Part shown: piece by piece, positions 1 to 56,707 of the stretch | How positions within the stretch are numbered: the stretch's first letter is position 1 | Layout of the letters: each line of letters starts with the position of its first letter | Source of the DNA: Patescibacteria group bacterium | GTDB lineage: Bacteria; Patescibacteriota; Microgenomatia; Levybacterales; UBA12049 | Assembly (NCBI GenBank): GCA_035510695.1 | Contig: DATKGO010000062.1 | Location: 1-56,707, forward strand | Direction of reading: 5' to 3' | Length of the DNA: 56,707 nt | The notes under the pieces: model-generated | Database searches by the model: none | What the model was told of the DNA's origin: nothing | What the model saw: the letters and a program-made list of their open reading frames with translations, nothing else | Translations under genes and position numbers: made by a program

Positions 1-70
1 CGTCCTTGATCTGTCTTGCTAACGCGATCAGTTCTTTTCTTTCTTCGGGCAGTAAAGAAATTATTTTCAC
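1..70 (-). CDS. partial CDS running off the left edge (N-terminus only), function unknown
   Basis: GTG at 70-68 (minus strand) opens MKIISLLPEERKELIALARQIKD... with no stop before position 1. Too short to classify. Confidence 0.25.
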   Translation of the reverse strand, partial: MKIISLLPEERKELIALARQIKD

Positions 71-196
71 AGGATTATTAGTTTGTCCTGTTTTTTGGGA
101 AAAGTCAAATTTTAACCGAAAACTTATTTACGAAAAGTATATTACGTTATCAGCCAGACGCGAAAGACTTTTCATATTTGGTATATAATCAAATTA

Positions 197-664
197 ATGA
201 AGAAATGTGATCATAAAAGTGTGGGAATTTTGGTTTGGAAAAATGAAAAGCTGCTTTTGATTGAACGTGCCAGATTTCCCTTTGGTTTTGCTCCTCCCGC
301 AGGTCACGTGGATGCGGATACCACTTTTGAAAGTGCCGCAAAAAGAGAATTAGCTGAAGAGACAGGTTTGATAGCCACATCATTGCAAGTAGTTGCGATG
401 GGGAAGAAAGAAAATGTTTGTCGACGAACTGACGACAAATATCATGAATGGAAAATTTATTGTGTAGAAACAGAAGGTAGTTTGAAGACTGATCCGGCAG
501 AAGTTAAACAGGTAAATTGGCTTTCTTTAGCAGGGATAAGAGAATTGGCTGCTTTGACGAATCGGTATCTTAAAGGTGAGATATCCGAGACGGAATGGGA
601 GAAACGGCCGGGGATTGAACCTGTATGGTATGATTGGTTCAAAGAATTGGACATACTGAAATGA
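197..664 (+). CDS. NUDIX hydrolase
   Basis: Nudix box core RELAEETGL preceded by GHVDADTTFESAAK. Typical length of 155 aa. Confidence 0.85.
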   Translation: MKKCDHKSVGILVWKNEKLLLIERARFPFGFAPPAGHVDADTTFESAAKRELAEETGLIATSLQVVAMGKKENVCRRTDDKYHEWKIYCVETEGSLKTDPAEVKQVNWLSLAGIRELAALTNRYLKGEISETEWEKRPGIEPVWYDWFKELDILK

Positions 665-1104
665 AAAAGATAAAAATTATTACTCTTTGTGCAAGTCTCA
701 CGCATTACCGCCAGGTTTTGGACATCGAGAAACAATTAAAAAAATTGGGATATAAAGTTAAGTTGCCGCCTACGGCAAACGTCATGAAACGGACGAATAA
801 TTTTGATGTGTCAACGTATAAAACTTGGTATAAGAATAAAAATGATTATAAAAAGAAAACACAACTGATGAAGGCTCATTTTAAAAAAGTGTTGGCTGCG
901 GACGCGATTTTAGTAACCAATTTTGAGAAAAATAGTTTGCCCGGCTATATCGGTGGAAATGTTTTGATGGAGATGACAGCGGCGTTTATGAATAAGAAAA
1001 AGATTTTTATTTATAATCCCATTTCAGAAGATTTGGGAATAAAAGAAGAGGTCTACGGATTAAATCCCATTTTTATAGATGGAGATTTGGAAAAAATTAA
1101 GTAA
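661..1104 (+). CDS. nucleoside 2-deoxyribosyltransferase-like protein (tentative)
   Basis: ATG at 661 overlaps the NUDIX stop (ATGA coupling). The pattern ADAILVTNF...GYIGGNVLMEMTAAF...KKIFIY resembles the deoxyribosyltransferase-like fold; this is recalled from memory, not searched. Confidence 0.4.
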   Translation: MKKIKIITLCASLTHYRQVLDIEKQLKKLGYKVKLPPTANVMKRTNNFDVSTYKTWYKNKNDYKKKTQLMKAHFKKVLAADAILVTNFEKNSLPGYIGGNVLMEMTAAFMNKKKIFIYNPISEDLGIKEEVYGLNPIFIDGDLEKIK

Positions 1105-1111
1105 AGAGTAC

Positions 1112-1522
1112 GTCATTGCGAGGAGGGTTAAGAGCGTCAATGAGAGGAACAAAAAAGGTGTCATTCTGAGGCGTAGCCGAAGAATCTCTCGCGAATGCGA
1201 GAAAGATTTATGTCGTACTATGTTTATATTCTGACAAATAAATCTCACACACTATATGTTGGTGTTACTAATAATTTACCACGAAGACTTCAGGAGCACT
1301 CTCTTAAGTTAATGTCAAGCTTTACCAAAAGATACAAAATTGATAAGCTTATTTACTGTGAAATATTTGAAAACGTTTACGATGCAATAAGTGCTGAGAA
1401 AAAAATAAAAGGTTGGACAAGAAAGAAAAAAATAGAGTTAATAAAATCTATTAATCCGGAATTTAAGGAATTACAAATTATCTGAAACAAGTTCAGAGAT
1501 CCTTCACTGCGTTCAGGATGAC
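1112..1522 (+). mobile_element. GIY-YIG gene bracketed by inverted GTCAT-hairpin repeat units (candidate mobile or homing unit)
   Basis: The left unit is GTCATTCTGAGGCGTAGCCGAAGAATCTC (1160-1188), with a degenerate unit at 1112-1147. The right unit (1496-1522) reverse-complements to GTCATCCTGAACGCAGTGAAGGATCTC. Confidence 0.5.
1210..1485 (+). CDS. GIY-YIG nuclease family protein (UPF0213/YhbQ-like)
   Basis: MSYYVYILTNKSHTLYVGVTNNLPRRLQEH carries the GIY/YVG motifs. The size (91 aa) is typical. The start was moved to the ATG at 1210. Confidence 0.85.
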   Translation: MSYYVYILTNKSHTLYVGVTNNLPRRLQEHSLKLMSSFTKRYKIDKLIYCEIFENVYDAISAEKKIKGWTRKKKIELIKSINPEFKELQII

Positions 1523-1547
1523 ATTTTCTATTGGTTCAAGCTAGCTT

Positions 1548-2222
1548 TTAATGATTTTCAGGAGATTTCGAAGTGACGCTTGTGAGGTTTAAATACGCGG
1601 CCAGGGTGAGGTAATACAGCCAGTGCAGCATAAAAGTATAGACGACTCCATATTGGACGTTTAGAATAATTACCGGGAAAATAAAGCCGCCGAGAAAAGC
1701 CGCAGTAGTGGTTACTGCCCCAAAGAAAAAATCTCTTTTGAAAAGATATAAATGACTTAATCCGAAAATCAAAGCGAAAAGCAGCATGACTAGTTGATTT
1801 GAAAAGCCTAAGTCTTTTAGCATGGCGATGATTGAAATTGCGCCAACTTGCTGGGTTAAAATATTAAACGATTTAGTTACAATGTAGCGATAACTCATGG
1901 ATGCAAAATAGAATTTTTTTGCTTCATATTTTTGCAAAATATTTTGTTTTACGTGTTGTTTCATAAATTTGTAAAAAAGAAAAATGAAAAGGTAAAAGAA
2001 AAATAAAAATATAAACGCGATAGGGGAAAAGGTTAAAAAAAATTGCTTCAGATAAGGGGAATAGTATAAAAAGAAAATAATTGTAGAGAGAAGGAAAAGA
2101 ATCGAGGCTTTTTTATATTCACTAACATAATTTATTTTTTGACCTGAAAGTCTATTAAAGATTATGCCACCTGCGAAAAAGGCCAATATAAGATTTAATA
2201 GAGTAAGAGTAGTGTGCGGCAT
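1548..2222 (-). CDS. polytopic membrane protein, possibly a degenerate CPBP-type intramembrane protease homologue
   Basis: Multiple hydrophobic helices. FGLSHLYLF resembles CPBP motif 2, but the EExxxR motif is not seen (QQVGA in its place). Confidence 0.4.
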   Translation of the reverse strand: MPHTTLTLLNLILAFFAGGIIFNRLSGQKINYVSEYKKASILFLLSTIIFFLYYSPYLKQFFLTFSPIAFIFLFFFYLFIFLFYKFMKQHVKQNILQKYEAKKFYFASMSYRYIVTKSFNILTQQVGAISIIAMLKDLGFSNQLVMLLFALIFGLSHLYLFKRDFFFGAVTTTAAFLGGFIFPVIILNVQYGVVYTFMLHWLYYLTLAAYLNLTSVTSKSPENH

Positions 2223-2292
2223 AGCGCTAACGTTATTTTAACATAAGGAGTAAATTATTTGACAAACCTATAGACTGCTGTACTATAAGAGT

Positions 2293-2577
2293 ATGTCGCA
2301 TGTTTTTTATACTTCACGAAAGAGGCATATCTTCGATGAATTTATCTATCCGGTTTCATTGATAGCCCCAATTATGACAATTCCACAGCTTTTAAGTATT
2401 TGGTTGCAAAAATCTACGCAAGGAATTTCAATATTGACTTGGTCGGCTTATGCTTTAGTATCTTTGTTATGGATTATCTATGGGGTAATTCATAAAGAGA
2501 AGCCGATTATCGTTAGTAATTTTTTACTTTTCATTTTAGATACATCAATTGTAATCGGAGTTTTATTGTATTCTTGA
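2293..2577 (+). CDS. SemiSWEET / PQ-loop family transporter
   Basis: 94 aa with three predicted TM helices. PQ motif (IPQLLSIWLQKSTQGIS) followed by WIIYG. Confidence 0.7.
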   Translation: MSHVFYTSRKRHIFDEFIYPVSLIAPIMTIPQLLSIWLQKSTQGISILTWSAYALVSLLWIIYGVIHKEKPIIVSNFLLFILDTSIVIGVLLYS

Positions 2578-2600
2578 GATTGTTTATTTTCAGGTTAGTT

Positions 2601-2609
2601 TGTTATAAT
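2601..2609 (+). promoter_or_regulatory. extended -10 promoter (TGtTATAAT) 7 nt upstream of ATG 2617
   Basis: TGTTATAATCCTCAGT-ATG with no Shine-Dalgarno. The same TATAATCCTCAGTA string recurs at 6730. Confidence 0.55.
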
Positions 2610-2616
2610 CCTCAGT

Positions 2617-3261
2617 ATGCCAAATTTTGTTCAAGCAAAATTAATTTCATTCTTCAGTCAATACCAAAAACAGACATTTAATAAAGCAGAGATTCTTATT
2701 TATCCCCGTACTGTTCCACAGGGAGTTTTTTATTTGCGAAAAGGCGAAGTGAGAATGTACGCGATCAACAAAAACGGCAATGAATTGACCATAAATATTT
2801 TTAAACCTCATTCTTTTTTCCCCATGAATTGGGTAGTAAATGATTTCAGGGATGATTACATTTATGAAGCGACTGTTGACGCAGAAGTTTTTATCGGCCC
2901 GAAAGACAAATTTTTGGCTTTTCTTCATCAGGAACCCGACATTATCTTTGATTTACTACAAAGAATTTACAAAGGATTAGGCGGTTACTTTTTGCGCATG
3001 GAATCGTTACTTACCGGGGACGCGTATTTTAAGACGGTTGTGGCAATTTGCATTTATGCAAGAAGATTTGGTGTAAAAAATGAAGATGCAAGCGGCTTTA
3101 CAGTTGATGTCACCCAAAAACAGTTGGCAGCTCTTGCCGGTTTGACCCGGGAGACAGTGACGCGGGAAATCAAAAAAATCGCAGATAAAAAATTGGTGGC
3201 TTATCAAGGCAAAACTTTGATAGTTTTGGATATAAATAGGTTGGAGAAAGAGATACTTTGA
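2617..3261 (+). CDS. Crp/Fnr family transcriptional regulator
   Basis: N-terminal cNMP-binding-like beta-roll (GVFYLRKGEVRMY). C-terminal HTH (TQKQLAALAGLTRETVTREIKKI). Confidence 0.8.
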   Translation: MPNFVQAKLISFFSQYQKQTFNKAEILIYPRTVPQGVFYLRKGEVRMYAINKNGNELTINIFKPHSFFPMNWVVNDFRDDYIYEATVDAEVFIGPKDKFLAFLHQEPDIIFDLLQRIYKGLGGYFLRMESLLTGDAYFKTVVAICIYARRFGVKNEDASGFTVDVTQKQLAALAGLTRETVTREIKKIADKKLVAYQGKTLIVLDINRLEKEIL

Positions 3262-3296
3262 TTTAAGATTTATGATTTAAGAATAAAGATAAAAAT

Positions 3297-3363
3297 GTCA
3301 TTCCCGCGAAAGCGGGAATCCAGTTAACAAAAAATGGATCCCTGGTTTGCGTCCAGGGATGAC
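3297..3363. repeat. GTCAT-hairpin doublet (REPIN/MITE-like)
   Basis: GTCATTCCCGCGAAAGCGGGAATCC, a 14-nt spacer, then GGATCCCTGGTTTGCGTCCAGGGATGAC. Each unit is a perfect 8-bp hairpin and the two units are in inverted orientation. Confidence 0.85.
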
Positions 3364-3441
3364 AAAAACGTTTAAAAATTGTAAAATAATTTAGCATTTC
3401 CTCTTTACAACACTCCGGTAATGTACTAATCTATAACACAT

Positions 3442-4650
3442 ATGAATGTCTCCTCGATTCGTCAGGATTTCCCGCTTCTTAGAAAAGATAAACCGGTTGT
3501 GTATTTTGATTCCGCATGTCAGAGTTTGCGTCCGCAACAGGTGATTGATGCTTTGGTTGAATACTACTCAGAATATCCGGCTTGCGGCGGCAGAAGCACA
3601 CATCGTTTGGCCGATCGGGTAACTAAAGAAGTTGAGAAAGCCCGGGAAACTGTCAGGAAATTTATTAAAGCAGCGAAAAAAGAGGAGATAGTTTTTACCC
3701 GCAATACCACGGAAGGAATTAACTTAATTGCTCATTCATTAGGCCTGCAAAAAGGCGACGTAGTTATCTCATCCGACAAGGAACATAATTCCGATTTAAT
3801 TCCCTGGCAAGTTTTGGTTGAGCAAGTGGGAATTGAGCATATTATTGTTCCATCTCGGGAAAATAACACTTTTGATTTGGCGGCTTTTGAACACATTTTA
3901 CAGAAGCAAAAATCGGTGAAATTAGTCGCGATGTGTTTTACTTCCAATTTGGATAGTAACACAATTCCGGCCGCGGAAATTATTAAACTTTCACATAAAA
4001 AAGGAGCCTTGGTTTTGTTGGACGGCGCAGTAACCATTGCTCATCAGCCGATTGATGTGCGAAAGTTGGATGTCGATTTTCTGGTTTTCTCAGGACATAA
4101 AATCTGCGGGCCGTCAGGAATAGGAGTTTTGTACGGTAAACAAAAATTGCTGGAGAAATTATCACCTTTTATGGTTGGCGGAGATACGGTGGCTTGGTCG
4201 ACCTATACTACACATGAATTTTTGCCGGTTCCGGAGAAATTTGAAGCCGGGCTGCAGGATTATGCCGGAATTATCGGTTTAGGTAAAGCATTAGAATATG
4301 TTGAAAAGATCGGTCTGGATAATATTGCTAAACATGAAAAAGAATTGACTGTATATATGGCAGAGTTATTGGGGCAAATTCCCAATATGCACATTATCGG
4401 GCCGGATGCTAAAGAGCGTGGGAGCATTACTTCATTTTATATTCCGGGAATTGATTCTCATCAAATTGCCTTAATGCTGTCCGAGTCGGCAAATATTATG
4501 GTGCGTTCCGGTCAGCATTGTGTACATTCTTGGTTTGCGAAAAGAAATATAAAAGGGTCGGTACGAATTTCTCTGTCTTTTTATAATACGAAAGAAGAGA
4601 TAGAATACTTTGGCAAACAATTGAAAAAAGTTGTATCTGTTTTGGGTTGA
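3442..4650 (+). CDS. sufS: cysteine desulfurase, class V aminotransferase (SufS/CsdA-like)
   Basis: PLP-lysine context SGHKICGPSG and catalytic Cys context RSGQHCVH. Length 402 aa. Confidence 0.85.
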   Translation: MNVSSIRQDFPLLRKDKPVVYFDSACQSLRPQQVIDALVEYYSEYPACGGRSTHRLADRVTKEVEKARETVRKFIKAAKKEEIVFTRNTTEGINLIAHSLGLQKGDVVISSDKEHNSDLIPWQVLVEQVGIEHIIVPSRENNTFDLAAFEHILQKQKSVKLVAMCFTSNLDSNTIPAAEIIKLSHKKGALVLLDGAVTIAHQPIDVRKLDVDFLVFSGHKICGPSGIGVLYGKQKLLEKLSPFMVGGDTVAWSTYTTHEFLPVPEKFEAGLQDYAGIIGLGKALEYVEKIGLDNIAKHEKELTVYMAELLGQIPNMHIIGPDAKERGSITSFYIPGIDSHQIALMLSESANIMVRSGQHCVHSWFAKRNIKGSVRISLSFYNTKEEIEYFGKQLKKVVSVLG

Positions 4651-4671
4651 AAATATTGTCAATTTCGTCTT

Positions 4672-5610
4672 ATGTTTTGTTTTTTAGCACTTATTGTTTT
4701 TGCGATAATGGGAATTTTCAGCGCTTCAAATCGCGAGTTGGCGAAGGAGGCTTTAGCTTGTGTTTTTACGCGCGTAACTTTCCGTCCTTGCAGGACAAAT
4801 TTCAAGGATAAAACCAAAGCCATGCTGTTGGGTAAATTAGTAACGCGATCGGCTGTGGTAGCCAAATTTGTCAATAAAAATTTTGAATTATTATCTTGGG
4901 CATTTTTTATTTTATCGGTCGTTAGTACGATTTGGGTAGCCAAGGGAGTCTATGATTATTATCTTTATGGTAACTGCAATGGTTTGAATTCATCCGGTTT
5001 TTGCGTTTTTGATCCGAAAGGTCTAAATAGCAGTGTTTCCTCTCTGAATGAAAAATGTTATGTAAAACCGCCGACCGAAGCAAACGTTACCTTGAAAAAC
5101 AGTAATTTTTCATCTTTCCCAGTGAAAAATCCGCAAGCCAAGAAGAAAATCATTTTCATCGGCTGCTATTTATGTGATTACACCAGGGCTGCTTATCCGC
5201 AAATTAAACAATTATTAAAGCAAAATCCCGATGTTAGTTTTACCTTCGCGCATTTCCCGGTAAAAGCCGGCAGCTCATATTTGTCCAATTACGATTACTG
5301 CACCTACAAAGAAGACCCGAAGAAGTTCTGGAACTTTAACGATTTATTGTTTAGTTCAAGTAAAGCAGATTTATATGATAATCCAAGCTATGCGGATAAA
5401 GAGGCAGTGAAGGCGGGGTATAATTTGGATCAGCTGCATGCCTGTATTAATTCTGCTGCAACCAAAACAGCGGTTGAGGCGCAGCAAAATGAAATTATAA
5501 AAACCGGAATTTATGGAACCCCGACTATTTTTATTGATGGTACTCCATACATCGGTCCGAAACCGTACCGTGTCTACGAACATGGTCTTAAACCCTGGTT
5601 CTTGTTCTAA
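4672..5610 (+). CDS. membrane-anchored DsbA-like thioredoxin-fold oxidoreductase
   Basis: N-terminal TM segments with paired cysteines. C-terminal thioredoxin fold with CxxC (CYLC) and GTPTIFIDG. Confidence 0.6.
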   Translation: MFCFLALIVFAIMGIFSASNRELAKEALACVFTRVTFRPCRTNFKDKTKAMLLGKLVTRSAVVAKFVNKNFELLSWAFFILSVVSTIWVAKGVYDYYLYGNCNGLNSSGFCVFDPKGLNSSVSSLNEKCYVKPPTEANVTLKNSNFSSFPVKNPQAKKKIIFIGCYLCDYTRAAYPQIKQLLKQNPDVSFTFAHFPVKAGSSYLSNYDYCTYKEDPKKFWNFNDLLFSSSKADLYDNPSYADKEAVKAGYNLDQLHACINSAATKTAVEAQQNEIIKTGIYGTPTIFIDGTPYIGPKPYRVYEHGLKPWFLF

Positions 5611-5645
5611 ATTTACCTTCTTGTTTATGCTAGAATTAAGCGGAT

Positions 5646-6269
5646 ATGCAGTTTCCTACATTAGCTTTTTTTGATCACTTGGAAGATTTAATTGTTGCTT
5701 TTTTAGCCAATCAGATTTTCCTCGCGCCAATTTTACTACTTTTTATTGAAGAAGCCGGAATACCTTTGCCAACTTCGGATTTTGTCATTGCTTACACCGG
5801 TTATGAAGTCGCCAGAGGACGCATTTCTTTTGCAATCGCATTTTTGATTTTGTTAATCGCCGATTTGGCAGGCGCGTCAATTCTTTATTATCTTTGTTCG
5901 CATTACGGAGCGTCTGTGATCCATAAATTTGGCAAATATATTGATTTGGATGAGGAAAAATTAACCACAGTTGAAAAACAATTTCGTAAATACGGCGTAT
6001 GGGCGATTATTTTTGGCCGGCATATTACGGGTTTCAGACTTCCGATTACAATTTTTGCCGGGATATCGGAAATTACTTATCCCACATTTATCATCAGTAC
6101 GTTTATCTCGGTTGTAATCTGGATAACATTTTATTTAATAATCGGGGAAAGATTAGGTCCGAAGACAGTCCAACTCGTGCATGCAAATCTTTGGTATTTG
6201 GTATTGTTAATTCTGCCGATCATTATTTCCATAACTCCGTTTTTGCTGTTACGGAAAAAGAGAAAGTAA
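5646..6269 (+). CDS. DedA/VTT-domain membrane protein
   Basis: LLLFIEEAGIPLPTSDFV and FGRHITGFRLPITIFAGIS are typical DedA motifs. Confidence 0.75.
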   Translation: MQFPTLAFFDHLEDLIVAFLANQIFLAPILLLFIEEAGIPLPTSDFVIAYTGYEVARGRISFAIAFLILLIADLAGASILYYLCSHYGASVIHKFGKYIDLDEEKLTTVEKQFRKYGVWAIIFGRHITGFRLPITIFAGISEITYPTFIISTFISVVIWITFYLIIGERLGPKTVQLVHANLWYLVLLILPIIISITPFLLLRKKRK

Positions 6270-6345
6270 CAATTCTCGTTTCTTACTACAGATGTCTTAC
6301 ACAATTATATATTTTTTTATTACAAAACTTTTGTAAAGTAAATTT

Positions 6346-6723
6346 ATGCTAAATTTTAATTCAATCTTACTCTCTTCTGAAAATCCTAAAGACCTTGTTG
6401 AGTTTTACAAAAAAGTGTTAGAAAAAGATCCGGAATGGGATATGGGTGGTTATTCTGCTTTTCAAGCCGGAGACGCGTTATTAATCATTGGTCCTCATGA
6501 TAAAATCCATGGCAAATCTACTCAGCCCGAACGGATAATAATTAATTTTGTAACCGAAGATATAGAAAAGGATTTTGATCGGATAAAGGGACTGGGTGCG
6601 AAGGAGATAGCCGCGCCTTATCAAATGGGAGAAAATGCGGATATGCAAATTGCCACTCTTTCCGATCCGGATGGAAATTATTTCCAACTAACAACTCCGA
6701 TGGAAGAAATGGAAGCCAATTAA
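6346..6723 (+). CDS. VOC (glyoxalase/bleomycin-resistance) family protein
   Basis: 125 aa. The ending LSDPDGNYFQL is typical of the VOC fold. Confidence 0.7.
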   Translation: MLNFNSILLSSENPKDLVEFYKKVLEKDPEWDMGGYSAFQAGDALLIIGPHDKIHGKSTQPERIIINFVTEDIEKDFDRIKGLGAKEIAAPYQMGENADMQIATLSDPDGNYFQLTTPMEEMEAN

Positions 6724-6726
6724 ATC

Positions 6727-6735
6727 TGCTATAAT
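6727..6735 (+). promoter_or_regulatory. extended -10 promoter (TGcTATAAT) 8 nt upstream of ATG 6744
   Basis: TGCTATAATCCTCAGTA-ATG with no SD. Confidence 0.55.
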
Positions 6736-6743
6736 CCTCAGTA

Positions 6744-7787
6744 ATGAGTAGATTTCTCCTGATTCTTTCCATGCTTTTATCCATTGTCGTGGTGGTGGAA
6801 TCGGTTTACATTTACCATTATCCGCCGACTTTTTTGAAAAGCGTTATAAAAACACCACCAACTCCCAAACCTTTACTTGCCTATGCTTTTAGTAATCTAC
6901 AAAAGACCAAAATTCCAACATCAAATATTACACTTGGTTCTGTGGTTGATGATCAAACAAACTATCGTTCTCAAATATTTTATTATTCCACACCGGAAAA
7001 GCCAAACAGTACAAAGATGCTCAAAGTCAGCGGCTTGATGAATTTGCCGCAAACTCCGGGGAAATATCCGGTAATCGTGATGTTTCGCGGATTTGTGCCG
7101 GATAATATTTATAAACCCGGAGTCGGAACAGAACCGGTAGCGCAGGTGTTAGCGCAGCACGGTTATATTACTTTGGCTCCTGATTTTTTGGGTTACGGGC
7201 AGTCGGCAAGCGCATCGGCAGAAGCATTTGAAAACCGTTTCCAAACATATACTACTGCTTTATCAATGTTGTCTTCGTTAGCTACTTTGAATACCGGTTT
7301 GGCAACTGATTATTCCGGGACAATCAGCGCTGATATGACGAAAATCGGAATTTGGGGACACAGTAACGGCGGACACATCGCCTTATCTACTTTAGCCATC
7401 AGCGGTGTAACTTATCCTACGGTTTTGTGGGCACCGGTTTCAACGTCATTTCCTTATGATATTTTAGCTTATACCGACGAGTCCGACGATCAGGGAAAAT
7501 CTCTACGTAAAATTCTTGCCCAATTTGAAACGCTTTATAATACCGATGATTTTTCTCCTACTAATTTTTATTCCTGGATTAAAGCGCCGATGGAAATAGA
7601 TCAGGGGACAGCGGATGAGGAAGTTCCGTATTGGTGGTCGGATAATTTGGTGCAAACGTTAAAGAAAGATAAAATTGATGTTACGTATAACACGTATGCT
7701 GGAGCAGATCATAATATGCTTCCTTCCGGCTGGTCAAGCGCGGTGACAAATGATATTTCATTCTATAATAAACAATTTTCAAAATAA
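6744..7787 (+). CDS. secreted or anchored alpha/beta hydrolase (S9/dienelactone-hydrolase-like)
   Basis: N-terminal TM or signal segment. Nucleophile elbow GHSNGG. Late D and H residues (GTADEEV, ADHNM). Confidence 0.7.
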   Translation: MSRFLLILSMLLSIVVVVESVYIYHYPPTFLKSVIKTPPTPKPLLAYAFSNLQKTKIPTSNITLGSVVDDQTNYRSQIFYYSTPEKPNSTKMLKVSGLMNLPQTPGKYPVIVMFRGFVPDNIYKPGVGTEPVAQVLAQHGYITLAPDFLGYGQSASASAEAFENRFQTYTTALSMLSSLATLNTGLATDYSGTISADMTKIGIWGHSNGGHIALSTLAISGVTYPTVLWAPVSTSFPYDILAYTDESDDQGKSLRKILAQFETLYNTDDFSPTNFYSWIKAPMEIDQGTADEEVPYWWSDNLVQTLKKDKIDVTYNTYAGADHNMLPSGWSSAVTNDISFYNKQFSK

Positions 7788-7811
7788 TACTCAAGTGATA
7801 TACTTTTAAGT

Positions 7812-8138
7812 ATGAATAAAAGGCTCAAATTCTCTAATAGTTTAGTGTCGTTAGTGTTGTCTGGAGTTAAGGTGTCTACTTGGAGATTGTGGGATGATAA
7901 AAATTTGTTAACTGGGGATGTCATAGATTTTATTGAACATGGGACAAACAAACATTTTGCAACAGCGAAACTTTTAAAGGTAATAGAAAAGCCAATGGGG
8001 CAATTCACTAATGAAGATAAAGAAGGTCATGAGAAGTTTAATAATGATAATGAAATGTACGAAACATATACACGTTATTATGGGAAAAAGGTTAATTCAG
8101 AAACACCAGTAAAAATAATTTGGTTTAAGTTGGTATAG
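7812..8138 (+). CDS. ASCH domain protein
   Basis: 108 aa. LSGVKVSTWRLWDDK near the N-terminus matches the ASCH pattern as recalled. Confidence 0.55.
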   Translation: MNKRLKFSNSLVSLVLSGVKVSTWRLWDDKNLLTGDVIDFIEHGTNKHFATAKLLKVIEKPMGQFTNEDKEGHEKFNNDNEMYETYTRYYGKKVNSETPVKIIWFKLV

Positions 8139-8158
8139 GAATTTGTTTATACAGGAAC

Positions 8159-8187
8159 TTGACTTTACGTACATAATTCTGTAATAT
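8159..8187 (+). promoter_or_regulatory. sigma70-type promoter TTGACT-17-TAATAT, 6 nt upstream of ATG 8194
   Basis: -35 at 8159-8164 and -10 at 8182-8187. The spacer contains TACGTAC. Confidence 0.65.
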
Positions 8188-8193
8188 TTAATC

Positions 8194-8466
8194 ATGACAC
8201 ATACATTACCTATTACAAAAGCAAGAGAAGATTTAACTACTTTAGTTAATAATGCAAATAAAAAATTAGAGGAGTATATTATTACTGTAAACGGTACTCC
8301 TGCTGCTGTTCTTATATCGGCAGCTGAGTATGATTCCTGGAAGGAAACGAATGAGATTATGAGTAATCCGTCACTTCTTAAAGCAATTAGACAAGGTGAA
8401 AAGGAAATAGATGCCGGAAAAGGACTTCCTTGGGAAAAAGTTAAAAAAGAACTTGATTTAGACTAA
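8194..8466 (+). CDS. type II antitoxin, Phd/YefM family
   Basis: MTHTLPITKAREDLTTLVNNA...ITVNGTPAAVLISAAEYDSWKET. Lies immediately upstream of a RelE-like ORF. Confidence 0.85.
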   Translation: MTHTLPITKAREDLTTLVNNANKKLEEYIITVNGTPAAVLISAAEYDSWKETNEIMSNPSLLKAIRQGEKEIDAGKGLPWEKVKKELDLD

Positions 8467-8467
8467 A

Positions 8468-8719
8468 ATGTACCACATTGTTATTTCTCCACAAGCTAAA
8501 AAAGAACTAAAAAGTATAATAAAAATCTATAGAAAAGGTGTCTCGGAAGCAATTGAATCCTTGAAAGATGATCCGTGGCTTGGTAAACCATTAACGCGTG
8601 AACTAACCGGAAGATTTTCTTATAGAATTGGCGTGTATAGAATAATTTACAAAATAAAAGAAAAAGAAAAGATAGTATATATTTTCTCAGCAGGACACAG
8701 GGCAACAATTTACGGTTAA
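8468..8719 (+). CDS. type II toxin, RelE/ParE family
   Basis: 83 aa. LTGRFSYRIGVYRIIYKI...IVYIFSAGHR. One-nt gap after the antitoxin. Confidence 0.85.
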   Translation: MYHIVISPQAKKELKSIIKIYRKGVSEAIESLKDDPWLGKPLTRELTGRFSYRIGVYRIIYKIKEKEKIVYIFSAGHRATIYG

Positions 8720-8770
8720 TGATCCCGAATAAGTCGTGATAGATTTCATAAAATAGTGTATAATATAGTT

Positions 8771-8893
8771 ATGGCAAAAAGAAGTACGGGCGTCGGGAAT
8801 AAAAAAAGCAATCATCCACACAAAACCAAGGCAAGGCTGGAAAGAAAGCGTATAATGCTGTCGCTGAAGACCGCTAAACACCACAGAAAATAA
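8771..8893 (+). CDS. candidate 40-aa highly basic small protein
   Basis: MAKRSTGVGNKKSNHPHKTKARLERKRIMLSLKTAKHHRK. TATAAT at 8759-8764 lies exactly 6 nt upstream of the ATG, the same geometry as other genes here. Confidence 0.35.
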   Translation: MAKRSTGVGNKKSNHPHKTKARLERKRIMLSLKTAKHHRK

Positions 8894-9370
8894 TTATTTT
8901 TCCCAAGTATTGAGAGTTTGGCGCATGATGGCGAATTCGCCAATGTGATATGCATTATGGTCGCAGACCAGCAGGAATTCACGAATATAGGTTTGTCCGT
9001 CACCGAAAGGAACCTTAGTTGACAAATTAATTTTTTTATCCATCAGCAGCTTCTCCAATTCTTTTTTGTCCTGCAAATATTGTTCTATGGTTTTATCCCA
9101 TTCTTTTTGAGTTGCTTTGGCCTTCGCTTCCGGCCAATAATCTTTCGGCCATTCCAATTCCTTGTAATTTGGGTTAAGCATGAAATCCAAAATATCATGT
9201 TGGGTTCGCCGGATATGCTCTAAAAGATTCCAGGAAGAATATGTACCGTTGGGGAAGATCGTATTCATTGCTTCTTGCGGAAACTCTTTAACAGCTTCTT
9301 CAAATGACATATGTGCCTGTCCGCCTTTAAGCAGCTGCAAAATACTTTCACGGACTACATTTTCATCCAT
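8894..9370 (-). CDS. DinB family protein
   Basis: 158 aa helical-bundle protein with histidines spaced as in DinB_2 (HIRRTQHD, NAYHIGEF). Confidence 0.7.
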   Translation of the reverse strand: MDENVVRESILQLLKGGQAHMSFEEAVKEFPQEAMNTIFPNGTYSSWNLLEHIRRTQHDILDFMLNPNYKELEWPKDYWPEAKAKATQKEWDKTIEQYLQDKKELEKLLMDKKINLSTKVPFGDGQTYIREFLLVCDHNAYHIGEFAIMRQTLNTWEK

Positions 9371-9450
9371 AATTTATTTTTACTCTCTAATTGTAAGAAT
9401 TGCAACCAAAGGATTGTTAATGTATCTGTTCACACTTCTGACACGATTTT

Positions 9451-9530
9451 GTCATCCCGAACTTGTTTCGGGATCTAAAAAAGCTTGCCCTGAGCTCGTT
9501 TCAGGGATGCTGAATCAAGTTCAGCATGAC
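9451..9530. repeat. GTCAT-hairpin composite (three units)
   Basis: The forward unit is GTCATCCCGAACTTGTTTCGGGATC. On the other strand GTCATGCTGAACTTGATTCAGCATC is fused to the CCCTGAAACGAGCTCAGGG hairpin. Confidence 0.8.
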
Positions 9531-9585
9531 AATTTTATGTTAGGATTGTGAACTATTACTTGTTAATTTGTTATACTTAATATTA

Positions 9586-9960
9586 ATGAAGCGCGGTAAA
9601 AGACATATTGCGAAAAATATTGCCCTGGTAACGATTTGTATCGGGGTCTTTTTTTTGCTCGTCAGTGGGATTTATTTATTTACCGATGTGCGGACGATTC
9701 ACCATTATTATTCCATCAGACATATCAGTAATGTAGATATGATTCAGAACTGGATGACACTGCATTATATTTCTAATTCTTTTGCTGTTCCGGAACAAGT
9801 ATTATTAAACGCTACTCATACGACACTGCAGCAGTCGCATCATCAAAGTTTAAGCAATCTGGCGAAAACACATAACGAATCGGCGCAGCAGCTTATTGCG
9901 ACAATTCGTTCGGTAATTTTGCAATATAAGGCTCAAATATCTGTAACTCCAACTCCATGA
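9586..9960 (+). CDS. hypothetical membrane-anchored protein
   Basis: ATG at 9586 preceded by TATACT/TAATAT. One TM helix. Stop overlaps the next gene start (ATGA at 9957). Confidence 0.5.
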   Translation: MKRGKRHIAKNIALVTICIGVFFLLVSGIYLFTDVRTIHHYYSIRHISNVDMIQNWMTLHYISNSFAVPEQVLLNATHTTLQQSHHQSLSNLAKTHNESAQQLIATIRSVILQYKAQISVTPTP

Positions 9961-10559
9961 ATTTTATTCTCAATCAATTGCTTACATTGGTTCTTGCATA
10001 CGGTTATCCGATTGTCGGGTTGTCGGTGGTCATAAGTTCAATCGGTTTCCCATTTCCCACGCCTATAATTTTGTTGGCAGCGGGCGCTTTAGCGGCATTG
10101 GGAGAACTTAATTTTTATGTTTTATTTTTTATTGTATTATGCTGCAGTGTCTTAGGCGATATTACGGATTACTGGTTGGGAGCGAAATTAGGTTATGCTA
10201 TTTTGCGACGTTTTAATAAACATAAGTCTTCGATGAAATTGTTTGGGAAGGGAAGAAAATATTTTTTTCGTTGGTCGGGAATTACCATTTTTTTAACACG
10301 TTGGCTATTTTCTATAATTGCATCGGTAATTAGTCTACTTGCCGGTACTACGGGATATCCTTTCGGTAAGTTTTTACTTTTTGATATTCCGGGGCAAATT
10401 ATATCCGCATTTGTTTTTTTGGGTTTGGGTTATTTATTTAGTTCCGAATGGCAAAACATTTGGACATACGTGCAAAGTGTATCTTTGTTAATGTCGGGAA
10501 TTCTTGTGGGGACTATTTTAATCATATTTGGTATTAAACAGTATAATCGGAAAAAGTAG
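9957..10559 (+). CDS. DedA/VTT-domain membrane protein (second paralogue)
   Basis: GYPIVGLSVVISSIGFPFPTPIILLAAG and LGDITDYWLG. Confidence 0.65.
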   Translation: MNFILNQLLTLVLAYGYPIVGLSVVISSIGFPFPTPIILLAAGALAALGELNFYVLFFIVLCCSVLGDITDYWLGAKLGYAILRRFNKHKSSMKLFGKGRKYFFRWSGITIFLTRWLFSIIASVISLLAGTTGYPFGKFLLFDIPGQIISAFVFLGLGYLFSSEWQNIWTYVQSVSLLMSGILVGTILIIFGIKQYNRKK

Positions 10560-10607
10560 AGGCAGGAATTATTTCTTTTTTAATTAAAATAACCTATAAT
10601 ACCCTTT

Positions 10608-11474
10608 ATGCTTGAAAGGAAAATTATAGATTTTCGACCTAAATTATCTGTAGTTGAAAAATATAGTGGACCAAATGATATTAAGGATGTTCTTCGGCGG
10701 GCATGCGTGCAAAGGACACATTGGGGAAACGGAGTCCTTTTATATGACTCTTCGGTTCGGTTTGGACCATTGGTAGGGCAGGTAGTAACAGCTGATACTC
10801 CATTAGGAGCCTTACGTTATTCTTTAGGGATGTATGAACCGGATGTAAAAAAAGCCATGCTTAATTTAGCCCAAAACGGCGTTTTGAAAAATGGTAGCGT
10901 AGCCTATGACATCGGTGCCAATATCGGCATTCACACTTTGGCATTAAGCAAACTTGTAGGGAGTGAAGGGCGGGTTGTCAGTTTTGAACCATCTTCGGCT
11001 TCAGATGTATTGGATATTAATTTATCTCAAAATGGAATTACCAATGCCCAGGTAGTTAGGAAAGCGGTTTCAGATAGCGATGGAGATGTGCCATTTTTTT
11101 TGCATGAATACTCGTTTGGCAATCACATCGCGCAAGTAAGCAATGAATTAAAAAAAGCCAAGAAAGTTCCGGAAATTTCCATAGATTCTTTTGTTCAGCA
11201 AGGTTTAGCCAAGCCGCCGGATTTTATGAAAATTGATGTCGAAGGTGCAGAACTGCAGGTAATTCAAGGTGCGCAGAATACTTTGGGTAGATATCATCCC
11301 GCGGTAATTATGGAAGTCAGACCTGAGTATTTTCAGGAAATCGAAAATATTTTCAGACAACGCAGTTATACTTGGAGACTTCTTTCCGGCAGGAACAGTT
11401 TTCCCTACAAAAACGATACACCAAATTATCTTTTCATAAAGCGAGAGATGCGAAGAAATAAAGGAATAGATTGA
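10608..11474 (+). CDS. FkbM family SAM-dependent methyltransferase
   Basis: AYDIGANIGIHTL...VVSFEPS...DFMKIDVEGAELQVIQGA. TATAAT at 10595-10600 lies 7 nt from the ATG. Confidence 0.8.
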   Translation: MLERKIIDFRPKLSVVEKYSGPNDIKDVLRRACVQRTHWGNGVLLYDSSVRFGPLVGQVVTADTPLGALRYSLGMYEPDVKKAMLNLAQNGVLKNGSVAYDIGANIGIHTLALSKLVGSEGRVVSFEPSSASDVLDINLSQNGITNAQVVRKAVSDSDGDVPFFLHEYSFGNHIAQVSNELKKAKKVPEISIDSFVQQGLAKPPDFMKIDVEGAELQVIQGAQNTLGRYHPAVIMEVRPEYFQEIENIFRQRSYTWRLLSGRNSFPYKNDTPNYLFIKREMRRNKGID

Positions 11475-11541
11475 ATTCTTGGGTTGTTTCTGGCGGATTA
11501 GCTTGAATATCTTGTGGGGAAATGTATAATTTTAGCCGAAT

Positions 11542-11829
11542 ATGACTATAGAATATATTCCAGAAGGGATACCTGATTTACCACCGGATATATTAAAAAA
11601 ATTGACCGGGAGCAATGAATATTACGGCGAAGGAGAAAGACAAGTTTCCACTGAAGAAGGGAAATTGAGTGACTTAATAGAGAAGGCTAAAAAATACCAA
11701 ACGAAAAATCCGGCTTATGACGTAATAGTATTGAGTGATACACGTCCTCTTCCTTCGTACGAACCAGATGCAATTGGAGAAGGAATTATAGTTTTTGATA
11801 GGAAAAAAAGAGAACAAAATCGACTTTGA
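11542..11829 (+). CDS. hypothetical protein
   Basis: 95-aa ORF with TATAAT at 11525-11530 upstream. No recognisable motif. Confidence 0.45.
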   Translation: MTIEYIPEGIPDLPPDILKKLTGSNEYYGEGERQVSTEEGKLSDLIEKAKKYQTKNPAYDVIVLSDTRPLPSYEPDAIGEGIIVFDRKKREQNRL

Positions 11830-11831
11830 AA

Positions 11832-12623
11832 TTAGTACCAATGATGATAAGGATTAATCCAAAAAGCCCAAGCTGCTTGAGGATTGCCATAACGATCTCG
11901 TATATATCGTAATTCTTCGTTAGTTTGCTTGTATAAACTATAATTATCGTTTAGCAGAGGTTTATATGATAATAGTTGTCCGATGCCAAAGGCTCCCGAT
12001 GGATTTTCCGCACAAAGTTCCCAACTGGATTCATGCTCGTCTATGAGATCTACATATTGAGATTGATTTGGTCCAAATTTTTTCAATGTTTGCTCGTCTA
12101 CATATGCTTGAATTTGCTGCTGAGTAGGCATTTTATATTTCCCCGGATTATTACAAACATCTTCGTATATATATTCATCTGGTGAATGATAGTTTTGAAA
12201 TATATCTGGAGAGATGTGCAATGCTTGAGGGCGGTGGTGTTTTTTATGTTTTTTATTTTCAAAAATAATTTGCGGTCGTGCTTTGTCTGCTGCAGGATAA
12301 GGATGTTGCTCCGGACGTTGTAGGAGCTGCGTGGAATGAGAAGGATTGGCGGATCTTTGAACGTGCTGAACATCGTCTGTGAAGGCATGTGCTGTAGGTA
12401 CGAAAAGTGACGATAAGAGGACACCGGTTTGAGTAATTCGTTTGGTTTTATCCTTAAGTGCACTTAATAACGTTTTACCTTCGTATCTTTGGTCATTTTC
12501 TGTAGGTTGTGGTTTTGGTTTAAATTTTTCGAGCATAATCTCCCCATCCTTTTTGTAAGGAAAAGATAATCGTTTGAATAAGGCCTGATTATAGACATAT
12601 AATTTGGATAAATTTATCCTCAA
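11832..12623 (-). CDS. secreted protein with C-terminal lytic-transglycosylase (SLT)-like domain
   Basis: HESSWELCAENPSGAFGIGQL resembles the SLT catalytic E-S...GxxQ signature. Confidence 0.5.
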   Translation of the reverse strand: MRINLSKLYVYNQALFKRLSFPYKKDGEIMLEKFKPKPQPTENDQRYEGKTLLSALKDKTKRITQTGVLLSSLFVPTAHAFTDDVQHVQRSANPSHSTQLLQRPEQHPYPAADKARPQIIFENKKHKKHHRPQALHISPDIFQNYHSPDEYIYEDVCNNPGKYKMPTQQQIQAYVDEQTLKKFGPNQSQYVDLIDEHESSWELCAENPSGAFGIGQLLSYKPLLNDNYSLYKQTNEELRYIRDRYGNPQAAWAFWINPYHHWY

Positions 12624-12738
12624 AAAGCACTATAAATCTTGTGCATTATATTAGTTCTTTAATATTTGTGTCAAGCTAAAGTGTAAAGTTATTTTTTAAA
12701 AGTGGCGGCGAATGGTCATAGGGAAACGAAGATATAGT

Positions 12739-14034
12739 TTAACTTTTGGAATGTATTCTTTGTAAGGCGCTCATATACGCGGCCAGACGAAGCGGAACAT
12801 TATATTTTTCATGCAGTTGGTAAACTTCATTCGTGGCTTCTTCCATTTTCTTTTTCAGTTTTTCCAATACTTCTTCTTTAGTCCATTTTTCATCATGCAT
12901 ATTTTGGTACCATTCGAAATAACTTGTCGCAACGCCGCCCGAATTGGCGAGAATATCAGGGATAACCAGAATATTTTTTTGGTTTAAGATTTTGTCGGCC
13001 TCTCCGGTGGTTGGGCCATTGGCCATTTCCAGAATAATTTTGGCTTTAATTTTATCGACATTATCTTTATTGATCACATTCTCCAAAGCGGCCGGAACGA
13101 TGATATCTACCGGAAGAGTTAAAATTTCATTTGGTGTAATATCTTGTCCGCCGACTTTTTCTCTATTTCTGATATCGCAGACATCGCCGATGCAGTAGCA
13201 GCCTGCCAAAAAGCCTTTTTTCGCTTTGCATTTGGCAATATTATTAATATCTGGTAGATCGGTAGGGATATAAATACCGGCTTTGGAATCGGAAAGAGCT
13301 ACGACTTTAAAGCCTTCTTTTTGGAGTAATTCTGCTGCGTATTGTCCGACATTTCCAAATCCTTGTACCGCAACGCTGAAATCCGACGGCTTTTTACCTA
13401 AATGTTTTAAGATTGTTAGAAGTGTATATGTTCCGCCGTATCCGGTTGCCTCAGTGCGTCCAAGAGAGCCGCCAATCTCCAAGGGTTTTCCCGTCACCAC
13501 AGCTTTTAGTTGACTATCTTTGATTTTGGACTTTGGGTTTTGAAGTTTGAAGTTTTTACTGTATTCATCTACAATCCAAGCCATAATTTTGGGATTAGTA
13601 TTCACGTCCGGAGCGGGAACATCTATGGTTGGTCCGATATGAGGAGTCAAATGTCTGGTAAATTCGCGGGTCAATTCTTCCAGTTCCGTTTCACTTAAAG
13701 TTTTCGGATCAACCTCAATTCCGCCTTTACCGCCGCCGAAAGGGATGTTAACCACAGCGTTTTTTAAAGTCATGAGAAAAGATAAAGCTTTAACTTCGTC
13801 CAGCGAAACATTCGGATGATAGCGCAGACCCCCTTTGTACGGGCCGAGTGTGTTATCATGCTGCAGCCTGTAGCCTTTGACAGTTTCTATTTTTCCGTTA
13901 TCTCTTTTGAGTTTAAGATCAAACTGTAAAATATTATTGTGCGTTAATAATTTATCGACCAGTTTTTGGGGAAGTTTTATTTTTTGGGCTGCCAATTTTA
14001 ATTCATCTTGTGAACGTGTAAAAAAGTCATTCAT
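12739..14034 (-). CDS. gdhA: NAD(P)-dependent glutamate dehydrogenase
   Basis: GGLRYHPNVSLDEVKALSFLMTLKNAVVNIPFGGGKGGI and the dinucleotide fold VQGFGNVG. Confidence 0.9.
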   Translation of the reverse strand: MNDFFTRSQDELKLAAQKIKLPQKLVDKLLTHNNILQFDLKLKRDNGKIETVKGYRLQHDNTLGPYKGGLRYHPNVSLDEVKALSFLMTLKNAVVNIPFGGGKGGIEVDPKTLSETELEELTREFTRHLTPHIGPTIDVPAPDVNTNPKIMAWIVDEYSKNFKLQNPKSKIKDSQLKAVVTGKPLEIGGSLGRTEATGYGGTYTLLTILKHLGKKPSDFSVAVQGFGNVGQYAAELLQKEGFKVVALSDSKAGIYIPTDLPDINNIAKCKAKKGFLAGCYCIGDVCDIRNREKVGGQDITPNEILTLPVDIIVPAALENVINKDNVDKIKAKIILEMANGPTTGEADKILNQKNILVIPDILANSGGVATSYFEWYQNMHDEKWTKEEVLEKLKKKMEEATNEVYQLHEKYNVPLRLAAYMSALQRIHSKS

Positions 14035-14136
14035 AAATTATTCTTCAACAATTTAAAATTATATATCTGATGTGATTGATTTGTACAGGGGTAATCACGT
14101 TATAAAGTTTGTAAAATATTCACATAAGATTTTTCA

Positions 14137-14994
14137 ATGTTAATGCAGAGAAAAATAATTTATAATAGAGAGATGAATAGAATACTGTGGGGAGTTTTTT
14201 TTATTAACATTCTGGTCATAAGCCTCTATATATTTGCTAGTTTTCTAGGATTAAATCTTAATATAAGTAATATTCTCAAATTATTATTTTTAATTCTGCC
14301 GATTATTTTATTGTTTCTTCATTCAATGTATTCCTTAGGTAAAATTCGCGGTTTAGTCTTCATTGTTTTAGCATCTTTAACCGGTTTAGGATCCGAAATA
14401 TGGGCATTAAAAACAGGAACCATTTTTGGTGGACACTATATTTATCAACCAAGCGGCTTAATGATTTTTAATGTTCCGTTAATAGTGATTTTCTTTTGGG
14501 GAGTCTTTATTTACACAGGCTACTGTATTACCAACTCCTTTTTATATTGGTTAAATAAAACTAAACCAAACCGTAAAAAAAATAATATTTTGTTTTTACC
14601 CTTATTAGTTTTATTTGATGGACTTTTTGTAGTCGCTATAGATTTATTTATGGATCCCATTGAGGTTAAAGCCGGCGCTTGGCACTGGCTGGGAGGAGGA
14701 GCATATTTTGGTATTCCCATTGGTAATTTTATTGGTTGGTTTTTAGTCACAATTTTGGTCACGGGGATATATCGTTTATTTGAATATTATTTTTTCGGAG
14801 AGCAGCATAAGATTGATAAAAAAATATTCCTTATACCGGTAATTGGTTATACTGCAATTTGTGTATCACTTACTGTTTCGGCTCTTAATTTACAATTATT
14901 ATCACTGGCTGTAATCGGTTTATTGCTAATGCCGCCAACAATAATTGCTAATTTATTTTTATTTAATAACTGGAATAGTAAGATTAAATCATAG
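14137..14994 (+). CDS. polytopic membrane protein (possibly DUF422/carotenoid-biosynthesis-protein-like)
   Basis: About 8 hydrophobic helices. MDPIEVKAGAWHW is weakly reminiscent of DUF422. Confidence 0.35.
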   Translation: MLMQRKIIYNREMNRILWGVFFINILVISLYIFASFLGLNLNISNILKLLFLILPIILLFLHSMYSLGKIRGLVFIVLASLTGLGSEIWALKTGTIFGGHYIYQPSGLMIFNVPLIVIFFWGVFIYTGYCITNSFLYWLNKTKPNRKKNNILFLPLLVLFDGLFVVAIDLFMDPIEVKAGAWHWLGGGAYFGIPIGNFIGWFLVTILVTGIYRLFEYYFFGEQHKIDKKIFLIPVIGYTAICVSLTVSALNLQLLSLAVIGLLLMPPTIIANLFLFNNWNSKIKS

Positions 14995-15043
14995 TCTTGC
15001 AGGAGAAGGTGAGGCAGTCAGTTAAATTAAATTATTGAGGTAA

Positions 15044-16054
15044 TTACTTACTAAAAGGTTGTGCATCGCCCCAGTCGGTCTCAAATGTTGATTCCAGCGT
15101 TTGCAAGCTGTCCGGCTGAGTGAGTATAATGCCTACTTCGCGATTTTGATCCATGCTTTGAGTGGAAAAATTTATTGATCCTACATACGCTTTTGAGTCA
15201 TCTTCCAAGATCATTTTCGCATGCATATAGGGAGAAGAAATTGTTTTTACGTCTACACCGCCGGTAGCCAGTCTTTTTAGTGCTTCATTGTTTGAAGAGA
15301 CTTGTGAAAGAGTCGGAACCAGTAGCCTGACTTGAACGGTTTTGGTTTTTTGAATTAAAGAATTAATAAAGTTGTCATCATCGATATCTTCGGTTTCCGC
15401 GTCGATAGTTGTAGTGGCAGAAGTGATAAGAGTAGTTAACGCGGATCGGGAATTATCAGGACTTTCGATGATGTTTGAGTTTGCCGGCGGAGAGAATGAG
15501 GTTCGCTTCCAGTCGTCGAAAAATATCATTTGGATCTCCGCGACGTCTAATGGATTAGTGTCGAGAACATCATACTCACGGTTTTTTGTAAACGCCGAAG
15601 CAGTAAGATTTTGGCTTAAAATTAAGGCTTCCGAGGCATCAATGATAATCGTTTTTTCATGGGTTAAAGCAAATGCCGGGTCACTCCATTCGGTTTCTAC
15701 GCCCTTTGCATCAAGTTCCTGTTTCGATTTCGTATTCAAGCTTGCCGAATCAAATGGGTGCTGCTCAAGTATTACTTTAACATCCAATCCTCGTGCCCGG
15801 GCATCTTCCAAGGCAGCAATAATTTGTTTGTCTGAAAGTAAATACATTTCGACAGATATTTCTTTTTGTGCCGATTTAATTGCGTCAAGCAAAGGTTGTC
15901 GGCCACTATTTGGTTGAGTATATAAAGTGATATTGGCATCCGCCCCAAGAACGTTTAGTGTTTTTGGGTGAGAGGGTATATGCGCAATGAAAAACCATAC
16001 ATATACAATGGCGAGGGGGATCAACGTTGTAAGACATTTTTTCCAAGAAGACAC
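15044..16054 (-). CDS. phospholipase D / cardiolipin-synthase-like protein
   Basis: Two HKD motifs (HEKTIIID and HAKMILED, each followed by GS.N). N-terminal TM anchor. Confidence 0.8.
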   Translation of the reverse strand: MSSWKKCLTTLIPLAIVYVWFFIAHIPSHPKTLNVLGADANITLYTQPNSGRQPLLDAIKSAQKEISVEMYLLSDKQIIAALEDARARGLDVKVILEQHPFDSASLNTKSKQELDAKGVETEWSDPAFALTHEKTIIIDASEALILSQNLTASAFTKNREYDVLDTNPLDVAEIQMIFFDDWKRTSFSPPANSNIIESPDNSRSALTTLITSATTTIDAETEDIDDDNFINSLIQKTKTVQVRLLVPTLSQVSSNNEALKRLATGGVDVKTISSPYMHAKMILEDDSKAYVGSINFSTQSMDQNREVGIILTQPDSLQTLESTFETDWGDAQPFSK

Positions 16055-16151
16055 AGTTTCATTATAGAAAAGAAAACCAATTTTTCCAAGTTGTTCAGAT
16101 TCCTGAATTTTGCAAAATTACTGATAAGTAAGCTACAATTCCTCTATTCTC

Positions 16152-16658
16152 ATGGAAAACACGAATAATTCTGTGTTAGATCGCATGTTAGCAATGGGAG
16201 AAAGACTGCCGTTTTTTCTTCTTTTGCTAATTGCCGGATTTTTTTTGTTTAGAGAGAATTCGCAGCAGGTACTTTCGGCGAAAACAACGTCTTTAAAACC
16301 GGTAGATGAAAAAATAGTTATACCGACATACCCTCCCACGCCTACGCCGACTGAGACACCGACTCCTACCGATACGCCGACGCCAACTTGCACTCCAACA
16401 CCAACGGTTGATCCGACTAATGATGCGATTTGGGATAGTATCGCATATTGCGAAACACACGATAATTGGGGTGATGATACCGGAAACGGATATTATGGTG
16501 GTTTACAGTTTTCGCAAACTGCTTGGAATTCTGTGGGCGGCAGCGGGAATCCGGCTCAGGCATCACGAACCGAACAAATCGCGAGAGGGAAATTGCTTCA
16601 AAATCAGCGAGGCTGGGGACCCTGGAATGTCTGCGCGAAGAAGTTGGGATTGGATTAG
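16152..16658 (+). CDS. Rpf-like (resuscitation-promoting-factor type) transglycosylase with PT-rich linker
   Basis: WDSIAYCETHDNWGDDTGNGYYGGLQFSQTAWNSVGG...GWGPWNVCAKKLGL. TM anchor plus a (TPTP)n linker. Confidence 0.8.
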   Translation: MENTNNSVLDRMLAMGERLPFFLLLLIAGFFLFRENSQQVLSAKTTSLKPVDEKIVIPTYPPTPTPTETPTPTDTPTPTCTPTPTVDPTNDAIWDSIAYCETHDNWGDDTGNGYYGGLQFSQTAWNSVGGSGNPAQASRTEQIARGKLLQNQRGWGPWNVCAKKLGLD

Positions 16659-16671
16659 GTAAGTTAAGAAA

Positions 16672-18024
16672 TTAGGAACTCGGAACAGGAGTTAATGTAG
16701 GTGTATCAGACTGTGTTGGCGCGGTAGTAGGAGTATCGGTGGGGTTGGCAGTTGGCGTGGGAGTCGGTGTTGAACTTGAAGAATTTGATGAGCCGCTGAA
16801 AGTGACACTCGGATTATTATTATTCGTATCGGTAACTCCAAAATTACTCGTAGTATCCTGAACTGTAAAAGTATCTGTCCCGGCATTTTGCGAATTAATA
16901 CTAAATGTCGCTTGTCCATTTTGAGCTTGAATATTTACCGGCGAAGAAGAGCCATTGATGGTAAAGCTTGAGTCATTGGAAGTTTGAGTGATGGTAAGAT
17001 TTTCGCTGGAAGACACATTGTTTTTATTACAATCACGAATATCCACAGTAAACGTGACCGCTGAACCTGTGTTGGATGTAGCAGGAGATGCAGGATAAAC
17101 GTCTGAATAATAGGAATTGGCTGTGCCCGAACCTGTGGAGCAACTAGAATTTCCCGAGCTGCTGTTACTTGTGCCGCTAAAGGCTATACTCGGATTATTA
17201 TTATTAATATCGGTTACGGTAAATGATTTGGTTGTATCCTCCACTTTAAGTGTAACCGTTCCGCTGGCTTGGGATGTAACAGAAAAGCTGGCCTGACCGT
17301 TTGAAGTAGTAATGTTGTAGGGAAGATTATTTCCATTGATTTGTGTATTGGAATCACCCGAACTTAGAGAAATAGTTAAATTATCACTTACCGGCGCCGT
17401 ATTTTCATTACAGTCACGCAGTGTAACAGTTAAAGTTACCGAACCGTTACTCGCATTAATCGGAGGATTGGGATAAACATCGGAATACCAGGAATTGGCT
17501 ACGCCCGAGGCGGTAGTACAATTAGAGTTTCCCGAATTGTTGCTGGAAGTGTTGTCAGTATCTGTAACGGTTGTGTCAATGGTGGGTAGAGGAGCGTTTG
17601 TGGGTAAGGGAACAAGAGTCGGGACAGAGCTGGAATCGTCATATGAGTTGTTGTCGTCGGAACTTGAATTATCCGAAGTTCCCAAAACGTCAGTATCTGT
17701 AGGCGAAGGAAGTGTAATAGTTGGCTCCGAATTATCAGACGATGTGGAATTATACATGTCATCTCCGGAATTTTTAGAAGGTGATTTCATTTGAGACAGC
17801 GCATAACCTCTATACCACATGGCTAGGGTAATAAAAGCCACGAAAGAAATAAAGATTATTACTAAAATTTTATATTTAGTAACAAATGAAGTAAATTTTC
17901 TTAGCTGTTCTGAATTTAGATTGGGAATACGAGATTTTATCTGAGAAAGATGGGTTGAATCGAGGAGATTTGGAAGCTTGGGGAGTTTGGGTAATTTGAA
18001 ATTTTCCGGTAGTTTTAGTTTCAT
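16672..18024 (-). CDS. membrane-anchored surface protein with two tandem ~125-aa Ig-like repeats
   Basis: The first repeat reads C.T.SG.ANS.YSDVYP...T.T..RDCN.N...S.NLTI...F.V.D.T..F.VTD.NNNNPS..FSG.SNSS and is followed by a second copy. S/T/N-rich, with a PT-rich C-terminus. Confidence 0.7.
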   Translation of the reverse strand: MKLKLPENFKLPKLPKLPNLLDSTHLSQIKSRIPNLNSEQLRKFTSFVTKYKILVIIFISFVAFITLAMWYRGYALSQMKSPSKNSGDDMYNSTSSDNSEPTITLPSPTDTDVLGTSDNSSSDDNNSYDDSSSVPTLVPLPTNAPLPTIDTTVTDTDNTSSNNSGNSNCTTASGVANSWYSDVYPNPPINASNGSVTLTVTLRDCNENTAPVSDNLTISLSSGDSNTQINGNNLPYNITTSNGQASFSVTSQASGTVTLKVEDTTKSFTVTDINNNNPSIAFSGTSNSSSGNSSCSTGSGTANSYYSDVYPASPATSNTGSAVTFTVDIRDCNKNNVSSSENLTITQTSNDSSFTINGSSSPVNIQAQNGQATFSINSQNAGTDTFTVQDTTSNFGVTDTNNNNPSVTFSGSSNSSSSTPTPTPTANPTDTPTTAPTQSDTPTLTPVPSS

Positions 18025-18175
18025 GGTAAAATTATAGCACTAATAATTAAGAGAAAACTGAAAGGGAACAAAATTGTTATATTGTTGAATTGTTTTTTTG
18101 AGAGTTAGGAGCTGGGAGTTTTGGTTTTGAATGTGAATAATATTTTTTGCTAAAAATTATGCTACAATAATTTTA

Positions 18176-19444
18176 ATGTTAAAAAAATTACAATCATTAC
18201 CGAGAAAACTTTTCCGTTTCTGGCCATGGTTTTTGCATACCTCCTGGAAGAAAAAAATTCTCGTCATTATCGTTTTTTTTATAGTTTTGATTGTTCTGAA
18301 AAACATTTTTGTTCCGAGAAGCAAACAGCAATATACATTTGATACTGTAACAAAAGGGACAATTGATCAATTGGTTACAGAAAACGGCAGTGTCACAGCT
18401 TCCAATGAAACAGATGTCTATTCTCCTACTAATGGAGTTCTTGATCAGTTATTTGTCAAGAATGGTGATCAAGTAAATAGTGGTGCAAAGCTTTTTACTG
18501 TGAGAAGTACTGCAACTGCACAGGAACAGGCAGTCGCGTACTCGAATTATTTAGCGGCGCAAAGTTCGTTGAAAGCAGCTAATGCTACGTTATATAGTCT
18601 TCAGTCAGCGATGTACGCAAATTGGAAGACATATATGGATCTTTCGACAAATTCTACTTATCAAAATAGCGATGACAGTCCTAATACCACTAACAGAACG
18701 CTTCCGGCATTTACTACAGTGCAGGATAATTGGTTGAGTACAGAAGCACAATATCAGAATCAGCAGGCAGTCATCGCGCAATCACAGGCAGCGTTAAATA
18801 GTGCGTCTCTGGCATATCAGGCGACACAAAACGCGACAGTAACCGCACCTTCGAGTGGAGTAGTGGCAAATATTGTCGGTTTGGTAGGTTCCAAAGTGCA
18901 GGCAGAGACTTCCAGCTCTCAAGCCAATTCTACAACCGTTGTCATTACGCCGGTCATGATTATCGGAACCACCAATGGATCTTCAATACAAACTACAGTC
19001 AGCGAAGTGGATATCAATAAGGTCGCTTTGGGACAAACCTCGGATATAACATTTAGCGCAATTTCCGGAAAAACCTATAAGGGTCATATTATTCAAATGG
19101 ATAATTATGGTACGAATACTAATGGAGTAGTCGAATATAATATATATCTCCTCATTGATAATTCGGATAATCTGGTAAAACCCGGAATGTCAGCCAATTT
19201 GACGATAAATACGGCTCACAAAAGTAATGTCTTAACAGTCGCCAATGCCGCAATTATTCCATACCAAAATGGTAAGGCAGTACAAGCTGTAGGTAAGAAT
19301 GGTAAAGTCGTTTTCGTACCTGTTTTAGTGGGCTTGCGTGGATTTTCTCGAAGTGAGGTGCTGAAAGGAGTTAGCAGCGGCGAGAAAGTTATTTTAGGTA
19401 ATACACAGTTGACGAATAATCAATCCAGCGGTCCAGGAAACTAG
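18176..19444 (+). CDS. HlyD/MacA-type membrane-fusion (periplasmic adaptor) protein
   Basis: N-terminal TM, lipoyl-like GVLDQLFVKNGDQVNSGAKLF, coiled-coil Q/A-rich hairpin and C-terminal beta-barrel. Lies upstream of the MacB pair. Confidence 0.75.
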   Translation: MLKKLQSLPRKLFRFWPWFLHTSWKKKILVIIVFFIVLIVLKNIFVPRSKQQYTFDTVTKGTIDQLVTENGSVTASNETDVYSPTNGVLDQLFVKNGDQVNSGAKLFTVRSTATAQEQAVAYSNYLAAQSSLKAANATLYSLQSAMYANWKTYMDLSTNSTYQNSDDSPNTTNRTLPAFTTVQDNWLSTEAQYQNQQAVIAQSQAALNSASLAYQATQNATVTAPSSGVVANIVGLVGSKVQAETSSSQANSTTVVITPVMIIGTTNGSSIQTTVSEVDINKVALGQTSDITFSAISGKTYKGHIIQMDNYGTNTNGVVEYNIYLLIDNSDNLVKPGMSANLTINTAHKSNVLTVANAAIIPYQNGKAVQAVGKNGKVVFVPVLVGLRGFSRSEVLKGVSSGEKVILGNTQLTNNQSSGPGN

Positions 19445-19448
19445 ACGG

Positions 19449-19483
19449 GATTTACGATTTACGATTTACGAATAATGAATAAT
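19449..19483. repeat. heptamer tandem repeat (GATTTAC)x3 (GAATAAT)x2 running into the ATG at 19482
   Basis: Read directly from gatttacgatttacgatttacgaataatgaataatg. Confidence 0.8.
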
Positions 19484-20207
19484 GAAGATGATAAAGCAGC
19501 CTCTTATTGATTTCCAGAACATCCGGAAAGTATATAAAACCGGTGACAGCGAATATGAAGCACTCCACGATGTAACGGTCAGGATTGATAAAGAGGAGTT
19601 TGTGGCGATCATGGGACCATCGGGTTCGGGCAAGTCAACCACCATGCATATCATGGGTGCATTGGATACTCCCACTTCGGGGAAATATTTTCTCAATGGG
19701 ATGGATATTTCCAATTATACTGATGATCAATTGGCACATATTCGCAATCAGGAAATAGGTTTTGTTTTTCAATCTTTTAATTTACTTTCCCGAACATCGG
19801 TTATTAAAAACGTTGAACGACCGATGTCTTTCAGTAATACATTTCCACCGGAAAAGAGACGCGCTCGTGCCTTGGAAATGTTGAAATTAGTACATTTGGA
19901 AGATAAAGCGGAAAATTTATCCAATCAAATTTCCGGCGGACAAATTCAAAGGGTGGCAATTGCCAGAGCCTTAGTGATGAATCCATCATTGCTTTTGGCA
20001 GATGAACCGACAGGGAATTTGGATAGTAAAACATCACATGAAATTATGTCGTTTTTTCAAACGTTACATAAACAAGGTCATACGATAGTCGTGATTACAC
20101 ATGAACCGGATATTGCGGCTTATTCTGATAGAATTATTCAAGTTCGTGATGGAAGTATCATTTCCGATAAAAAAAATAATCAAAAAGTCAAAGGAGGAAG
20201 TGTATGA
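19482..20207 (+). CDS. ABC transporter ATP-binding protein, MacB/LolD type
   Basis: Walker A GPSGSGKST, signature ISGGQIQRVAIARAL, Walker B LLLADEPTGNLD. Confidence 0.9.
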   Translation: MKMIKQPLIDFQNIRKVYKTGDSEYEALHDVTVRIDKEEFVAIMGPSGSGKSTTMHIMGALDTPTSGKYFLNGMDISNYTDDQLAHIRNQEIGFVFQSFNLLSRTSVIKNVERPMSFSNTFPPEKRRARALEMLKLVHLEDKAENLSNQISGGQIQRVAIARALVMNPSLLLADEPTGNLDSKTSHEIMSFFQTLHKQGHTIVVITHEPDIAAYSDRIIQVRDGSIISDKKNNQKVKGGSV

Positions 20208-21388
20208 ATTATGGCGAAGTTTTCGTTACGGCTTTGCGTTCTTTGCGATCCAATATTTTACGTACGATCCTGACTATGCTCGGGATTATCATTGGGATTT
20301 TTGCAGTGACGCTGGTGTTAATTATCAGTCAAGGTGCAACTGCCGCGATTACATCTAAAATCTCAGCATTAGGGACGAATTTACTTTATATAATTTCAAC
20401 GAAAGAGATACCATTAAATCGTGATGACGCGCAGGCAATAGCACAGCAGGTTCCTGAAATAGGAGAAATAGCGGAAGAAGTAACTACGAATAAAACAATT
20501 TCCGCCAATGGACAAAGCAGCAGCGCGTCAATCGACGGAGTGACGCCTTCTTATGCGGATATGTTGTCTTTTAATACGCAATTTGGTAATTTTTTTACCG
20601 ATGACGATGTAACTTCCTACAGTACTGTGGCGGTATTGGGTCAGCAAGTTGTGACCGATCTTTATGGCACAGGAGCAAATCCCGTCGGACAATTAATCCA
20701 AATTGGAAATAGTTCATTTTATGTCGTAGGTGTATTGGCGGCGAAGGGAAGTTCAATTGCCGGTAACCCGGATAATTCGGTTTATATCCCCGTAACTACA
20801 GCGATGAATACGGTGGCCGGAACAAATACGCTTACAGATATTGAAGCTTATGTGAAAGATGATAATATGGTTGATGTGGCAGCGCTGGAAGTGAAACAAT
20901 TAATGATTGACCGGCATAGTGTGACTGATCCGAATGTGATTAAGAAATATGCGATTTTTACATCGAAAGATTTATTGGCGACAGTAGGTAGTATTACCGG
21001 TATTTTGAGTGGTGTTTTGGCCGGAATTGCGGCTATTTCTTTACTCGTAGGTGGAATTGGCATTATGAATATCATGTTAGTCACGGTGACTGAAAGAACT
21101 AGAGAAATCGGTCTATTAAAAGCGATCGGCGCGACGCAAAATAATATTTTAATTCAATTTCTTATTGAAGCAGTTGTGTTAACTGTGTCAGGTGGTTTGA
21201 TAGGGACTACTTTAGGTATCGGAGTAGGGTTTTTACTTTCCACTGTTTTGAAAGTGCCGTTTACTTTACCATATATGTCGATTTTGGCGGCTGTGATAGT
21301 GTCTATTTTTATCGGTTTGGTTTTTGGTATTTATCCGGCCCGGCGAGCGGCGAAAATGAATCCTATTGAAGCCCTAAGATACGAATAG
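20204..21388 (+). CDS. ABC transporter permease, MacB/FtsX-like
   Basis: MacB periplasmic domain plus FtsX-type 4-TM architecture (GIGIMNIMLVTVTERTREIGLLKAIGA). AGGAGG at 20192-20197. Start overlaps the upstream stop. Confidence 0.85.
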   Translation: MNYGEVFVTALRSLRSNILRTILTMLGIIIGIFAVTLVLIISQGATAAITSKISALGTNLLYIISTKEIPLNRDDAQAIAQQVPEIGEIAEEVTTNKTISANGQSSSASIDGVTPSYADMLSFNTQFGNFFTDDDVTSYSTVAVLGQQVVTDLYGTGANPVGQLIQIGNSSFYVVGVLAAKGSSIAGNPDNSVYIPVTTAMNTVAGTNTLTDIEAYVKDDNMVDVAALEVKQLMIDRHSVTDPNVIKKYAIFTSKDLLATVGSITGILSGVLAGIAAISLLVGGIGIMNIMLVTVTERTREIGLLKAIGATQNNILIQFLIEAVVLTVSGGLIGTTLGIGVGFLLSTVLKVPFTLPYMSILAAVIVSIFIGLVFGIYPARRAAKMNPIEALRYE

Positions 21389-21472
21389 ATTTGTTTAAGA
21401 CTGGTGCATCATGTTGGGGGATGGTTGTAGGAGATTACGTAAATAAACAAATAAAAGAATGAGAGAAAGATA

Positions 21473-21556
21473 GATTGCTTCGCTTCGCTCGCAATGACGT
21501 AAGACTGGATTCCCGATCAGAGCCTGTACTCGACCTGATCGGGGGTCGGGAATGAC
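21473..21556. repeat. GTCAT-hairpin composite (two units, both on the minus strand)
   Basis: Reverse complements are GTCATTGCGAGCGAAGCGAAGCAATC and GTCATTCCCGACCCCCGATCAGG...CTGATCGGGAATCC. Confidence 0.8.
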
Positions 21557-21665
21557 GGTGATTTACCATTTTCATTTTGCAATTAAACAAATTTTTGTGT
21601 TTGAAAATTAAATCATTAAAAATTGATTGAAAATTTTCCCTTACCTTCTGTGGTAAAATAATTCT

Positions 21666-22238
21666 GTGGTTATCTTTTATTCTCTCATAGGCTTAATTTG
21701 GCTTATTTATTTATTATATTGGTACGTTTTTTCACCGCGACCTAAATCAAGCGTCCACAATTACAATTGGCGAAAAGAAGCAGCTATTCGTATCGCATTT
21801 GTCATCCTAGTTATCGCATCGATTCGCATACCTGCGCTAAATCATTACTTCAGAAGTGTATATTTTCAAACCGCGTATTTTAATCCCATCATTGATAGCG
21901 TCGGTGTGCTTTTGTGCGCGGCCGGGATCACATTTGCCATTTGGGCTAGAGCGCATTTGGGCAGAAATTGGGGAATGCCGCGAACATTGCGGGAAAAGCC
22001 GGAATTGGTAACCACAGGTCCGTATGCTTATGTCCGGCATCCGATTTATAGCGGATTTATTTTGGCAGCGATCGGCACGGCATTAGTAAATGAGTTGTTT
22101 CTGCTGGTTTTTGTTTATGCTGTTATCTATTTTCTATATAGTGCTAGAATAGAGGAACACGACATGCTCCAGCTTTTTCCCAAAGAATATCCGGAATACC
22201 TTAGGCGAACCAAAGCTCTGATACCATTTATCTACTAG
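21666..22238 (+). CDS. isoprenylcysteine carboxyl methyltransferase (ICMT)/phospholipid methyltransferase family membrane protein
   Basis: TTGPYAYVRHPIYSGFILAAIG and the C-terminal EEHDMLQLFPKEYPEYLRRT. The GTG start is uncertain. Confidence 0.7.
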   Translation: MVIFYSLIGLIWLIYLLYWYVFSPRPKSSVHNYNWRKEAAIRIAFVILVIASIRIPALNHYFRSVYFQTAYFNPIIDSVGVLLCAAGITFAIWARAHLGRNWGMPRTLREKPELVTTGPYAYVRHPIYSGFILAAIGTALVNELFLLVFVYAVIYFLYSARIEEHDMLQLFPKEYPEYLRRTKALIPFIY

Positions 22239-22345
22239 AATTCTGTCGTGACTTTTACCTTTCATGTGTCAAAGACTGGTGAGAACTTCGGTAACAGCTT
22301 ATGGGTAGTTGAAGCGGTTTGGTAATTTTGTCATAATGAAACAGC

Positions 22346-22990
22346 ATGTCGTCTACTCGAGTTTCCAACTTAGCTGGTATTATTGCTCCGGTTGTTTTCA
22401 TCACACTTTTTACTATCGAAGGCTGGTTGCGGCTCGGATATAGTCCTATGAATATGTTTGTGAGCGAACTTTCACTCGGTTCATGGGGCTGGGTTCAGAT
22501 AGTAAACTTTCTTATCACCGGCAGCCTGATATTTATTTTCGGTCGTGGAGTGGCTAAGCAATTTCCAACCGGGAAGGCAGCCAAAGTCGGCTCGACATAT
22601 TTACAGATTATCGGTCTGAGCCTTATCGCATCAGGGCCATTTGTTACCGATCCTTCAGTCATGTTTAATCAAACTAGTATTCACGGAATTATTCATGGCA
22701 TCTTCGGGGCAGTAGTGTTTTTACTTATGCCTGTCACGTGTTTTGTCTTTTTTCGTAGTTTTCAGCGTGATCCATTATGGCGGGTGTTTGCATGGTGGAC
22801 ACTTGCCATTGGAGTGCTATTAGTCATCGGGATCGGTTTCTTGAAAGTAAGCCAATTTCCCCAGAGCAGTCTATTTGAGTGGAAAGGTTTAATTCAACGG
22901 ATAATTATTATATCGTATCTGGCATGGATATTCGCTTTTGCCGTACAACTAATTAAGTTGGGGCATTTAGGCAAACTCCGTGCGGTTTGA
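22346..22990 (+). CDS. DUF998 family membrane protein
   Basis: IEGWLRLGYSPMNMFVSELSLGSWGWVQIVNFLITG matches the DUF998 N-terminal pattern as recalled. Confidence 0.6.
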   Translation: MSSTRVSNLAGIIAPVVFITLFTIEGWLRLGYSPMNMFVSELSLGSWGWVQIVNFLITGSLIFIFGRGVAKQFPTGKAAKVGSTYLQIIGLSLIASGPFVTDPSVMFNQTSIHGIIHGIFGAVVFLLMPVTCFVFFRSFQRDPLWRVFAWWTLAIGVLLVIGIGFLKVSQFPQSSLFEWKGLIQRIIIISYLAWIFAFAVQLIKLGHLGKLRAV

Positions 22991-22991
22991 C

Positions 22992-23705
22992 TTATTTAGT
23001 CTTTGGCTGAATTACACCAAACCAGTCTTTAAAATCACTTAGTTCTCTCACTTTGAGCGAACCGGAAGGAGCTTGCAGGATGTGCTCGATTGTCTCGAAA
23101 TAGGCATCCATAATATCCTCAAATCGTTGAAAACTAGGCTGTTTCGGATTGGAAATTAGTAATTCGATAATAGTATCAGAGAGACTTAAAGCAATACCGG
23201 AGATAATTATCGCCACTTGCGCCGGGAATCGTGTTTTGAAAACCTTTTCTTTAATTCCTTGCCGAATAATAGATTCAAAGAAAGGGGAGACATATTTCAT
23301 TGATTCATTGTTCAATTTTTGACGGATGAATAAATTATCATCCGTATACCACATCCGCATTAAACTAATAATTAATTCCTTTTGTTGATTTTTCCAACTG
23401 GCTGAAGAGGTAATATAACTATGAAATTTCTGAATAGCAGACAAATTTTTGTCCTGTTCAATAGTAATAATATAGCGTTTTGCATTTTCTCCCATGCGAT
23501 CCACTAAAGCTTCAAGTATCTTTTCTTTGGAATAAAAATAATGATAAAGCGCGCCTTTGGAGATCTTCAGTCCATCAAGAATATCCTGAATCGTCATTTG
23601 GGTATAACCTTTGGTATAAATTAATTTTTGGGCAAAATCTAAAATTTCGTTGCGTTTGGCAGTAAATTCTTTTTGATTAACTATACGTGACATATTTTGT
23701 GGCAA
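22992..23705 (-). CDS. TetR/AcrR family transcriptional regulator
   Basis: N-terminal HTH TIQDILDGLKISKGALYHYFYSKEKIL. Confidence 0.8.
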   Translation of the reverse strand: MPQNMSRIVNQKEFTAKRNEILDFAQKLIYTKGYTQMTIQDILDGLKISKGALYHYFYSKEKILEALVDRMGENAKRYIITIEQDKNLSAIQKFHSYITSSASWKNQQKELIISLMRMWYTDDNLFIRQKLNNESMKYVSPFFESIIRQGIKEKVFKTRFPAQVAIIISGIALSLSDTIIELLISNPKQPSFQRFEDIMDAYFETIEHILQAPSGSLKVRELSDFKDWFGVIQPKTK

Positions 23706-23712
23706 ATTGATG

Positions 23713-24099
23713 TTAGAAAATTCCCGGAATCAGTCTCCAACGTACTTTCTTTTCATATTCAGCGTAGCCGGTTAAGTCATTTGCAAGCATTTTTTCCTCA
23801 TTTAATGCTCTAAGCGCGAAACCGAGAAAGAAGATTGGAACCAGAAACAAGCTCCACCATGTACCGAGCGCCAGCGGTGTACCCAAAATATAGATCAGCG
23901 CGCCGGCGTACATTGGATGTCGGATAATTGCGTAAGTACCAGTAGAAATGACTTTTTGGTTTTTTTCTACGTCTACATTCGATGCAGCGAAACTATTCTC
24001 GCGCGTAACCAGGTAGTAGATGTAAAGTCCGAGGAAAACCAATATCTCACCGAGAATGCTTATGTACCGGCACAGTAGACCAGCCGAATCTGTGATCAA
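23713..24099 (-). CDS. ICMT/phospholipid methyltransferase family protein, possibly frameshifted at its 5' end
   Basis: IIRHPMYAGALIYILG and EEKMLANDLTGYAEYEKKVRWRLIPGIF. Only a TTG start is in frame. An ATG at 24136 with a hydrophobic leader lies one frame off, across a G5 tract (24102-24106). Confidence 0.6.
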   Translation of the reverse strand: MITDSAGLLCRYISILGEILVFLGLYIYYLVTRENSFAASNVDVEKNQKVISTGTYAIIRHPMYAGALIYILGTPLALGTWWSLFLVPIFFLGFALRALNEEKMLANDLTGYAEYEKKVRWRLIPGIF

Positions 24100-24159
24100 G
24101 CGGGGGTAAAATAGTCAATGCCAGGATGAGAGGCATTCCCAATAATACAATTATTTTTT

Positions 24160-24725
24160 GCGTTCTCTCTTTTAACGGAGCAGAGAACGCCAGCCTTTTA
24201 AGGCTGGTGGTGAATGCAAACTCTATCGGAGCAAATCAAGTATTGATTTGCGGAGATAGAGATGTCATGATCTGTGCGTGACAGAGCATAAGACAGGATC
24301 AAGTACAAAACACAGATTACTTTTTCATTTAGTATTTTGTCCCAAGTACCGAAGGAGGGTACTTTTGGGGGATGTAAAGCGGAGACTGGGGGAATTATTC
24401 ACACAAGCATGTGAGATGAATGACTGGGAGATCCATGAATTAAATATCCAGAAGGATCATGTTCACATGTTGTTGCAAATAAATCCCAGAGAAAGTCTGT
24501 CTCATGTCATGCAACTACTCAAAGGAGGGATAAGCTATATCATCAGGAAAGAATATCCAGACTTGGAAGAATTTCTCTGGGGGGACTCTTTCTGGGGAGA
24601 TGGATTTTTTGCAGAATCGGTAGGGACAAAGAATGAAAAAGTAATCAGAGAGTATATAAAAAACCAAGACAAGCAGAGATCATGACGTAGGAGTAAAATC
24701 TCCGTCCTTTAGGACGGGGATTCCA
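24160..24725 (+). mobile_element. IS200-type element (Y1 HUH transposase only) with subterminal hairpins
   Basis: Left hairpins are GCGTTCTCT...AGAGAACGC (24160-24190) and CCAGCCT-TTTA-AGGCTGG (24190-24207). The right hairpin is CCGTCC-TTTA-GGACGG (24702-24717). No tnpB. Confidence 0.75.
24278..24685 (+). CDS. tnpA: IS200/IS605 family Y1 (HUH) transposase TnpA
   Basis: LLFHLVFCPKYRR, HUH motif DHVHMLL and catalytic Tyr context IREYIKNQ. 135 aa. Confidence 0.85.
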   Translation: MTEHKTGSSTKHRLLFHLVFCPKYRRRVLLGDVKRRLGELFTQACEMNDWEIHELNIQKDHVHMLLQINPRESLSHVMQLLKGGISYIIRKEYPDLEEFLWGDSFWGDGFFAESVGTKNEKVIREYIKNQDKQRS

Positions 24726-24905
24726 TTAATTATCATGCAGGGCAAATCCTAAATCTTTGCCGATAGTCTTAAGTATTATTTCTTTCTAAATACTTACTTC
24801 TTTCTAGTAGTGTTCTATTAAAAAAAATATAAGTTGAGCATAAAGGGGGTGAAATAAGGAAAAACTATTGACAATCTCTGCTATAATTGAGCATACTAAT
24901 AATGG

Positions 24906-25172
24906 ATGTCTAGAAGAATTGAAAAAACATCTACTGCCCAACCAACAAAAATTACTGTGAATGGTAATACTATAGTAGGTAGTACCTATGCCCAAGTTGT
25001 TGGTGTTTCAATTTCAGATAATGATGGAACATTGGAATTTGTATATGTTAATCCTCAGGTTAAATCAGAAGGTCATACTGTTGCTCGAATTACATTGCCG
25101 CGTAAATCCATAGAACAATTAGCAAAGATTATTCCAGATACAATTGAAAAATATGAGGAACAAAAAAAATAA
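24906..25172 (+). CDS. DUF3467-like small protein (tentative)
   Basis: TYAQVVGVSISDNDGTLEFVYVNP...VARITLPRKSIEQLAKIIPDTIEKYEE resembles the DUF3467 pattern as recalled. Confidence 0.4.
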   Translation: MSRRIEKTSTAQPTKITVNGNTIVGSTYAQVVGVSISDNDGTLEFVYVNPQVKSEGHTVARITLPRKSIEQLAKIIPDTIEKYEEQKK

Positions 25173-25176
25173 TAAT

Positions 25177-25395
25177 ATGTTCAATAAAGATTTTATTATT
25201 GTTAATAAGGAAGTCAGGAATGGAACCCCTGTATTTAAGGGAACGAGAGTTCCAGTATATTTTGTATTAGAACATATAGCTTTAGGCTGGTCTGTTAAAA
25301 AATTAAAAAAAATCTTTCCTACAGTTAAATCTGAGTATATTTCAGATTTAATTAATGATTTGGCGAAGGATTTTAAAGTACCTCATGTTGCATAG
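25177..25395 (+). CDS. DUF433 domain protein (antitoxin-like)
   Basis: VRNGTPVFKGTRVPVYFVLEHIALGWSVKKL is a typical DUF433 core. Start taken at ATG 25177. Confidence 0.6.
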   Translation: MFNKDFIIVNKEVRNGTPVFKGTRVPVYFVLEHIALGWSVKKLKKIFPTVKSEYISDLINDLAKDFKVPHVA

Positions 25396-25837
25396 ATACA
25401 AAAAGAGAGAACACTCTAAAATACCTCTTGGGAAAAAAGGGAAAATAGTTTGGGATGAAGGGGCTAATCCAGATTTAATTAAATATATTCATAAAACAGG
25501 ATGGGAAGTTAAGAGAGTACCGAAATCTTCAAGAAATATTAGTATGAAAGATCCGACTTTGGCTATGAAATATACAGACGGTAGATTGCCTCTATTCACA
25601 AATGATTATACGTCTTATTCAGAAGAACCTCTGGAAAAAGCAGCAGTTGGTTACGTTGAACAAGAGCCAATGCCAGCAGATACTAAAGAATATTCAAACT
25701 ATACGCAAAAGATTCAAAATTTTTTCTTTGATCATTACCCCAAGGATATTAGAGATAAAGTTTGGCATATACCAGTGGAATCAGAACCTTTCATAAAAGT
25801 TAAATCTCTAGATAAGGTTAGAAAAAAGAAAAAATAA
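25385..25837 (+). CDS. DUF5615/Mut7-C-like (PIN-like) protein, tentative partner of the DUF433 protein
   Basis: ATG at 25385 overlaps the DUF433 stop by 11 nt. WDEGANPDLIKYIHKTGWEVKRVP...LPLFTNDYTSY resembles the DUF5615 N-terminal layout. Confidence 0.35.
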   Translation: MLHRYKKREHSKIPLGKKGKIVWDEGANPDLIKYIHKTGWEVKRVPKSSRNISMKDPTLAMKYTDGRLPLFTNDYTSYSEEPLEKAAVGYVEQEPMPADTKEYSNYTQKIQNFFFDHYPKDIRDKVWHIPVESEPFIKVKSLDKVRKKKK

Positions 25838-25911
25838 TGCCAAATGTTAAATCCCACTTTCCATTTGGGTTATCTTCGCACCTCCTCTTTGTTTCGTTTC
25901 AGTAAGCTTCT

Positions 25912-25920
25912 TGCTATAAT
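25912..25920 (+). promoter_or_regulatory. fossil extended -10 promoter (TGcTATAAT) 6 nt upstream of a truncated duplicate ychF start
   Basis: TGCTATAATGCAGAT-ATGAATTTATCTGTAGGGAT. The reading frame stops after 14 codons. Confidence 0.5.
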
Positions 25921-25925
25921 GCAGA

Positions 25926-25946
25926 TATGAATTTATCTGTAGGGAT
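25926..25946 (+). repeat. 21-bp direct repeat, left copy (TATGAATTTATCTGTAGGGAT)
   Basis: Identical to 27989-28009, which contains the ychF start codon. Confidence 0.95.
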
Positions 25947-26124
25947 ACACAGTTCACTATCCCAACTTTAGAATTTAAGTTTTTCTTCACGCTTCCGCCT
26001 CCGAATAAAGCAAGAATCATAGCCGAGAGAGGGCAATGGGGAGAATTGCACATTCAATGCTTCCTTGAGCGTAATCACATAGCCTCAATAATATTTATTC
26101 ATAAAAGTCTATACTAAAGCGCAC

Positions 26125-26153
26125 TTGACATCCATAAAAGTATATACTATAAT
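26125..26153 (+). promoter_or_regulatory. consensus promoter TTGACA-17-TATAAT upstream of the ATPase gene
   Basis: -35 at 26125-26130 and -10 at 26148-26153. The ATG at 26164 is 10 nt downstream. Confidence 0.65.
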
Positions 26154-26163
26154 GTGTCGTATA

Positions 26164-27336
26164 ATGATAATTAGGCATCTAGACCAGGCTTTGACCAGCC
26201 ATTTTTCCAAATATAAAGAAGTTTTGATTTTACTTGGTGCAAGACAGGTAGGAAAAACAACGATTCTTAAAAGGATTTTTTCTGATGCGCAGTATTTGAC
26301 CGTTGATAACGAGCCTATAAAAAATGCGCTAGAAAGATATGATCCCGCAACTTATAAACAATTATTAAATTCAAATGGTGGCATCGTAGTAATCGATGAG
26401 ATTCAGAACTTAAAGGATCCGGGGAGAGCTGCTAAAATATTTTATGACCAACTTTCTGAATACAAACTTATCATTACTGGTTCATCAGCATTTAATATTA
26501 AAAATAAATCTTCGGAAAGCCTTGCTGGTCGCAAGATAGACTATCATCTTTATCCGTTAACACTTAGTGAATACTTGGTGCAAAACGGTCTAGAAAGTAA
26601 TCTGTCATTTCAACCAATAGAGAATTTACTTAATGGAGTAAGTGTTAAAGAAATATTTAAGCAATATGATCATAACTCACTCCTGAATAATATCTTAATA
26701 TATGGCTTGTATCCTGCCATGCAATCTCATCCAAGTGATGCAACGTATTTGACCAATTTGATTGATAGTGTGGTGTTTAAAGACTTAGTTGAATTGTCGC
26801 TTTTAGAAAATAAATCTGCAGCGTTATCATTACTAAAACTATTAGCATATCAGATTGGTTCTCTGGTTAATTATGCCGAGTTAGCTTCAAAATTAAATAT
26901 TGGAGAAAAGACAGTTAAAAGATATATAGAACTTTTTGAACAAAGTTTTATTATTTTTAAATTAAAGCCTTTTACGTCCCGAAAAAGAGACGAAATAGCG
27001 AAAATGCCCAAAATTTATTTTTACGATGTAGGACTTAGAAATGCATTAATAAATAATTTCGAACCAGTCGATAATAGAGGAGACGGCGGACAATTATTTG
27101 AAAATTTCATTATAAGTGAATTATTAAAGTATAATTATTATGGCAATTTTGGTTATAATTTGAATTTTTGGAGAACCAAAAGCGGTTCGGAAGTAGATCT
27201 GGTTTTAAATAAAACCAATAGTGATGTTATCGCTGTCGAGATAAAGAGTAAATCGCAGAGAGTCAACAAGGCATTTTTGTCTCGTTATCCAAAATCAAAA
27301 TTGGTTGTTATATCTAAGGATAACTATTGGGTATAA
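26164..27336 (+). CDS. AAA+ ATPase with C-terminal DUF4143 domain
   Basis: Walker A GARQVGKTT and Walker B VVVIDEIQ. Winged-helix-like middle region and a C-terminal RTKSGSEVDLV block typical of DUF4143 ATPases. Confidence 0.8.
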   Translation: MIIRHLDQALTSHFSKYKEVLILLGARQVGKTTILKRIFSDAQYLTVDNEPIKNALERYDPATYKQLLNSNGGIVVIDEIQNLKDPGRAAKIFYDQLSEYKLIITGSSAFNIKNKSSESLAGRKIDYHLYPLTLSEYLVQNGLESNLSFQPIENLLNGVSVKEIFKQYDHNSLLNNILIYGLYPAMQSHPSDATYLTNLIDSVVFKDLVELSLLENKSAALSLLKLLAYQIGSLVNYAELASKLNIGEKTVKRYIELFEQSFIIFKLKPFTSRKRDEIAKMPKIYFYDVGLRNALINNFEPVDNRGDGGQLFENFIISELLKYNYYGNFGYNLNFWRTKSGSEVDLVLNKTNSDVIAVEIKSKSQRVNKAFLSRYPKSKLVVISKDNYWV

Positions 27337-27355
27337 GGATGGGTGGGGTGAGTCT

Positions 27356-27820
27356 ATGCAGTTAATAAAAATGAAAGTAACTAACAAGAGAGAAAAAGCT
27401 AACTATAAAGTGCTTGAGGTCTCCGCAGACATTACTTTGTATAAATTTGCAGAGATCATTGTAAAGAGGTTTGGTTTCTACTTTGATCATTCATTTGGTT
27501 TTTATGATAATTTAGAGGATCATTTTAAATCAAAGGAAATTTATGAATTGTTTACAGATTTAGATGATGTCGAACATACTCCAGGAGCAAAAGGAGTTCG
27601 AAAATATTATTTTGTGAGTGATTTATTTAAAAATAGGAAGAAAATGTTATTTTTGTTCGATTATGGTGACACTTGGGAATTTATACTTGAAGTACTTGAT
27701 GACTCTCAGCGAGTACAGGATGTCCCCAAGAATTATTACAAGTTATATGAGTCTCACGGTGAAGACCCAGAACAATATCCCGATATTGAAGATGAAGTAG
27801 AGGAGAAGTTTATTAATTAA
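27356..27820 (+). CDS. plasmid pRiA4b ORF-3-like (PRiA4_ORF3) family protein
   Basis: VSADITLYKFAEIIVKRFGF...HSFGF and FLFDYGDTWEF follow the family pattern (ADITL...H.F...YDFGD.WEH). GGTGGGGTGAG SD-like tract upstream. Confidence 0.65.
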   Translation: MQLIKMKVTNKREKANYKVLEVSADITLYKFAEIIVKRFGFYFDHSFGFYDNLEDHFKSKEIYELFTDLDDVEHTPGAKGVRKYYFVSDLFKNRKKMLFLFDYGDTWEFILEVLDDSQRVQDVPKNYYKLYESHGEDPEQYPDIEDEVEEKFIN

Positions 27821-27940
27821 AAAATAGAGAGCACTTGTTTATGTTTCAAATAAGCTATAGAGTTTCTCAGGTATAAGAATGTTCATTTCCGGTGGTTGGA
27901 TAATGTAGATTTGAGTGGATAATTATAATCGGATTTTTTG

Positions 27941-27949
27941 TGCTAAAAT
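27941..27949 (+). promoter_or_regulatory. candidate extended -10 (TGcTAAAAT) now serving ychF with a ~40-nt SD-bearing leader
   Basis: TGCTAAAAT at 27941-27949 and GGTGGAAGG at 27973-27981, ahead of ATG 27990. Confidence 0.35.
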
Positions 27950-27988
27950 GTTGAGGTATAGCTTTGAGTACGGTGGAAGGTTTTAATG

Positions 27989-28009
27989 TATGAATTTATC
28001 TGTAGGGAT
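27989..28009 (+). repeat. 21-bp direct repeat, right copy (covers the ychF ATG)
   Basis: Identical to 25926-25946. Confidence 0.95.
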
Positions 28010-29186
28010 TGTCGGTCTACCAAACGTAGGTAAAAGTACGTTATTTAATGCCTTGTTGAAAAAGCAGCTGGCGCTGGCGGCGAATTATCCTTTCGCTACG
28101 ATTGAACCAAATGTCGGAATTGTGCCGGTACCGGATGGAAGGCTTGAGGTTTTGGCAAAGATTGTTGCAGGAGAAGAGGCGGATCCTGCCGCTCGCTCTT
28201 CCCAAGGTGCTCCTGCTAGTCTTGCTGACGCTGCGAACGCAGATGCGCGCCTTGAGAGCCCTTCGCTCGCGTCACCCGCTAACCTTCCGCCGATTAAGCC
28301 GGCGACTGTTGAATTCCTTGATATTGCCGGACTGGTAAAAGGCGCGGCAGAAGGAGCAGGTTTAGGTAATAGATTTCTCTCCCATATCCGTGAAGTGTCG
28401 GTAGTTTGTCATGTCGTCCGCGCGTTTATCGATGAAAATATCATCAGGGAAGGCAGCAGTGACCCGGAAAATGATTTTGCGACCATTGAGACGGAATTGA
28501 TGTTGGCGGATTTGCAATCGGCGATGAATATCCAATCGCGCATCAAACGTTCAGATGATCCGGTGCAAAAAATGGCAATTGATAAAGTAGTTGATAATTT
28601 AAATAGCGGAATTCCGGTTCGCGAAATGCGATTTAGCGAAGAGGAAAACGAATATTTAAAAACGCTTTTCTTCCTGACGGCCAAACAGGAATTGGTGGTT
28701 TTAAATGTCAGTGATGATGAATATACAGCGAAAAATGCTGATTCATTAGTTGAAAAATATGCCGATATGTTACAGATTTCCAGAGAAAGATTAGTGGTGA
28801 TTAGTGCAAAAATTGAAGAAGAGCTGGCGCAATTGTCAGACGAAGAACAAAGTCAATATTTAGCCGATTTGGGTTTTAAGACTTCCGGTTTGGAACGACT
28901 TATTCAAAAAGCTTACAGCAGTTTGGGATTAATTTCTTTTCTTACAGCCGGGGAGAAGGAAGTGCGTGCTTGGACCATTCGAAAAGGTTCCACAGCTGTG
29001 GAAGCTTCAGGCGAGATCCATACCGATTTTATGAAAAAGTTTATAAAAGCGGAAGTAGTTTTCTTTGCCGATTTTGTAAAATTTGGCGGCTGGAAAGGGA
29101 GCAGAGAAAAGGGAAAGGCGAGATTGGAAGGGAAAGATTATATCATGCAGGACGGCGACGTCGTCGAGTTTAAGATCGGCGCATAA
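27990..29186 (+). CDS. ychF: redox-regulated ATPase YchF (Obg-like GTPase family) carrying a ~39-aa insertion
   Basis: GIVGLPNVGKSTLFNAL, FPFATIEPNVG, EFLDIAGLVKGA and a C-terminal TGS-like domain (FIKAEV...). Length is 398 aa versus roughly 363 aa for E. coli YchF as recalled. Confidence 0.9.
   Translation: MNLSVGIVGLPNVGKSTLFNALLKKQLALAANYPFATIEPNVGIVPVPDGRLEVLAKIVAGEEADPAARSSQGAPASLADAANADARLESPSLASPANLPPIKPATVEFLDIAGLVKGAAEGAGLGNRFLSHIREVSVVCHVVRAFIDENIIREGSSDPENDFATIETELMLADLQSAMNIQSRIKRSDDPVQKMAIDKVVDNLNSGIPVREMRFSEEENEYLKTLFFLTAKQELVVLNVSDDEYTAKNADSLVEKYADMLQISRERLVVISAKIEEELAQLSDEEQSQYLADLGFKTSGLERLIQKAYSSLGLISFLTAGEKEVRAWTIRKGSTAVEASGEIHTDFMKKFIKAEVVFFADFVKFGGWKGSREKGKARLEGKDYIMQDGDVVEFKIGA
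28167..28283 (+). repeat. GC-rich in-frame insert in ychF, probably degenerate GTCAT-family units
   Basis: Encodes AGEEADPAARSSQGAPASLADAANADARLESPSLASPAN. Contains CTTCGCTCGC (also present in the units at 21473 and 47002) and the CTGCGAACGCAG hairpin. Confidence 0.5.
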
Positions 29187-29230
29187 GCGAGCTTTTACAG
29201 GTTGCGATATATTGAGTGACAGATGATGTT

Positions 29231-29854
29231 TTATCTTTTGTTTTCTAAAAGTGTTACGAGCTTTTCTCTGGGGGTTCTTCTTCCTTCTTTGAAATATTTA
29301 TTTACATCATCTAAATTGAAATAGTATTGGCCTTTAGCACCTTTTTTAGTTGGCACTTGTTTTTTATATGCTGCAATTCTAAGCGCTAATTTTTCTGCAG
29401 CAGTTAAATCGAGACTGGAAAGGGGTATAAGTTCATCATTTACTTCATTCGGGATATCAGAATACAGTTTAATTGATTTTGGAGGTGTAACTGTATCTAG
29501 CCTTAAGGCTTGATTTGTAATTTCATCATCATCTAAAATTTCAAATATTCTTTTATAAAGTATTGTAGGAGTTATTGAAGGCCCTAAAGCCTGAGCCAAT
29601 ATAAAAAGATCTTCTGCACTATGGCTCCAGATAGAGAACGTTACCATATTATCGAAATCTGTCTGTTTAAGATTAGGAGCCGTACCATCTCTTTGTAAAG
29701 CTTGGAATCTTCTAAGAGGATCTGTCAGTCTTTGAAAGATTTCAGGAGTAACGGATCCCTTTATGGAATTCAGTCTTGTATAGAAGCTCACGACAGGATC
29801 AACCTGGTGTTCGGTTGGTAGAGGGATTTTTCTTTCTATCGATTGTAGAGCCAT
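29231..29854 (-). CDS. hypothetical protein
   Basis: 207-aa ORF with no recognisable motif. Confidence 0.5.
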   Translation of the reverse strand: MALQSIERKIPLPTEHQVDPVVSFYTRLNSIKGSVTPEIFQRLTDPLRRFQALQRDGTAPNLKQTDFDNMVTFSIWSHSAEDLFILAQALGPSITPTILYKRIFEILDDDEITNQALRLDTVTPPKSIKLYSDIPNEVNDELIPLSSLDLTAAEKLALRIAAYKKQVPTKKGAKGQYYFNLDDVNKYFKEGRRTPREKLVTLLENKR

Positions 29855-29910
29855 AGTCTTGTATTATATTATATATAAGCTCATCAGTAAATCGGGAAAT
29901 CTTTTCCTAC

Positions 29911-29939
29911 TTGTCAGTATGCATGATTTTCGCTACAAT
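29911..29939 (+). promoter_or_regulatory. promoter TTGTCA-17-TACAAT for rpsF-ssb-rpsR
   Basis: -35 at 29911-29916 and -10 at 29934-29939. ATG 13 nt downstream. Confidence 0.55.
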
Positions 29940-29952
29940 ATAAGCCACAGTT

Positions 29953-30228
29953 ATGCGAATATACGAATTAGCATTAGTTTTACGTACCAAATTGTCAGAC
30001 AAAGACCGGAAAAAAGTAGTGGATACGCTTAAAGAGTGGTTAAAAGACATGAAGGTAACCAAAGAAGAAGAATTTGGCCAAAAGCCGCTTGCGTATCCGA
30101 TTAAGAAAGAAGCAGCCGGATATTATTTGACATTACATTTGGAAGGTGAGACTATACCGGTAGATGTTGAGAGACGAATTTTGCAAACAGATGAAGTCTT
30201 GAGACATTTGTTAATCAGAACGAAGTGA
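29953..30228 (+). CDS. rpsF: 30S ribosomal protein S6
   Basis: MRIYELALVLRTKLSD...GYYLTLHLEG. Conserved rpsF-ssb-rpsR order. Confidence 0.85.
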   Translation: MRIYELALVLRTKLSDKDRKKVVDTLKEWLKDMKVTKEEEFGQKPLAYPIKKEAAGYYLTLHLEGETIPVDVERRILQTDEVLRHLLIRTK

Positions 30229-30236
30229 CATGCAAT

Positions 30237-30301
30237 GTCATCCTGAACTTGATTCAGGATCCAGAAAATTAAAAAAGATTCCGGATCAAGTCCGGAATGA
30301 C
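30237..30301. repeat. GTCAT-hairpin doublet (REPIN/MITE-like) between rpsF and ssb
   Basis: GTCATCCTGAACTTGATTCAGGATCC, a spacer, then GATTCCGGATCAAGTCCGGAATGAC. Confidence 0.85.
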
Positions 30302-30309
30302 AGTAGTTT

Positions 30310-30804
30310 ATGGCGAGAAGTTTAAATCGAGTACAATTGATTGGTAATTTAACTAGAGATCCGGAATTGCGTTATACGCCAAGTGGTACGGCAGTTTGTT
30401 CCTTTAGTCTGGCTACCAATCGGTCTTGGACAACTGATACGGGGGAGAAACACGAAGAAGCGGATTTTCATCGTATCGTTGCTTGGAATAAGTTGGCAGA
30501 ACTTTGCAGCCAGTTTTTGGTAAAAGGTCGCAAGGTTTATGTAGAGGGACGTTTGTCTACCAGAAATTGGACAACGCAGGACAATCAACCACGAACTACA
30601 ACCGAAGTTGTGATTGATGACATGATTTTGCTCGACAGTAAAGGTTTTAGCGGTAATAAAGCGGAAAATGCTGAAGAGAAAACCGAAGAGCCGAAAAAAA
30701 CTAAACCGGTTGCCAAACATGAAGAACCTGCTCCGGAGGAACCGTCCTCTGATCAATCAGCGGAAGGCGAACCGCAAGTCGCGCCGGATGATATACCATT
30801 TTAA
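30310..30804 (+). CDS. ssb: single-stranded DNA-binding protein
   Basis: OB fold (NRVQLIGNLTRDPELRYTPSG...FHRIVAWNKLAE) and acidic tail ending DDIPF. Confidence 0.9.
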   Translation: MARSLNRVQLIGNLTRDPELRYTPSGTAVCSFSLATNRSWTTDTGEKHEEADFHRIVAWNKLAELCSQFLVKGRKVYVEGRLSTRNWTTQDNQPRTTTEVVIDDMILLDSKGFSGNKAENAEEKTEEPKKTKPVAKHEEPAPEEPSSDQSAEGEPQVAPDDIPF

Positions 30805-30806
30805 TT

Positions 30807-31049
30807 ATGAAAAAACCAGTACGAAGACCAATTAAAAAAATTCAAGCTCCTAAGGAGTGTTATTTCTGTAAAGAAGGGAAATTACCTGCTTATACAGATG
30901 CAGCTACCTTACAGAAATTTTTGACCGAAAGAGGGAAGATAGTCGGTCGTCTCCGCAGTGGACTTTGCGCTTTGCATCAGAGAAGATTGACAATAGCTAT
31001 TAAACACGCCCGCCATTTGGCAATTTTACCCTTCATCTCCAGAGGATAA
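30807..31049 (+). CDS. rpsR: 30S ribosomal protein S18
   Basis: CYFCKEG...YTDAATLQKFLTERGKIVGRLRSGLCALHQRRLTIAIKHARHLAILPF. Confidence 0.9.
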   Translation: MKKPVRRPIKKIQAPKECYFCKEGKLPAYTDAATLQKFLTERGKIVGRLRSGLCALHQRRLTIAIKHARHLAILPFISRG

Positions 31050-31161
31050 GGCTTAAAGCATCAAACTTTAAGTTCCAAAATTCAATAAAATTTCAAATCA
31101 TAAAACTTCAAACTTCCTAGAATTAATTCAGTAAATGTTGTACAATAATTAAACACAATCA

Positions 31162-31196
31162 AATTTTGATTTTTGAATTTTGATTTTTGAATTTTT
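31162..31196. repeat. 14-nt tandem repeat (AATTTTGATTTTTG x2 plus a partial copy)
   Basis: Read directly. Lies within an AT-rich word-repeat intergenic region. Confidence 0.8.
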
Positions 31197-31199
31197 ATT

Positions 31200-31979
31200 A
31201 TGGTTTCCTTGCCCATTTCAGTTCCACAAAACGCAAATTTATTGGTTAAAGTAGGTGATCATGTAGTTCCCGGTCAAAAACTGGCCGAAGTTGTACAGGA
31301 AGAAGAACCCATTATTAATATTCCGGAACTGTTGAAAGTGCCGCTAAAAAAAGTTCCTTCAATTTTACAATTTCAACCGGGTGATCGAGTGGAAATAGGA
31401 GATATTTTGGCTATTCGAAAAAATGCTTTTGGCATGGTCGCTGCCAAATTAAAATCCAATGTTTCGGGAACTATCCTTCGTTTTGATCCTGATAGCGGTA
31501 TGATAGCAATCGGTAATCCGAGAAAAATTGATGAAAGCAGTGTGCTTCTTTCACCACTTGCCGGTGTGATTCAATTATGCGATAATAACCAAATTGTCAT
31601 CGAAACGGATGAACATGTAATTTCCGGAATTGGTGGTATTGGGACTAAGATTCAAGGGAAAATTTATCTTTTGCCCAATATAAAACAGGAGCAAATGGAG
31701 CAGCAGCAATTATTGCTGGAATTAAACAGCTCAATTGCCGACAGAATTGTTTTGGGAAGACAATTAAATCTGGAAGTGCTGGTTAAAATCATTGGCATAG
31801 GAGCAGCCGGTGTCATAGCGACCCATATTGATCCGACCGATTTGACATATTTACAACAAAAAAAATTGGCAATTCCTCTAATAGTTGTCCATGAGGATCA
31901 ATTGCCGGTTTTGGTCAAACAGTCGGAGAAAGAAGTATTTTTGGACGGGGCAACATATACAATTTTATTACTTGCATGA
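31200..31979 (+). CDS. hypothetical protein with lipoyl/hybrid-barrel-like N-terminal segments
   Basis: LVKVGDHVVPGQKLAEV and FQPGDRVEIGDILAI. Stop overlaps the ctp start. Confidence 0.5.
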   Translation: MVSLPISVPQNANLLVKVGDHVVPGQKLAEVVQEEEPIINIPELLKVPLKKVPSILQFQPGDRVEIGDILAIRKNAFGMVAAKLKSNVSGTILRFDPDSGMIAIGNPRKIDESSVLLSPLAGVIQLCDNNQIVIETDEHVISGIGGIGTKIQGKIYLLPNIKQEQMEQQQLLLELNSSIADRIVLGRQLNLEVLVKIIGIGAAGVIATHIDPTDLTYLQQKKLAIPLIVVHEDQLPVLVKQSEKEVFLDGATYTILLLA

Positions 31980-33256
31980 AACCTGCTATTTTAAGAACAA
32001 TTTTATTCATGCTTATCGCCGGTATTGCCGGATATTTTATCGGTACCAATACCGTTAATTTTGAATGGAAAACCTTTAATCCACAGATTACTGTTACCAG
32101 TAAAGAACCTCCGCCTTCTCTTTCCAATATAGACATGACGCAATTTTGGACTGTTCTGGAAAAACTGGATCAGGATTATTACAATAAATCGGTAATTAAA
32201 CCTCAGGATATAGTTAACGGCGCGATTAGCGGAATGGTAAGTAGTTTGAATGATCCGTTTACCATGTATTTACCGCCTTCGGACAATAGTAGCTTTCAGC
32301 AGCAGATTTCCGGACAGTTTGGAGGAATAGGAGCGGAATTATTGGACGTAAATAAAGAGGTGACGATTCAGTCAACGCTTGATGATACTCCGGCGCAGAA
32401 AGCCGGATTAAAATCAGGCGATATAATTGCCAAAGTTGACGGGAAAACAGTTTCGGGTATGGATTTACAGTCTGTAGTTAATCTGATCCACGGTCCAAAA
32501 GGGACAACCGTAGATTTATCAATACTGCATAAAAATGCCAACGTTTTAGTGGATGTTCCGATTGTTCGCGATACTATAAATGTTAAAAGTGTTTCTTCTT
32601 GGGTAAAAGCAGTAAAGAATATTGACGGGATAAATACTAAAGCTGACGGATTGGCAACGCATCAAAATGATAAAGTTGTCTATATACAGTTATCACAATT
32701 CGGTGAACAGACAAATACAGAATGGAGTAAGATAGTTAATCAGATTTCAGTTCAGATGCTGAATGATAAAAGTATTAAAGGTGTCATTTTAGATTTGCGT
32801 AATAATCCCGGGGGTTTGTTAACTGACGCAGTTTATATCGGATCGGAATTTATCAGCAGCGGAACAATTGTCGAAGAAGAAGACGGGCAGGGGAATATTA
32901 CAGCTCTACCGGTTAATCGTAAAGGATTATTAACAGACGTTCCTTTAGTTGTCTTAATCAACGGTGGTTCAGCATCGGCAGCGGAAATTGTTTCCGGAGC
33001 ACTGCGTGATCATAAACGTGCCCCGTTGGTGGGAGAACAGTCATTTGGAAAAGGCACAGTCCAAGAAGCGGATGATTTGGGCGGGGGTGCGGGACTGCAT
33101 GTAACAGTTGCAAAATGGCTAACACCGAATGGAACATGGGTAGGTAACGGAAAAGACGGTACCGGACTTAAACCTGATTTTGCAGTGAATCTTGACCCTA
33201 AAGCTCCAACGCGTGACACACAACTTGAAAAAGCGGTAGAAGTATTATTAAAATAA
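31976..33256 (+). CDS. ctpA: S41 family C-terminal processing peptidase
   Basis: GGIGAEL, a PDZ segment (GLKSGDIIAKVDG), LDLRNNPGGLL, INGGSASAAEI and GEQSFGKGTVQ. Confidence 0.85.
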   Translation: MKPAILRTILFMLIAGIAGYFIGTNTVNFEWKTFNPQITVTSKEPPPSLSNIDMTQFWTVLEKLDQDYYNKSVIKPQDIVNGAISGMVSSLNDPFTMYLPPSDNSSFQQQISGQFGGIGAELLDVNKEVTIQSTLDDTPAQKAGLKSGDIIAKVDGKTVSGMDLQSVVNLIHGPKGTTVDLSILHKNANVLVDVPIVRDTINVKSVSSWVKAVKNIDGINTKADGLATHQNDKVVYIQLSQFGEQTNTEWSKIVNQISVQMLNDKSIKGVILDLRNNPGGLLTDAVYIGSEFISSGTIVEEEDGQGNITALPVNRKGLLTDVPLVVLINGGSASAAEIVSGALRDHKRAPLVGEQSFGKGTVQEADDLGGGAGLHVTVAKWLTPNGTWVGNGKDGTGLKPDFAVNLDPKAPTRDTQLEKAVEVLLK

Positions 33257-33330
33257 AGAAGAAAAAATTAAAATTTTCAGTTTCTTTTAATATTTATTCA
33301 TTAGGCTTTAGTATTAAATAATAGTTTAAC

Positions 33331-34506
33331 ATGAGAAAATTAATTGTATTAATTGTTATTCTAATTATTTTTTTAGGTTTATATAGCGCCGCACAAGAAT
33401 ATTTACCTCAGTTTAGGCAATATCTTACGCAAGGCAGCAGTATGTCTGTGCTTCCAACTGAACAGGTTAAAGTCGTGAGCGAAGAATCCGTAACAATTGA
33501 TGCTGTGAAGAAAGTCGGTCCATCTGTAGTTACTGTTACAGAAGAATCAGCTCCTTTATCGTCTGATGATCAATCATATGATATCGGTCCGTTTTCAATT
33601 TTTGGTCAACTGCCTTCTGATAATTCAGATGGGCCAACGCCAACTCCATCACCGCAAAGTATCGGTTCGGGATTTATTCTTACCAAAGACGGATTAATTG
33701 TAACCAATAAACATGTGGTAGCGGATGTGGGAGGTAATTATAAAGTGACGACCAGTGATGATAAGGTTTATGATGTGAAAAAAATTTATCGTGATCCTTT
33801 GAATGATATTGCGATTTTACAAATTGATCCCACACAAAATTCCGGCAAAACATTGCAGCCGGTACCACTGGGTGATTCTTCTCATCTTCAAGTTGGACAG
33901 TTCGTTATTGCTATCGGAACAGCGCTGGGTCAATTTCCCAATACTGTTACAACCGGTGTTCTTTCCGGTGTTGGTAGAGGTATTACCGCCGGTTCGGATT
34001 TGGAAGGTTTTGTGGAACAACTTGATAATGTTATTCAAACCAGCGCTGCAATTAATCCCGGTAATAGCGGCGGTCCTTTGTTAAATTCTTCAGGTCAGGT
34101 AATTGGAATTAATACAGCGGTTTCCGAGAGCGGACAAAATATTGGTTTTGCTTTGCCGATAAATGTGGTAAAAGATTCTTTGAGTAATTTTAATCAGACA
34201 GGACAATTTAATAGGCCATATATCGGTGTGGCATATAAAATGATTAGTCAGGATTTGGCGATTGCCAATGATTTACCCCAAGGTGCATATATCCAGGATG
34301 TGGTTTCCGGTTCACCGGCCGATAAAGCGGGATTAAAACAAGGAGACATTATTACGAAGATTGACGGGCAAAAAATGACCGGCGATAACGCTCTTTCGAA
34401 TTTTATCAGTAGGAAAAAAGTAGGGGACAGTATTGATATTACATATTGGCGTAATGGAAAATCAAATGACGTTTCGGTAACTTTAGTTGTATCTCCGGGG
34501 CAGTAA
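33331..34506 (+). CDS. htrA: HtrA/DegP-type trypsin-like serine protease with PDZ domain
   Basis: Catalytic triad contexts TNKHVV, DIAILQI and NPGNSGGPLLN. C-terminal PDZ (GLKQGDIITKIDG). Confidence 0.85.
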   Translation: MRKLIVLIVILIIFLGLYSAAQEYLPQFRQYLTQGSSMSVLPTEQVKVVSEESVTIDAVKKVGPSVVTVTEESAPLSSDDQSYDIGPFSIFGQLPSDNSDGPTPTPSPQSIGSGFILTKDGLIVTNKHVVADVGGNYKVTTSDDKVYDVKKIYRDPLNDIAILQIDPTQNSGKTLQPVPLGDSSHLQVGQFVIAIGTALGQFPNTVTTGVLSGVGRGITAGSDLEGFVEQLDNVIQTSAAINPGNSGGPLLNSSGQVIGINTAVSESGQNIGFALPINVVKDSLSNFNQTGQFNRPYIGVAYKMISQDLAIANDLPQGAYIQDVVSGSPADKAGLKQGDIITKIDGQKMTGDNALSNFISRKKVGDSIDITYWRNGKSNDVSVTLVVSPGQ

Positions 34507-34551
34507 AATTGCTATTTGCAAAATTTTTACATATCTATTACAATACATCAA

Positions 34552-35346
34552 ATGGCTACAAAAAAAACAAATTTAAAAAATAATCCTAAGACAACGAAAA
34601 CTCTGGTTGCCTCTGCAAAGGTTACTAATAATTCAGCTAAAATAAAGAAAGTTACTCCGGTTACGGCGAAAAGAAAAACGACTCCAACTTCTCGCAAAAC
34701 TTCTACAACGTCTCATGCAGTTAATGTGGCACCTGTTAATAAAACTGTAAATTATTCAGATCTTATAAAAAAGCAATTGCCGATTCGTCGTTCATATATC
34801 ATCGCAATAATTGCCGCGGTTGTAGTTTTATTTCTTCTTTATACATATAAAGGTGTGTTTGTTGCCGCAGTTGTTAACGATCAACCAATCAGTAGATTAG
34901 ATGTTATTAAATCTCTTGAACAGCAAGGTGGGAAACAAGCTTTACAAAGTATTGTTACGACAACATTAATTAAACAAGAAGCAAATAAGCGCGGTATTTC
35001 CGTTAGCCAAAATGATATTAATAACGAATTAAAGACAATTCAGGGTAATCTTTCAAAACAAGGACAAACTCTTGATTCAGCTTTAGCTGCGCAAGGAATG
35101 ACCAAACAATCTCTAATTGATCAAATCACATTACAAAAGGAAGTTGAAAAAATGGTTGGTCCGGTTACGGTTACAAATAAAGATGTTAGTGATTATATAA
35201 GTAAAAATAAAGCCAATATTCCTCCGGGAACCACTGATGCGGCAGTAAAAACGCAATTGCAGCAGCAAGAATTACAGCAAAAAGAACAATCCTTTGTTGA
35301 AGGTCTGCAAAACAAAGCGAAGATTTCCTACTGGGTTAACTACTAA
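34552..35346 (+). CDS. membrane-anchored SurA-N/PrsA-like chaperone domain protein (no obvious PPIase domain)
   Basis: TACAAT at 34539-34544 lies 7 nt before ATG 34552. Basic N-terminus, one TM, then VVNDQPISRLDVIKSLEQQGGKQALQSIVTTTLIKQEA. Confidence 0.45.
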   Translation: MATKKTNLKNNPKTTKTLVASAKVTNNSAKIKKVTPVTAKRKTTPTSRKTSTTSHAVNVAPVNKTVNYSDLIKKQLPIRRSYIIAIIAAVVVLFLLYTYKGVFVAAVVNDQPISRLDVIKSLEQQGGKQALQSIVTTTLIKQEANKRGISVSQNDINNELKTIQGNLSKQGQTLDSALAAQGMTKQSLIDQITLQKEVEKMVGPVTVTNKDVSDYISKNKANIPPGTTDAAVKTQLQQQELQQKEQSFVEGLQNKAKISYWVNY

Positions 35347-35391
35347 TTTTCCTCTTGACAAACATCTCACCATAGCGTCTAATATAGATAT

Positions 35392-35544
35392 ATGGTAAAG
35401 AAAAAATATAGCAAAAAATCAGCCCCACGATCCCACAAATCTGTTAAAACCTTTGCAGCAGTTGATTATAATTCTTTTATTTTAATTTTAGCCGGAGCAT
35501 TGGTAATTATTTTATTAATCTATTTTTTGACTTTCTTTAAATAA
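35392..35544 (+). CDS. candidate 50-aa tail-anchored small membrane protein
   Basis: MVKKKYSKKSAPRSHKSVKTF... followed by one TM. TTGACA at 35355-35360 and TCTAAT at 35378-35383 lie upstream. Confidence 0.3.
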   Translation: MVKKKYSKKSAPRSHKSVKTFAAVDYNSFILILAGALVIILLIYFLTFFK

Positions 35545-35549
35545 TTTTA

Positions 35550-36995
35550 CTAGCTTGCGGACAAGTTGGAAGTCCACAAGCTAGTATTTTTTATGGTCTT
35601 CACTTGTTTAATATTGTTCGGATTTCTAAAAAAGCCTCTCAAAATTTTGTAGATATCCAAATCAAAACTAATATCCTGACTCAATTGTTCATTAGTCGCG
35701 TCCTCAGTATATTTTATACTGCCGATATAACACCACTTATCAATAATAAAATGTTCTTTCTTTTTATTTAGAGGATTGTATTCTTCAATTATAATCGGAC
35801 CTTTAAACGGCCAGGGTTTTACTTTAATTTCGGAAAAAGCTTGAAGAAAACGCATGTTATATTTTATTGCCGGCTCTTTGCCAATACAAGCCCCTTTGCA
35901 GATGTCCAAACGATATGAGAAGCATGACGAGTTGGTCTTTTCAATTCCAAGTAATTTATCACAAAGTGAATATTCTTTCACCATGCGAGCAAGGTAATCC
36001 TTAGCCTGTCGTTTTGAACGGAAAAAGCCGACAAAATTTTCTAATTCATTGGGATCAATTGTCGTAATAGTTTGCATGAGAATAGTGGGATAATTATTTT
36101 TGTCGGTTTGACTCATTAATGCGATTAATTCATTTTGTTTTCGTAGTTGGTGATTGTATAAGGGCAATAGTTTTTTCACCAATTTGGCTTCCAGAAATAA
36201 AGCACCTAACTCTCCGGCAGTGACAATCGTTTCGATTCGTTCAATTTGCTGCGAAATTTTCATCTCTTTATTATTCCGAATATCAGCACTAAAGTGGGAA
36301 AGTACGCGTTCTTTAATGTTTTTACTTTTCCCAACGTAAAGCGGTATATCATTGGCGGAATAAAAAATATATACGCCGGGTTCTTCGGGTAAAACCTCCA
36401 GGTCTTCATGTTTAAGCTTCATTGGCAGCGAAGGTTTTTTCATCGCTGCCCCCAAGGCTTTTTCCAGTGTTTCCAAACTAAACATGGTTTGAACTTTATT
36501 ATAAAATTGGTAAAGCAGATGAGCGTCTTCATATGCACGGTGTCTATTTTTACAGACTAAATTTAATCTTTGCATAACAGCATCCAGATTGTGGTGAGAG
36601 TGAGTAGGGAAGAGATAACGAGAAAGTTTAACAGTGCAGCATTGTTTGGGAGCAAATTTTATTTCTTCACGAGCAAATTCATATTTGAGAAAACTGTAGT
36701 CAAAGCGCGCATTATGTGCGACAAATATACACTCATCCAATAGCTCAAAAATAGTATTTTTTATTTCTTGAAATGTTGGTTTGTTTTCTAAATCTTTAGC
36801 AGTGATACCGGTAAGTAATGTAATTTCAGGAGGAAGGTGACATTGGGGGTTTAGTAACTGATTATATTGTTGAACTATTTTATTATCTTCAACCCGGATA
36901 ATGCCGATTTCAATGACGCGGTCATATTGATACCGCGTACCGGTAGTTTCAATATCAACAAAAGCGAGTTTTTTCGGTAGCATAAAGTTTTTCAA
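35550..36995 (-). CDS. DEDD (DnaQ-like) 3'-5' exonuclease fused to a GIY-YIG (UvrC/Cho-like) nuclease domain
   Basis: Exo motifs FVDIETTG, VAHNARFDYSFL and HRAYEDA, then GVYIFYSANDIPLYVGKSKNIKERVLSHF. Confidence 0.8.
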   Translation of the reverse strand: MKNFMLPKKLAFVDIETTGTRYQYDRVIEIGIIRVEDNKIVQQYNQLLNPQCHLPPEITLLTGITAKDLENKPTFQEIKNTIFELLDECIFVAHNARFDYSFLKYEFAREEIKFAPKQCCTVKLSRYLFPTHSHHNLDAVMQRLNLVCKNRHRAYEDAHLLYQFYNKVQTMFSLETLEKALGAAMKKPSLPMKLKHEDLEVLPEEPGVYIFYSANDIPLYVGKSKNIKERVLSHFSADIRNNKEMKISQQIERIETIVTAGELGALFLEAKLVKKLLPLYNHQLRKQNELIALMSQTDKNNYPTILMQTITTIDPNELENFVGFFRSKRQAKDYLARMVKEYSLCDKLLGIEKTNSSCFSYRLDICKGACIGKEPAIKYNMRFLQAFSEIKVKPWPFKGPIIIEEYNPLNKKKEHFIIDKWCYIGSIKYTEDATNEQLSQDISFDLDIYKILRGFFRNPNNIKQVKTIKNTSLWTSNLSAS

Positions 36996-37134
36996 TCCTA
37001 ACAGAAAAATTTTCTCATTACAATCTCTATTTTTAGCATTTTCTCAGTGTCCTCTTACAAAATTTTTACTTAAGACACACTGTGCTGTGATTTCAAGCAT
37101 ATATAGTAAATTCTCTTTCTGGGAAACTTATCTT

Positions 37135-37875
37135 ATGAAAAAGTTTTTATTCTCTTTCTATGCATTTTTTTTGCTTTTTTTAAATTTACCTATGACAAGT
37201 CGCGCCCAAGCCGACAGTCCCACAGATTCGCCTTCGCAATCTCCAACTAATACCCAGTCCAGTCCAACCACCTCGGTCTCTAATAGTCCATCTGCAGCTC
37301 CATCATTAACTGCAAGTTTAATCCCGGAAGAATCTCCTTCATCCACACCCAGTGTTTCGTCAGACCCTTCAGGTTCGCCGACGCCTTCTGTCAGTACGAC
37401 CCTTACTCCCACTTCATCAGTGACTCCATCTCAAACCTTAACATCTACGCTTAGTGGTACGCCCAGTGTTACTCCTACAGATACTTCAAGTACAACTCCG
37501 ACCCCAACAAGTTCTACAGATACGTCGACTCCGACGAGTCAACAGGCTCAGACAAATTCCGGGAATACTCCCACACCTACGCCGACCAATACCCCAACTC
37601 CGACACCTACGCCAAAACCTTTACTAATTCTTAGATCAATACCACCTCAAATCTCTGCCTTATTACCGTTAAATTTGTTGGATATGTCATATTATTCATC
37701 GCATAGATTGTCTCCCCAGGTTACACGTAATGCCATTTTTGTGGCGGCCATGTTCTTCATTTTCGGTTTAGTTTTTATTCAACCACAGCCGGTACGATTA
37801 TTAACTATGAAACTACGTAATAAATTAGCAATGTTGTCTTCGCCTTTTTCCAAGAGGATTTCTTTTGAAGGTTAA
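37135..37875 (+). CDS. secreted S/T/P-rich protein with C-terminal TM anchor
   Basis: Signal peptide ending SRAQA. About 150 aa of S/T/P low-complexity sequence including TPTPTPTNTPTPTPTP. C-terminal hydrophobic helix. Confidence 0.55.
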   Translation: MKKFLFSFYAFFLLFLNLPMTSRAQADSPTDSPSQSPTNTQSSPTTSVSNSPSAAPSLTASLIPEESPSSTPSVSSDPSGSPTPSVSTTLTPTSSVTPSQTLTSTLSGTPSVTPTDTSSTTPTPTSSTDTSTPTSQQAQTNSGNTPTPTPTNTPTPTPTPKPLLILRSIPPQISALLPLNLLDMSYYSSHRLSPQVTRNAIFVAAMFFIFGLVFIQPQPVRLLTMKLRNKLAMLSSPFSKRISFEG

Positions 37876-37880
37876 TATTT

Positions 37881-39059
37881 ATGGTAAGAAAATATATCGG
37901 TTATTTACTTATTTTTATAGCAGCATTCATTGTTATTGTGGTCGCTTATTTAAACTCAAACGTTAGCAATCAAACGCCGACGTTTTCATCATATACCTTA
38001 CTTACTTCTTCATTTGAAGCTTATAAAAAACAATTTCTCAATTCTGACGGCAGAATCATTGATACGTCACAAAACAATATTACGACATCGGAAGCGCAAA
38101 GTTACGCATTACTGAGAGCTGTATGGACTGACGATAAAACCACATTTGATCAAGTTTGGCGTTGGACTCTAGATGATATGAAAAGGCCAAACGATAATCT
38201 TTTTGCCTGGCAGTGGGGTAAATTGCCTAACGGTAAATATGGAGCCTTGCCAAACGGAGGAATAAACAGCGCGACCGATGCGGATACGGATATTGCTTTG
38301 GCTTTAGTGCTGGCTGCGCATCGTTGGAATAACTCGAGTTATTTGACAGCCGCAGAAAAAATCATTCCGGATATATGGCGTTTGGAAAGTACAACTGCCA
38401 ATGGTAAACGCTATATTACTGCAGGTAACTGGGCGGTAAATGGTAACGAAGTTGTTTTGGATCCATCATATTTTGCGCCGTATGCCTATAGAATTTTTGC
38501 CGGTATTGATAAAAAAGATAATTGGCTATCATTGATTAATCCAGGATATCAAATGTTAACCGATGTGGGAAATGCGCCTTTGGATACGGGTAATCCGGTC
38601 GGCTTGCCGCCCGATTGGGTAACCATTCAAAAGGATAACGGTGCGCTAAAAGTCACCTCGCTTCCCAATACAACCACGGATTATTCCTTTGACGCGATGC
38701 GGGTTCCGTTTCGAATTGCGTTGGATTATTACTGGAATAAAGATGCTCAGGCGAAAACTTATCTTTTAAATTCATACTCTTTTTTATTGAACCAATATCA
38801 AACAAACCATATGTTGGCGGGAAGTTATAAACATGATGGGAAACCTTCATTGACACAGGAAAATCCGATTATGTATTCTTCCAGCATAGGTTATTTTATG
38901 TTAGCCAATCCGGCAGTTGCTAAAGATATTTATAATAATAAAATTTTGAAATTATATTCAAATGACAGAAATAGTTTTAATAATAATCTAGGTTATTATG
39001 AACAAAATTGGTTGTGGTTTGGAGCAGCTATGTTTAACGGATACCTACATAATTATTAA
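37881..39059 (+). CDS. glycoside hydrolase family 8 (endoglucanase, BcsZ-like)
   Basis: ITTSEAQSYALLRAVW (GH8 catalytic Glu context) and ATDADTDIALALVLAAHRW. Confidence 0.75.
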   Translation: MVRKYIGYLLIFIAAFIVIVVAYLNSNVSNQTPTFSSYTLLTSSFEAYKKQFLNSDGRIIDTSQNNITTSEAQSYALLRAVWTDDKTTFDQVWRWTLDDMKRPNDNLFAWQWGKLPNGKYGALPNGGINSATDADTDIALALVLAAHRWNNSSYLTAAEKIIPDIWRLESTTANGKRYITAGNWAVNGNEVVLDPSYFAPYAYRIFAGIDKKDNWLSLINPGYQMLTDVGNAPLDTGNPVGLPPDWVTIQKDNGALKVTSLPNTTTDYSFDAMRVPFRIALDYYWNKDAQAKTYLLNSYSFLLNQYQTNHMLAGSYKHDGKPSLTQENPIMYSSSIGYFMLANPAVAKDIYNNKILKLYSNDRNSFNNNLGYYEQNWLWFGAAMFNGYLHNY

Positions 39060-39143
39060 TTTCTAATTTTTAATTTAAAATGAAATTTAAAACATTAAAA
39101 ATTCAATAAAAATTTAAAATTAAGAATTGAAAATTATAAACTT

Positions 39144-40649
39144 ATGGAACAGGAAGTAATTCAATATTCATTTGTACAAAAGTTTTTTTTGAGTCTCACT
39201 ATTTTGATGGGTTTGGTCTATTTCAGTTGGTGGTTTGATTTTTCTCATGCAGGCAATTGGTTGTTGTATGGTTTGTTATTTATCGGTGAGATTTATCATA
39301 TTACAATGGCTCTTACTTTTTGGTTGACTATTTGGCCGTATAAACAAAAAGTTTATCCGTCGTTGAATGCGGCCAAAGTAAATTTATCAGTTGCGGTTTT
39401 TATTCCTGTTGTTTCCGAACCTTTGTCGATTATTCGTCAAACTATTCTTGCCGCGAAAGGCATGGTTTATGAGAATAAAAAAATTTATGTATTGAGTGAT
39501 GCTTATGTCGCAGGTCGAAACAACTGGCAGGACATAGAAGAATTGTGTAAGGTTCTAAATGTGGAATGTATCACCAGAAAAAAAGCAGGTGGAGCAAAAG
39601 CCGGGAATATTAATCACGCGTTGTCGGTGATTAATGAAGAAGTAGTGGTAATTTTTGATGCGGACATGAAGCCGAAAAGCGGCTTTTTGCAAAAGGTGAT
39701 GCCGTACTTTTCCGATCCCGCTATGGCTTTCGTTCAGACTCCTCAATACTATAGTAATCAAGAGGCTAACTCGGTAACTCAGGGTTCGTGGGAGCAGCAG
39801 AATTTCTTTTTTGGTCCGATTATGATTGGCAAAAACAATTATAATGCCGCCTTTATTTGTGGCACCAATGTCGCCATTCGAAAGGTTGCTTTAATGCAAG
39901 TAGGGGGAATGTGTGAAACAAATATTGCCGAGGATTTTTTAACTTCTCTGATGATTCATCAGAATGAATGGAAGTCCGTTTATCTGCCGGAAGTTCTGGC
40001 TACCGGACTCGCGCCGTTGGATTTATTATCTTATTACAAGCAGCAATTGCGCTGGACAAGAGGATCACTGGAAGTACTTTTTGTTTTTAATCCGCTGTTT
40101 AAAAAAGGACTAACCTTCATGCAGAAAATTCAATATTTGTCTTCGGGACTTTATTACCTTAATGGTTTAATTGTTTTATTGGACATGATGATTCCGATTA
40201 TCTTTTTACTTTATGGCGTACAACCGGTTAGCTCGAGTACTACGTCATTTGCTCTTTTCTTCGTTCCCTATATGTTTTTAAGTCTATACACTATCTATAT
40301 CGCTTCCAATAATTCAATTAGTTTTAAAGCTTTTTCATTTTCTCAAGCGAGTTTTTATTTACAACTTGTTGCTTTTTGGTCACTTATTACCAGACAAAAA
40401 ATGAAGTTTGCTGTCACTTCAAAAAATAAAATAGAAGGGAATTTTCTTTATCTTTGTTATCCGCATCTTGTTTATATTTTATTAGCTTGTTTTTCTATTG
40501 GAATGGGAATAGAACGTGAAGGATTACATCCGGCAGTGCTTGCAAATGTGGCGTGGGTTATTTTTAATATGACTATGTTTTTGCCGTTTATTGCAGCATC
40601 GATTTCTTGGAATAGAGAACTATCGGTACAGATACAACCGGCGATTTAA
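39144..40649 (+). CDS. family 2 glycosyltransferase, cellulose-synthase-like (no PilZ domain seen)
   Basis: D,D,D,QxxRW signature: VLSDAY, IFDADM, CGTNVAIRK and QQLRWTRGS. Multiple flanking TM helices. Confidence 0.8.
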   Translation: MEQEVIQYSFVQKFFLSLTILMGLVYFSWWFDFSHAGNWLLYGLLFIGEIYHITMALTFWLTIWPYKQKVYPSLNAAKVNLSVAVFIPVVSEPLSIIRQTILAAKGMVYENKKIYVLSDAYVAGRNNWQDIEELCKVLNVECITRKKAGGAKAGNINHALSVINEEVVVIFDADMKPKSGFLQKVMPYFSDPAMAFVQTPQYYSNQEANSVTQGSWEQQNFFFGPIMIGKNNYNAAFICGTNVAIRKVALMQVGGMCETNIAEDFLTSLMIHQNEWKSVYLPEVLATGLAPLDLLSYYKQQLRWTRGSLEVLFVFNPLFKKGLTFMQKIQYLSSGLYYLNGLIVLLDMMIPIIFLLYGVQPVSSSTTSFALFFVPYMFLSLYTIYIASNNSISFKAFSFSQASFYLQLVAFWSLITRQKMKFAVTSKNKIEGNFLYLCYPHLVYILLACFSIGMGIEREGLHPAVLANVAWVIFNMTMFLPFIAASISWNRELSVQIQPAI

Positions 40650-40652
40650 AGT

Positions 40653-42194
40653 ATGGAACAATCACCAATTATTCAGAAACATCATAAGCATATTTTATTT
40701 ACGATCAGTATGTTTTGTCTGATCGGTTTGGCAATTATTATTAATTATATTACCGTATCCAGTCAATCCATTCGTTTGGACGAATCCCAATCATTATGGG
40801 CGGCCACCAAATCAATTCCGGCACTTTTGACTTGGACATCTCAAGATGTGCATGTGCCTTTGTATAATTTAATGTTACATTTTTGGATACAGATATTCGG
40901 TACGAATATTGCCGTTGTCCGAAGATTATCTTTTATGTTTTTTCTTTTGACTTTACCGGTTTTATATAAAGCCTTTAGACAAGTCAGCAACTACAGAGTA
41001 AGTCTTTTAGCGGTTACGATTTTTGCTTTATCACCGTTTATTCTTTGGTATAGCGATGAAGCGCGTATGTATACTTTATTTGCTTTTGCTACGGGCCTAA
41101 ATCATTTATATTTTATTAAATTTTATAATTCCAATGGCGAGAAGTGGAAGTTTGGTTATTTTTTATCGACAATGCTTGGACTTTTTTCGCATTACTTTTT
41201 TTTCTTTTTACTTGTTACTCAGTTTATTTATATGTTAGGAATTATTTATTTTACCAAACCCAGACAACTTCCATTGCTACAAAAAATTCAGATAAGGAAG
41301 GGATTAATTATTCGTTATGTTCAAATTATGTTGTTGTGTGCGGTTTTGTTTCTTCCTTGGGTAATGTTTGTCCTTTCTTCCGGAGCAGCTGCAAATACAC
41401 AACCTCTGATTCCCGCGCCTACGACGTATAATATTTTCCAAGCGTTTATAAATTTTTTATTAGGTTTTCCAAGTACGCAAGTTCAAACACTGGTTATTTC
41501 TCTTTGGCCGTTAATTGTTTTATTATTCTTCTTTATTTTTACCAGACGGAGATCAATGCATATTAAAAACAGCGGCTATTTTTTATTAACGGCATTTCTG
41601 CCGATTGTTATAGTATTTGCGATTTCATTTATTCGTCCTATTTTTCTTTCGAGATATTTAATATTCGTCACACCGTCATTGTTTTTTGTATGCGCCTGGA
41701 TGCTGCTTAGTTATTCTAAGAGAATCTCAAGTGTGTTGGTTACGGCATTTTTAGTGATGATGGTATCTTTACTCTTGTACCAAAATATTTCTAATTCCAC
41801 TCCGGTTAAGGAAGATTATGTCGGAGTTTCAGATTATTTGGATCAGAATGCAACCGAGTCAGATGTTATAGCGATTAGTGCTCCTTTTACTATTTATCCG
41901 ATTGCGTATAGTTATACAGGGCAGGCAGGTATTGTCACGATTCCACAATGGGATTTGTATAATTCCGGTCCGATTCCGCCTTTTTCTTTAAGTAGTTTTC
42001 AGCAAAATTTGGCAACTTATACGACTGAATATAATCGGATATATGTTGTTTTGTCTTATGATCAGGGATATGAGTCAAAAATTAAGAATTACATGGATAC
42101 GCATTATAAAAGAGTTATCCAAAAAACGTTTTCTCCTGGATTGGAAGTTGATGCTTATCAGTTGAGATATGACGCGGTGTTGACGGAGAAGTAG
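40653..42194 (+). CDS. GT-C fold glycosyltransferase (ArnT/PMT, GT39/83-like)
   Basis: About 11 TM helices with an early DE motif (IRLDESQSLWAA) and a soluble C-terminal domain. Confidence 0.7.
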   Translation: MEQSPIIQKHHKHILFTISMFCLIGLAIIINYITVSSQSIRLDESQSLWAATKSIPALLTWTSQDVHVPLYNLMLHFWIQIFGTNIAVVRRLSFMFFLLTLPVLYKAFRQVSNYRVSLLAVTIFALSPFILWYSDEARMYTLFAFATGLNHLYFIKFYNSNGEKWKFGYFLSTMLGLFSHYFFFFLLVTQFIYMLGIIYFTKPRQLPLLQKIQIRKGLIIRYVQIMLLCAVLFLPWVMFVLSSGAAANTQPLIPAPTTYNIFQAFINFLLGFPSTQVQTLVISLWPLIVLLFFFIFTRRRSMHIKNSGYFLLTAFLPIVIVFAISFIRPIFLSRYLIFVTPSLFFVCAWMLLSYSKRISSVLVTAFLVMMVSLLLYQNISNSTPVKEDYVGVSDYLDQNATESDVIAISAPFTIYPIAYSYTGQAGIVTIPQWDLYNSGPIPPFSLSSFQQNLATYTTEYNRIYVVLSYDQGYESKIKNYMDTHYKRVIQKTFSPGLEVDAYQLRYDAVLTEK

Positions 42195-42197
42195 AGG

Positions 42198-43076
42198 TTA
42201 GGGAGTTGGGCTGTCGATTGCCGAATAATCAATTTCCGGAATGTTGCCTTCCATTATGGACGGTAAATTACTCCATGATTGTTTAAGCCGGTGATCGGTG
42301 AGACGATCTTGCGGGAAATTGTAAGTTTTAATTTTTTCCGATCGCATACCGCGGCCAACTTGTGTGGATCTGAGTGAAGAGATTTCTTTTTGTTGTTTTT
42401 CTACTTCCAGCTCCCATAATTTGGCACGCAGCATAGTCATAGCTATTTCTCGATTTTGACCTTGGAAGCGTTCTGTACGGCAAACTACCACTATGCCGGT
42501 TGGTATATGTACTAAACGAACAGCAGTGGAAACTTTATTCACGTTTTGTCCGCCATGTCCACCGGCTCTGAAGGCTGCAAATTCAACATCATCGGGATTT
42601 ATATGTAAATCAATGTCTTCCAACTCCGGTAGAATTGATACAGTTGCAGTTGAGGTATGAATCCGTCCGCGTTTTTCGGTTTCCGGTACTCTTTGTACAC
42701 GATGCACGCCGGCTTCATATTTAAAAGTATTAAAGGCACCGTGACCTGAAATTTTAATGACATTTTCGTCTAGGGATTCCACTTTAAAGCCTTTAATCTG
42801 CGCGTAGCGGGAATACATTCGCAATAATTCTTCTGACCAAAGTTTTGCTTCATCGCCTCCAGCAGCACCTTTAACCTCCAAAATTACGTTTCGTTCGTCC
42901 AGAGAATCATCGTTTGTATCTTCTTCATGAATTGTAGATTGGATGGCTTGTTTTTGGGCTTCCAAATCGGCGATTTCTACTTTTGCCATTTCAGCCATAA
43001 CGGGATCGGCCAAAAGCGGTTTGGCATCTTGGATTTTTTGTTCAAGTTCTTGAATTTGTGTTAAACGGTAATCCAT
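42198..43076 (-). CDS. prfA: peptide chain release factor 1, N-terminally short form
   Basis: GGQ motif ([13 protein letters not shown]). RF1-type tripeptide region [17 protein letters not shown] with no SPF motif. 292 aa. Confidence 0.85.
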
Positions 43077-43087
43077 AAATTGAGTTA

Positions 43088-43120
43088 TAACATTATAACT
43101 TGATGAACTTTACGAACTTA
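43088..43120. repeat. left copy of a 32-nt near-perfect inverted repeat
   Basis: The reverse complement of 43089-43120 is TAAGTTCGTAAAGTTCATCAAGTTATAATGTT, matching 51083-51114 at 31 of 32 positions. Confidence 0.9.
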
Positions 43121-43131
43121 AAGTAGCTTTG

Positions 43132-43431
43132 CTACTTTAAGGATTGTAGCATTTCCCGAAGCGTCTGGGGGCCTTCCTGCGCTTTGCGTTTGTCTTCTTT
43201 CTTTTTGGTTACAGTTGCTTTATAGGTTTGAGCAGCACTGCGTTTATCTTCAAAGCGTTTAATAGCGGATTTAGAGTCCAGGAAACGCTGCTCGCCGGTA
43301 TAAAACGGGTGGCACTTATAGCACAATTCAACGTGAAGCGTGTCTTTAGTTGATCCGACAGTAAAACGGTTACCGCAAACGCAGATAACCTGAGCTTGAT
43401 CGGTATAATGTGGGTGGATGGTTGCTTTCAT
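43132..43431 (-). CDS. rpmE: 50S ribosomal protein L31
   Basis: MKATIHPHY...CVCGN...CYKCHPFYTG, with a basic C-terminal extension. Confidence 0.9.
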   Translation of the reverse strand: MKATIHPHYTDQAQVICVCGNRFTVGSTKDTLHVELCYKCHPFYTGEQRFLDSKSAIKRFEDKRSAAQTYKATVTKKKEDKRKAQEGPQTLREMLQSLK

Positions 43432-43551
43432 ACGTTCATATTATATCGTAGTTAGGCCAAGTTGGCAAGCTCGTATACAGAAAATGTTTTCTTACAATCT
43501 TGTTACCAAAGCTGGCTTGCTTTACATACAATCTTAAACTATGTTTGTGAC

Positions 43552-44244
43552 ATGCCGCAGTCAGGGGATATTTTCATTCGCTCCCCATCTTTACCCACCT
43601 CACAGCCTCAGAATTGGGTAAAAAAACAACAAATTGTCTACAATGATATGCCTACTCAACAGGGGATAAAACACGGAATGAGTATCTTACGACGTGCTCC
43701 GCCTTTACTTAATAGTATTCTAAATAATAAGTTTTTCCCTCGAATTTTACTTAATGAGAGTAAGGACAAAAGTTATCCTGAAATTTTAACCGAATTATAT
43801 AAAGAAGAATTTAAACAAAAAGAAAGTATAAAAAAGAGAATATTAGGAGCGGTAACCAAGTCGCAACGAATTATGCTTTCTCTATCTTCAATTTTTCCCC
43901 TGGATTTATTTCCAAGTAGTTTAATTATTGATGAAACCAAATTGACTATAATTTATCGAGACTTTTTTGCTTCGGCCAGAATTCATCAGGTAGATATAAA
44001 AGATGTCTCCAATGTTTTTGTAGAATATGCATTGTGTTTTGCCACTTTGAAAATTGTTTCGCGTACCTTTGTGGATAATGTCATGGATATTACAAATCTA
44101 TATAAGAAAGATGCTATGCGGGCGAAAAGTATGATCGAAGGTTTAAGGATGTTTATAAATGAAAACATTGATACATCCATGTATGAAACTGAAGAATTGT
44201 GTGAAAAAATATCTGCCTGTTATGATATAGGAGATAAAAATTAG
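43552..44244 (+). CDS. hypothetical protein
   Basis: The ORF is open from 43462 (TTG). The first in-frame ATG is at 43552. No recognisable motif. Confidence 0.4.
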   Translation: MPQSGDIFIRSPSLPTSQPQNWVKKQQIVYNDMPTQQGIKHGMSILRRAPPLLNSILNNKFFPRILLNESKDKSYPEILTELYKEEFKQKESIKKRILGAVTKSQRIMLSLSSIFPLDLFPSSLIIDETKLTIIYRDFFASARIHQVDIKDVSNVFVEYALCFATLKIVSRTFVDNVMDITNLYKKDAMRAKSMIEGLRMFINENIDTSMYETEELCEKISACYDIGDKN

Positions 44245-45512
44245 TTGTCTTTGAGTTGAGCAATTACTTCTTCCAGATTGAGAGTTTTTTGTTCACGGGT
44301 TTTAAGATTTTTTAATACAACAACGTTTTTTTCTACTTCATCGGGACCTTGGATTATTACAAAAGGTATTTGCTTTTGATCGGCGTATTTTAATTGTTTT
44401 TCCATTTTGGCATTGCTGTCGGAATAGAGTTCACAATTAATATTGTTCGAGCGAAGTCGAGAACTTATTTCCACAGCTTTATCTTCAAAATCCATATTGA
44501 AGATACTGACTAACACCTTTGTAGTTTGTAGGGAGGTTGGGAAAAGATTTTTTTCTTCCATAGCATCAAGTAAACGGTCAAATCCCAAAGCAAATCCGAC
44601 TGCCGGAACCTGCCTGCCGGCAAGTAGCCCAATTAAATTATTGTAACGTCCGCCGCCTGCTACAGAACCGGCAGTATACCCATCAATTTCTATTTCAAAA
44701 ATAAGACCGGTATAATAATCGAGCCCTCGGGCAAGGGTAGGTAAGAATATAAATTGCTCAGCAGATATTCCCATTCTTTTGATGAGGTGAAAAATAGTTT
44801 TCAAACGCATAGTCGGCTGTTGGTTTTGCAAACTTTGCAGAATAAAAGCGGCTTTTTCTTTAGCCAAACCGTTTTGTACCATTTCCTCAATTACTTTTTC
44901 TTCACCGATTTTTTTAAGTTTATCGATTGAACGAATAATCATCGGCAGTTCATCATCTTGGATATTAAATTGTGAGTTTTTAGTTAATTCGTTAAAAATA
45001 TTTCTGTCATTGATAAGAATTTTGAAATTAGGGAAGCCTAAAGCCTCAATCGTTTTTCCGGCGGCAACAATTGTTTCCGCGTCGGATAGGGGAGTGTCAA
45101 CCCCGACTATATCCACGTCACATTGCAGAAATTCTCGGTATCTGCCTTTTTGCGTGTTTTCCGCCCGCCAGACAGGTTGAATTTGATAGCGTTTAAAAGG
45201 CATAGGTAAGAGAGGTTGACCTTGTGGTGAGTTTGCCGAACCATATTCGGAAATTACACGGGCCAATGGAACGGTTTGATCATAGCGCATAGCCACGCGG
45301 CGGCCTCCGTTGTCCTCGAAACGGTACATGAGTTTATCCCCTTCGCTTCCATACTTACCCATGAGCAGTTCTTCGTATTCCAAAGCCGGCGTTTCCAATG
45401 GCTCAAAGCCAAAGGAAGCGAATGCAGATTTGATTTTCTCAATCATGTATTGCCGCTTTCTGGCTTCAATGGGTAGAAAGTCTCGAAATCCTTTTAATGT
45501 TTGAATATTCAT
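44241..45512 (-). CDS. hisS: histidine--tRNA ligase
   Basis: Start trimmed to MNIQTLKGFRDFLP. Class II motifs (YRFEDNGGRRVAMRYDQTVPLAR, FKRYQIQPVWRAE, GGGRYNNL). Confidence 0.9.
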   Translation of the reverse strand: MNIQTLKGFRDFLPIEARKRQYMIEKIKSAFASFGFEPLETPALEYEELLMGKYGSEGDKLMYRFEDNGGRRVAMRYDQTVPLARVISEYGSANSPQGQPLLPMPFKRYQIQPVWRAENTQKGRYREFLQCDVDIVGVDTPLSDAETIVAAGKTIEALGFPNFKILINDRNIFNELTKNSQFNIQDDELPMIIRSIDKLKKIGEEKVIEEMVQNGLAKEKAAFILQSLQNQQPTMRLKTIFHLIKRMGISAEQFIFLPTLARGLDYYTGLIFEIEIDGYTAGSVAGGGRYNNLIGLLAGRQVPAVGFALGFDRLLDAMEEKNLFPTSLQTTKVLVSIFNMDFEDKAVEISSRLRSNNINCELYSDSNAKMEKQLKYADQKQIPFVIIQGPDEVEKNVVVLKNLKTREQKTLNLEEVIAQLKDN

Positions 45513-45551
45513 AACCATATCATAGCATATACTGAGCTTATTCATAATAGG

Positions 45552-45560
45552 TGTTATAAT
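45552..45560 (+). promoter_or_regulatory. extended -10 promoter (TGtTATAAT) 6 nt upstream of ATG 45567
   Basis: TGTTATAATCAAGCT-ATG with no SD. Confidence 0.55.
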
Positions 45561-45566
45561 CAAGCT

Positions 45567-46565
45567 ATGAAACCTGAAGAATTATTATTGAAACAGCTCA
45601 TGTCGATTCCTTCAGTCAGTGGTAATGAGACTGAAATTGGAGAGTTTATTTTTACATTATTAAAAAAAGAAGGGTTTAATGTAACCAGACAAACAGTGGA
45701 TAAAAAGCGATTTAATGTAATTGCCAAGTTAGGTAATCCCCAAATTTATTTACAGGCGCATATGGATACAGTACCGCCATTTATTCCTTACAGTGCTGAC
45801 GAAACATATATTTATGGAAGAGGTGCCTGCGATACAAAAGCCTCAATTGCTACTATGATCACTGCGGCAATTCAGTGTAAACAAAAAGGTTATAGCAATT
45901 TCGGATTGTTATTTACAACAGCCGAAGAAACTGATTTTGATGGAGCCAAAAAAGTTATTGAAAATAAATTACAGGTGCCTTTTATTATAGTAGGGGAACC
46001 GACATCTTTAGATATAGTAAATGGACATTTTGGTTTAAATATTTTTAATATAACTGCGAAAGGTAAATCAGCCCATAGCAGTAGGCCAGAGCAAGGTATA
46101 AATGCCATTGATATACTGAGTCAGATTATTGCAGAGGTAAAGAAAATAAAAGTTCATCCGGAAACATTAATAAGTTTGGTACAAATTAATGGCGGTGTGG
46201 CTGATAATATTATTCCGGAATTTGCTGAGGCAACATTTAGTATGCGGATTTCTCCCAATGATAAACAAGATTATAATTCTATGGTAAAAAAATTTTTACC
46301 CAAGAATTCTCAAATAGAAGTGAAACAGAATATTGGCAGCGTCTATTGTGATATTCCCGATGAGCTGTCATTTATACAGACCCGTAGAAGTGTAAAGTAT
46401 TTTACCGAATTGTCGTTTTTCAAAAAGGGAGTTGTTATAGGTCCGGGAGATATTCTTTATGCGCATGGAGCCAATGAAAAGATAATACGGAGCGAATTAC
46501 CTAAAGCAGTAAAAATCTATTCGCAAATTATAAAGAATTATTGTTTAGATTCTAAAACTAAGTGA
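45567..46565 (+). CDS. M20 family metallopeptidase (ArgE/DapE/succinyl-diaminopimelate desuccinylase-like)
   Basis: HMDTVPP, GRGACDTKASIA and TTAEETDFDGA metal-ligand contexts. Confidence 0.75.
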   Translation: MKPEELLLKQLMSIPSVSGNETEIGEFIFTLLKKEGFNVTRQTVDKKRFNVIAKLGNPQIYLQAHMDTVPPFIPYSADETYIYGRGACDTKASIATMITAAIQCKQKGYSNFGLLFTTAEETDFDGAKKVIENKLQVPFIIVGEPTSLDIVNGHFGLNIFNITAKGKSAHSSRPEQGINAIDILSQIIAEVKKIKVHPETLISLVQINGGVADNIIPEFAEATFSMRISPNDKQDYNSMVKKFLPKNSQIEVKQNIGSVYCDIPDELSFIQTRRSVKYFTELSFFKKGVVIGPGDILYAHGANEKIIRSELPKAVKIYSQIIKNYCLDSKTK

Positions 46566-46584
46566 TTCAAATTAAATAAGCGCT

Positions 46585-47799
46585 TTAGATAGTGATAAAG
46601 TTTTTTGAAGAATTGGTTAGCTGAATGAGTTTACCGTTTTGAATTGTATATAAGTCTTCAATTCGGATCCCGTATTTGCCATTTAAACCCTGCCTGCCGG
46701 CAGGCAAGTATATTCCCGGTTCAAGAGAAAAGACCATACCTTCTTTTAGTTCGTCTATGGAGTTTGGTGAGAGAGAAGGAGCTTCATGGACTTCCAGACC
46801 GATTCCGTGACCGAGAGAATGGGGAATAGAGGGATAACCTTGAGAAATAATATGTTGTCGTGCAATGTGATCGAGATCTGCAGCGTTAACAATGTTGTCA
46901 TTCCGGACTCGATCCGGAATCCAGTCTTTATCTCTCTGGATTCCAGCTTTTGCTGGAATAACAGAAGATGCTGAACTAAATTCAGCATGACGTTTAAATT
47001 TGGATTGCTTCGCTTCGCTCGCAATGACGTTAGTAATGAACGCCACTGCTTTTTGTTGTGCGGTTAAAACTGTTTCATAGACTTTAATTTCCTCAGCCTT
47101 TGGTTTACCGAAAAATAAAGTTCTGGACATATCGGAACAATAATTTTCAAATTTTACGCCAAAATCAAAAAGGACAAATTGATTGGGTTTTAATTTATTA
47201 TCACCGGTCAAATGATGGGGGATAGCTGCGTTTGCTCCGAATGCAACAATTGTCGAAAAAGATAGTTCAGCCCCCTGCTCGCGTATAAAATTTTCCAATT
47301 GATAAGCCAATTCTTTTTCAGTTATTGACTCATGAATTTGTTTAAGAATAAAAGTAAACGCGGCATCGCCAATAGCACAGGCTTTTTGAATAATTTGAAT
47401 TTCATCTCTAGTTTTTTGTTCTCTAAGTGTTCTTAAATTTACAGTTTTAAGTTCCGGCAATACTTTTTTAAATGTTACATATTCGGCAACGGTCAAATTG
47501 TCTCCCTCAAACCCGATGCTTTCTATTTTTTCCTCTGTTATAATTTTTTGCAGTAATTTAGAAGAGGAATTTTTTTGATTTCTTTCCAGAATTTGAAAAG
47601 TTGGAACTGCATCTTTAACCTGCTCGGTATATCTGGCATCAGTAATTAAATATTTGTTTGTCTTTGTGATAAACAGGTATGCTTCCCGTTCATCTTTAGA
47701 GAATCCGGAATAGCCTGTTAAATAAATAATGTTGGGAACGGAAGAAATTAGAAGAGCATCAAGGTGACTGGTATTGAGTAAATTGTGTAAGTAATCCAT
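46585..47799 (-). CDS. pepP: M24B Xaa-Pro aminopeptidase carrying a 44-aa repeat-derived insertion
   Basis: Pita-bread motifs FDFGVKFENYCSDMSRT, HSLGHGIGLEVHE, FSLEPGIY and IRIEDL. The insertion VIASEAKQS...WIPDRVRND is encoded by 46897-47028. Confidence 0.85.
   Translation of the reverse strand: MDYLHNLLNTSHLDALLISSVPNIIYLTGYSGFSKDEREAYLFITKTNKYLITDARYTEQVKDAVPTFQILERNQKNSSSKLLQKIITEEKIESIGFEGDNLTVAEYVTFKKVLPELKTVNLRTLREQKTRDEIQIIQKACAIGDAAFTFILKQIHESITEKELAYQLENFIREQGAELSFSTIVAFGANAAIPHHLTGDNKLKPNQFVLFDFGVKFENYCSDMSRTLFFGKPKAEEIKVYETVLTAQQKAVAFITNVIASEAKQSKFKRHAEFSSASSVIPAKAGIQRDKDWIPDRVRNDNIVNAADLDHIARQHIISQGYPSIPHSLGHGIGLEVHEAPSLSPNSIDELKEGMVFSLEPGIYLPAGRQGLNGKYGIRIEDLYTIQNGKLIQLTNSSKNFITI
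46897..47028. repeat. 132-bp block of four GTCAT-family hairpin units inside the pepP reading frame
   Basis: Four 27-nt units (46897-46923, 46936-46962, 46963-46989, 47002-47028) with two 12-nt spacers. Total is 44 codons. Confidence 0.85.
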
Positions 47800-47898
47800 T
47801 TATAAAATTTACAATTTTCAATTTTCAATAAGTATTCAATGTAACAATGTTTCAATGAAAATTCAATGTAAATTGTAAATTAGAAATTGAAAATTATT

Positions 47899-48705
47899 TT
47901 ATTTTGCTCCGACGGTTGGAGTTGTGGTAGTTGCGTTTGTTGGCTGAGCTGTCGGAGAAACTGCAACATTGATTGCCGGATCGGCGGCAACTTCGGGAAA
48001 ATCAATAATTCGATTAGCCACAATCATACTGGGAGTATTTTTATCGGGATAACCCATGATGAAAACACGATCACCGACAGCTAATTTGGAAAAACCGGAT
48101 TTAGTCAAATCGTCTACTTTGGTAAAAGTATAAGATTTAGTAATTGTTTCAACATCAATTAAGGTTTGCTTCTGGTCTTCCTTTAAAATATAAAATTGTC
48201 CGTTTGCCCGATCAATAGAACTGACAACGCCGGTTAGATAGGTGGGAGTGGTGATTACATCGATAAACCTTGCCAAAAGGTGTTGAGTATCCTTGTTATA
48301 TAAACCTAAAACGCTAACCAGGGTGCCTTTATTTAAATCGGAAATACCCATTGAAGCATTATTTGGAGATGAGAATTTAGTTATTTCGTCAACATCTACA
48401 ATCCGTATATTGTTTTGTACATCGTTTAAGGTAATTTGTGTACTACTTACATCGGTTATAGTTCCAACAATTCCACGTTTTTCAACCAATTTTAGCTTGG
48501 CAGTTTCTGAAACAACTTTTTCTCGTATTTGATTAATTTGATTTAATAAATTTTGGTCTGTGGGTTTAATTGTCGGCGACGGATTTTGACTGGGAGTCGG
48601 GGTGACGGCAAAAGATTGGGTATTGGTTGTTAACAATAATATTGCCAAGCATATTACTGTTATTAAGATTTTTTTTATGGATTTGAAATTGTTAAATTTT
48701 TTCAT
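47899..48705 (-). CDS. hypothetical secreted protein
   Basis: N-terminal signal or TM segment (ILITVICLAILLLTT...SFA). No recognisable domain. Confidence 0.55.
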   Translation of the reverse strand: MKKFNNFKSIKKILITVICLAILLLTTNTQSFAVTPTPSQNPSPTIKPTDQNLLNQINQIREKVVSETAKLKLVEKRGIVGTITDVSSTQITLNDVQNNIRIVDVDEITKFSSPNNASMGISDLNKGTLVSVLGLYNKDTQHLLARFIDVITTPTYLTGVVSSIDRANGQFYILKEDQKQTLIDVETITKSYTFTKVDDLTKSGFSKLAVGDRVFIMGYPDKNTPSMIVANRIIDFPEVAADPAINVAVSPTAQPTNATTTTPTVGAK

Positions 48706-48726
48706 TGTTAAATTGTTAACCTGTTT

Positions 48727-49164
48727 TTAGAAATCTTCTGTCGAATAAGTAACTGTTTTTAATGTTTTTTGTTCCGATCCGTCAGGGAAGATTGCCGTAA
48801 TTTGTAATATATTTGTATCATCATCCAAAGTCGTGGTTAAAGAAAAACTGCCGTCCGCAGACGCGATTGCTACTTGATCGGTACTGGGAGTTGAAACAAT
48901 GATGGTTGAATCTTTGGTTGCCTTTCCGTTTACTTGTAGACTTCGACTGTCTGTCACCATTTCATCGCTGGGATTTTGAATAATTAAATAATCATTGGAA
49001 TTTCTTGGAGTTTGGGTCGGAGTTATTTGCTTGACTGCTGCGTTTAGAACTGAAGATTTGTTTGAGCTTTTTACATAATGTTGATAGATAAAATAGGTTC
49101 CTCCGGCGGCCATTAATCCAACCAACACAGCGATAAATGATAGAATAATTCGTTCAGATTTCAT
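48727..49164 (-). CDS. hypothetical membrane-anchored protein
   Basis: Start trimmed to MKSERIILSFIAVLVGLMAAGG. Beta-rich ectodomain. Confidence 0.5.
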   Translation of the reverse strand: MKSERIILSFIAVLVGLMAAGGTYFIYQHYVKSSNKSSVLNAAVKQITPTQTPRNSNDYLIIQNPSDEMVTDSRSLQVNGKATKDSTIIVSTPSTDQVAIASADGSFSLTTTLDDDTNILQITAIFPDGSEQKTLKTVTYSTEDF

Positions 49165-49236
49165 AGGAAAGGGGTAGGCACGACAAATCATAGCGTTTAG
49201 ACTAACTCTTGTCAAGGAACACTTGTATATGCTAGG

Positions 49237-49758
49237 ATGGGTCAGATGGAAATTGCATTACTTTCCGCCAATTCACTTCGTTTAAAAGGAAAAAACACGA
49301 CTTTTGTCGTCAATCCTCAAGATAAAAATACCAGTTATGCTGCAGCAGTTGTATTTTATTCAACGAAAGAAAACTTAAAGATTAATCCCGATGCTGTAGT
49401 AATTGACGGAGCGGGTGATTATGAAATCGGCGGTATAAAATTGATGGCGAGTCGGTTTGAAAATGATATTATTTATAGTTTTATTATCGACGACGTTTCG
49501 GTTTTGTTAGCGGATTTAAAAGTTGTAAGTAAAAATCATCAGAAGTTAAAAGACTATGATATTGTGGCGGCTTACATTACAAGTGATGAAGATCCGTCTT
49601 CGGCGATAAATCTTGCCTCAAGTGCTGTACTTTTTTTCGGCGAGAAAGCCGCGGAGTCAGTTAAAAAAACCGTAAAAGAAGGACTACAGGAAATGAATAA
49701 ATACAGTGTTACTAAAGATAAGTTGACAACTGAAGTAGCTCAGATACTACTAAAATAA
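49237..49758 (+). CDS. hypothetical protein upstream of dnaB
   Basis: 173-aa ORF. It is not ribosomal protein L9, which often occupies this position. Confidence 0.5.
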   Translation: MGQMEIALLSANSLRLKGKNTTFVVNPQDKNTSYAAAVVFYSTKENLKINPDAVVIDGAGDYEIGGIKLMASRFENDIIYSFIIDDVSVLLADLKVVSKNHQKLKDYDIVAAYITSDEDPSSAINLASSAVLFFGEKAAESVKKTVKEGLQEMNKYSVTKDKLTTEVAQILLK

Positions 49759-49767
49759 GGGTGGGAT

Positions 49768-51093
49768 ATGGCAAAGATAAAAACTCCTCCGCATAACGAC
49801 GAAGCAGAGCAAAGTGTACTTGGAGCAATACTAATTGATAAAGAAGCTATGACCCTTGCTTCCGGTATTTTGCGGCCCGAACATTTTTATAACGAACTTT
49901 ACGGTCTAATTTTTTCCGCGATGATTAGGATTCATGAAGACAGACGGCCGATCGATATTCTGACCATTACCAATGAGTTAAAAAAACACAATACAGATAA
50001 TAAAATAAAATCCTCGGTTTTAACCGATCTGGTTAACGCGGTACCTACAGCCGCCAATATTGAAGAGTACGCTCAAATCGTCAAAGAAAACGCAGTCAAA
50101 CGTGCTTTAATTCATGCAGCCACGGAAGTTGCAGAATTAGGTTTTCAGGAAGATAAAGATGTGAAAGAATTATTGGATAAAGCGGAATCCAGCATCTTTT
50201 CAATCTCACAAGCGCATATTAAACGGAATTTTATTCCGATTAGGGAAACACTGACCGAAAGTTTTGATCGTTTGGAGGAATTACATCGTTTGGGCGAGGG
50301 ATTACGCGGTGTTCCGACAGGCTTTACGGATTTGGACAAAATGCTTTCGGGAATGCAAAAATCAAATTTGCTTATTCTGGCAGCCCGTCCCGGACAAGGT
50401 AAAACCGCTTTAGTGGTAAACATTGCTCAATATGTAAGTTTAATTCAAAAAAAGGCCGTCGGTATTTTCTCTTTGGAAATGAGTAAAGAAGAATTGGTTG
50501 ATCGTCTCATGGTTTCTCAGGCAGATGTGGACGCTTGGCGGCATAAAACCGGCAGGTTAAACGAGGACGATTGGGGTAGATTATCCGATGCCATGGGACA
50601 GTTGGCGGAAGCGCCTTTATTTATTGATGATACTCCCGGTTTATCAATTGCCGAAATGCGTAGTAAAGCCCGCCGTTTGCAGCTTGAACAAAATTTGGGT
50701 CTGATTATTGTTGATTATTTGCAGTTGGTTGATGCGGGTCAAAAATTTGAGAATCGTGTGCTTGAAGTTTCACACGTTTCCAAATCGCTGAAGAATTTGG
50801 CTCGTGAATTGAATGTTCCGGTTCTAGCCGCATCTCAGCTTTCACGCGCGGTTGAGCATAGGGGAGAACGCAGGCCGCAGTTGGCAGATCTACGTGAATC
50901 AGGCGCAATTGAACAAGACGCCGACGTAGTTATGTTTATTTATCGTCCGGATGCAGAAGTTACCTCCACTAATATTCCGACTAAACTATTAATCGCCAAA
51001 CATCGTAACGGCGCCACAGGGGAAATTGACTTGCTGTTCCGCGGTGATCGCGTCCGATTTTACTCGGTTGAAAAACAACAAGTAAGTTCATAA
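49768..51093 (+). CDS. dnaB: replicative DNA helicase DnaB
   Basis: PPHNDEAEQSVLGAIL, Walker A AARPGQGKTA, IVDYLQL, SQLSRAVE and ESGAIEQDADV. Confidence 0.95.
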   Translation: MAKIKTPPHNDEAEQSVLGAILIDKEAMTLASGILRPEHFYNELYGLIFSAMIRIHEDRRPIDILTITNELKKHNTDNKIKSSVLTDLVNAVPTAANIEEYAQIVKENAVKRALIHAATEVAELGFQEDKDVKELLDKAESSIFSISQAHIKRNFIPIRETLTESFDRLEELHRLGEGLRGVPTGFTDLDKMLSGMQKSNLLILAARPGQGKTALVVNIAQYVSLIQKKAVGIFSLEMSKEELVDRLMVSQADVDAWRHKTGRLNEDDWGRLSDAMGQLAEAPLFIDDTPGLSIAEMRSKARRLQLEQNLGLIIVDYLQLVDAGQKFENRVLEVSHVSKSLKNLARELNVPVLAASQLSRAVEHRGERRPQLADLRESGAIEQDADVVMFIYRPDAEVTSTNIPTKLLIAKHRNGATGEIDLLFRGDRVRFYSVEKQQVSS

Positions 51094-51114
51094 AGTTCAT
51101 CAAGTTATAATGTT
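51083..51114. repeat. right copy of the 32-nt inverted repeat (overlaps the dnaB stop codon)
   Basis: TAAGTTCATAAAGTTCATCAAGTTATAATGTT. Confidence 0.9.
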
Positions 51115-51262
51115 TATAAAGTATTTCAACAATTTGACAATGAAACAATTTTCTCGTAACTTTATAACTTTCAACATTAAAACTTTATAACTACGGTATT
51201 TTGCCTCTTCACTTTTATTATAAAAAGTTGTTACACTAAATTAGGAGAGGGGGTGAATTAGT

Positions 51263-52135
51263 ATGCAAAGATTTTTCCGTTTATTAAGTTTTTTAGCTAT
51301 TTTGCTGGCTCCGGTTTTTGTTCCGGTATTAGCGCATGCGCAAAGTGTTACTACGGCAGTTCCGGTTGTCAGTCAAACAACTGTACTATCGCGTAATGCA
51401 GCGAATTTGAATAAAACTGGAACTACAGCTTTGTCTGTATTGCACACTCGTTGTGACACGGAAATTACAAATCGGATTAGCAGTTTAAATAATTCGACTG
51501 CGAAAATTAACGCCATTAATAAGTTGACCGAAAGTCAGAAACAACAATATTTGACCTCGATTCAAACTAATGTTTCCGGTTTGACAACTTTAAAGGCGAA
51601 ATGCGATGCTGATACGGATGCTAGTACTTTGACAGCGGATACGAAATCTGTTTTTTCCACTTTTAGAGTTTATGCCGTATTTATGCCGCAAACGTCATTG
51701 TTAGTAGCAGCTGACAAATTAAGTACGACAGCCGGACAGCTTTCGGATTTAGCGACGAAATTCCAAACACGTTTATCCGAAGCCCAAAGTGCTAATGTAA
51801 CTACTCTGCAAAGTTTGTTAACCGATATGCAGACACAAATTACTACTGCGCAAACGCAGGCGAATAGTGTTATCTCACAGGTTAGTCCAGTGCAGCCGAC
51901 TACTTATAATGCAAATCCGGCGGTAACCGGTGGAGTATTTACGTCGTCCAGGACTAATTTGAAGACAGGTACGCAAGCTGTACAAAAAGCAGTACAAGAC
52001 GCTATGCAGATTGTTGCATCATTAAGGCTGTTAGGCATTGGAGTAAAAACAGGAACAAATAGCGCTACAACCGGTATGGTTCCAAGTGTGATTATTCCGT
52101 CAGTAGTCCAAACGTCATCGCAATCGGCGAAATAA
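51263..52135 (+). CDS. hypothetical secreted S/T/Q-rich helical protein
   Basis: Signal peptide ending AHAQS. GGAGAGGGGG SD-like tract upstream. Confidence 0.55.
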   Translation: MQRFFRLLSFLAILLAPVFVPVLAHAQSVTTAVPVVSQTTVLSRNAANLNKTGTTALSVLHTRCDTEITNRISSLNNSTAKINAINKLTESQKQQYLTSIQTNVSGLTTLKAKCDADTDASTLTADTKSVFSTFRVYAVFMPQTSLLVAADKLSTTAGQLSDLATKFQTRLSEAQSANVTTLQSLLTDMQTQITTAQTQANSVISQVSPVQPTTYNANPAVTGGVFTSSRTNLKTGTQAVQKAVQDAMQIVASLRLLGIGVKTGTNSATTGMVPSVIIPSVVQTSSQSAK

Positions 52136-52221
52136 GTTTATTTGCGATTTTGAGAGAATGTTACGACAAGCCGTCCTATCTTAATTCAGGCGAAGAAGGA
52201 CGGCTAAGGTGGTGATTGCTA

Positions 52222-52250
52222 TTGACAAGATGTACGTTCGATGCTAATAT
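52222..52250 (+). promoter_or_regulatory. consensus promoter TTGACA-17-(TGc)TAATAT, 6 nt upstream of ATG 52257
   Basis: -35 at 52222-52227 and -10 at 52245-52250. The spacer contains TGTACGT. Confidence 0.7.
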
Positions 52251-52256
52251 TTTGGT

Positions 52257-52541
52257 ATGAATACGATTAGATTGTCAGCAACTTCTGCTAGAAATAATTT
52301 TTTTAATGTACTTAATCAAGTTGCAGCAGGTACGCAAGTCATTATTGAAAAAGACAATAAAGAAATTGCCATGCTCATTCCCAAAACAACCAAAACCGAT
52401 TGGAAAGGTTTGCGAAAAGCATTAAATGCCACTAGAGGCATTCTGAAAGATTATGATCCGGAAGATAATCCTTTGAGGAGAAAAGGCGCGTCTGAATATT
52501 TAGGAAAATGGGATAAAGGTTTACTTTTGAATGATAAATGA
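52257..52541 (+). CDS. type II antitoxin, Phd/YefM-like
   Basis: LSATSARNNFFNVLNQVAAGTQVIIEKDNKEIAMLIP. Stop overlaps the VapC start. Confidence 0.75.
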   Translation: MNTIRLSATSARNNFFNVLNQVAAGTQVIIEKDNKEIAMLIPKTTKTDWKGLRKALNATRGILKDYDPEDNPLRRKGASEYLGKWDKGLLLNDK

Positions 52542-52921
52542 AACTCATTGTTGACACCAGTATTCTCATTGATAATTTGCGAGGAGGAAAAATTTTCGCT
52601 ACAATTCTCGATGATTTAGAGCGCGAAAATGCGGAATTGATAGTACCCACAATTGTTTTTTTTGAACTATTCTCGGGGAGAAGTACGAGAGCACCGGAAA
52701 TTATTAAAGAAATCAACATGCTAATGAAAAATTTTCAAAGGGTTGATCTCACCGAGAGGATCGCGAAACGTGCTGGAGAATTATATAGGGATATAAATAA
52801 AGATCTTGGAGCTGCAGATTATGTGATTTCCGCTTCGGCTTTAGAACTAAATGCCACGGTAGTTACACTTAATAAAAAGCACTTTGAACAAATTACGAAC
52901 CTTAATGTATATCCGTTGTAG
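52538..52921 (+). CDS. vapC: type II toxin, PIN-domain VapC
   Basis: MKLIVDTSILID...AADYVISASALELNATVVTLNKKHF. Confidence 0.85.
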   Translation: MKLIVDTSILIDNLRGGKIFATILDDLERENAELIVPTIVFFELFSGRSTRAPEIIKEINMLMKNFQRVDLTERIAKRAGELYRDINKDLGAADYVISASALELNATVVTLNKKHFEQITNLNVYPL

Positions 52922-52931
52922 ATTAGATCAT

Positions 52932-53132
52932 ATGAAGTTTGCCAGAAGAGTTGCGCCTACTATTTTATACAACAGAGAGAAAAAGATTCTGCTTCAATTA
53001 CGTACCAAAGACGCTTCATATTATCCGGGTTTTTGGGGATTTTTCAGCGAAGAAGAAATAAAATCTTTAAAAATGAATCCCTACATCGCGGTAGTTATCA
53101 AGGGTGTTTTTCAATATCTGCAAGATCTTTAA
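52932..53132 (+). pseudogene. truncated NUDIX hydrolase fragment
   Basis: ILYNREKKILLQLRTKDASYYPGFWGFF matches the strand preceding a Nudix box, but the GX5EX7REUXEEXGU box itself is absent. Confidence 0.35.
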
Positions 53133-53167
53133 TTATTTTGAGAGGGCTTTGTACCAAAATTTTAATT

Positions 53168-53590
53168 TTACTGTTGAAGGATTTTAAAAAATTCGCTTGG
53201 AGTAACTATATTAACTCTTCGGAAAAGACTGCCTAGTTTTTTACGTAGTGGACCGTCGCCTGTTACTAAATAATCTGATTTAGCGCTAACAGCTGTTGCG
53301 ATAATATAATCATCCTCTGTATGCGTAGCTACTCCCTGTAAATTCACTGTTATTTGTGTCAATGTAGCTTCATTTTGTAATAAGTCTATAAAAGCTTCTA
53401 TTTGTGACAAAGAAAGATGTTTTTGAAAATATGGTTTCTGAAGCGTTCTATATAATTCATCGATAATATATTGCGAGGTTATTAGTTTGAATTTTCCTTC
53501 CCGCCACTGGTTAATTATTTGACCAGGAGGAGTAAAAGAATTCACCGTTCCCGAAGCTAGCGTATTCGTATCCAAAACTGCAGAAATCAT
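53168..53590 (-). CDS. PIN-domain toxin (TIGR00305-like)
   Basis: MISAVLDTNTLASG...DDYIIATAVSAKSDYLVTGD. Confidence 0.75.
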   Translation of the reverse strand: MISAVLDTNTLASGTVNSFTPPGQIINQWREGKFKLITSQYIIDELYRTLQKPYFQKHLSLSQIEAFIDLLQNEATLTQITVNLQGVATHTEDDYIIATAVSAKSDYLVTGDGPLRKKLGSLFRRVNIVTPSEFFKILQQ

Positions 53591-53593
53591 TTC

Positions 53594-53896
53594 TTATTTG
53601 TCACTATTTTCTGATCGCATTTCTGTTCTTACTTCGTTAAGAGCTTTCTTTATTTCCTGTTCTACTTCTTCATCGGGTACATCTTTAAATGCTTCTCGTA
53701 TACTATCCAAGGTTTTAAATCGTTCTTTTCTCTGTTCATCTAATTGAGTGAAACGTTTTAAATCCTCAACCGAGATGACAGCCGCAACAGGAATACCACT
53801 TTTTTCAATAATAACTTTACTATTTTCTTTGTATATAGTATTAAGAATATTGCTCCAATTTTGTCTCACTTGAGATGCTTGCATAACCTTTGTCAT
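53594..53896 (-). CDS. type II antitoxin, Phd/YefM-like
   Basis: ASQVRQNWSNILNTIYKENSKVIIEKSGIPVAAVISVEDLKRF. Confidence 0.7.
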   Translation of the reverse strand: MTKVMQASQVRQNWSNILNTIYKENSKVIIEKSGIPVAAVISVEDLKRFTQLDEQRKERFKTLDSIREAFKDVPDEEVEQEIKKALNEVRTEMRSENSDK

Positions 53897-53905
53897 ATTA
53901 CGTAC

Positions 53906-53934
53906 AATATAGTACGTTTTTGGACAAAAGTCAA
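53906..53934 (-). promoter_or_regulatory. promoter TTGACT-17-TATATT, with an ACGTAC/GTACGT inverted repeat bracketing the -10
   Basis: Minus-strand -35 at 53929-53934 and -10 at 53906-53911. Inverted-repeat arms at 53900-53905 and 53912-53917. Confidence 0.65.
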
Positions 53935-53944
53935 GGGCAACAAA

Positions 53945-54093
53945 AAATAAGCCCCCTGTATCAAGCTATTCTTGATGTTCAAACAAGGAGCGGCGCACTT
54001 AGTGCCCCCGATGAAGCTCTATTTGAACTAACAGTAAAGACTTTCGGGGAACTCTATGCATATTATGCCTTAAATTCAGAGAAAGTTGAATAG
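53945..54093 (+). repeat. TA-island spacer repeat, copy 1 (remnant of a small ORF, no ATG)
   Basis: Shares GCCCCCGATGAAGCTCTATTTGAACTA (54004-54030) with copy 2, and roughly 75% identity by eye downstream. Confidence 0.75.
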
Positions 54094-54130
54094 CCTTGCA
54101 GTTATATTTCTAGGTGGAGAATAAATAAAT

Positions 54131-54421
54131 TTACGATTCCGTAAAAGTAGCAGGCCATTTTCGCGAAGTATGTACGACTGCTAAAATTTGAATTTCTTTT
54201 GCGATTCTATAAACGATAATATAAGGAAGATGAGTAATAACAAGTTCTCTTGTTTGCTCAACACGACCTTCTCGTCCGGCAGCTGGATATAACTCGAGTT
54301 TTTTAATGGATTTTCGAATAGTAGTAAAAATTTGTAAAGCGGTTCGAGGATTATCTTCAGCTATATAGTCAACAAGGGAATCTAAATCACGCTCCGCAGC
54401 TGCTAACCAAAGTATACTCAT
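54131..54421 (-). CDS. parE: type II toxin, ParE/RelE family
   Basis: AERDLDSLVDYIAEDNPRTA...YIIVYRIAKEIQILAVVHTSRKWP. Confidence 0.8.
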   Translation of the reverse strand: MSILWLAAAERDLDSLVDYIAEDNPRTALQIFTTIRKSIKKLELYPAAGREGRVEQTRELVITHLPYIIVYRIAKEIQILAVVHTSRKWPATFTES

Positions 54422-54702
54422 ATATCAAGTTTTTTCTTTAGTCGCTTCTCCTGGCGATCCATAACTTTATCGTGAAGAATAAACTTTGCAGTTGGCTCTT
54501 CTACTTGACTCAGACGTTCTTTAATAAGAGCAAGTTGCCATTGTTGCACATCAAGATATTGCTTAAGGGCTTCGTTAAACACCCAATTGCGTGATCTACC
54601 AACGCTATTTGCGATATTATCGAGTTCTTCAAGAATTCCTTGTGGTATTCGAGCATGTAAGCTCTCTGTTTGAGGTAACGACTTGTTGATTAGTGTAGTC
54701 AT
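54418..54702 (-). CDS. ribbon-helix-helix (CopG/ParD-like) antitoxin
   Basis: LHARIPQGILEELDNIANSVGRSRNWVFNEALKQYL. Overlaps the toxin start. Confidence 0.75.
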   Translation of the reverse strand: MTTLINKSLPQTESLHARIPQGILEELDNIANSVGRSRNWVFNEALKQYLDVQQWQLALIKERLSQVEEPTAKFILHDKVMDRQEKRLKKKLDI

Positions 54703-54839
54703 ATGTAGTCATACTATCATACGGTTGTTTATAATGCAATAGACATAAATAAAAATTGAGTTTTAACCGGAGCTCAAGTCTCTTCGATACCATCATAATT
54801 TTATGACTAATATGAAAAGGTAAGTACAAAATCACTAAA

Positions 54840-54992
54840 TTCTACAATTAGCTTGTTATATCAACGTATTCGATCATTTGATGATACGAGCGTCGCATCG
54901 GGCGCCCCCGATGAAGCTCTATTTGAACTAGCGATTAAAACCTTCGGGAATTTACTTGCATAGTATACCTTAAATTCGCGTAAAACTGAATA
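54840..54992 (+). repeat. TA-island spacer repeat, copy 2 (degraded, contains in-frame stops)
   Basis: 54904-54930 is identical to 54004-54030. 54846-54864 matches 55824-55842 at 18 of 19 positions. Confidence 0.75.
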
Positions 54993-55034
54993 AGCACATA
55001 GAAGATACAATTAGCAGTTTATTTAGCAAGTATG

Positions 55035-55415
55035 TTAATTTGATGGATTTAACACATCAATATCCTTCATTGGGAAATGCTTAGTGTTTAAAGAGACCAA
55101 AGTGAGATTATTCACATTTGCTGTTGCTGCAATTAGGCAATCGGTTAAACTGAGATTTTTTAATTTTTTTGTATATTGCTGCCAATAAAGTCCAGCAATC
55201 TTTGCTACTTTAGCCTCCACATCAAAAATAATATGTTGCTGAAGATAATCTTCAGTCACTACTAATTCTGCTGGGAAGATATTTTTATATATTTCAGCAA
55301 TGGATATAACTGATATACTGAGTGGTGCTTCTTCTTTTAGAGAGAGGACTTTATCTATTATTTCTCTTTTTCCTCGCAATACCCAAATCAATACATCCGT
55401 ATCTAAAAGATACAT
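55035..55415 (-). CDS. vapC: type II toxin, PIN-domain VapC
   Basis: MYLLDTDVLIWVLRG...LTDCLIAATANVNNLTLVSLNTKHF. Confidence 0.85.
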   Translation of the reverse strand: MYLLDTDVLIWVLRGKREIIDKVLSLKEEAPLSISVISIAEIYKNIFPAELVVTEDYLQQHIIFDVEAKVAKIAGLYWQQYTKKLKNLSLTDCLIAATANVNNLTLVSLNTKHFPMKDIDVLNPSN

Positions 55416-55417
55416 AG

Positions 55418-55696
55418 TTAAAATGACCTTTCATCGGACAAGCGATTTTTGGTAACCCAGTTAACGACATCATTTTTTGTACTCCATTCAGGATGATTCT
55501 GAACAGTAATGACACCTGCAGCCTTTCTTAATACTTTTTCATACATATCTTTATCAAATATAGAGGTGCGAGTTATTTGCGCAATAGAGATATCTCTTTT
55601 TTCATCACGAATAAGTACACGAGTTCCTTTCATTACGCGCTCTAAATACTGGGATATATTACTTCTTAAATCACTTACAGATACTGTTACTGTCAT
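55418..55696 (-). CDS. type II antitoxin, Phd/YefM-like
   Basis: VSDLRSNISQYLERVMKGTRVLIRDEKRDISIAQI. Confidence 0.75.
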   Translation of the reverse strand: MTVTVSVSDLRSNISQYLERVMKGTRVLIRDEKRDISIAQITRTSIFDKDMYEKVLRKAAGVITVQNHPEWSTKNDVVNWVTKNRLSDERSF

Positions 55697-55702
55697 AAAA
55701 TT

Positions 55703-55731
55703 ATATTAGTACGTTATGTACATATTGTCAA
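55703..55731 (-). promoter_or_regulatory. consensus promoter TTGACA-17-TAATAT, 6 nt upstream of ATG 55696
   Basis: Minus-strand -35 at 55726-55731 and -10 at 55703-55708. The spacer contains ATGTACAT and ACGTAC. Confidence 0.7.
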
Positions 55732-55794
55732 GTATCTATAGCGATATGAGTTCTAATCTCTTCGCTATCTTGATAATTTTGTGTGTATTTATAG

Positions 55795-56028
55795 ATGAAA
55801 GAAGGAGAAGCCCTAAATTATATAATTAGCCTGTTATATCAATCTCGATCGTTTGGCAATATCATTGCCTCATCGGGTGCCCCTGATGCACATTCTTTTG
55901 AACACTTTCTGCCTTGGGTAGACAAGATTATGCTTGCATACCAAGGAGAAAACGATACTAATAGCGATCAGCTATTGCCTCAGGGTTCTTCGTTCTCTAG
56001 GGGATATTATACGAAAAAAGTGAACTAA
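55795..56028 (+). CDS. small hypothetical protein; the intact member of the TA-island spacer repeat family (copy 3)
   Basis: ATG-initiated 77-aa ORF. LLYQ...SSGAPDAHSFEHF parallels PLYQ...LSAPDEALFEL of copy 1. Confidence 0.3.
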   Translation: MKEGEALNYIISLLYQSRSFGNIIASSGAPDAHSFEHFLPWVDKIMLAYQGENDTNSDQLLPQGSSFSRGYYTKKVN

Positions 56029-56050
56029 AGGAAAGACGAGGAAAATATTG

Positions 56051-56257
56051 TTATTCTCCTAGAGGAAGTTTTATCTTTATTTCCAGCGCTCGAGCGATCT
56101 TGTTTAAGATTTCGCCTCTCGCTTTTGGGTCACCACGCTCAACACGGGCATAATAATTTGCGTTAATTCCTGCTTTTTTTGCTACTTCGGCTTGTGTTAA
56201 GCCAGCCTTTTCACGAGCTTCCTTAAAAATTTTTGCTATCTCTTCTTTGAATCCCAT
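56051..56257 (-). CDS. XRE family helix-turn-helix transcriptional regulator
   Basis: AREKAGLTQAEVAKKAGINANYYARVERG. Confidence 0.8.
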   Translation of the reverse strand: MGFKEEIAKIFKEAREKAGLTQAEVAKKAGINANYYARVERGDPKARGEILNKIARALEIKIKLPLGE

Positions 56258-56307
56258 AACAACTTAGCCTCATGAGCATTATACATCTTTCCGAGACAGT
56301 TTGCTTT

Positions 56308-56336
56308 TTGTGAAAATTTACAGTATTTGCTAGAAT
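56308..56336 (+). promoter_or_regulatory. promoter TTGTGA-17-(TGc)TAGAAT, 6 nt upstream of ATG 56343
   Basis: -35 at 56308-56313 and -10 at 56331-56336. Confidence 0.5.
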
Positions 56337-56342
56337 TAAGGC

Positions 56343-56618
56343 ATGAACAATGATAATGTACTTCCGGAGGATATAACCTGGGAAGAAATACAGAAATATC
56401 TAGACAATGATCCTTACCAAGAATTTCTGAAACAAATACCACTTTTAGTTTATAAAATGGCGACTGATAAAAACAATCGGCCAAAAGTAATTGAGGCTGT
56501 AATGCAAGCCTTACAAGAAAGAGATCCACAAAACGCCACAGAAGCATACGCATCAAAAATGGCCGATAGAATGGAGGAGATGGCGAGAATGGTTTTAGCA
56601 ACAAGACAGAAGAAATAA
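56343..56618 (+). CDS. hypothetical protein divergent from the XRE regulator
   Basis: 91-aa ORF with leaderless-type promoter geometry. No recognisable motif. Confidence 0.45.
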   Translation: MNNDNVLPEDITWEEIQKYLDNDPYQEFLKQIPLLVYKMATDKNNRPKVIEAVMQALQERDPQNATEAYASKMADRMEEMARMVLATRQKK

Positions 56619-56707
56619 AGGCTTAAAATCTAAAAAGGTTTTAATATTTACAAAATACGTTTTTTATTAGATTTATAAAGAAGAAAAATATCACTCGGAT
56701 TGCTTAA

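Follow-up and report, generated by a model that had tools for sequence, protein, structure and literature searches.

Introduction

What are the four hairpin repeats that interrupt, in frame, a conserved peptidase gene of an uncultured bacterium, and how could they have come to lie there and persist? The question is raised by pepP in a metagenome-assembled genome of the Patescibacteria (GCA_035510695.1), of which one stretch of contig DATKGO010000062.1, 56,707 nt long and hereafter called the window, was analysed (Table 1).

Short palindromes with related features have been described under several names. The CGTC-tagged REPs, as characterised by Di Nocera, De Gregorio and Rocco in 2013 (BMC Genomics; PMC3733652), carry a CGTC tag (variants TGTC and CCTC), a stem of 8-9 bp that starts A-T, T-A, a loop of 4-5 nt, and a short, unpaired tail that is mostly CCA. 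By the account in that survey, the superfamily takes in Neisseria dRS3 (CGTC-1) and the RPE-6 and RPE-4 elements of R. conorii (equated with CGTC-1 and CGTC-4), and it concluded that these repeats have no dedicated transposase or other enzyme of their own. The NTS repeats and Ssn-related motifs (SRM) are linked to SsnA, single-strand nucleases with a GIY-YIG domain that belong to CDD family cd10448 (Chenal et al. 2025, Nat Commun; PMC11893778). An SRM carries a GTC(A/T)(C/T) tag on its 5' side and, directly 3' of the palindrome, a conserved C, the GTC and the C being critical for both cutting and binding; SsnA binds ssDNA but not RNA, and NmSsnA loses its activity on palindromes of altered sequence even if they still form the hairpin (PMC11893778). 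Lastly, the RPEs of Rickettsia are in-frame, read-through palindromes in unrelated housekeeping genes (Ogata et al. 2000, Science 290:347; PMC10969869), and the proteins that bear them are thought to be functional, the inserts being in surface regions (PMC10969869).

Results

Table 1. Positions of the host gene, the insert and its units (u1-u4), the GIY-YIG gene and the remaining repeat loci in the window.
Feature	Position	Strand	Description
class-B unit	1160..1188	+	upstream of GIY-YIG gene; GTCATTCTGAGGCGTAGCCGAAGAATCTC, then small hairpin TCGCGAATGCGAGA
ssnA-like gene	1210..1485	+	91 aa, single-domain GIY-YIG nuclease; Pfam GIY-YIG 1.7e-16
class-B unit	1498..1524	-	downstream of GIY-YIG gene, inverted; GTCATCCTGAACGCAGTGAAGGATC
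intergenic inverted doublet	3296..3365		first unit, 3297-3323, equals Neisseria NTS consensus
intergenic doublet	9451..9532		third, partial hairpin fused on
two intergenic units, same orientation	21470..21556	-	nested hairpin in loop of second
intergenic inverted doublet	30237..30303		between rpsF and ssb
pepP-like M24B Xaa-Pro aminopeptidase/prolidase gene	46585..47799	-	404 aa, intact ORF
in-frame insert	46897..47028	-	132 nt, 44 codons, PepP residues 258-301; four CGTC-tagged hairpin repeats
u1	46896..46923	+	TGTC, ATTCCGGA CTCGA TCCGGAAT, CCA; encodes WIPDRVRND; reversed relative to gene
u2	46937..46963	-	TGTT, ATTCCAGC AAAA GCTGGAAT, CCA; encodes VIPAKAGIQ
u3	46965..46992	-	CGTC, ATGCTGAA TTTAG TTCAGCAT, CTT; encodes (R)HAEFSSAS
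u4 (class B)	47001..47029	-	CGTC, ATTGC GA GC GAA GC GAA GCAAT, CCA; encodes VIASEAKQS

Hairpin units of the pepP block

The initial annotation had the block read through as VIASEAKQS-KFKR-HAEFSSASS-VIPAKAGIQ-RDKD-WIPDRVRND, and translation of the ORF agrees exactly, with neither a stop nor a frameshift; two of the six frames of the block are stop-free, the frame in use being one of them. Three perfect 8-bp hairpins (46900-46920, 46940-46959 and 46968-46988) and a fourth, imperfect one (47004-47025) are present. The 156-nt stretch with the block folds into four separate hairpins on either strand (z = -5.3 and -5.9), which none of 200 shuffles equalled, and the pattern ATTCC-N8-16-GGAATCCAG has three matches in the window against 0.00 expected from 100 shuffles. 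The hairpin content of the block is above chance. Three units lie forward on the coding strand and one is reversed, as had been claimed, and the count of four units also held; the proposed division into 27-nt units and 12-nt spacers did not, since the natural unit is (C/T)GTC, a hairpin and C(CA), 27-29 nt in all, and u3 begins two bases inside what had been taken for the first spacer.

The features of the units are mostly those of the CGTC-tagged REPs. The stems of u1, u2 and u3 are of 8 bp and start with AT, enclosing loops of 5, 4 and 5 nt, respectively, while u4 conforms in part, with a 5-bp outer stem that starts AT and an inner GA/GC-GAA-GC/GA core. The unpaired tag is TGTC in u1 and CGTC in u3 and u4; in u2 the GTC has mutated to GTT, which leaves TGTT one base off. 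The tail is CCA in all units except u3 (CTT). The SRM features are also seen: a C directly 3' of the palindrome in all four units and GTC 5' of it in u1, u3 and u4. Each of three units has a close counterpart elsewhere in the window: u1 is nearly identical to the intergenic unit at 30274-30302, the stem of u3 is that of the intergenic unit at 9504-9532, and the 26-nt core of u4 recurs unchanged in the intergenic unit at 21473-21498. The u4 type is also the one found beside GIY-YIG genes in many phyla.

The fit to the published SRM pattern, HGTCWYN(0-2)YYVSBRHN(0-5)WNVSBRGN(0-2)RNCYNB, is less close. It has one exact match in the window (3296-3323) and, when one substitution is allowed, eight hits against 2.97 expected, including u1 and u2; u3 and u4 fall outside it even at two substitutions. 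Most units of the window, among them two of pepP's four and the class-B units, fail the pattern of PMC11893778, which was hand-built from 29 genomes, so that failing it lowers strict membership and not resemblance.

Host gene and predicted structure

The product of pepP is 100% identical to a protein annotated as 'aminopeptidase P family protein [Patescibacteria group bacterium]', and its earlier designation as an M24B Xaa-Pro peptidase is borne out by Pfam matches to Creatinase_N (2.2e-20) and Peptidase_M24 (5.5e-59), the latter split into two stretches. Every column without variation among 120 orthologues is kept, including the metal-ligand Asp/His/Glu positions (D212, D223, H331, E360 and E381 being among the retained residues), as in M24B enzymes. 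The pita-bread fold had been said to resume on either side of the insert, and relatives in the PDB do align as two segments that break exactly there.

An AlphaFold (AF2) model of PepP has a pLDDT of 92.6 and a pTM of 0.89, and matches prolidase/APP structures with TMt 0.84-0.90. Its only poorly modelled part is insert residues ~271-300 (pLDDT 64, 48 and 55), with values below 50 at residues 280-291; the preceding helix is prolonged into the first ~18 insert residues, over which pLDDT declines from 87 to 64. The insert would sit at the turn that follows a long helix, facing outwards on the pita-bread domain and away from the metal centre, and the 44 translated residues are probably a disordered excursion of an otherwise normal enzyme. 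The idea that a surface loop tolerates the insert draws support from the two-segment alignment, the intact catalytic columns and the low-pLDDT excursion, exposure itself being judged from the low pLDDT and from what is generally known of such folds. PepP has a second, palindromic insert of 7 aa, AGRQGLN, within the catalytic domain, and the 20-nt palindrome behind it corresponded to no repeat family in the window or the fetched loci. The synteny of pepP with hisS is kept.

Other repeat loci and a candidate partner nuclease

The window holds 14 units at seven loci, six of them intergenic. ORFs cover ~89% of the window, yet only one of the seven loci is genic (binomial 1e-5), the ten units outside pepP all being intergenic. 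With one genic locus in seven, and two open frames in six, genic copies are selected against. Copies occur as inverted doublets (at 3296, 9451 and 30237) and as the pepP cluster, in the multi-copy manner of CGTC-tagged REPs. The unit at 3297-3323 agrees with the NTS consensus GTCATTCCCGCGMAVGCGGGAATCYRG at all 27 positions that follow the first base, and its first 24 nt are those of a unit adjoining a gonococcal GIY-YIG gene. At least seven different compensated stems are present in the window, and Rfam matched no family to the repeats. No consistent target-site duplication was found in the flanks of five complete elements, and the AAC that flanks the pepP block on both sides may be a chance occurrence. 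An A-rich stretch and then a T stands 5' of many copies.

The one GIY-YIG relative in the window (1210-1485) is bracketed by units at 1160-1188 (+) and 1498-1524 (-), as in the SRM-ssnA-SRM arrangement, and these flanking units are all of class B; the upstream unit with its small hairpin recurs in the same arrangement at locus L005. Its protein aligns end to end with an NTS-flanked gonococcal protein of 94 aa (36% identity over 89 aa; E 6e-20 pairwise; hhalign probability 99.5%). The gonococcal ORF sits among 16 NTS copies and, from its length and NTS flanks, would be the SsnA orthologue. On sequence grounds, the 1210-1485 protein is likely to be the protein partner of the repeats, and by analogy with SsnA it is predicted to cleave ssDNA site-specifically beside the hairpin.

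The association was followed through the best 80 genomic relatives of this gene, from Patescibacteria, Cyanobacteria, Acidobacteriota, Chloroflexota and other phyla. As the published SRM pattern has very few matches near these genes, a structural definition took its place (GTCAT followed by a stem that starts AT and has 5 bp or more, and after it a C); a stricter one, in which the stem had to be perfect over 6 bp or more, was dropped, as it gave units at 16 of the 80 loci and missed class-B units. A GTCAT-hairpin-ATC unit lies within 200 nt of the gene in 65 of the 80 (81%) and on both sides in 38 (48%), compared with 71% and 42% in PMC11893778. Unit density is 4.81/kb near the gene and 0.36/kb further out, and orientation is biased, towards plus upstream (52:24) and towards minus downstream (52:25). 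The inner pair 8-14 of class B is Watson-Crick in 61 of 62 distinct sequences (34 G-C, 25 A-T), against a mean of 29.8 and a maximum of 44 in shuffles; the class-B hairpin is under structural constraint.

Recurrence at the PepP loop

Without the block, the loop (AFITN joined to NIVNAADLD) has the length seen in the shortest orthologues, e.g., P0069, and the block is a precise addition to it. Comparison with empty sites, as proposed in the initial annotation, succeeded in part: the insert is absent from the closest orthologues (P0002, P0003, P0007 and P0026), but a true sister-genome empty site was not found, identity to the closest orthologue being at most 65% in the alignment and 58% by BLASTP. 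Of 120 orthologues, 28 have an expansion at this very place in the loop, and almost nowhere else. All seven expanded orthologues whose DNA was read have CGTC-type units there, at nearly the same codon, with unit type, number and reading frame differing between them. The encoded peptides are unlike each other (VIASEAKQS..., CHSERSEES..., SSFPRKRES..., SLLRKQESMDSRFRGND) and have no common sequence, length or frame; what is conserved at the loop is the DNA hairpin, not the peptide.

The loop-expanded orthologues are scattered on the tree, requiring 21 Fitch changes, where random labels need 25.1, on what is a weakly resolved NJ tree. The inserts of P0016, P0032 and P0040 may go back to one common event. 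A single ancestral insertion as the sole source for all orthologues was rejected, because types, numbers, frames and junctions differ and because of the scatter on the tree. An aminopeptidase N gene likewise contains in-frame units, as does the end of hisI in L004. A metagenome scan for pepP relatives gave at least about nine close relatives among the matches listed, none of which had units.

Discussion

The explanation that we favour, with a probability of roughly 0.78, is that the pepP repeats belong to a known family, the CGTC/TGTC-tagged palindromic repeats that include Neisseria dRS3/NTS, Rickettsia RPE-4/RPE-6 and now the SRM, and that a four-unit cluster landed in, or grew within, the PepP loop, as selfish Ssn-associated repeats in a permissive site. 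The striking part is that relatives carry different repeats in the same loop, making it a recurrent hot spot. By analogy with SsnA of Neisseria and Wolbachia, each unit would fold into a hairpin when DNA becomes single-stranded (during replication, repair or transformation), and the GIY-YIG nuclease would bind this hairpin and nick a few bases 5' of the GTC tag. New copies might then be seeded by such nicking, or by IS-like behaviour of the unit-ssnA-unit module. A copy in pepP could survive because its length is a multiple of three, its frame is free of stops, and the loop is predicted to lie far from the metal centre. We know of no demonstration that SRM units transpose.

The initial annotation had raised the possibility of selection for frame-preserving insertions. 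The frame is indeed kept, but with a length of 3n, the use of one of two open frames and a turn on the outer face, this is best read as survivorship under purifying selection and not as a design of the element, a reading that rests on the two open frames out of six and on the intergenic position of all ten other units. Some details argue against a strict fit to the SRM/Ssn system. The GTT tag of u2 departs from GTC in bases that, according to Chenal et al., matter for cleavage and, given at least seven stems, one GIY-YIG gene with class-B flanks and the palindrome specificity of NmSsnA, a single enzyme may not serve all four pepP units.

A competing view, which we regard as doubtful, is that the units are directed to the PepP loop, either as SRM units or modules that are active mobile DNA in Patescibacteria, with a target preference, and repeatedly hit the same few bases where one helix of pepP ends in different lineages or, in a variant, as intragenic Ssn cut sites that limit recombination of incoming ssDNA at pepP. 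The A-rich stretch followed by T would be the candidate target. If true, this would be the first natural evidence of de novo SRM/CGTC insertion, a step left open by the 2025 Ssn paper (PMC11893778) and by the 2013 survey (PMC3733652).

It is improbable that the insert has been exapted, its 44 residues serving a PepP function such as oligomer contacts, localisation or regulation, with longer loops being selected. The concentration of expansions at this one place, in 28 of 120 orthologues, would agree with this, as would the AF2 helix that runs into the insert; however, the inserted peptides have nothing in common whereas the DNA hairpin does persist, most orthologues, the closest included, lack any insert, and confidence in the model falls below 50 at its centre.

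Slightly less probable still is an artefact, in which the block or its unit number was made by a short-read assembler walking through multi-copy 27-nt repeats. Multi-copy units do break assemblies: an independent Logan contig (L165, from SRR8676592), 100% identical to window positions 112-3324, ends exactly at the end of the NTS unit. The contig index has no gene on record that encodes exactly this PepP, and u4 shares its 26 nt with another unit of the window. Yet the sequences on both sides of the block are parts of one gene, in perfect register, and a chimera would rarely rejoin one gene at the same codon; removal of the block leaves a loop of minimal orthologue length, the block has a length of 3n and no stop in the frame used (one of two open in six), and analogous inserts occupy the same loop in orthologues from unrelated assemblies.

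An RNA-level role, whereby hairpins in the pepP mRNA are kept for effects on stability, RNase processing or translational pausing, is given a similarly low probability. In the view of Di Nocera et al., many REPs are transcribed and exert their effects as RNA (PMC3733652), intergenic copies stand directly 3' of genes (e.g., 9 nt from rpsF, 36 nt from a Crp-like gene), and GAAA-type loops are stable in RNA too. Against this, Rfam has no match, units lie in both orientations within one cluster, so that only some would yield the same RNA, the partner protein that has been characterised binds ssDNA but not RNA (PMC11893778), and the conserved GTC tag and trailing C are features of strand-specific DNA recognition.

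Two further explanations are very improbable. Classical REP/BIME elements moved by a RAYT, a tyrosine transposase of IS200/IS605 type, in place of a GIY-YIG nuclease share the architecture of short, tagged and mostly intergenic palindromes, often in inverted, REPIN-like pairs, but the tag here is CGTC/TGTC and not GTAG, Di Nocera et al. found no transposase dedicated to CGTC repeats (PMC3733652), and the bracketed gene is GIY-YIG both here and in 65 of 80 other genomes. Inactivation of pepP, with the frame open by chance, could be suspected from the 44-aa and the palindromic 7-aa inserts inside the catalytic domain, as the initial annotation had foreseen for an insert in the catalytic core, but none of the columns invariant in the 120 orthologues has been lost from the 404-codon ORF, the model is confident for the fold on either side of the insert, hisS synteny is kept, and the many orthologues with similar inserts would not all be dead genes.

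Returning to selfish Ssn-associated repeats in a permissive loop, the relation to known families can be specified. As described in PMC3733652, CGTC-REPs also form dimers and clusters, as here, and include intragenic in-frame clusters encoding 43-82 aa, into which the 44 of pepP falls; that survey recorded the family in five phyla, Patescibacteria not among them, and the class-B core (tandem G.A pairs, GNA triloop) lies outside its four CGTC families, judged by their description. The likeness to the SRM/Ssn system (PMC11893778) consists in the tagged hairpin with its C, the NTS-identical unit, the unit-ssnA-unit layout and a GIY-YIG protein of ~91-94 aa; it differs in the host, Patescibacteria having no mention in PMC11893778, and in the many stems that coexist here. 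The parallel with Rickettsia drawn in the initial annotation proves better than an analogy, since the units fit the CGTC-REP definition, which on the description of PMC3733652 covers RPE-4 and RPE-6, and pepP likewise has an in-frame, read-through insertion in a conserved housekeeping gene. The link depends on Di Nocera et al. equating CGTC-1 and -4 of R. conorii with RPE-6 and -4; RPE-1 is different, being an element of ~100-150 bp with its own conserved peptide, whereas the pepP block consists of ~27-nt units with frame-dependent peptides. REP, BIME and REPIN elements are similar in being short, tagged extragenic palindromes, often in inverted pairs, whose folded single strands are recognised by a small nuclease-type protein with a repeat-flanked gene, but they differ in the GTAG tag, which was not found at a palindrome end in the units, and in the HUH tyrosine transposase, where here there are CGTC/TGTC and a GIY-YIG nuclease.

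A full-text search of the literature returned no papers with the translated peptides VIPAKAGIQ, SFPRKRES and others, and nothing specific on palindromic or in-frame repeats in candidate phyla. Through the present case, a coding insert of an ultra-small, uncultured bacterium is linked to repeats whose partner enzyme has lately been characterised; the range of the family now takes in Patescibacteria, as well as a unit type, with the GA-GC-GAA-GC-GA core, that the published pattern misses. Peptides such as VIPAKAGIQ, CHSERSEES, SFPRKRES and SRFRGND in the proteomes of candidate phyla are translated hairpin repeats and not protein motifs, and the same repeats break short-read assemblies. The PepP loop, recurrently occupied by different units, constitutes a natural data set on repeat movement and on where proteins tolerate ~20-45 extra residues.

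Repeat block in pepP

The window is a contig (56.7 kb, 37% G+C) from a Patescibacteria metagenome-assembled genome. Its block at 46897-47028 lies in frame within pepP, free of stop codons and present in the assembled contig sequence, and its translation is identical to the peptide reported in the initial annotation. It contains four hairpins, three of them perfect with 8-bp stems and the fourth imperfect. The flank pattern ATTCC...GGAATCCAG has three matches in the window against 0.00 expected, and the block region folds as four separate hairpins on both strands (z = -5.3 and -5.9), so the clustering is not due to chance. The number of units stands as first described but their boundaries do not, the natural unit being (C/T)GTC, a palindrome beginning with AT, and then C(CA); the tag of u2 is mutated (TGTT).

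Features of the pepP block and the GIY-YIG locus (forward-strand coordinates; units written 5' to 3', each along its own strand)
Feature	Position	Strand	Description
pepP ORF (M24B)	46585..47799	minus	404 codons; Creatinase_N and Peptidase_M24 domains
u1	46896-46923	plus	TGTC-ATTCCGGA-CTCGA-TCCGGAAT-CCA
u2	46937-46963	minus	TGTT-ATTCCAGC-AAAA-GCTGGAAT-CCA
u3	46965-46992	minus	CGTC-ATGCTGAA-TTTAG-TTCAGCAT-CTT
u4	47001-47029	minus	CGTC-ATTGC-GAGCGAAGCGAA-GCAAT-CCA
ssnA-like gene	1210-1485		91-aa protein, GIY-YIG domain and nothing else
Unit 5' of ssnA-like gene	1160-1188	forward
Unit 3' of ssnA-like gene	1498-1524	reversed

Upstream (5') of pepP, the intergenic stretch 47800-47900 carries dense TTCAAT / ATTGAAA repeats (caattttcaattttcaataagtattcaatgtaacaatgtttcaatgaaaattcaatg...), a possible promoter or regulatory array with no relation to the hairpin units.

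Relationship to known repeat families

The anatomy of the window units fits two published descriptions. CGTC-tagged REPs, as defined by Di Nocera et al. (2013, PMC3733652), have a CGTC or TGTC tag at one end and a CCA tail at the other, with an 8-9-bp stem that begins with AT and a loop of 4-5 nt; Neisseria CGTC-1 is dRS3, Rickettsia conorii CGTC-1 and CGTC-4 are RPE-6 and RPE-4, and in-frame copies within genes are listed, including clusters encoding 43-82 residues (PMC3733652). The NTS (CGTCATTCCCGCGMAVGCGGGAATCYRG) is a redefinition of the oriented Neisseria version, the wider class being termed Ssn-related motifs, or SRM (Chenal et al. 2025, PMC11893778). Because the units fit both descriptions, the parallel with Rickettsia palindromic elements drawn earlier holds as a family relationship beyond analogy, and the block consists of repeats of the CGTC-tagged REP / Ssn-related motif kind, relatives of dRS3 and RPE-4/-6. 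The unit at 3297-3323 equals the NTS consensus at all positions bar the first base. The published SRM pattern is matched exactly by one window unit only and by u1 and u2 with one substitution, while u3 and u4 do not match it even with two.

Ten more units occur in the window, at 1160, 1498, 3297, 3337, 9451, 9504, 21473, 21507, 30237 and 30275, commonly as inverted pairs with 11-13 nt between partners. Over 26 nt u4 is identical to the unit at 21473-21498, and u1 is nearly equal to that at 30274-30302. No target-site duplication is evident at the units. The unit at 21507-21556 holds a nested 29-nt hairpin (GATCAG...CTGATC) in its loop, between intact ATTCCCGA/TCGGGAAT stems; SsnA, the GIY-YIG single-strand nuclease of these motifs, tolerates extensions at the motif's loop position (Chenal et al. 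2025, PMC11893778). At 9486-9508 a partial third hairpin (CCCTGA...TCAGGG) is joined directly to the AT of the adjacent unit, and looks like two overlapping units or one truncated unit.

Position of the insert in PepP

The initial annotation had the fold resuming after the insert, and both structural comparison and modelling agree. Thermotoga maritima aminopeptidase P and Escherichia coli YpdF align up to residue ~255 and again from ~306, breaking at the insert. With the block removed, the loop (AFITN|NIVNAADLD) has the length of that in the shortest orthologues, so the block replaces nothing. An AlphaFold2 model built on 120 orthologues is confident overall (mean pLDDT 92.6, pTM 0.89), and its superposition on structures of prolidases and aminopeptidase P gives TM-scores of 0.84-0.90 per target length. 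In it, the long helix 235-257 runs on into the insert with dropping confidence, residues 271-300 have pLDDT values of 64, 48 and 55 per ten-residue block, and the fold picks up again at 297-319. The fold is thus predicted to be kept around the insert, at a turn that presumably belongs to the outer, helical side of the pita-bread domain and is distant from the active site. A pseudogene with the insert in its catalytic core, the contrary case raised at the outset, is unlikely given the retention of all columns invariant across the 120 orthologues, metal ligands included.

A second in-frame palindromic insert in the window pepP (46689-46708, CCTGCCTGCCGGCAGGCAAG) encodes AGRQGLN at residues ~367-373, with the metal-ligand motifs EPGIY and RIED on either side. 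It is absent from PDB relatives and from most orthologues; AGR(Q/H/Y)G(L/I)x is found at this spot in 8 of 120 orthologues, and in four more a different insert lies a few residues further along. The palindrome is not a CGTC unit, and the window contains no second true copy of it.

Recurrence and reading frame

The four orthologues nearest in the tree (P0002, P0003, P0007 and P0026) all lack the insert, which is therefore a lineage-specific gain. The comparison of orthologues proposed earlier stops short of a true empty site from a sister genome, since the nearest has 65% alignment identity (58% by BLASTP). In 28 of 120 orthologues the same loop is expanded, with 29-60 residues where the modal length is 21. 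When every insertion of 7 residues or more was counted, 26-27 fell in this loop and 12 at a second site, after EPGIYLP; no other internal position had more than one. On a neighbour-joining tree insert presence required 21 changes, against 25.1 with random labels, an indication only as the tree is weakly resolved.

DNA was compared for seven orthologues, the window gene included. The loop carries four units in frame 0 in the window gene, several units in P0016, doublets in frame +1 with a class-B unit first in P0032 and P0040 (class B, to which u4 belongs, has a GA-GC-GAA-GC-GA core), a 51-nt NTS-type inverted doublet in P0070, one canonical NTS unit in P0106, read in a different frame again, and a degenerate pair in P0013. 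The junctions in all seven lie within a few bases of each other. A single ancestral insertion is insufficient to account for these, as unit type, number and frame differ among them.

Other in-frame sequences were seen in related genomes. In a Microgenomates contig (L004 4450-4520, 5000-5075 and 17415-17495), units lie in frame in an aminopeptidase N (Peptidase_M1) gene (…FSHSGEQCDSRINSGQ…, …LSSRGAVRRGDLPRNDK…), and the end of hisI, stop codon included, comes from an NTS-type unit (…SFPRTRESRK*). Among the pepP orthologues, P0040 carries a doublet of units (RHSGKPKAHPESDSGQARMT) at residues ~207-228 (L004 10610-10675), ahead of the FVLLDFG strand, and P0032 an unrelated 11-bp-stem hairpin (AQPLAQPQGLT) in its N-terminal domain, at residues ~50-64 (locus L003, 6995-7030).

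ORFs cover about 89% of the window, yet just one of its seven repeat loci is genic (binomial ~1e-5), the intergenic skew to be expected if selection removes copies from genes. As a lone canonical unit is rich in G+C and owes its one stop to the tag's complement, five of its six frames are open; in the pepP block just two of six are, both of them in the orientation in use. Given this and the rarity of genic copies, frame preservation is best explained as survivorship in a permissive loop. Of the alternatives first offered, tolerance is supported, and selection for frame-preserving insertions gives way to survivorship.

Associated GIY-YIG gene

The ssnA-like gene lies between inverted units, the same layout as the published NTS-ssnA-NTS arrangement (Chenal et al., PMC11893778). 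The solved relatives of its product are the UPF0213 proteins 1ywl and 1zg2. An extra degenerate unit lies at 1112-1148 and a small hairpin, TCGCGAATGCGAGA, immediately precedes the start codon; the GIY-YIG locus of an unrelated MAG (L005) has the same arrangement of unit and small hairpin.

A protein profile, run against one genome per species, yielded over 590 relatives spread across many phyla. Among the best 80 of these loci, a unit (GTCAT-hairpin-ATC) occurs within 200 nt of the gene in 65 and on both sides in 38, unit density is 4.81/kb near the gene versus 0.36/kb farther out, and orientation is biased outward-facing (52:24 upstream, 52:25 downstream). Read directly, the flanks carry chiefly the class-B unit GTCATYCTGAGCGAAGCGAAGRATCTC, the type of u4. 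In about 46 of 62 distinct class-B sequences positions 6/16 and 7/15 are G.A and A.G, and 61 of the 62 have a Watson-Crick inner pair 8-14 (34 G-C, 25 A-T; shuffle mean 29.8); the hairpin is under structural constraint.

The window protein is 36% identical end to end to a gonococcal 94-aa GIY-YIG ORF (pairwise E 6e-20, profile probability 99.5%) with 16 NTS copies around it. The 94 residues of the gonococcal ORF and the NTS copies beside it agree with SsnA as published, and we infer from these that this ORF is the SsnA orthologue. The replicon (NZ_CP119140.1), 2.17 Mb, nearly unannotated and listed in PLSDB as a plasmid, is evidently the Neisseria gonorrhoeae chromosome.

Possible mechanism and significance

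The SsnA of Neisseria and Wolbachia binds the folded motif only in single-stranded DNA and cuts a few bases to the 5' side of the tag. Binding requires the C that follows the palindrome, and cutting the three bases that precede it; the meningococcal enzyme lowers transformation by NTS-bearing DNA (PMC11893778). By analogy, the window GIY-YIG protein would bind and cut at its class-B units, and would perhaps act on other units too; unit spread would then depend on its activity or on IS-like behaviour of the unit-gene module. Several observations fit this reading poorly: the inexact SRM matches, the mutated u2 tag and the lack of an evident target-site duplication, all noted above, and the stems. 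The meningococcal enzyme is reported to recognize sequence as well as shape (PMC11893778), whereas the window has at least seven different compensated stems alongside just one GIY-YIG gene.

The only independent assembly found for the window, a Logan contig from SRR8676592, is 100% identical to 112-3324 and stops exactly where the NTS unit ends (3324). The units therefore break assemblies, and this one is suggested to be multi-copy in that sample.

Taken as a whole, the original observation is real and its interpretation supported. Patescibacteria are a new host group for CGTC REP/SRM repeats, and the window includes a unit type that the published SRM pattern misses. The repeated occupation of one PepP loop could show whether and how these repeats move.

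Follow-up and report, generated by a model that had tools for sequence, protein, structure and literature searches.

At the right end of the 56,707-nt stretch analysed here (the window), three type II toxin–antitoxin (TA) pairs on the minus strand, unrelated to one another, are interleaved with three related plus-strand segments. The genes of this region are the following:

52257-52541, plus strand: Phd-like antitoxin of a fourth TA pair (Pfam)
52538-52921, plus strand: PIN toxin of the fourth TA pair (Pfam)
53168-53590, minus strand: PIN_3 toxin of TA unit 0 (ORF; Pfam 6.8e-16)
53594-53896, minus strand: Phd/YefM-type antitoxin of TA unit 0 (ORF; Pfam PhdYeFM 7.8e-7)
54131-54421, minus strand: ParE toxin, cargo of TA unit 1 (ORF; Pfam 3.2e-18)
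54418-54702, minus strand: RHH antitoxin, cargo of TA unit 1 (ORF; Pfam RHH_1 3.2e-5)
55035-55415, minus strand: PIN toxin, cargo of TA unit 2 (ORF; Pfam 2e-11)
55418-55696, minus strand: Phd-like antitoxin, cargo of TA unit 2 (PhdYeFM 2.1e-4, below the Pfam cut-off)
55795-56028, plus strand: 77-aa junction ORF, relic codons of a large serine recombinase (LSR) and a tail fused in frame (no Pfam match)
56051-56257, minus strand: XRE-type HTH_3 regulator (Pfam 1.2e-14), convergent with the tail
56343-56618, plus strand: 91-aa ORF, at the position of a conserved ~80-aa gene that follows XRE in related loci

The repeats and TA pairs had been described with their coordinates in an earlier note on this DNA, and all were recovered by ORF, Pfam and repeat searches. 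Adjacent antitoxin and toxin genes belong to known type II families (PIN_3, ParE, PIN, RHH_1 and PhdYeFM in Pfam), the three minus-strand modules are all co-oriented, and promoter-like sites, both strong and on the minus strand, accompany units 0 (53934-53906) and 2 (55731-55703). TA unit 0 (53168-53896) is the cargo of the leftmost, eroded unit. The PIN toxin of 52538-52921 clusters with that of 55035-55415. Pfam gave no match for the three small ORFs, Rfam returned only sub-threshold chance matches over 52-56.7 kb, and no tRNA gene was found anywhere in the window.

The three segments (copies 1 to 3, from left to right) are linked pairwise by sequence. A 27-mer occurs exactly twice, at 54004 and 54904 as previously reported, with 0 occurrences expected (100 shuffles), and homology between copies 1 and 2 runs on for 105 nt at 75% identity, in line with the earlier estimate by eye. 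Copies 2 and 3 have AATTAGCYTGTTATATCAA in common, and their homology extends ~130 nt to the left of the centre defined below (54770-54805 versus 55748-55783, 78%). Copy 1 lies within a TTG-started 67-aa ORF (53890-54093). Copy 2, said to contain in-frame stops, is indeed interrupted, but by a single TAG (54961-54963), and copy 3 is the ATG-started 77-aa ORF, intact as claimed. The 7-bp hairpin CATCGGG-NNCC-CCYGATG noticed in copy 2 is present there and, with one G-T pair, also forms in copy 3, but copy 1 lacks it.

A collapsed or chimeric repeat could account for such an array, the sequence being metagenome-derived and the copies regularly spaced (900 and about 975 bp). However, the copies flank different genes and have diverged from each other by 25-60%, hence they did not arise by the assembly duplication that the earlier note had envisaged. 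Furthermore, an exact-protein look-up with ParE led to a 1.9-kb Logan contig from run SRR8676592 (L013), an independent assembly with 100% identity to 53964-55881. An artefact is thus highly improbable. We also considered that L013 had captured a circular form (1918 nt, versus 1878 nt between centres) and dropped the idea because the contig ends do not overlap. Exact-protein look-ups with the 77-aa ORF, the 91-aa ORF, XRE and the PIN_3 toxin gave no match, and the exact 27-mer has no occurrence in GTDB species genomes.

Serine recombinase gene ends and attP-type geometry in the spacers

The three spacers can be dissected around a short centre as follows:

53944-54003, plus strand: copy 1 P arm, relic of the last LSR codons (KISPLYQAILDVQT...; nhmmer match 53944-54006, E 6.5e-7)
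54002-54006, plus strand: copy 1 centre GT-GCC (from the sequence)
54004-54028, plus strand: copy 1 P' arm, with TTGAAC 19 nt from GCC and the 27-mer
up to 54093, plus strand: copy 1 short tail, stop at 54091-54093 (from the sequence)
54770-54903, plus strand: copy 2 P arm, LSR 3' relic (KSLNSTISLLYQRIRSFDDTSVASGA; nhmmer match 54836-54907, E 1.1e-8)
54902-54992, plus strand: copy 2 centre GC-GCC, P' arm (54904-54928) and short tail with TAG
55817-55878, plus strand: copy 3 P arm, LSR 3' relic (IISLLYQSRSF...SSG; nhmmer match 55817-55882, E 1.9e-6)
55877-56028, plus strand: copy 3 centre GT-GCC, P' arm (55879-55903) and 50-codon tail
within 55877-56028, plus strand: conserved tail of copy 3 (SGAPD..FEHFLPW..IMLAYQ..YYTKKVN), with homologues in other loci

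The nhmmer DNA profile was made from 30 foreign LSR 3' ends taken from metagenome loci, with the window sequence excluded. It has only three matches in the 56.7-kb window, all of them left halves of the spacers and each stopping at the centre. The copy 1 relic is collinear with LSR C-termini, the copy 2 P arm has 52% identity over 27 aa to the C-terminus of the L025 LSR (tblastn), and the P-arm homology of copy 2 to copy 3 reaches left to 54770. The three left halves are therefore LSR 3' ends, corresponding to the last ~20-25 codons. We had taken the left half for the N-terminus of a small protein or for a promoter, and abandoned both ideas since full LSR ORFs run through it. A similarity seen by eye between 55716-55829 and more upstream LSR residues was not confirmed by tblastn. 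We found no LSR gene, tRNA gene or left-end site in the window; the earlier remark that no integrase is visible there is correct, because deletion has left only the last ~25 codons of each integrase gene in the stack. LSR activity on these particular units is predicted from homology.

Identity between the copies depends on the part that is compared. In the P arm, copy 2 resembles copy 3 (74%) more than copy 1 (55%), whereas in the P' arm it is closer to copy 1 (96%) than to copy 3 (70%), and likewise in the tail (68% and 42%, respectively). The similarity partner of copy 2 switches at the centre, from copy 3 on the left to copy 1 on the right, which makes copy 2 a hybrid junction. The hairpin of copies 2 and 3 spans this crossover centre and represents the inner pseudo-symmetry of the site.

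A motif T(T/C)GAAC lies 19 nt from GCC at every tail-side site, all three window copies included, and the same motif lies 14 nt out in tRNAs, with 19 versus 14 in every pair examined. In serine integrases the zinc-ribbon-domain (ZD) motif of attB sites lies nearer the centre, by 5 bp, than that of attP sites (PMC3783163), and the 5-bp shift between tail-side sites and tRNAs agrees with this geometry. All three window sites have attP-type geometry. The target tRNA is reflected in the inner 10 nt of the P' arm, as in L099 with tRNA-Arg and L001 with tRNA-Phe. Homology between loci begins sharply at the recombination centre (onset at nGT GCC in 38 loci), the P and tail frames are in phase in all cases, and the copy 1 junction ORF has 31% identity over 45 aa, ungapped, to the P-P' junction ORF of L030. 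We conclude that each spacer is an LSR attP-type junction, in which the centre G(T/C)-GCC separates a P arm from a P' arm that is followed by a short coding tail.

The right halves are less uniform. A tail profile built from 30 other loci matches 55877-56035 with E 1.7e-36, and in copies 1 and 2 only the first 27 nt (E 0.9 and 6); the tails of these two copies are only distant relatives of the main tail family. The tail is coding, with pN/pS of 0.07-0.44 overall (about 0.2 for the copy 3 tail) and a codon-position entropy of 0.90/0.74/1.21. The copy 3 tail is the left end of the next, larger element, and the 77-aa ORF is a chimaera in which the last integrase codons are fused in frame to the tail segment. 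Similar intact junction ORFs occur in P0016, P0041 and P0059. Pairing of tail and XRE at element left ends was found in 25 of the 41 loci analysed, plus L099 and L114, and the 91-aa ORF is weakly similar to the conserved ~80-aa gene (38% over 29 aa, pairwise E 1e-4). The window ends 0.7 kb into this last, tail-XRE element. An AlphaFold model of the 77-aa ORF shows two helices at low confidence (pLDDT 60, pTM 0.27).

The earlier note had proposed that a small gene was duplicated with incoming modules, in which case the ORF would be a genuine small-protein gene (a third TA component or a regulator) with copies 1 and 2 as decaying paralogues. Such a gene would suit the intact copy 3 ORF, the purifying selection on the tail, the pairing with XRE and the 50-77 aa ORFs called in many metagenomes. 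However, the ORF shows homology to the last LSR codons over its N-terminal third, about 17 of 38 stranded tails in genomes have no start codon after the last stop, and between-locus homology starts sharply at the recombination centre. The segment also lies beside unrelated TA families, Fic, AbiEii, PLD nuclease and helicases, and is therefore not itself a dedicated TA partner. We consider a small-protein gene improbable. A search of 1.84 billion representatives with the tail profile gave 66 tail-bearing clusters, none of which was fused to a full LSR and all of which were of 169 aa or less apart from a 400-aa repetitive match that is probably spurious, although clustering at 50% identity could hide tail-bearing full-length LSRs.

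Chromosomal integrons are rich in TA cassettes, and the earlier note had cited this precedent. In an integron-like array the spacers would be attC sites for a tyrosine integrase and the TA pairs cassettes, a layout to which the co-oriented modules and a recurring segment with a short hairpin would conform. The folds of both strands as single-stranded DNA are instead several short, copy-specific hairpins and not the single imperfect palindrome of 57-141 bp expected of attC, no RYYYAAC/GTTRRRY core pair is evident in the alignment, conservation is of the coding type, and promoter-like sites accompany TA units 0 and 2. The left half is moreover the coding end of a serine recombinase gene, and the recombinase tied to the repeat is an LSR, not an IntI-type tyrosine recombinase, in 6 genome loci and in 80 metagenome loci found with an LSR query. 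No IntI-type enzyme with attI and Pc was present among the ORFs of 50-56.7 kb. The integron reading, to which we give almost no credence, is refuted for practical purposes.

tRNA genes as targets of the recombinase family

In L025, L029, L030 and L050, LSR ORFs run in frame through an ISPIYQSIR box into an antisense tRNA. In the metagenome scan, which confirmed at least 418 LSR relatives, 62 LSR genes were complete and 50 of these stop within an antisense tRNA. Among them 20 anticodons are represented, and the 3' ends of no fewer than 20 tRNA genes serve the family as targets. A distant relative has Resolvase, Recombinase and Zn_ribbon_recom domains (Pfam), and the LSR profile matches the A118/LI, SPbeta and TP901-1 integrases in PDB. 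Two loci, L096 and L097, share 97.6% identity over more than 11.5 kb, and their final 113 nt, up to ...TTGTGCC, match at 100%; from there they enter different tRNA-Leu genes (tag versus cag) and unrelated flanks. Both the linkage of the LSR to tRNA genes and the mobility of the family are directly visible in these loci. One intact LSR carries a 45-aa in-frame tail and attP spacing (L063). In L129 an intact LSR adjoins a truncated tail remnant (no XRE detected), ~2.4 kb upstream of T4SS-like genes. Scans of IMG/VR yielded one relevant contig only, which ends 1.3 kb upstream of the LSR.

Whole elements, with the tail (and XRE) on the left and the LSR P arm joined to a tRNA on the right, were found in L025 (5.9 kb), L029 (9.8 kb) and L099 (8 kb), and L016, L048 and L114 show a like arrangement interrupted by the end of the locus. 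Integrase-less units with the same ends exist in L014 (Fic, 1.4 kb), L020 and L046. The 344-aa gene of L014 and L030, initially a candidate tyrosine integrase, turned out to encode a Fic protein. A T4SS-like module follows tail-XRE in 8 loci; it was never joined to an LSR, and its location within LSR boundaries could not be demonstrated. Arrays equivalent to that of the window exist in other genomes. One is L030, anchored at tRNA-Leu, which reads tRNA-Leu(gag), tail, ParE-like TA (minus strand), P-P', Fic (minus strand), and P joined to tRNA-Leu(cag). The core of the earlier proposal, in which unrelated TA modules split by a recurring segment mark repeated site-specific insertion at one kind of target, is supported.

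Proposed assembly of the stack and known systems

We consider it likely that the spacers are worn attP-type junctions of an LSR family that integrates at tRNA 3' ends, and that the units are stacked in tandem. In the model that we propose, the hosts are candidate-phyla-radiation (CPR; Microgenomates-type) bacteria, and the integrase gene contains the recombination site in its 3' end. The P arm, to the left of the centre G(T/C)-GCC, consists of the last ~20 integrase codons (..NTxISPIYQSIRxFE..). To the right, the free (attP) form has the P' arm and then, still in frame, a conserved tail of ~50 codons (FEHFLPWIxKIMLAYQ...YYTKKVN). In the integrated form the integrase ORF enters the antisense tRNA and stops after a few to a few dozen codons, the tail being left at the opposite end of the element, beside the convergent XRE gene. 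The window holds three complete P-P' junctions in direct order. They separate units in which a short tail is followed by a TA operon on the minus strand, with a predicted promoter, and then by a P arm. Such units would be integrase-less mini-elements, with TA genes as cargo, stacked in tandem against the left end (tail, XRE, 91 aa) of a larger element, which extends past the end of the window and presumably ends with an LSR adjoining a tRNA. The TA cargo probably helps the relics to persist. The tail would be expressed only at the C-terminus of the integrase made by the excised form.

Canonical LSRs join attP only to attB, or attL to attR when a recombination directionality factor (RDF) is present. 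Simple successive integration does not produce several P-P' junctions in tandem. Possible routes would be a non-canonical attP x attR event, the integration of a co-integrate circle, or an attR x attL deletion between neighbours. We infer both the assembly of the window units by LSR recombination and the order of events. An alternative is that the spacers are LSR att relics but that the array arose by homologous recombination, unequal crossing-over or cargo replacement within one element. Tandem attP junctions are indeed not yielded by the canonical rules (PMC3783163), the copies are old (55-96% identity by segment), and one layout is common to all three units. Yet copy 2 changes its similarity partner precisely at the centre, the cargos come from TA families that are unrelated to each other, L030 has the equivalent P-P' junction between unrelated cargos at a tRNA anchor, and in L129 an intact LSR adjoins a truncated tail remnant. 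We therefore judge this alternative unlikely, and favour stacking by the LSR.

Stacks of this kind have precedents in the ICE/CIME arrays of Streptococcus thermophilus, which arose by tandem accretion of integrative elements. Tandem islands at tRNA genes are recorded in the Islander database (PMC4383910), and the tycheposon islands of Prochlorococcus result from tandem accretion at tRNA genes (bioRxiv 10.1101/2020.12.28.424599). The window shares with all three the direct order of elements, the att junctions and a hybrid junction between neighbours, as well as members without integrase, degraded older units, defence or addiction cargo, and the anchoring of the family to tRNA 3' ends. It differs in that the recombinase is an LSR whereas theirs is a tyrosine integrase, only 27 of 937 tycheposon-type elements having an LSR, in that the stack junctions are attP-type (P-P') and not shared-core repeats, and in that the units are reduced to a single TA operon and site. 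The stack would be a variant of known tandem accretion.

The enzyme itself resembles the integrases of Listeria phage A118/LI, SPbeta (SprA), phiC31 and Bxb1 in its domains (Resolvase, Recombinase and zinc ribbon), in its short pseudo-symmetric sites and in the outer ZD motif lying 5 bp closer in attB than in attP. Unlike these, it targets the acceptor/T-arm end of many different tRNA genes, and its attP lies inside the integrase coding sequence, so that integration replaces a conserved ~50-aa C-terminal tail. No RDF was identified for this LSR family. In the Myxococcus phage Mx8, attP is within the intP gene and the C-terminus of IntP changes on integration. The 'suicidal' archaeal integrases of SSV type also have attP within their own gene, and self-disrupting integrases have been described as exclusively archaeal (PMC8371274). 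With both, the present family shares a site inside the integrase ORF, a tRNA target and a protein that differs between integrated and free forms; those enzymes are, however, tyrosine recombinases, whereas here a serine recombinase is found in bacterial hosts. The SSV type gene is split into two large halves, while only the last ~50 codons are exchanged here. The LSR family works similarly to integrases with attP in their own gene without being a member of that group. In the searchable literature, serine recombinases are not known to target tRNA genes (PMC4383910 for Islander), and self-overlapping att sites are a feature of archaeal tyrosine recombinases.

Sedentary chromosomal integrons likewise array unrelated TA modules between recurring recombination sites. 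In contrast to them, the window has no IntI, attI or attC structure, its TA units 0 and 2 have promoter-like sites, and the site of recombination is double-stranded, of LSR type and overlaps coding sequence. The TA "cassette array" of the window would rather be an object of an ordinary kind, a graveyard of stacked integrative elements held by addiction modules. A more speculative reading, which we put forward tentatively, joins two ideas, an LSR whose own att site is a built-in state switch and TA mini-elements that are cassettes moved in trans. Free elements may encode an integrase with the ~50-aa tail, and integrated ones a tail-less enzyme ending in tRNA-antisense codons; the tail could set the direction or activity of recombination, without or alongside a separate directionality factor. 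The TA mini-elements (tail, TA and P arm), each of which keeps a whole attP, might be non-autonomous cassettes that such LSRs mobilize in trans. If true, CPR bacteria would have a cassette economy that resembles the one of integrons but is based on a serine recombinase with tRNA targets. The integrase family, widespread and abundant, is a more interesting lead than the stack. If confirmed, it would offer natural state-dependent integrase isoforms relevant to direction control in serine integrases, a set of LSRs directed to tRNAs, with readable attP/attB pairs, for use in genome engineering, and a way into the study of horizontal gene flow and of how islands form in CPR genomes.

Beside the fourth TA pair (52257-52921) there is no att relic, and the profile search gave no further P-arm or tail match in the window; the pair may be part of the same island. 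An arrangement of another kind occurs in L022, where two tail-side copies without P arm flank a plus-strand TA pair.

Toxin-antitoxin pairs and the segments between them

ORF calling between 53.1 and 56.3 kb of the window yielded three toxin-antitoxin (TA) gene pairs, all on the minus strand:

53168-53896, minus strand: TA unit 0, PIN_3 and PhdYeFM (clear Pfam matches)
54131-54702, minus strand: TA unit 1, ParE and RHH_1 (clear Pfam matches)
55035-55696, minus strand: TA unit 2, PIN and PhdYeFM (Pfam match of the latter weak)

Repeat search and alignment revealed mutually related plus-strand segments between these pairs, termed copies 1 to 3 (centres near 54002, 54902 and 55877). Two exact occurrences of the 27-mer GCCCCCGATGAAGCTCTATTTGAACTA, at 54004 and 54904, compare with a chance expectation of none; copies 2 and 3 have in common the box AATTAGCYTGTTATATCAA together with about 130 nt of upstream homology. 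The alternation of TA pairs with related segments described in an earlier note is real, its coordinates, TA families, 27-mer and copy 2/3 box all being reproduced. Copy 3 is an intact 77-aa ORF, the copy 2 ORF carries an in-frame TAG and copy 1 has TTG as its sole start. The similarity partner of copy 2 switches at a single point, the centre: to the left, copy 2 matches copy 3 at 74% and copy 1 at 55%, to the right it matches copy 1 at 96% and copy 3 at 70%, and over the tail the values are 68% for copy 1 and 42% for copy 3.

An assembly duplication or artefact was ruled out because the copies are far too diverged and a second, independent assembly concurs, a 1.9-kb contig of a separate Logan assembly (L013, run SRR8676592) being identical to window positions 53964-55881. 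This contig ends inside the left (P) arm of copy 1 and precisely at the copy 3 centre (..CATCGGGTGCC); either a mixture of strains that differ at the junctions or simply low coverage could explain this. The XRE and PIN_3 proteins of the window had no record in the Logan collection of L013.

Integrase gene ends, tails and site geometry

At the comparison locus L030, the box AATTAGCCCGATATATCAA, also present in the window copies, directly abuts the 3' ends of two tRNA-Leu genes, and a scan of all comparison loci found it adjacent to tRNA-Leu, tRNA-Gly and tRNA-Phe genes. When the frame was extended upstream, the box translated to ..NTxISPIYQSIRxFE.. and proved to be the C-terminus of ORFs of 510-530 aa (in L025, L029, L030 and L050), which are large serine recombinases (LSRs). 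Resolvase, Recombinase and Zn_ribbon_recom domains were found by Pfam in a distant relative (L046), and among PDB entries the profile of the family picks out the integrases of A118/LI, SPbeta and TP901-1. Scanning metagenomes with an alignment of four of these LSRs confirmed at least 418 relatives, and 80 loci were retrieved. Among the metagenome matches listed, the ORF terminates within an antisense tRNA gene in 50 of 62 complete LSR genes, these tRNAs representing at least 20 anticodons (Leu, Glu, Lys, Gly, Ser, Phe, Ala, Arg, Asp, Met, Val, His). The distantly related LSR gene of L046 is surrounded by a perfect 110-nt inverted repeat (135-244 and 1771-1880) at the contig start, beside tRNA-Lys; this could be either an invertible segment or a product of misassembly.

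A DNA profile made solely from 30 foreign LSR 3' ends gave three matches in the whole 56.7-kb window and none elsewhere in it, each ending at a centre.

Matches of the LSR 3'-end DNA profile in the window
53944-54006, plus strand: copy 1 P arm, E 6.5e-7
54836-54907, plus strand: copy 2 P arm, E 1.1e-8
55817-55882, plus strand: copy 3 P arm, E 1.9e-6

The right half of the segments was approached through the 77-aa ORF, for which a Pfam search returned no family. Its metagenome homologues are short and have in common the C-terminal two-thirds (FEHFLPWIxKIMLAYQ...YYTKKVN), hereafter the tail. In metagenome contigs and in 36 loci of GTDB genomes, mostly Microgenomates-type CPR MAGs, a convergent XRE gene comes after the tail, and to the left of the tail each locus has genes unrelated to those of the others. 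Conservation sets in abruptly at nGT GCC CCT GAK, and about 17 of 38 loci have a stop codon shortly before the tail and no start codon in between. The tail evolves like coding sequence (codon-position entropy 0.90/0.74/1.21; pN/pS 0.07-0.44 in 14 pairs), and FLPW..IMLAYQ forms an amphipathic helix in a model of low confidence. That the tail is selected despite missing start codons suggests that it may act as part of the excised-form enzyme. The P and tail frames are in phase in every case, so that excision must join the tail of about 50 aa to the integrase and integration must swap it for tRNA-antisense codons; one full-length LSR-tail fusion was found (L063), with a divergent tail. A free-standing small gene or third TA component was rejected, the N-terminal part being integrase-derived, many copies lacking starts and the partner cargo families being unrelated. 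Among tail-bearing proteins, the 102-aa P0020 has a Rep-like segment (..NGNAHLHILI..) before the tail, and the six tail-profile matches in P0061, a 400-aa repetitive protein, are probably spurious.

In every tail-side site, all three window copies included, T(T/C)GAAC lies 19 nt after the GCC of the centre; in the tRNAs this motif is the T-loop, 14 nt past the corresponding GCN. A zinc-ribbon-domain motif placed 5 bp further inward in attB than in attP is a published hallmark of the sites of serine integrases (Rutherford et al. 2013, PMC3783163), and from this 5-bp shift the tail-side arm is taken as the P' half-site and the tRNA as the B' half-site. The integrase-gene end is accordingly the P half-site, and all three copies in the window have the geometry of a complete attP site (P|P'). 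Over its inner 10 nt, the P' arm is similar to the cognate tRNA acceptor end in L099 (tRNA-Arg) and in L001-type loci (tRNA-Phe). Both its domain content and its site geometry place the integrase family among the LSRs.

The proposal of repeated insertion at one site was essentially right, the spacers corresponding to LSR recombination-site junctions. The analogy with integron cassette arrays was abandoned: fold prediction on the spacers, checked for attC-like imperfect palindromes, gave no attC-like structure, no IntI was found among the ORFs of 50-56.7 kb, promoter-like sites accompany the cassettes, and the LSR coding end extends into the site.

Mobile elements of the LSR family

The LSR family is mobile, because the near-identical elements L096 and L097 are joined to different tRNA-Leu genes. 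They have more than 11.5 kb in common at 97.6% identity, the final 113 nt up to ...TTGTGCC being identical, and past this point enter different tRNA-Leu genes (tag, cag) and unrelated flanks. Whole elements, whose left boundary is the tail (and XRE) and whose right boundary is LSR-P|tRNA, were found in L025 (5.9 kb), L029 (9.8 kb) and L099 (8 kb); elements of this layout in L016, L048 and L114 run off the end of the locus. Other units have these two ends but no integrase, and their cargo is addiction, defence or regulatory genes:

L014, 1.4 kb: Fic
L020: helicase and AAA ATPase
L046: wHTH (MarR-type)/phosphoribosyltransferase-like protein

In eight loci a T4SS-like module follows tail-XRE (262-aa protein, M23 peptidase, VirB4, TrbL/VirB6, TrbC/VirB2). 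This operon, which also includes a 269-aa protein, is compact and conserved to the right of tail-XRE in L018, L027, L028, L034, L036, L041, L001 and L005; no relaxase or coupling protein was found within 10 kb, and the genes beyond it vary (MacB/FtsX permease, HsdM). In L129 an intact LSR is joined to a truncated tail remnant, with T4SS-like genes about 2.4 kb downstream and no match found for XRE. Several CPR-type contigs (L016, L018, L021, L023-L026, L030, L040 and others) lie in MAGs titled uncultured Gammaproteobacteria, Methanosarcina sp., Limnocylindrales or Brocadiaceae, suggesting that such bins are mislabelled or contaminated.

Reading and assembly of the window array

The array in the window reads ..TA0(-) - P|P' - TA1(-) - P|P' - TA2(-) - P|P'-tail - XRE(-) - 91 aa up to its end. 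From one centre to the next, a unit comprises a short tail, a TA operon on the minus strand that has a promoter-like site of its own, and an integrase 3'-end relic of about 60-130 nt. Copy 2 is the kind of hybrid junction to be expected where two units adjoin. A comparable layout, anchored at its target, is found in L030, namely tRNA-Leu(gag) | tail - ParE-like TA(-) - P|P' - Fic(-) - P|tRNA-Leu(cag), and the ORF of its P|P' junction aligns to window copy 1 without gaps. We conclude that the array probably consists of degenerate LSR-type integrative elements stacked in tandem, with a TA module as their sole remaining cargo, and that the stack probably adjoins the left end of a larger element. 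It would represent stacked, degraded integrative elements retained by TA modules. Neither an integrase nor a tRNA gene was found within the 56.7-kb window, nor were P-arm or tail matches beyond the three copies.

According to two published accounts (PMC3783163, PMC5499577), the site pairs on which canonical serine integrases act are attP and attB or, given a recombination directionality factor, attL and attR; under these rules successive integrations would not directly give rise to a series of attP-type junctions. Older units might have been pushed away from the tRNA by a non-canonical attP x attR event, as proposed for tycheposons, islands of Prochlorococcus (bioRxiv 10.1101/2020.12.28.424599). 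Alternatively, co-integrate circles with several attP sites might have integrated, or an attR x attL deletion might have occurred between elements in adjacent tRNA genes. That the array was assembled by a purely homologous route we regard as improbable. The simple scheme of stacked units does not hold in L022, where two tail-side copies surround a plus-strand Phd-ParE pair. These copies (8974-9171 and 10004-10174) are 79% identical, with homology from the centre onward and no P arm before the second.

The stack would work similarly to ICE/CIME accretion and tycheposon islands, but differs from both in its serine recombinase, attP-type junctions and minimal units. In the literature searched, two properties of the integrase family stand out, its tRNA targets and an attP located within the integrase ORF. 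The Islander database paper (PMC4383910) described serine recombinases as not known to target tRNA genes. Sites within the integrase's own gene are also used by SSV-type integrases and by Mx8 IntP, but these are tyrosine recombinases and the present family is a serine recombinase. Own-gene att sites of the SSV type have been called exclusively archaeal (PMC8371274), and LSR-bearing elements were a small minority in the tycheposon study (bioRxiv 10.1101/2020.12.28.424599). The part deserving follow-up is the tRNA-targeting serine integrase family with self-overlapping attP in CPR bacteria, together with TA mini-elements that are possibly mobilised in trans there.

The left edge of the stack is eroded; what lies there is a NUDIX-like fragment, itself truncated, and one more TA pair, the fourth. 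The plus-strand ORFs on this side are:

51263-52135, plus strand: 290-aa Ser/Thr/Gln-rich protein with signal-peptide-like N-terminus, between dnaB and the TA island; no Pfam family
52257-52921, plus strand: fourth TA pair, Phd-like (94 aa) and PIN (127 aa)
52930-53132, plus strand: short ORF, resembling by eye the N-terminus of a NUDIX hydrolase and broken off immediately ahead of TA unit 0; no Pfam match

No att relic was found beside the fourth TA pair, whose PIN clusters with that at 55035-55415. NUDIX-like genes (cluster c10) recur next to att relics in L019, L023, L045, L021/L022 and L048.
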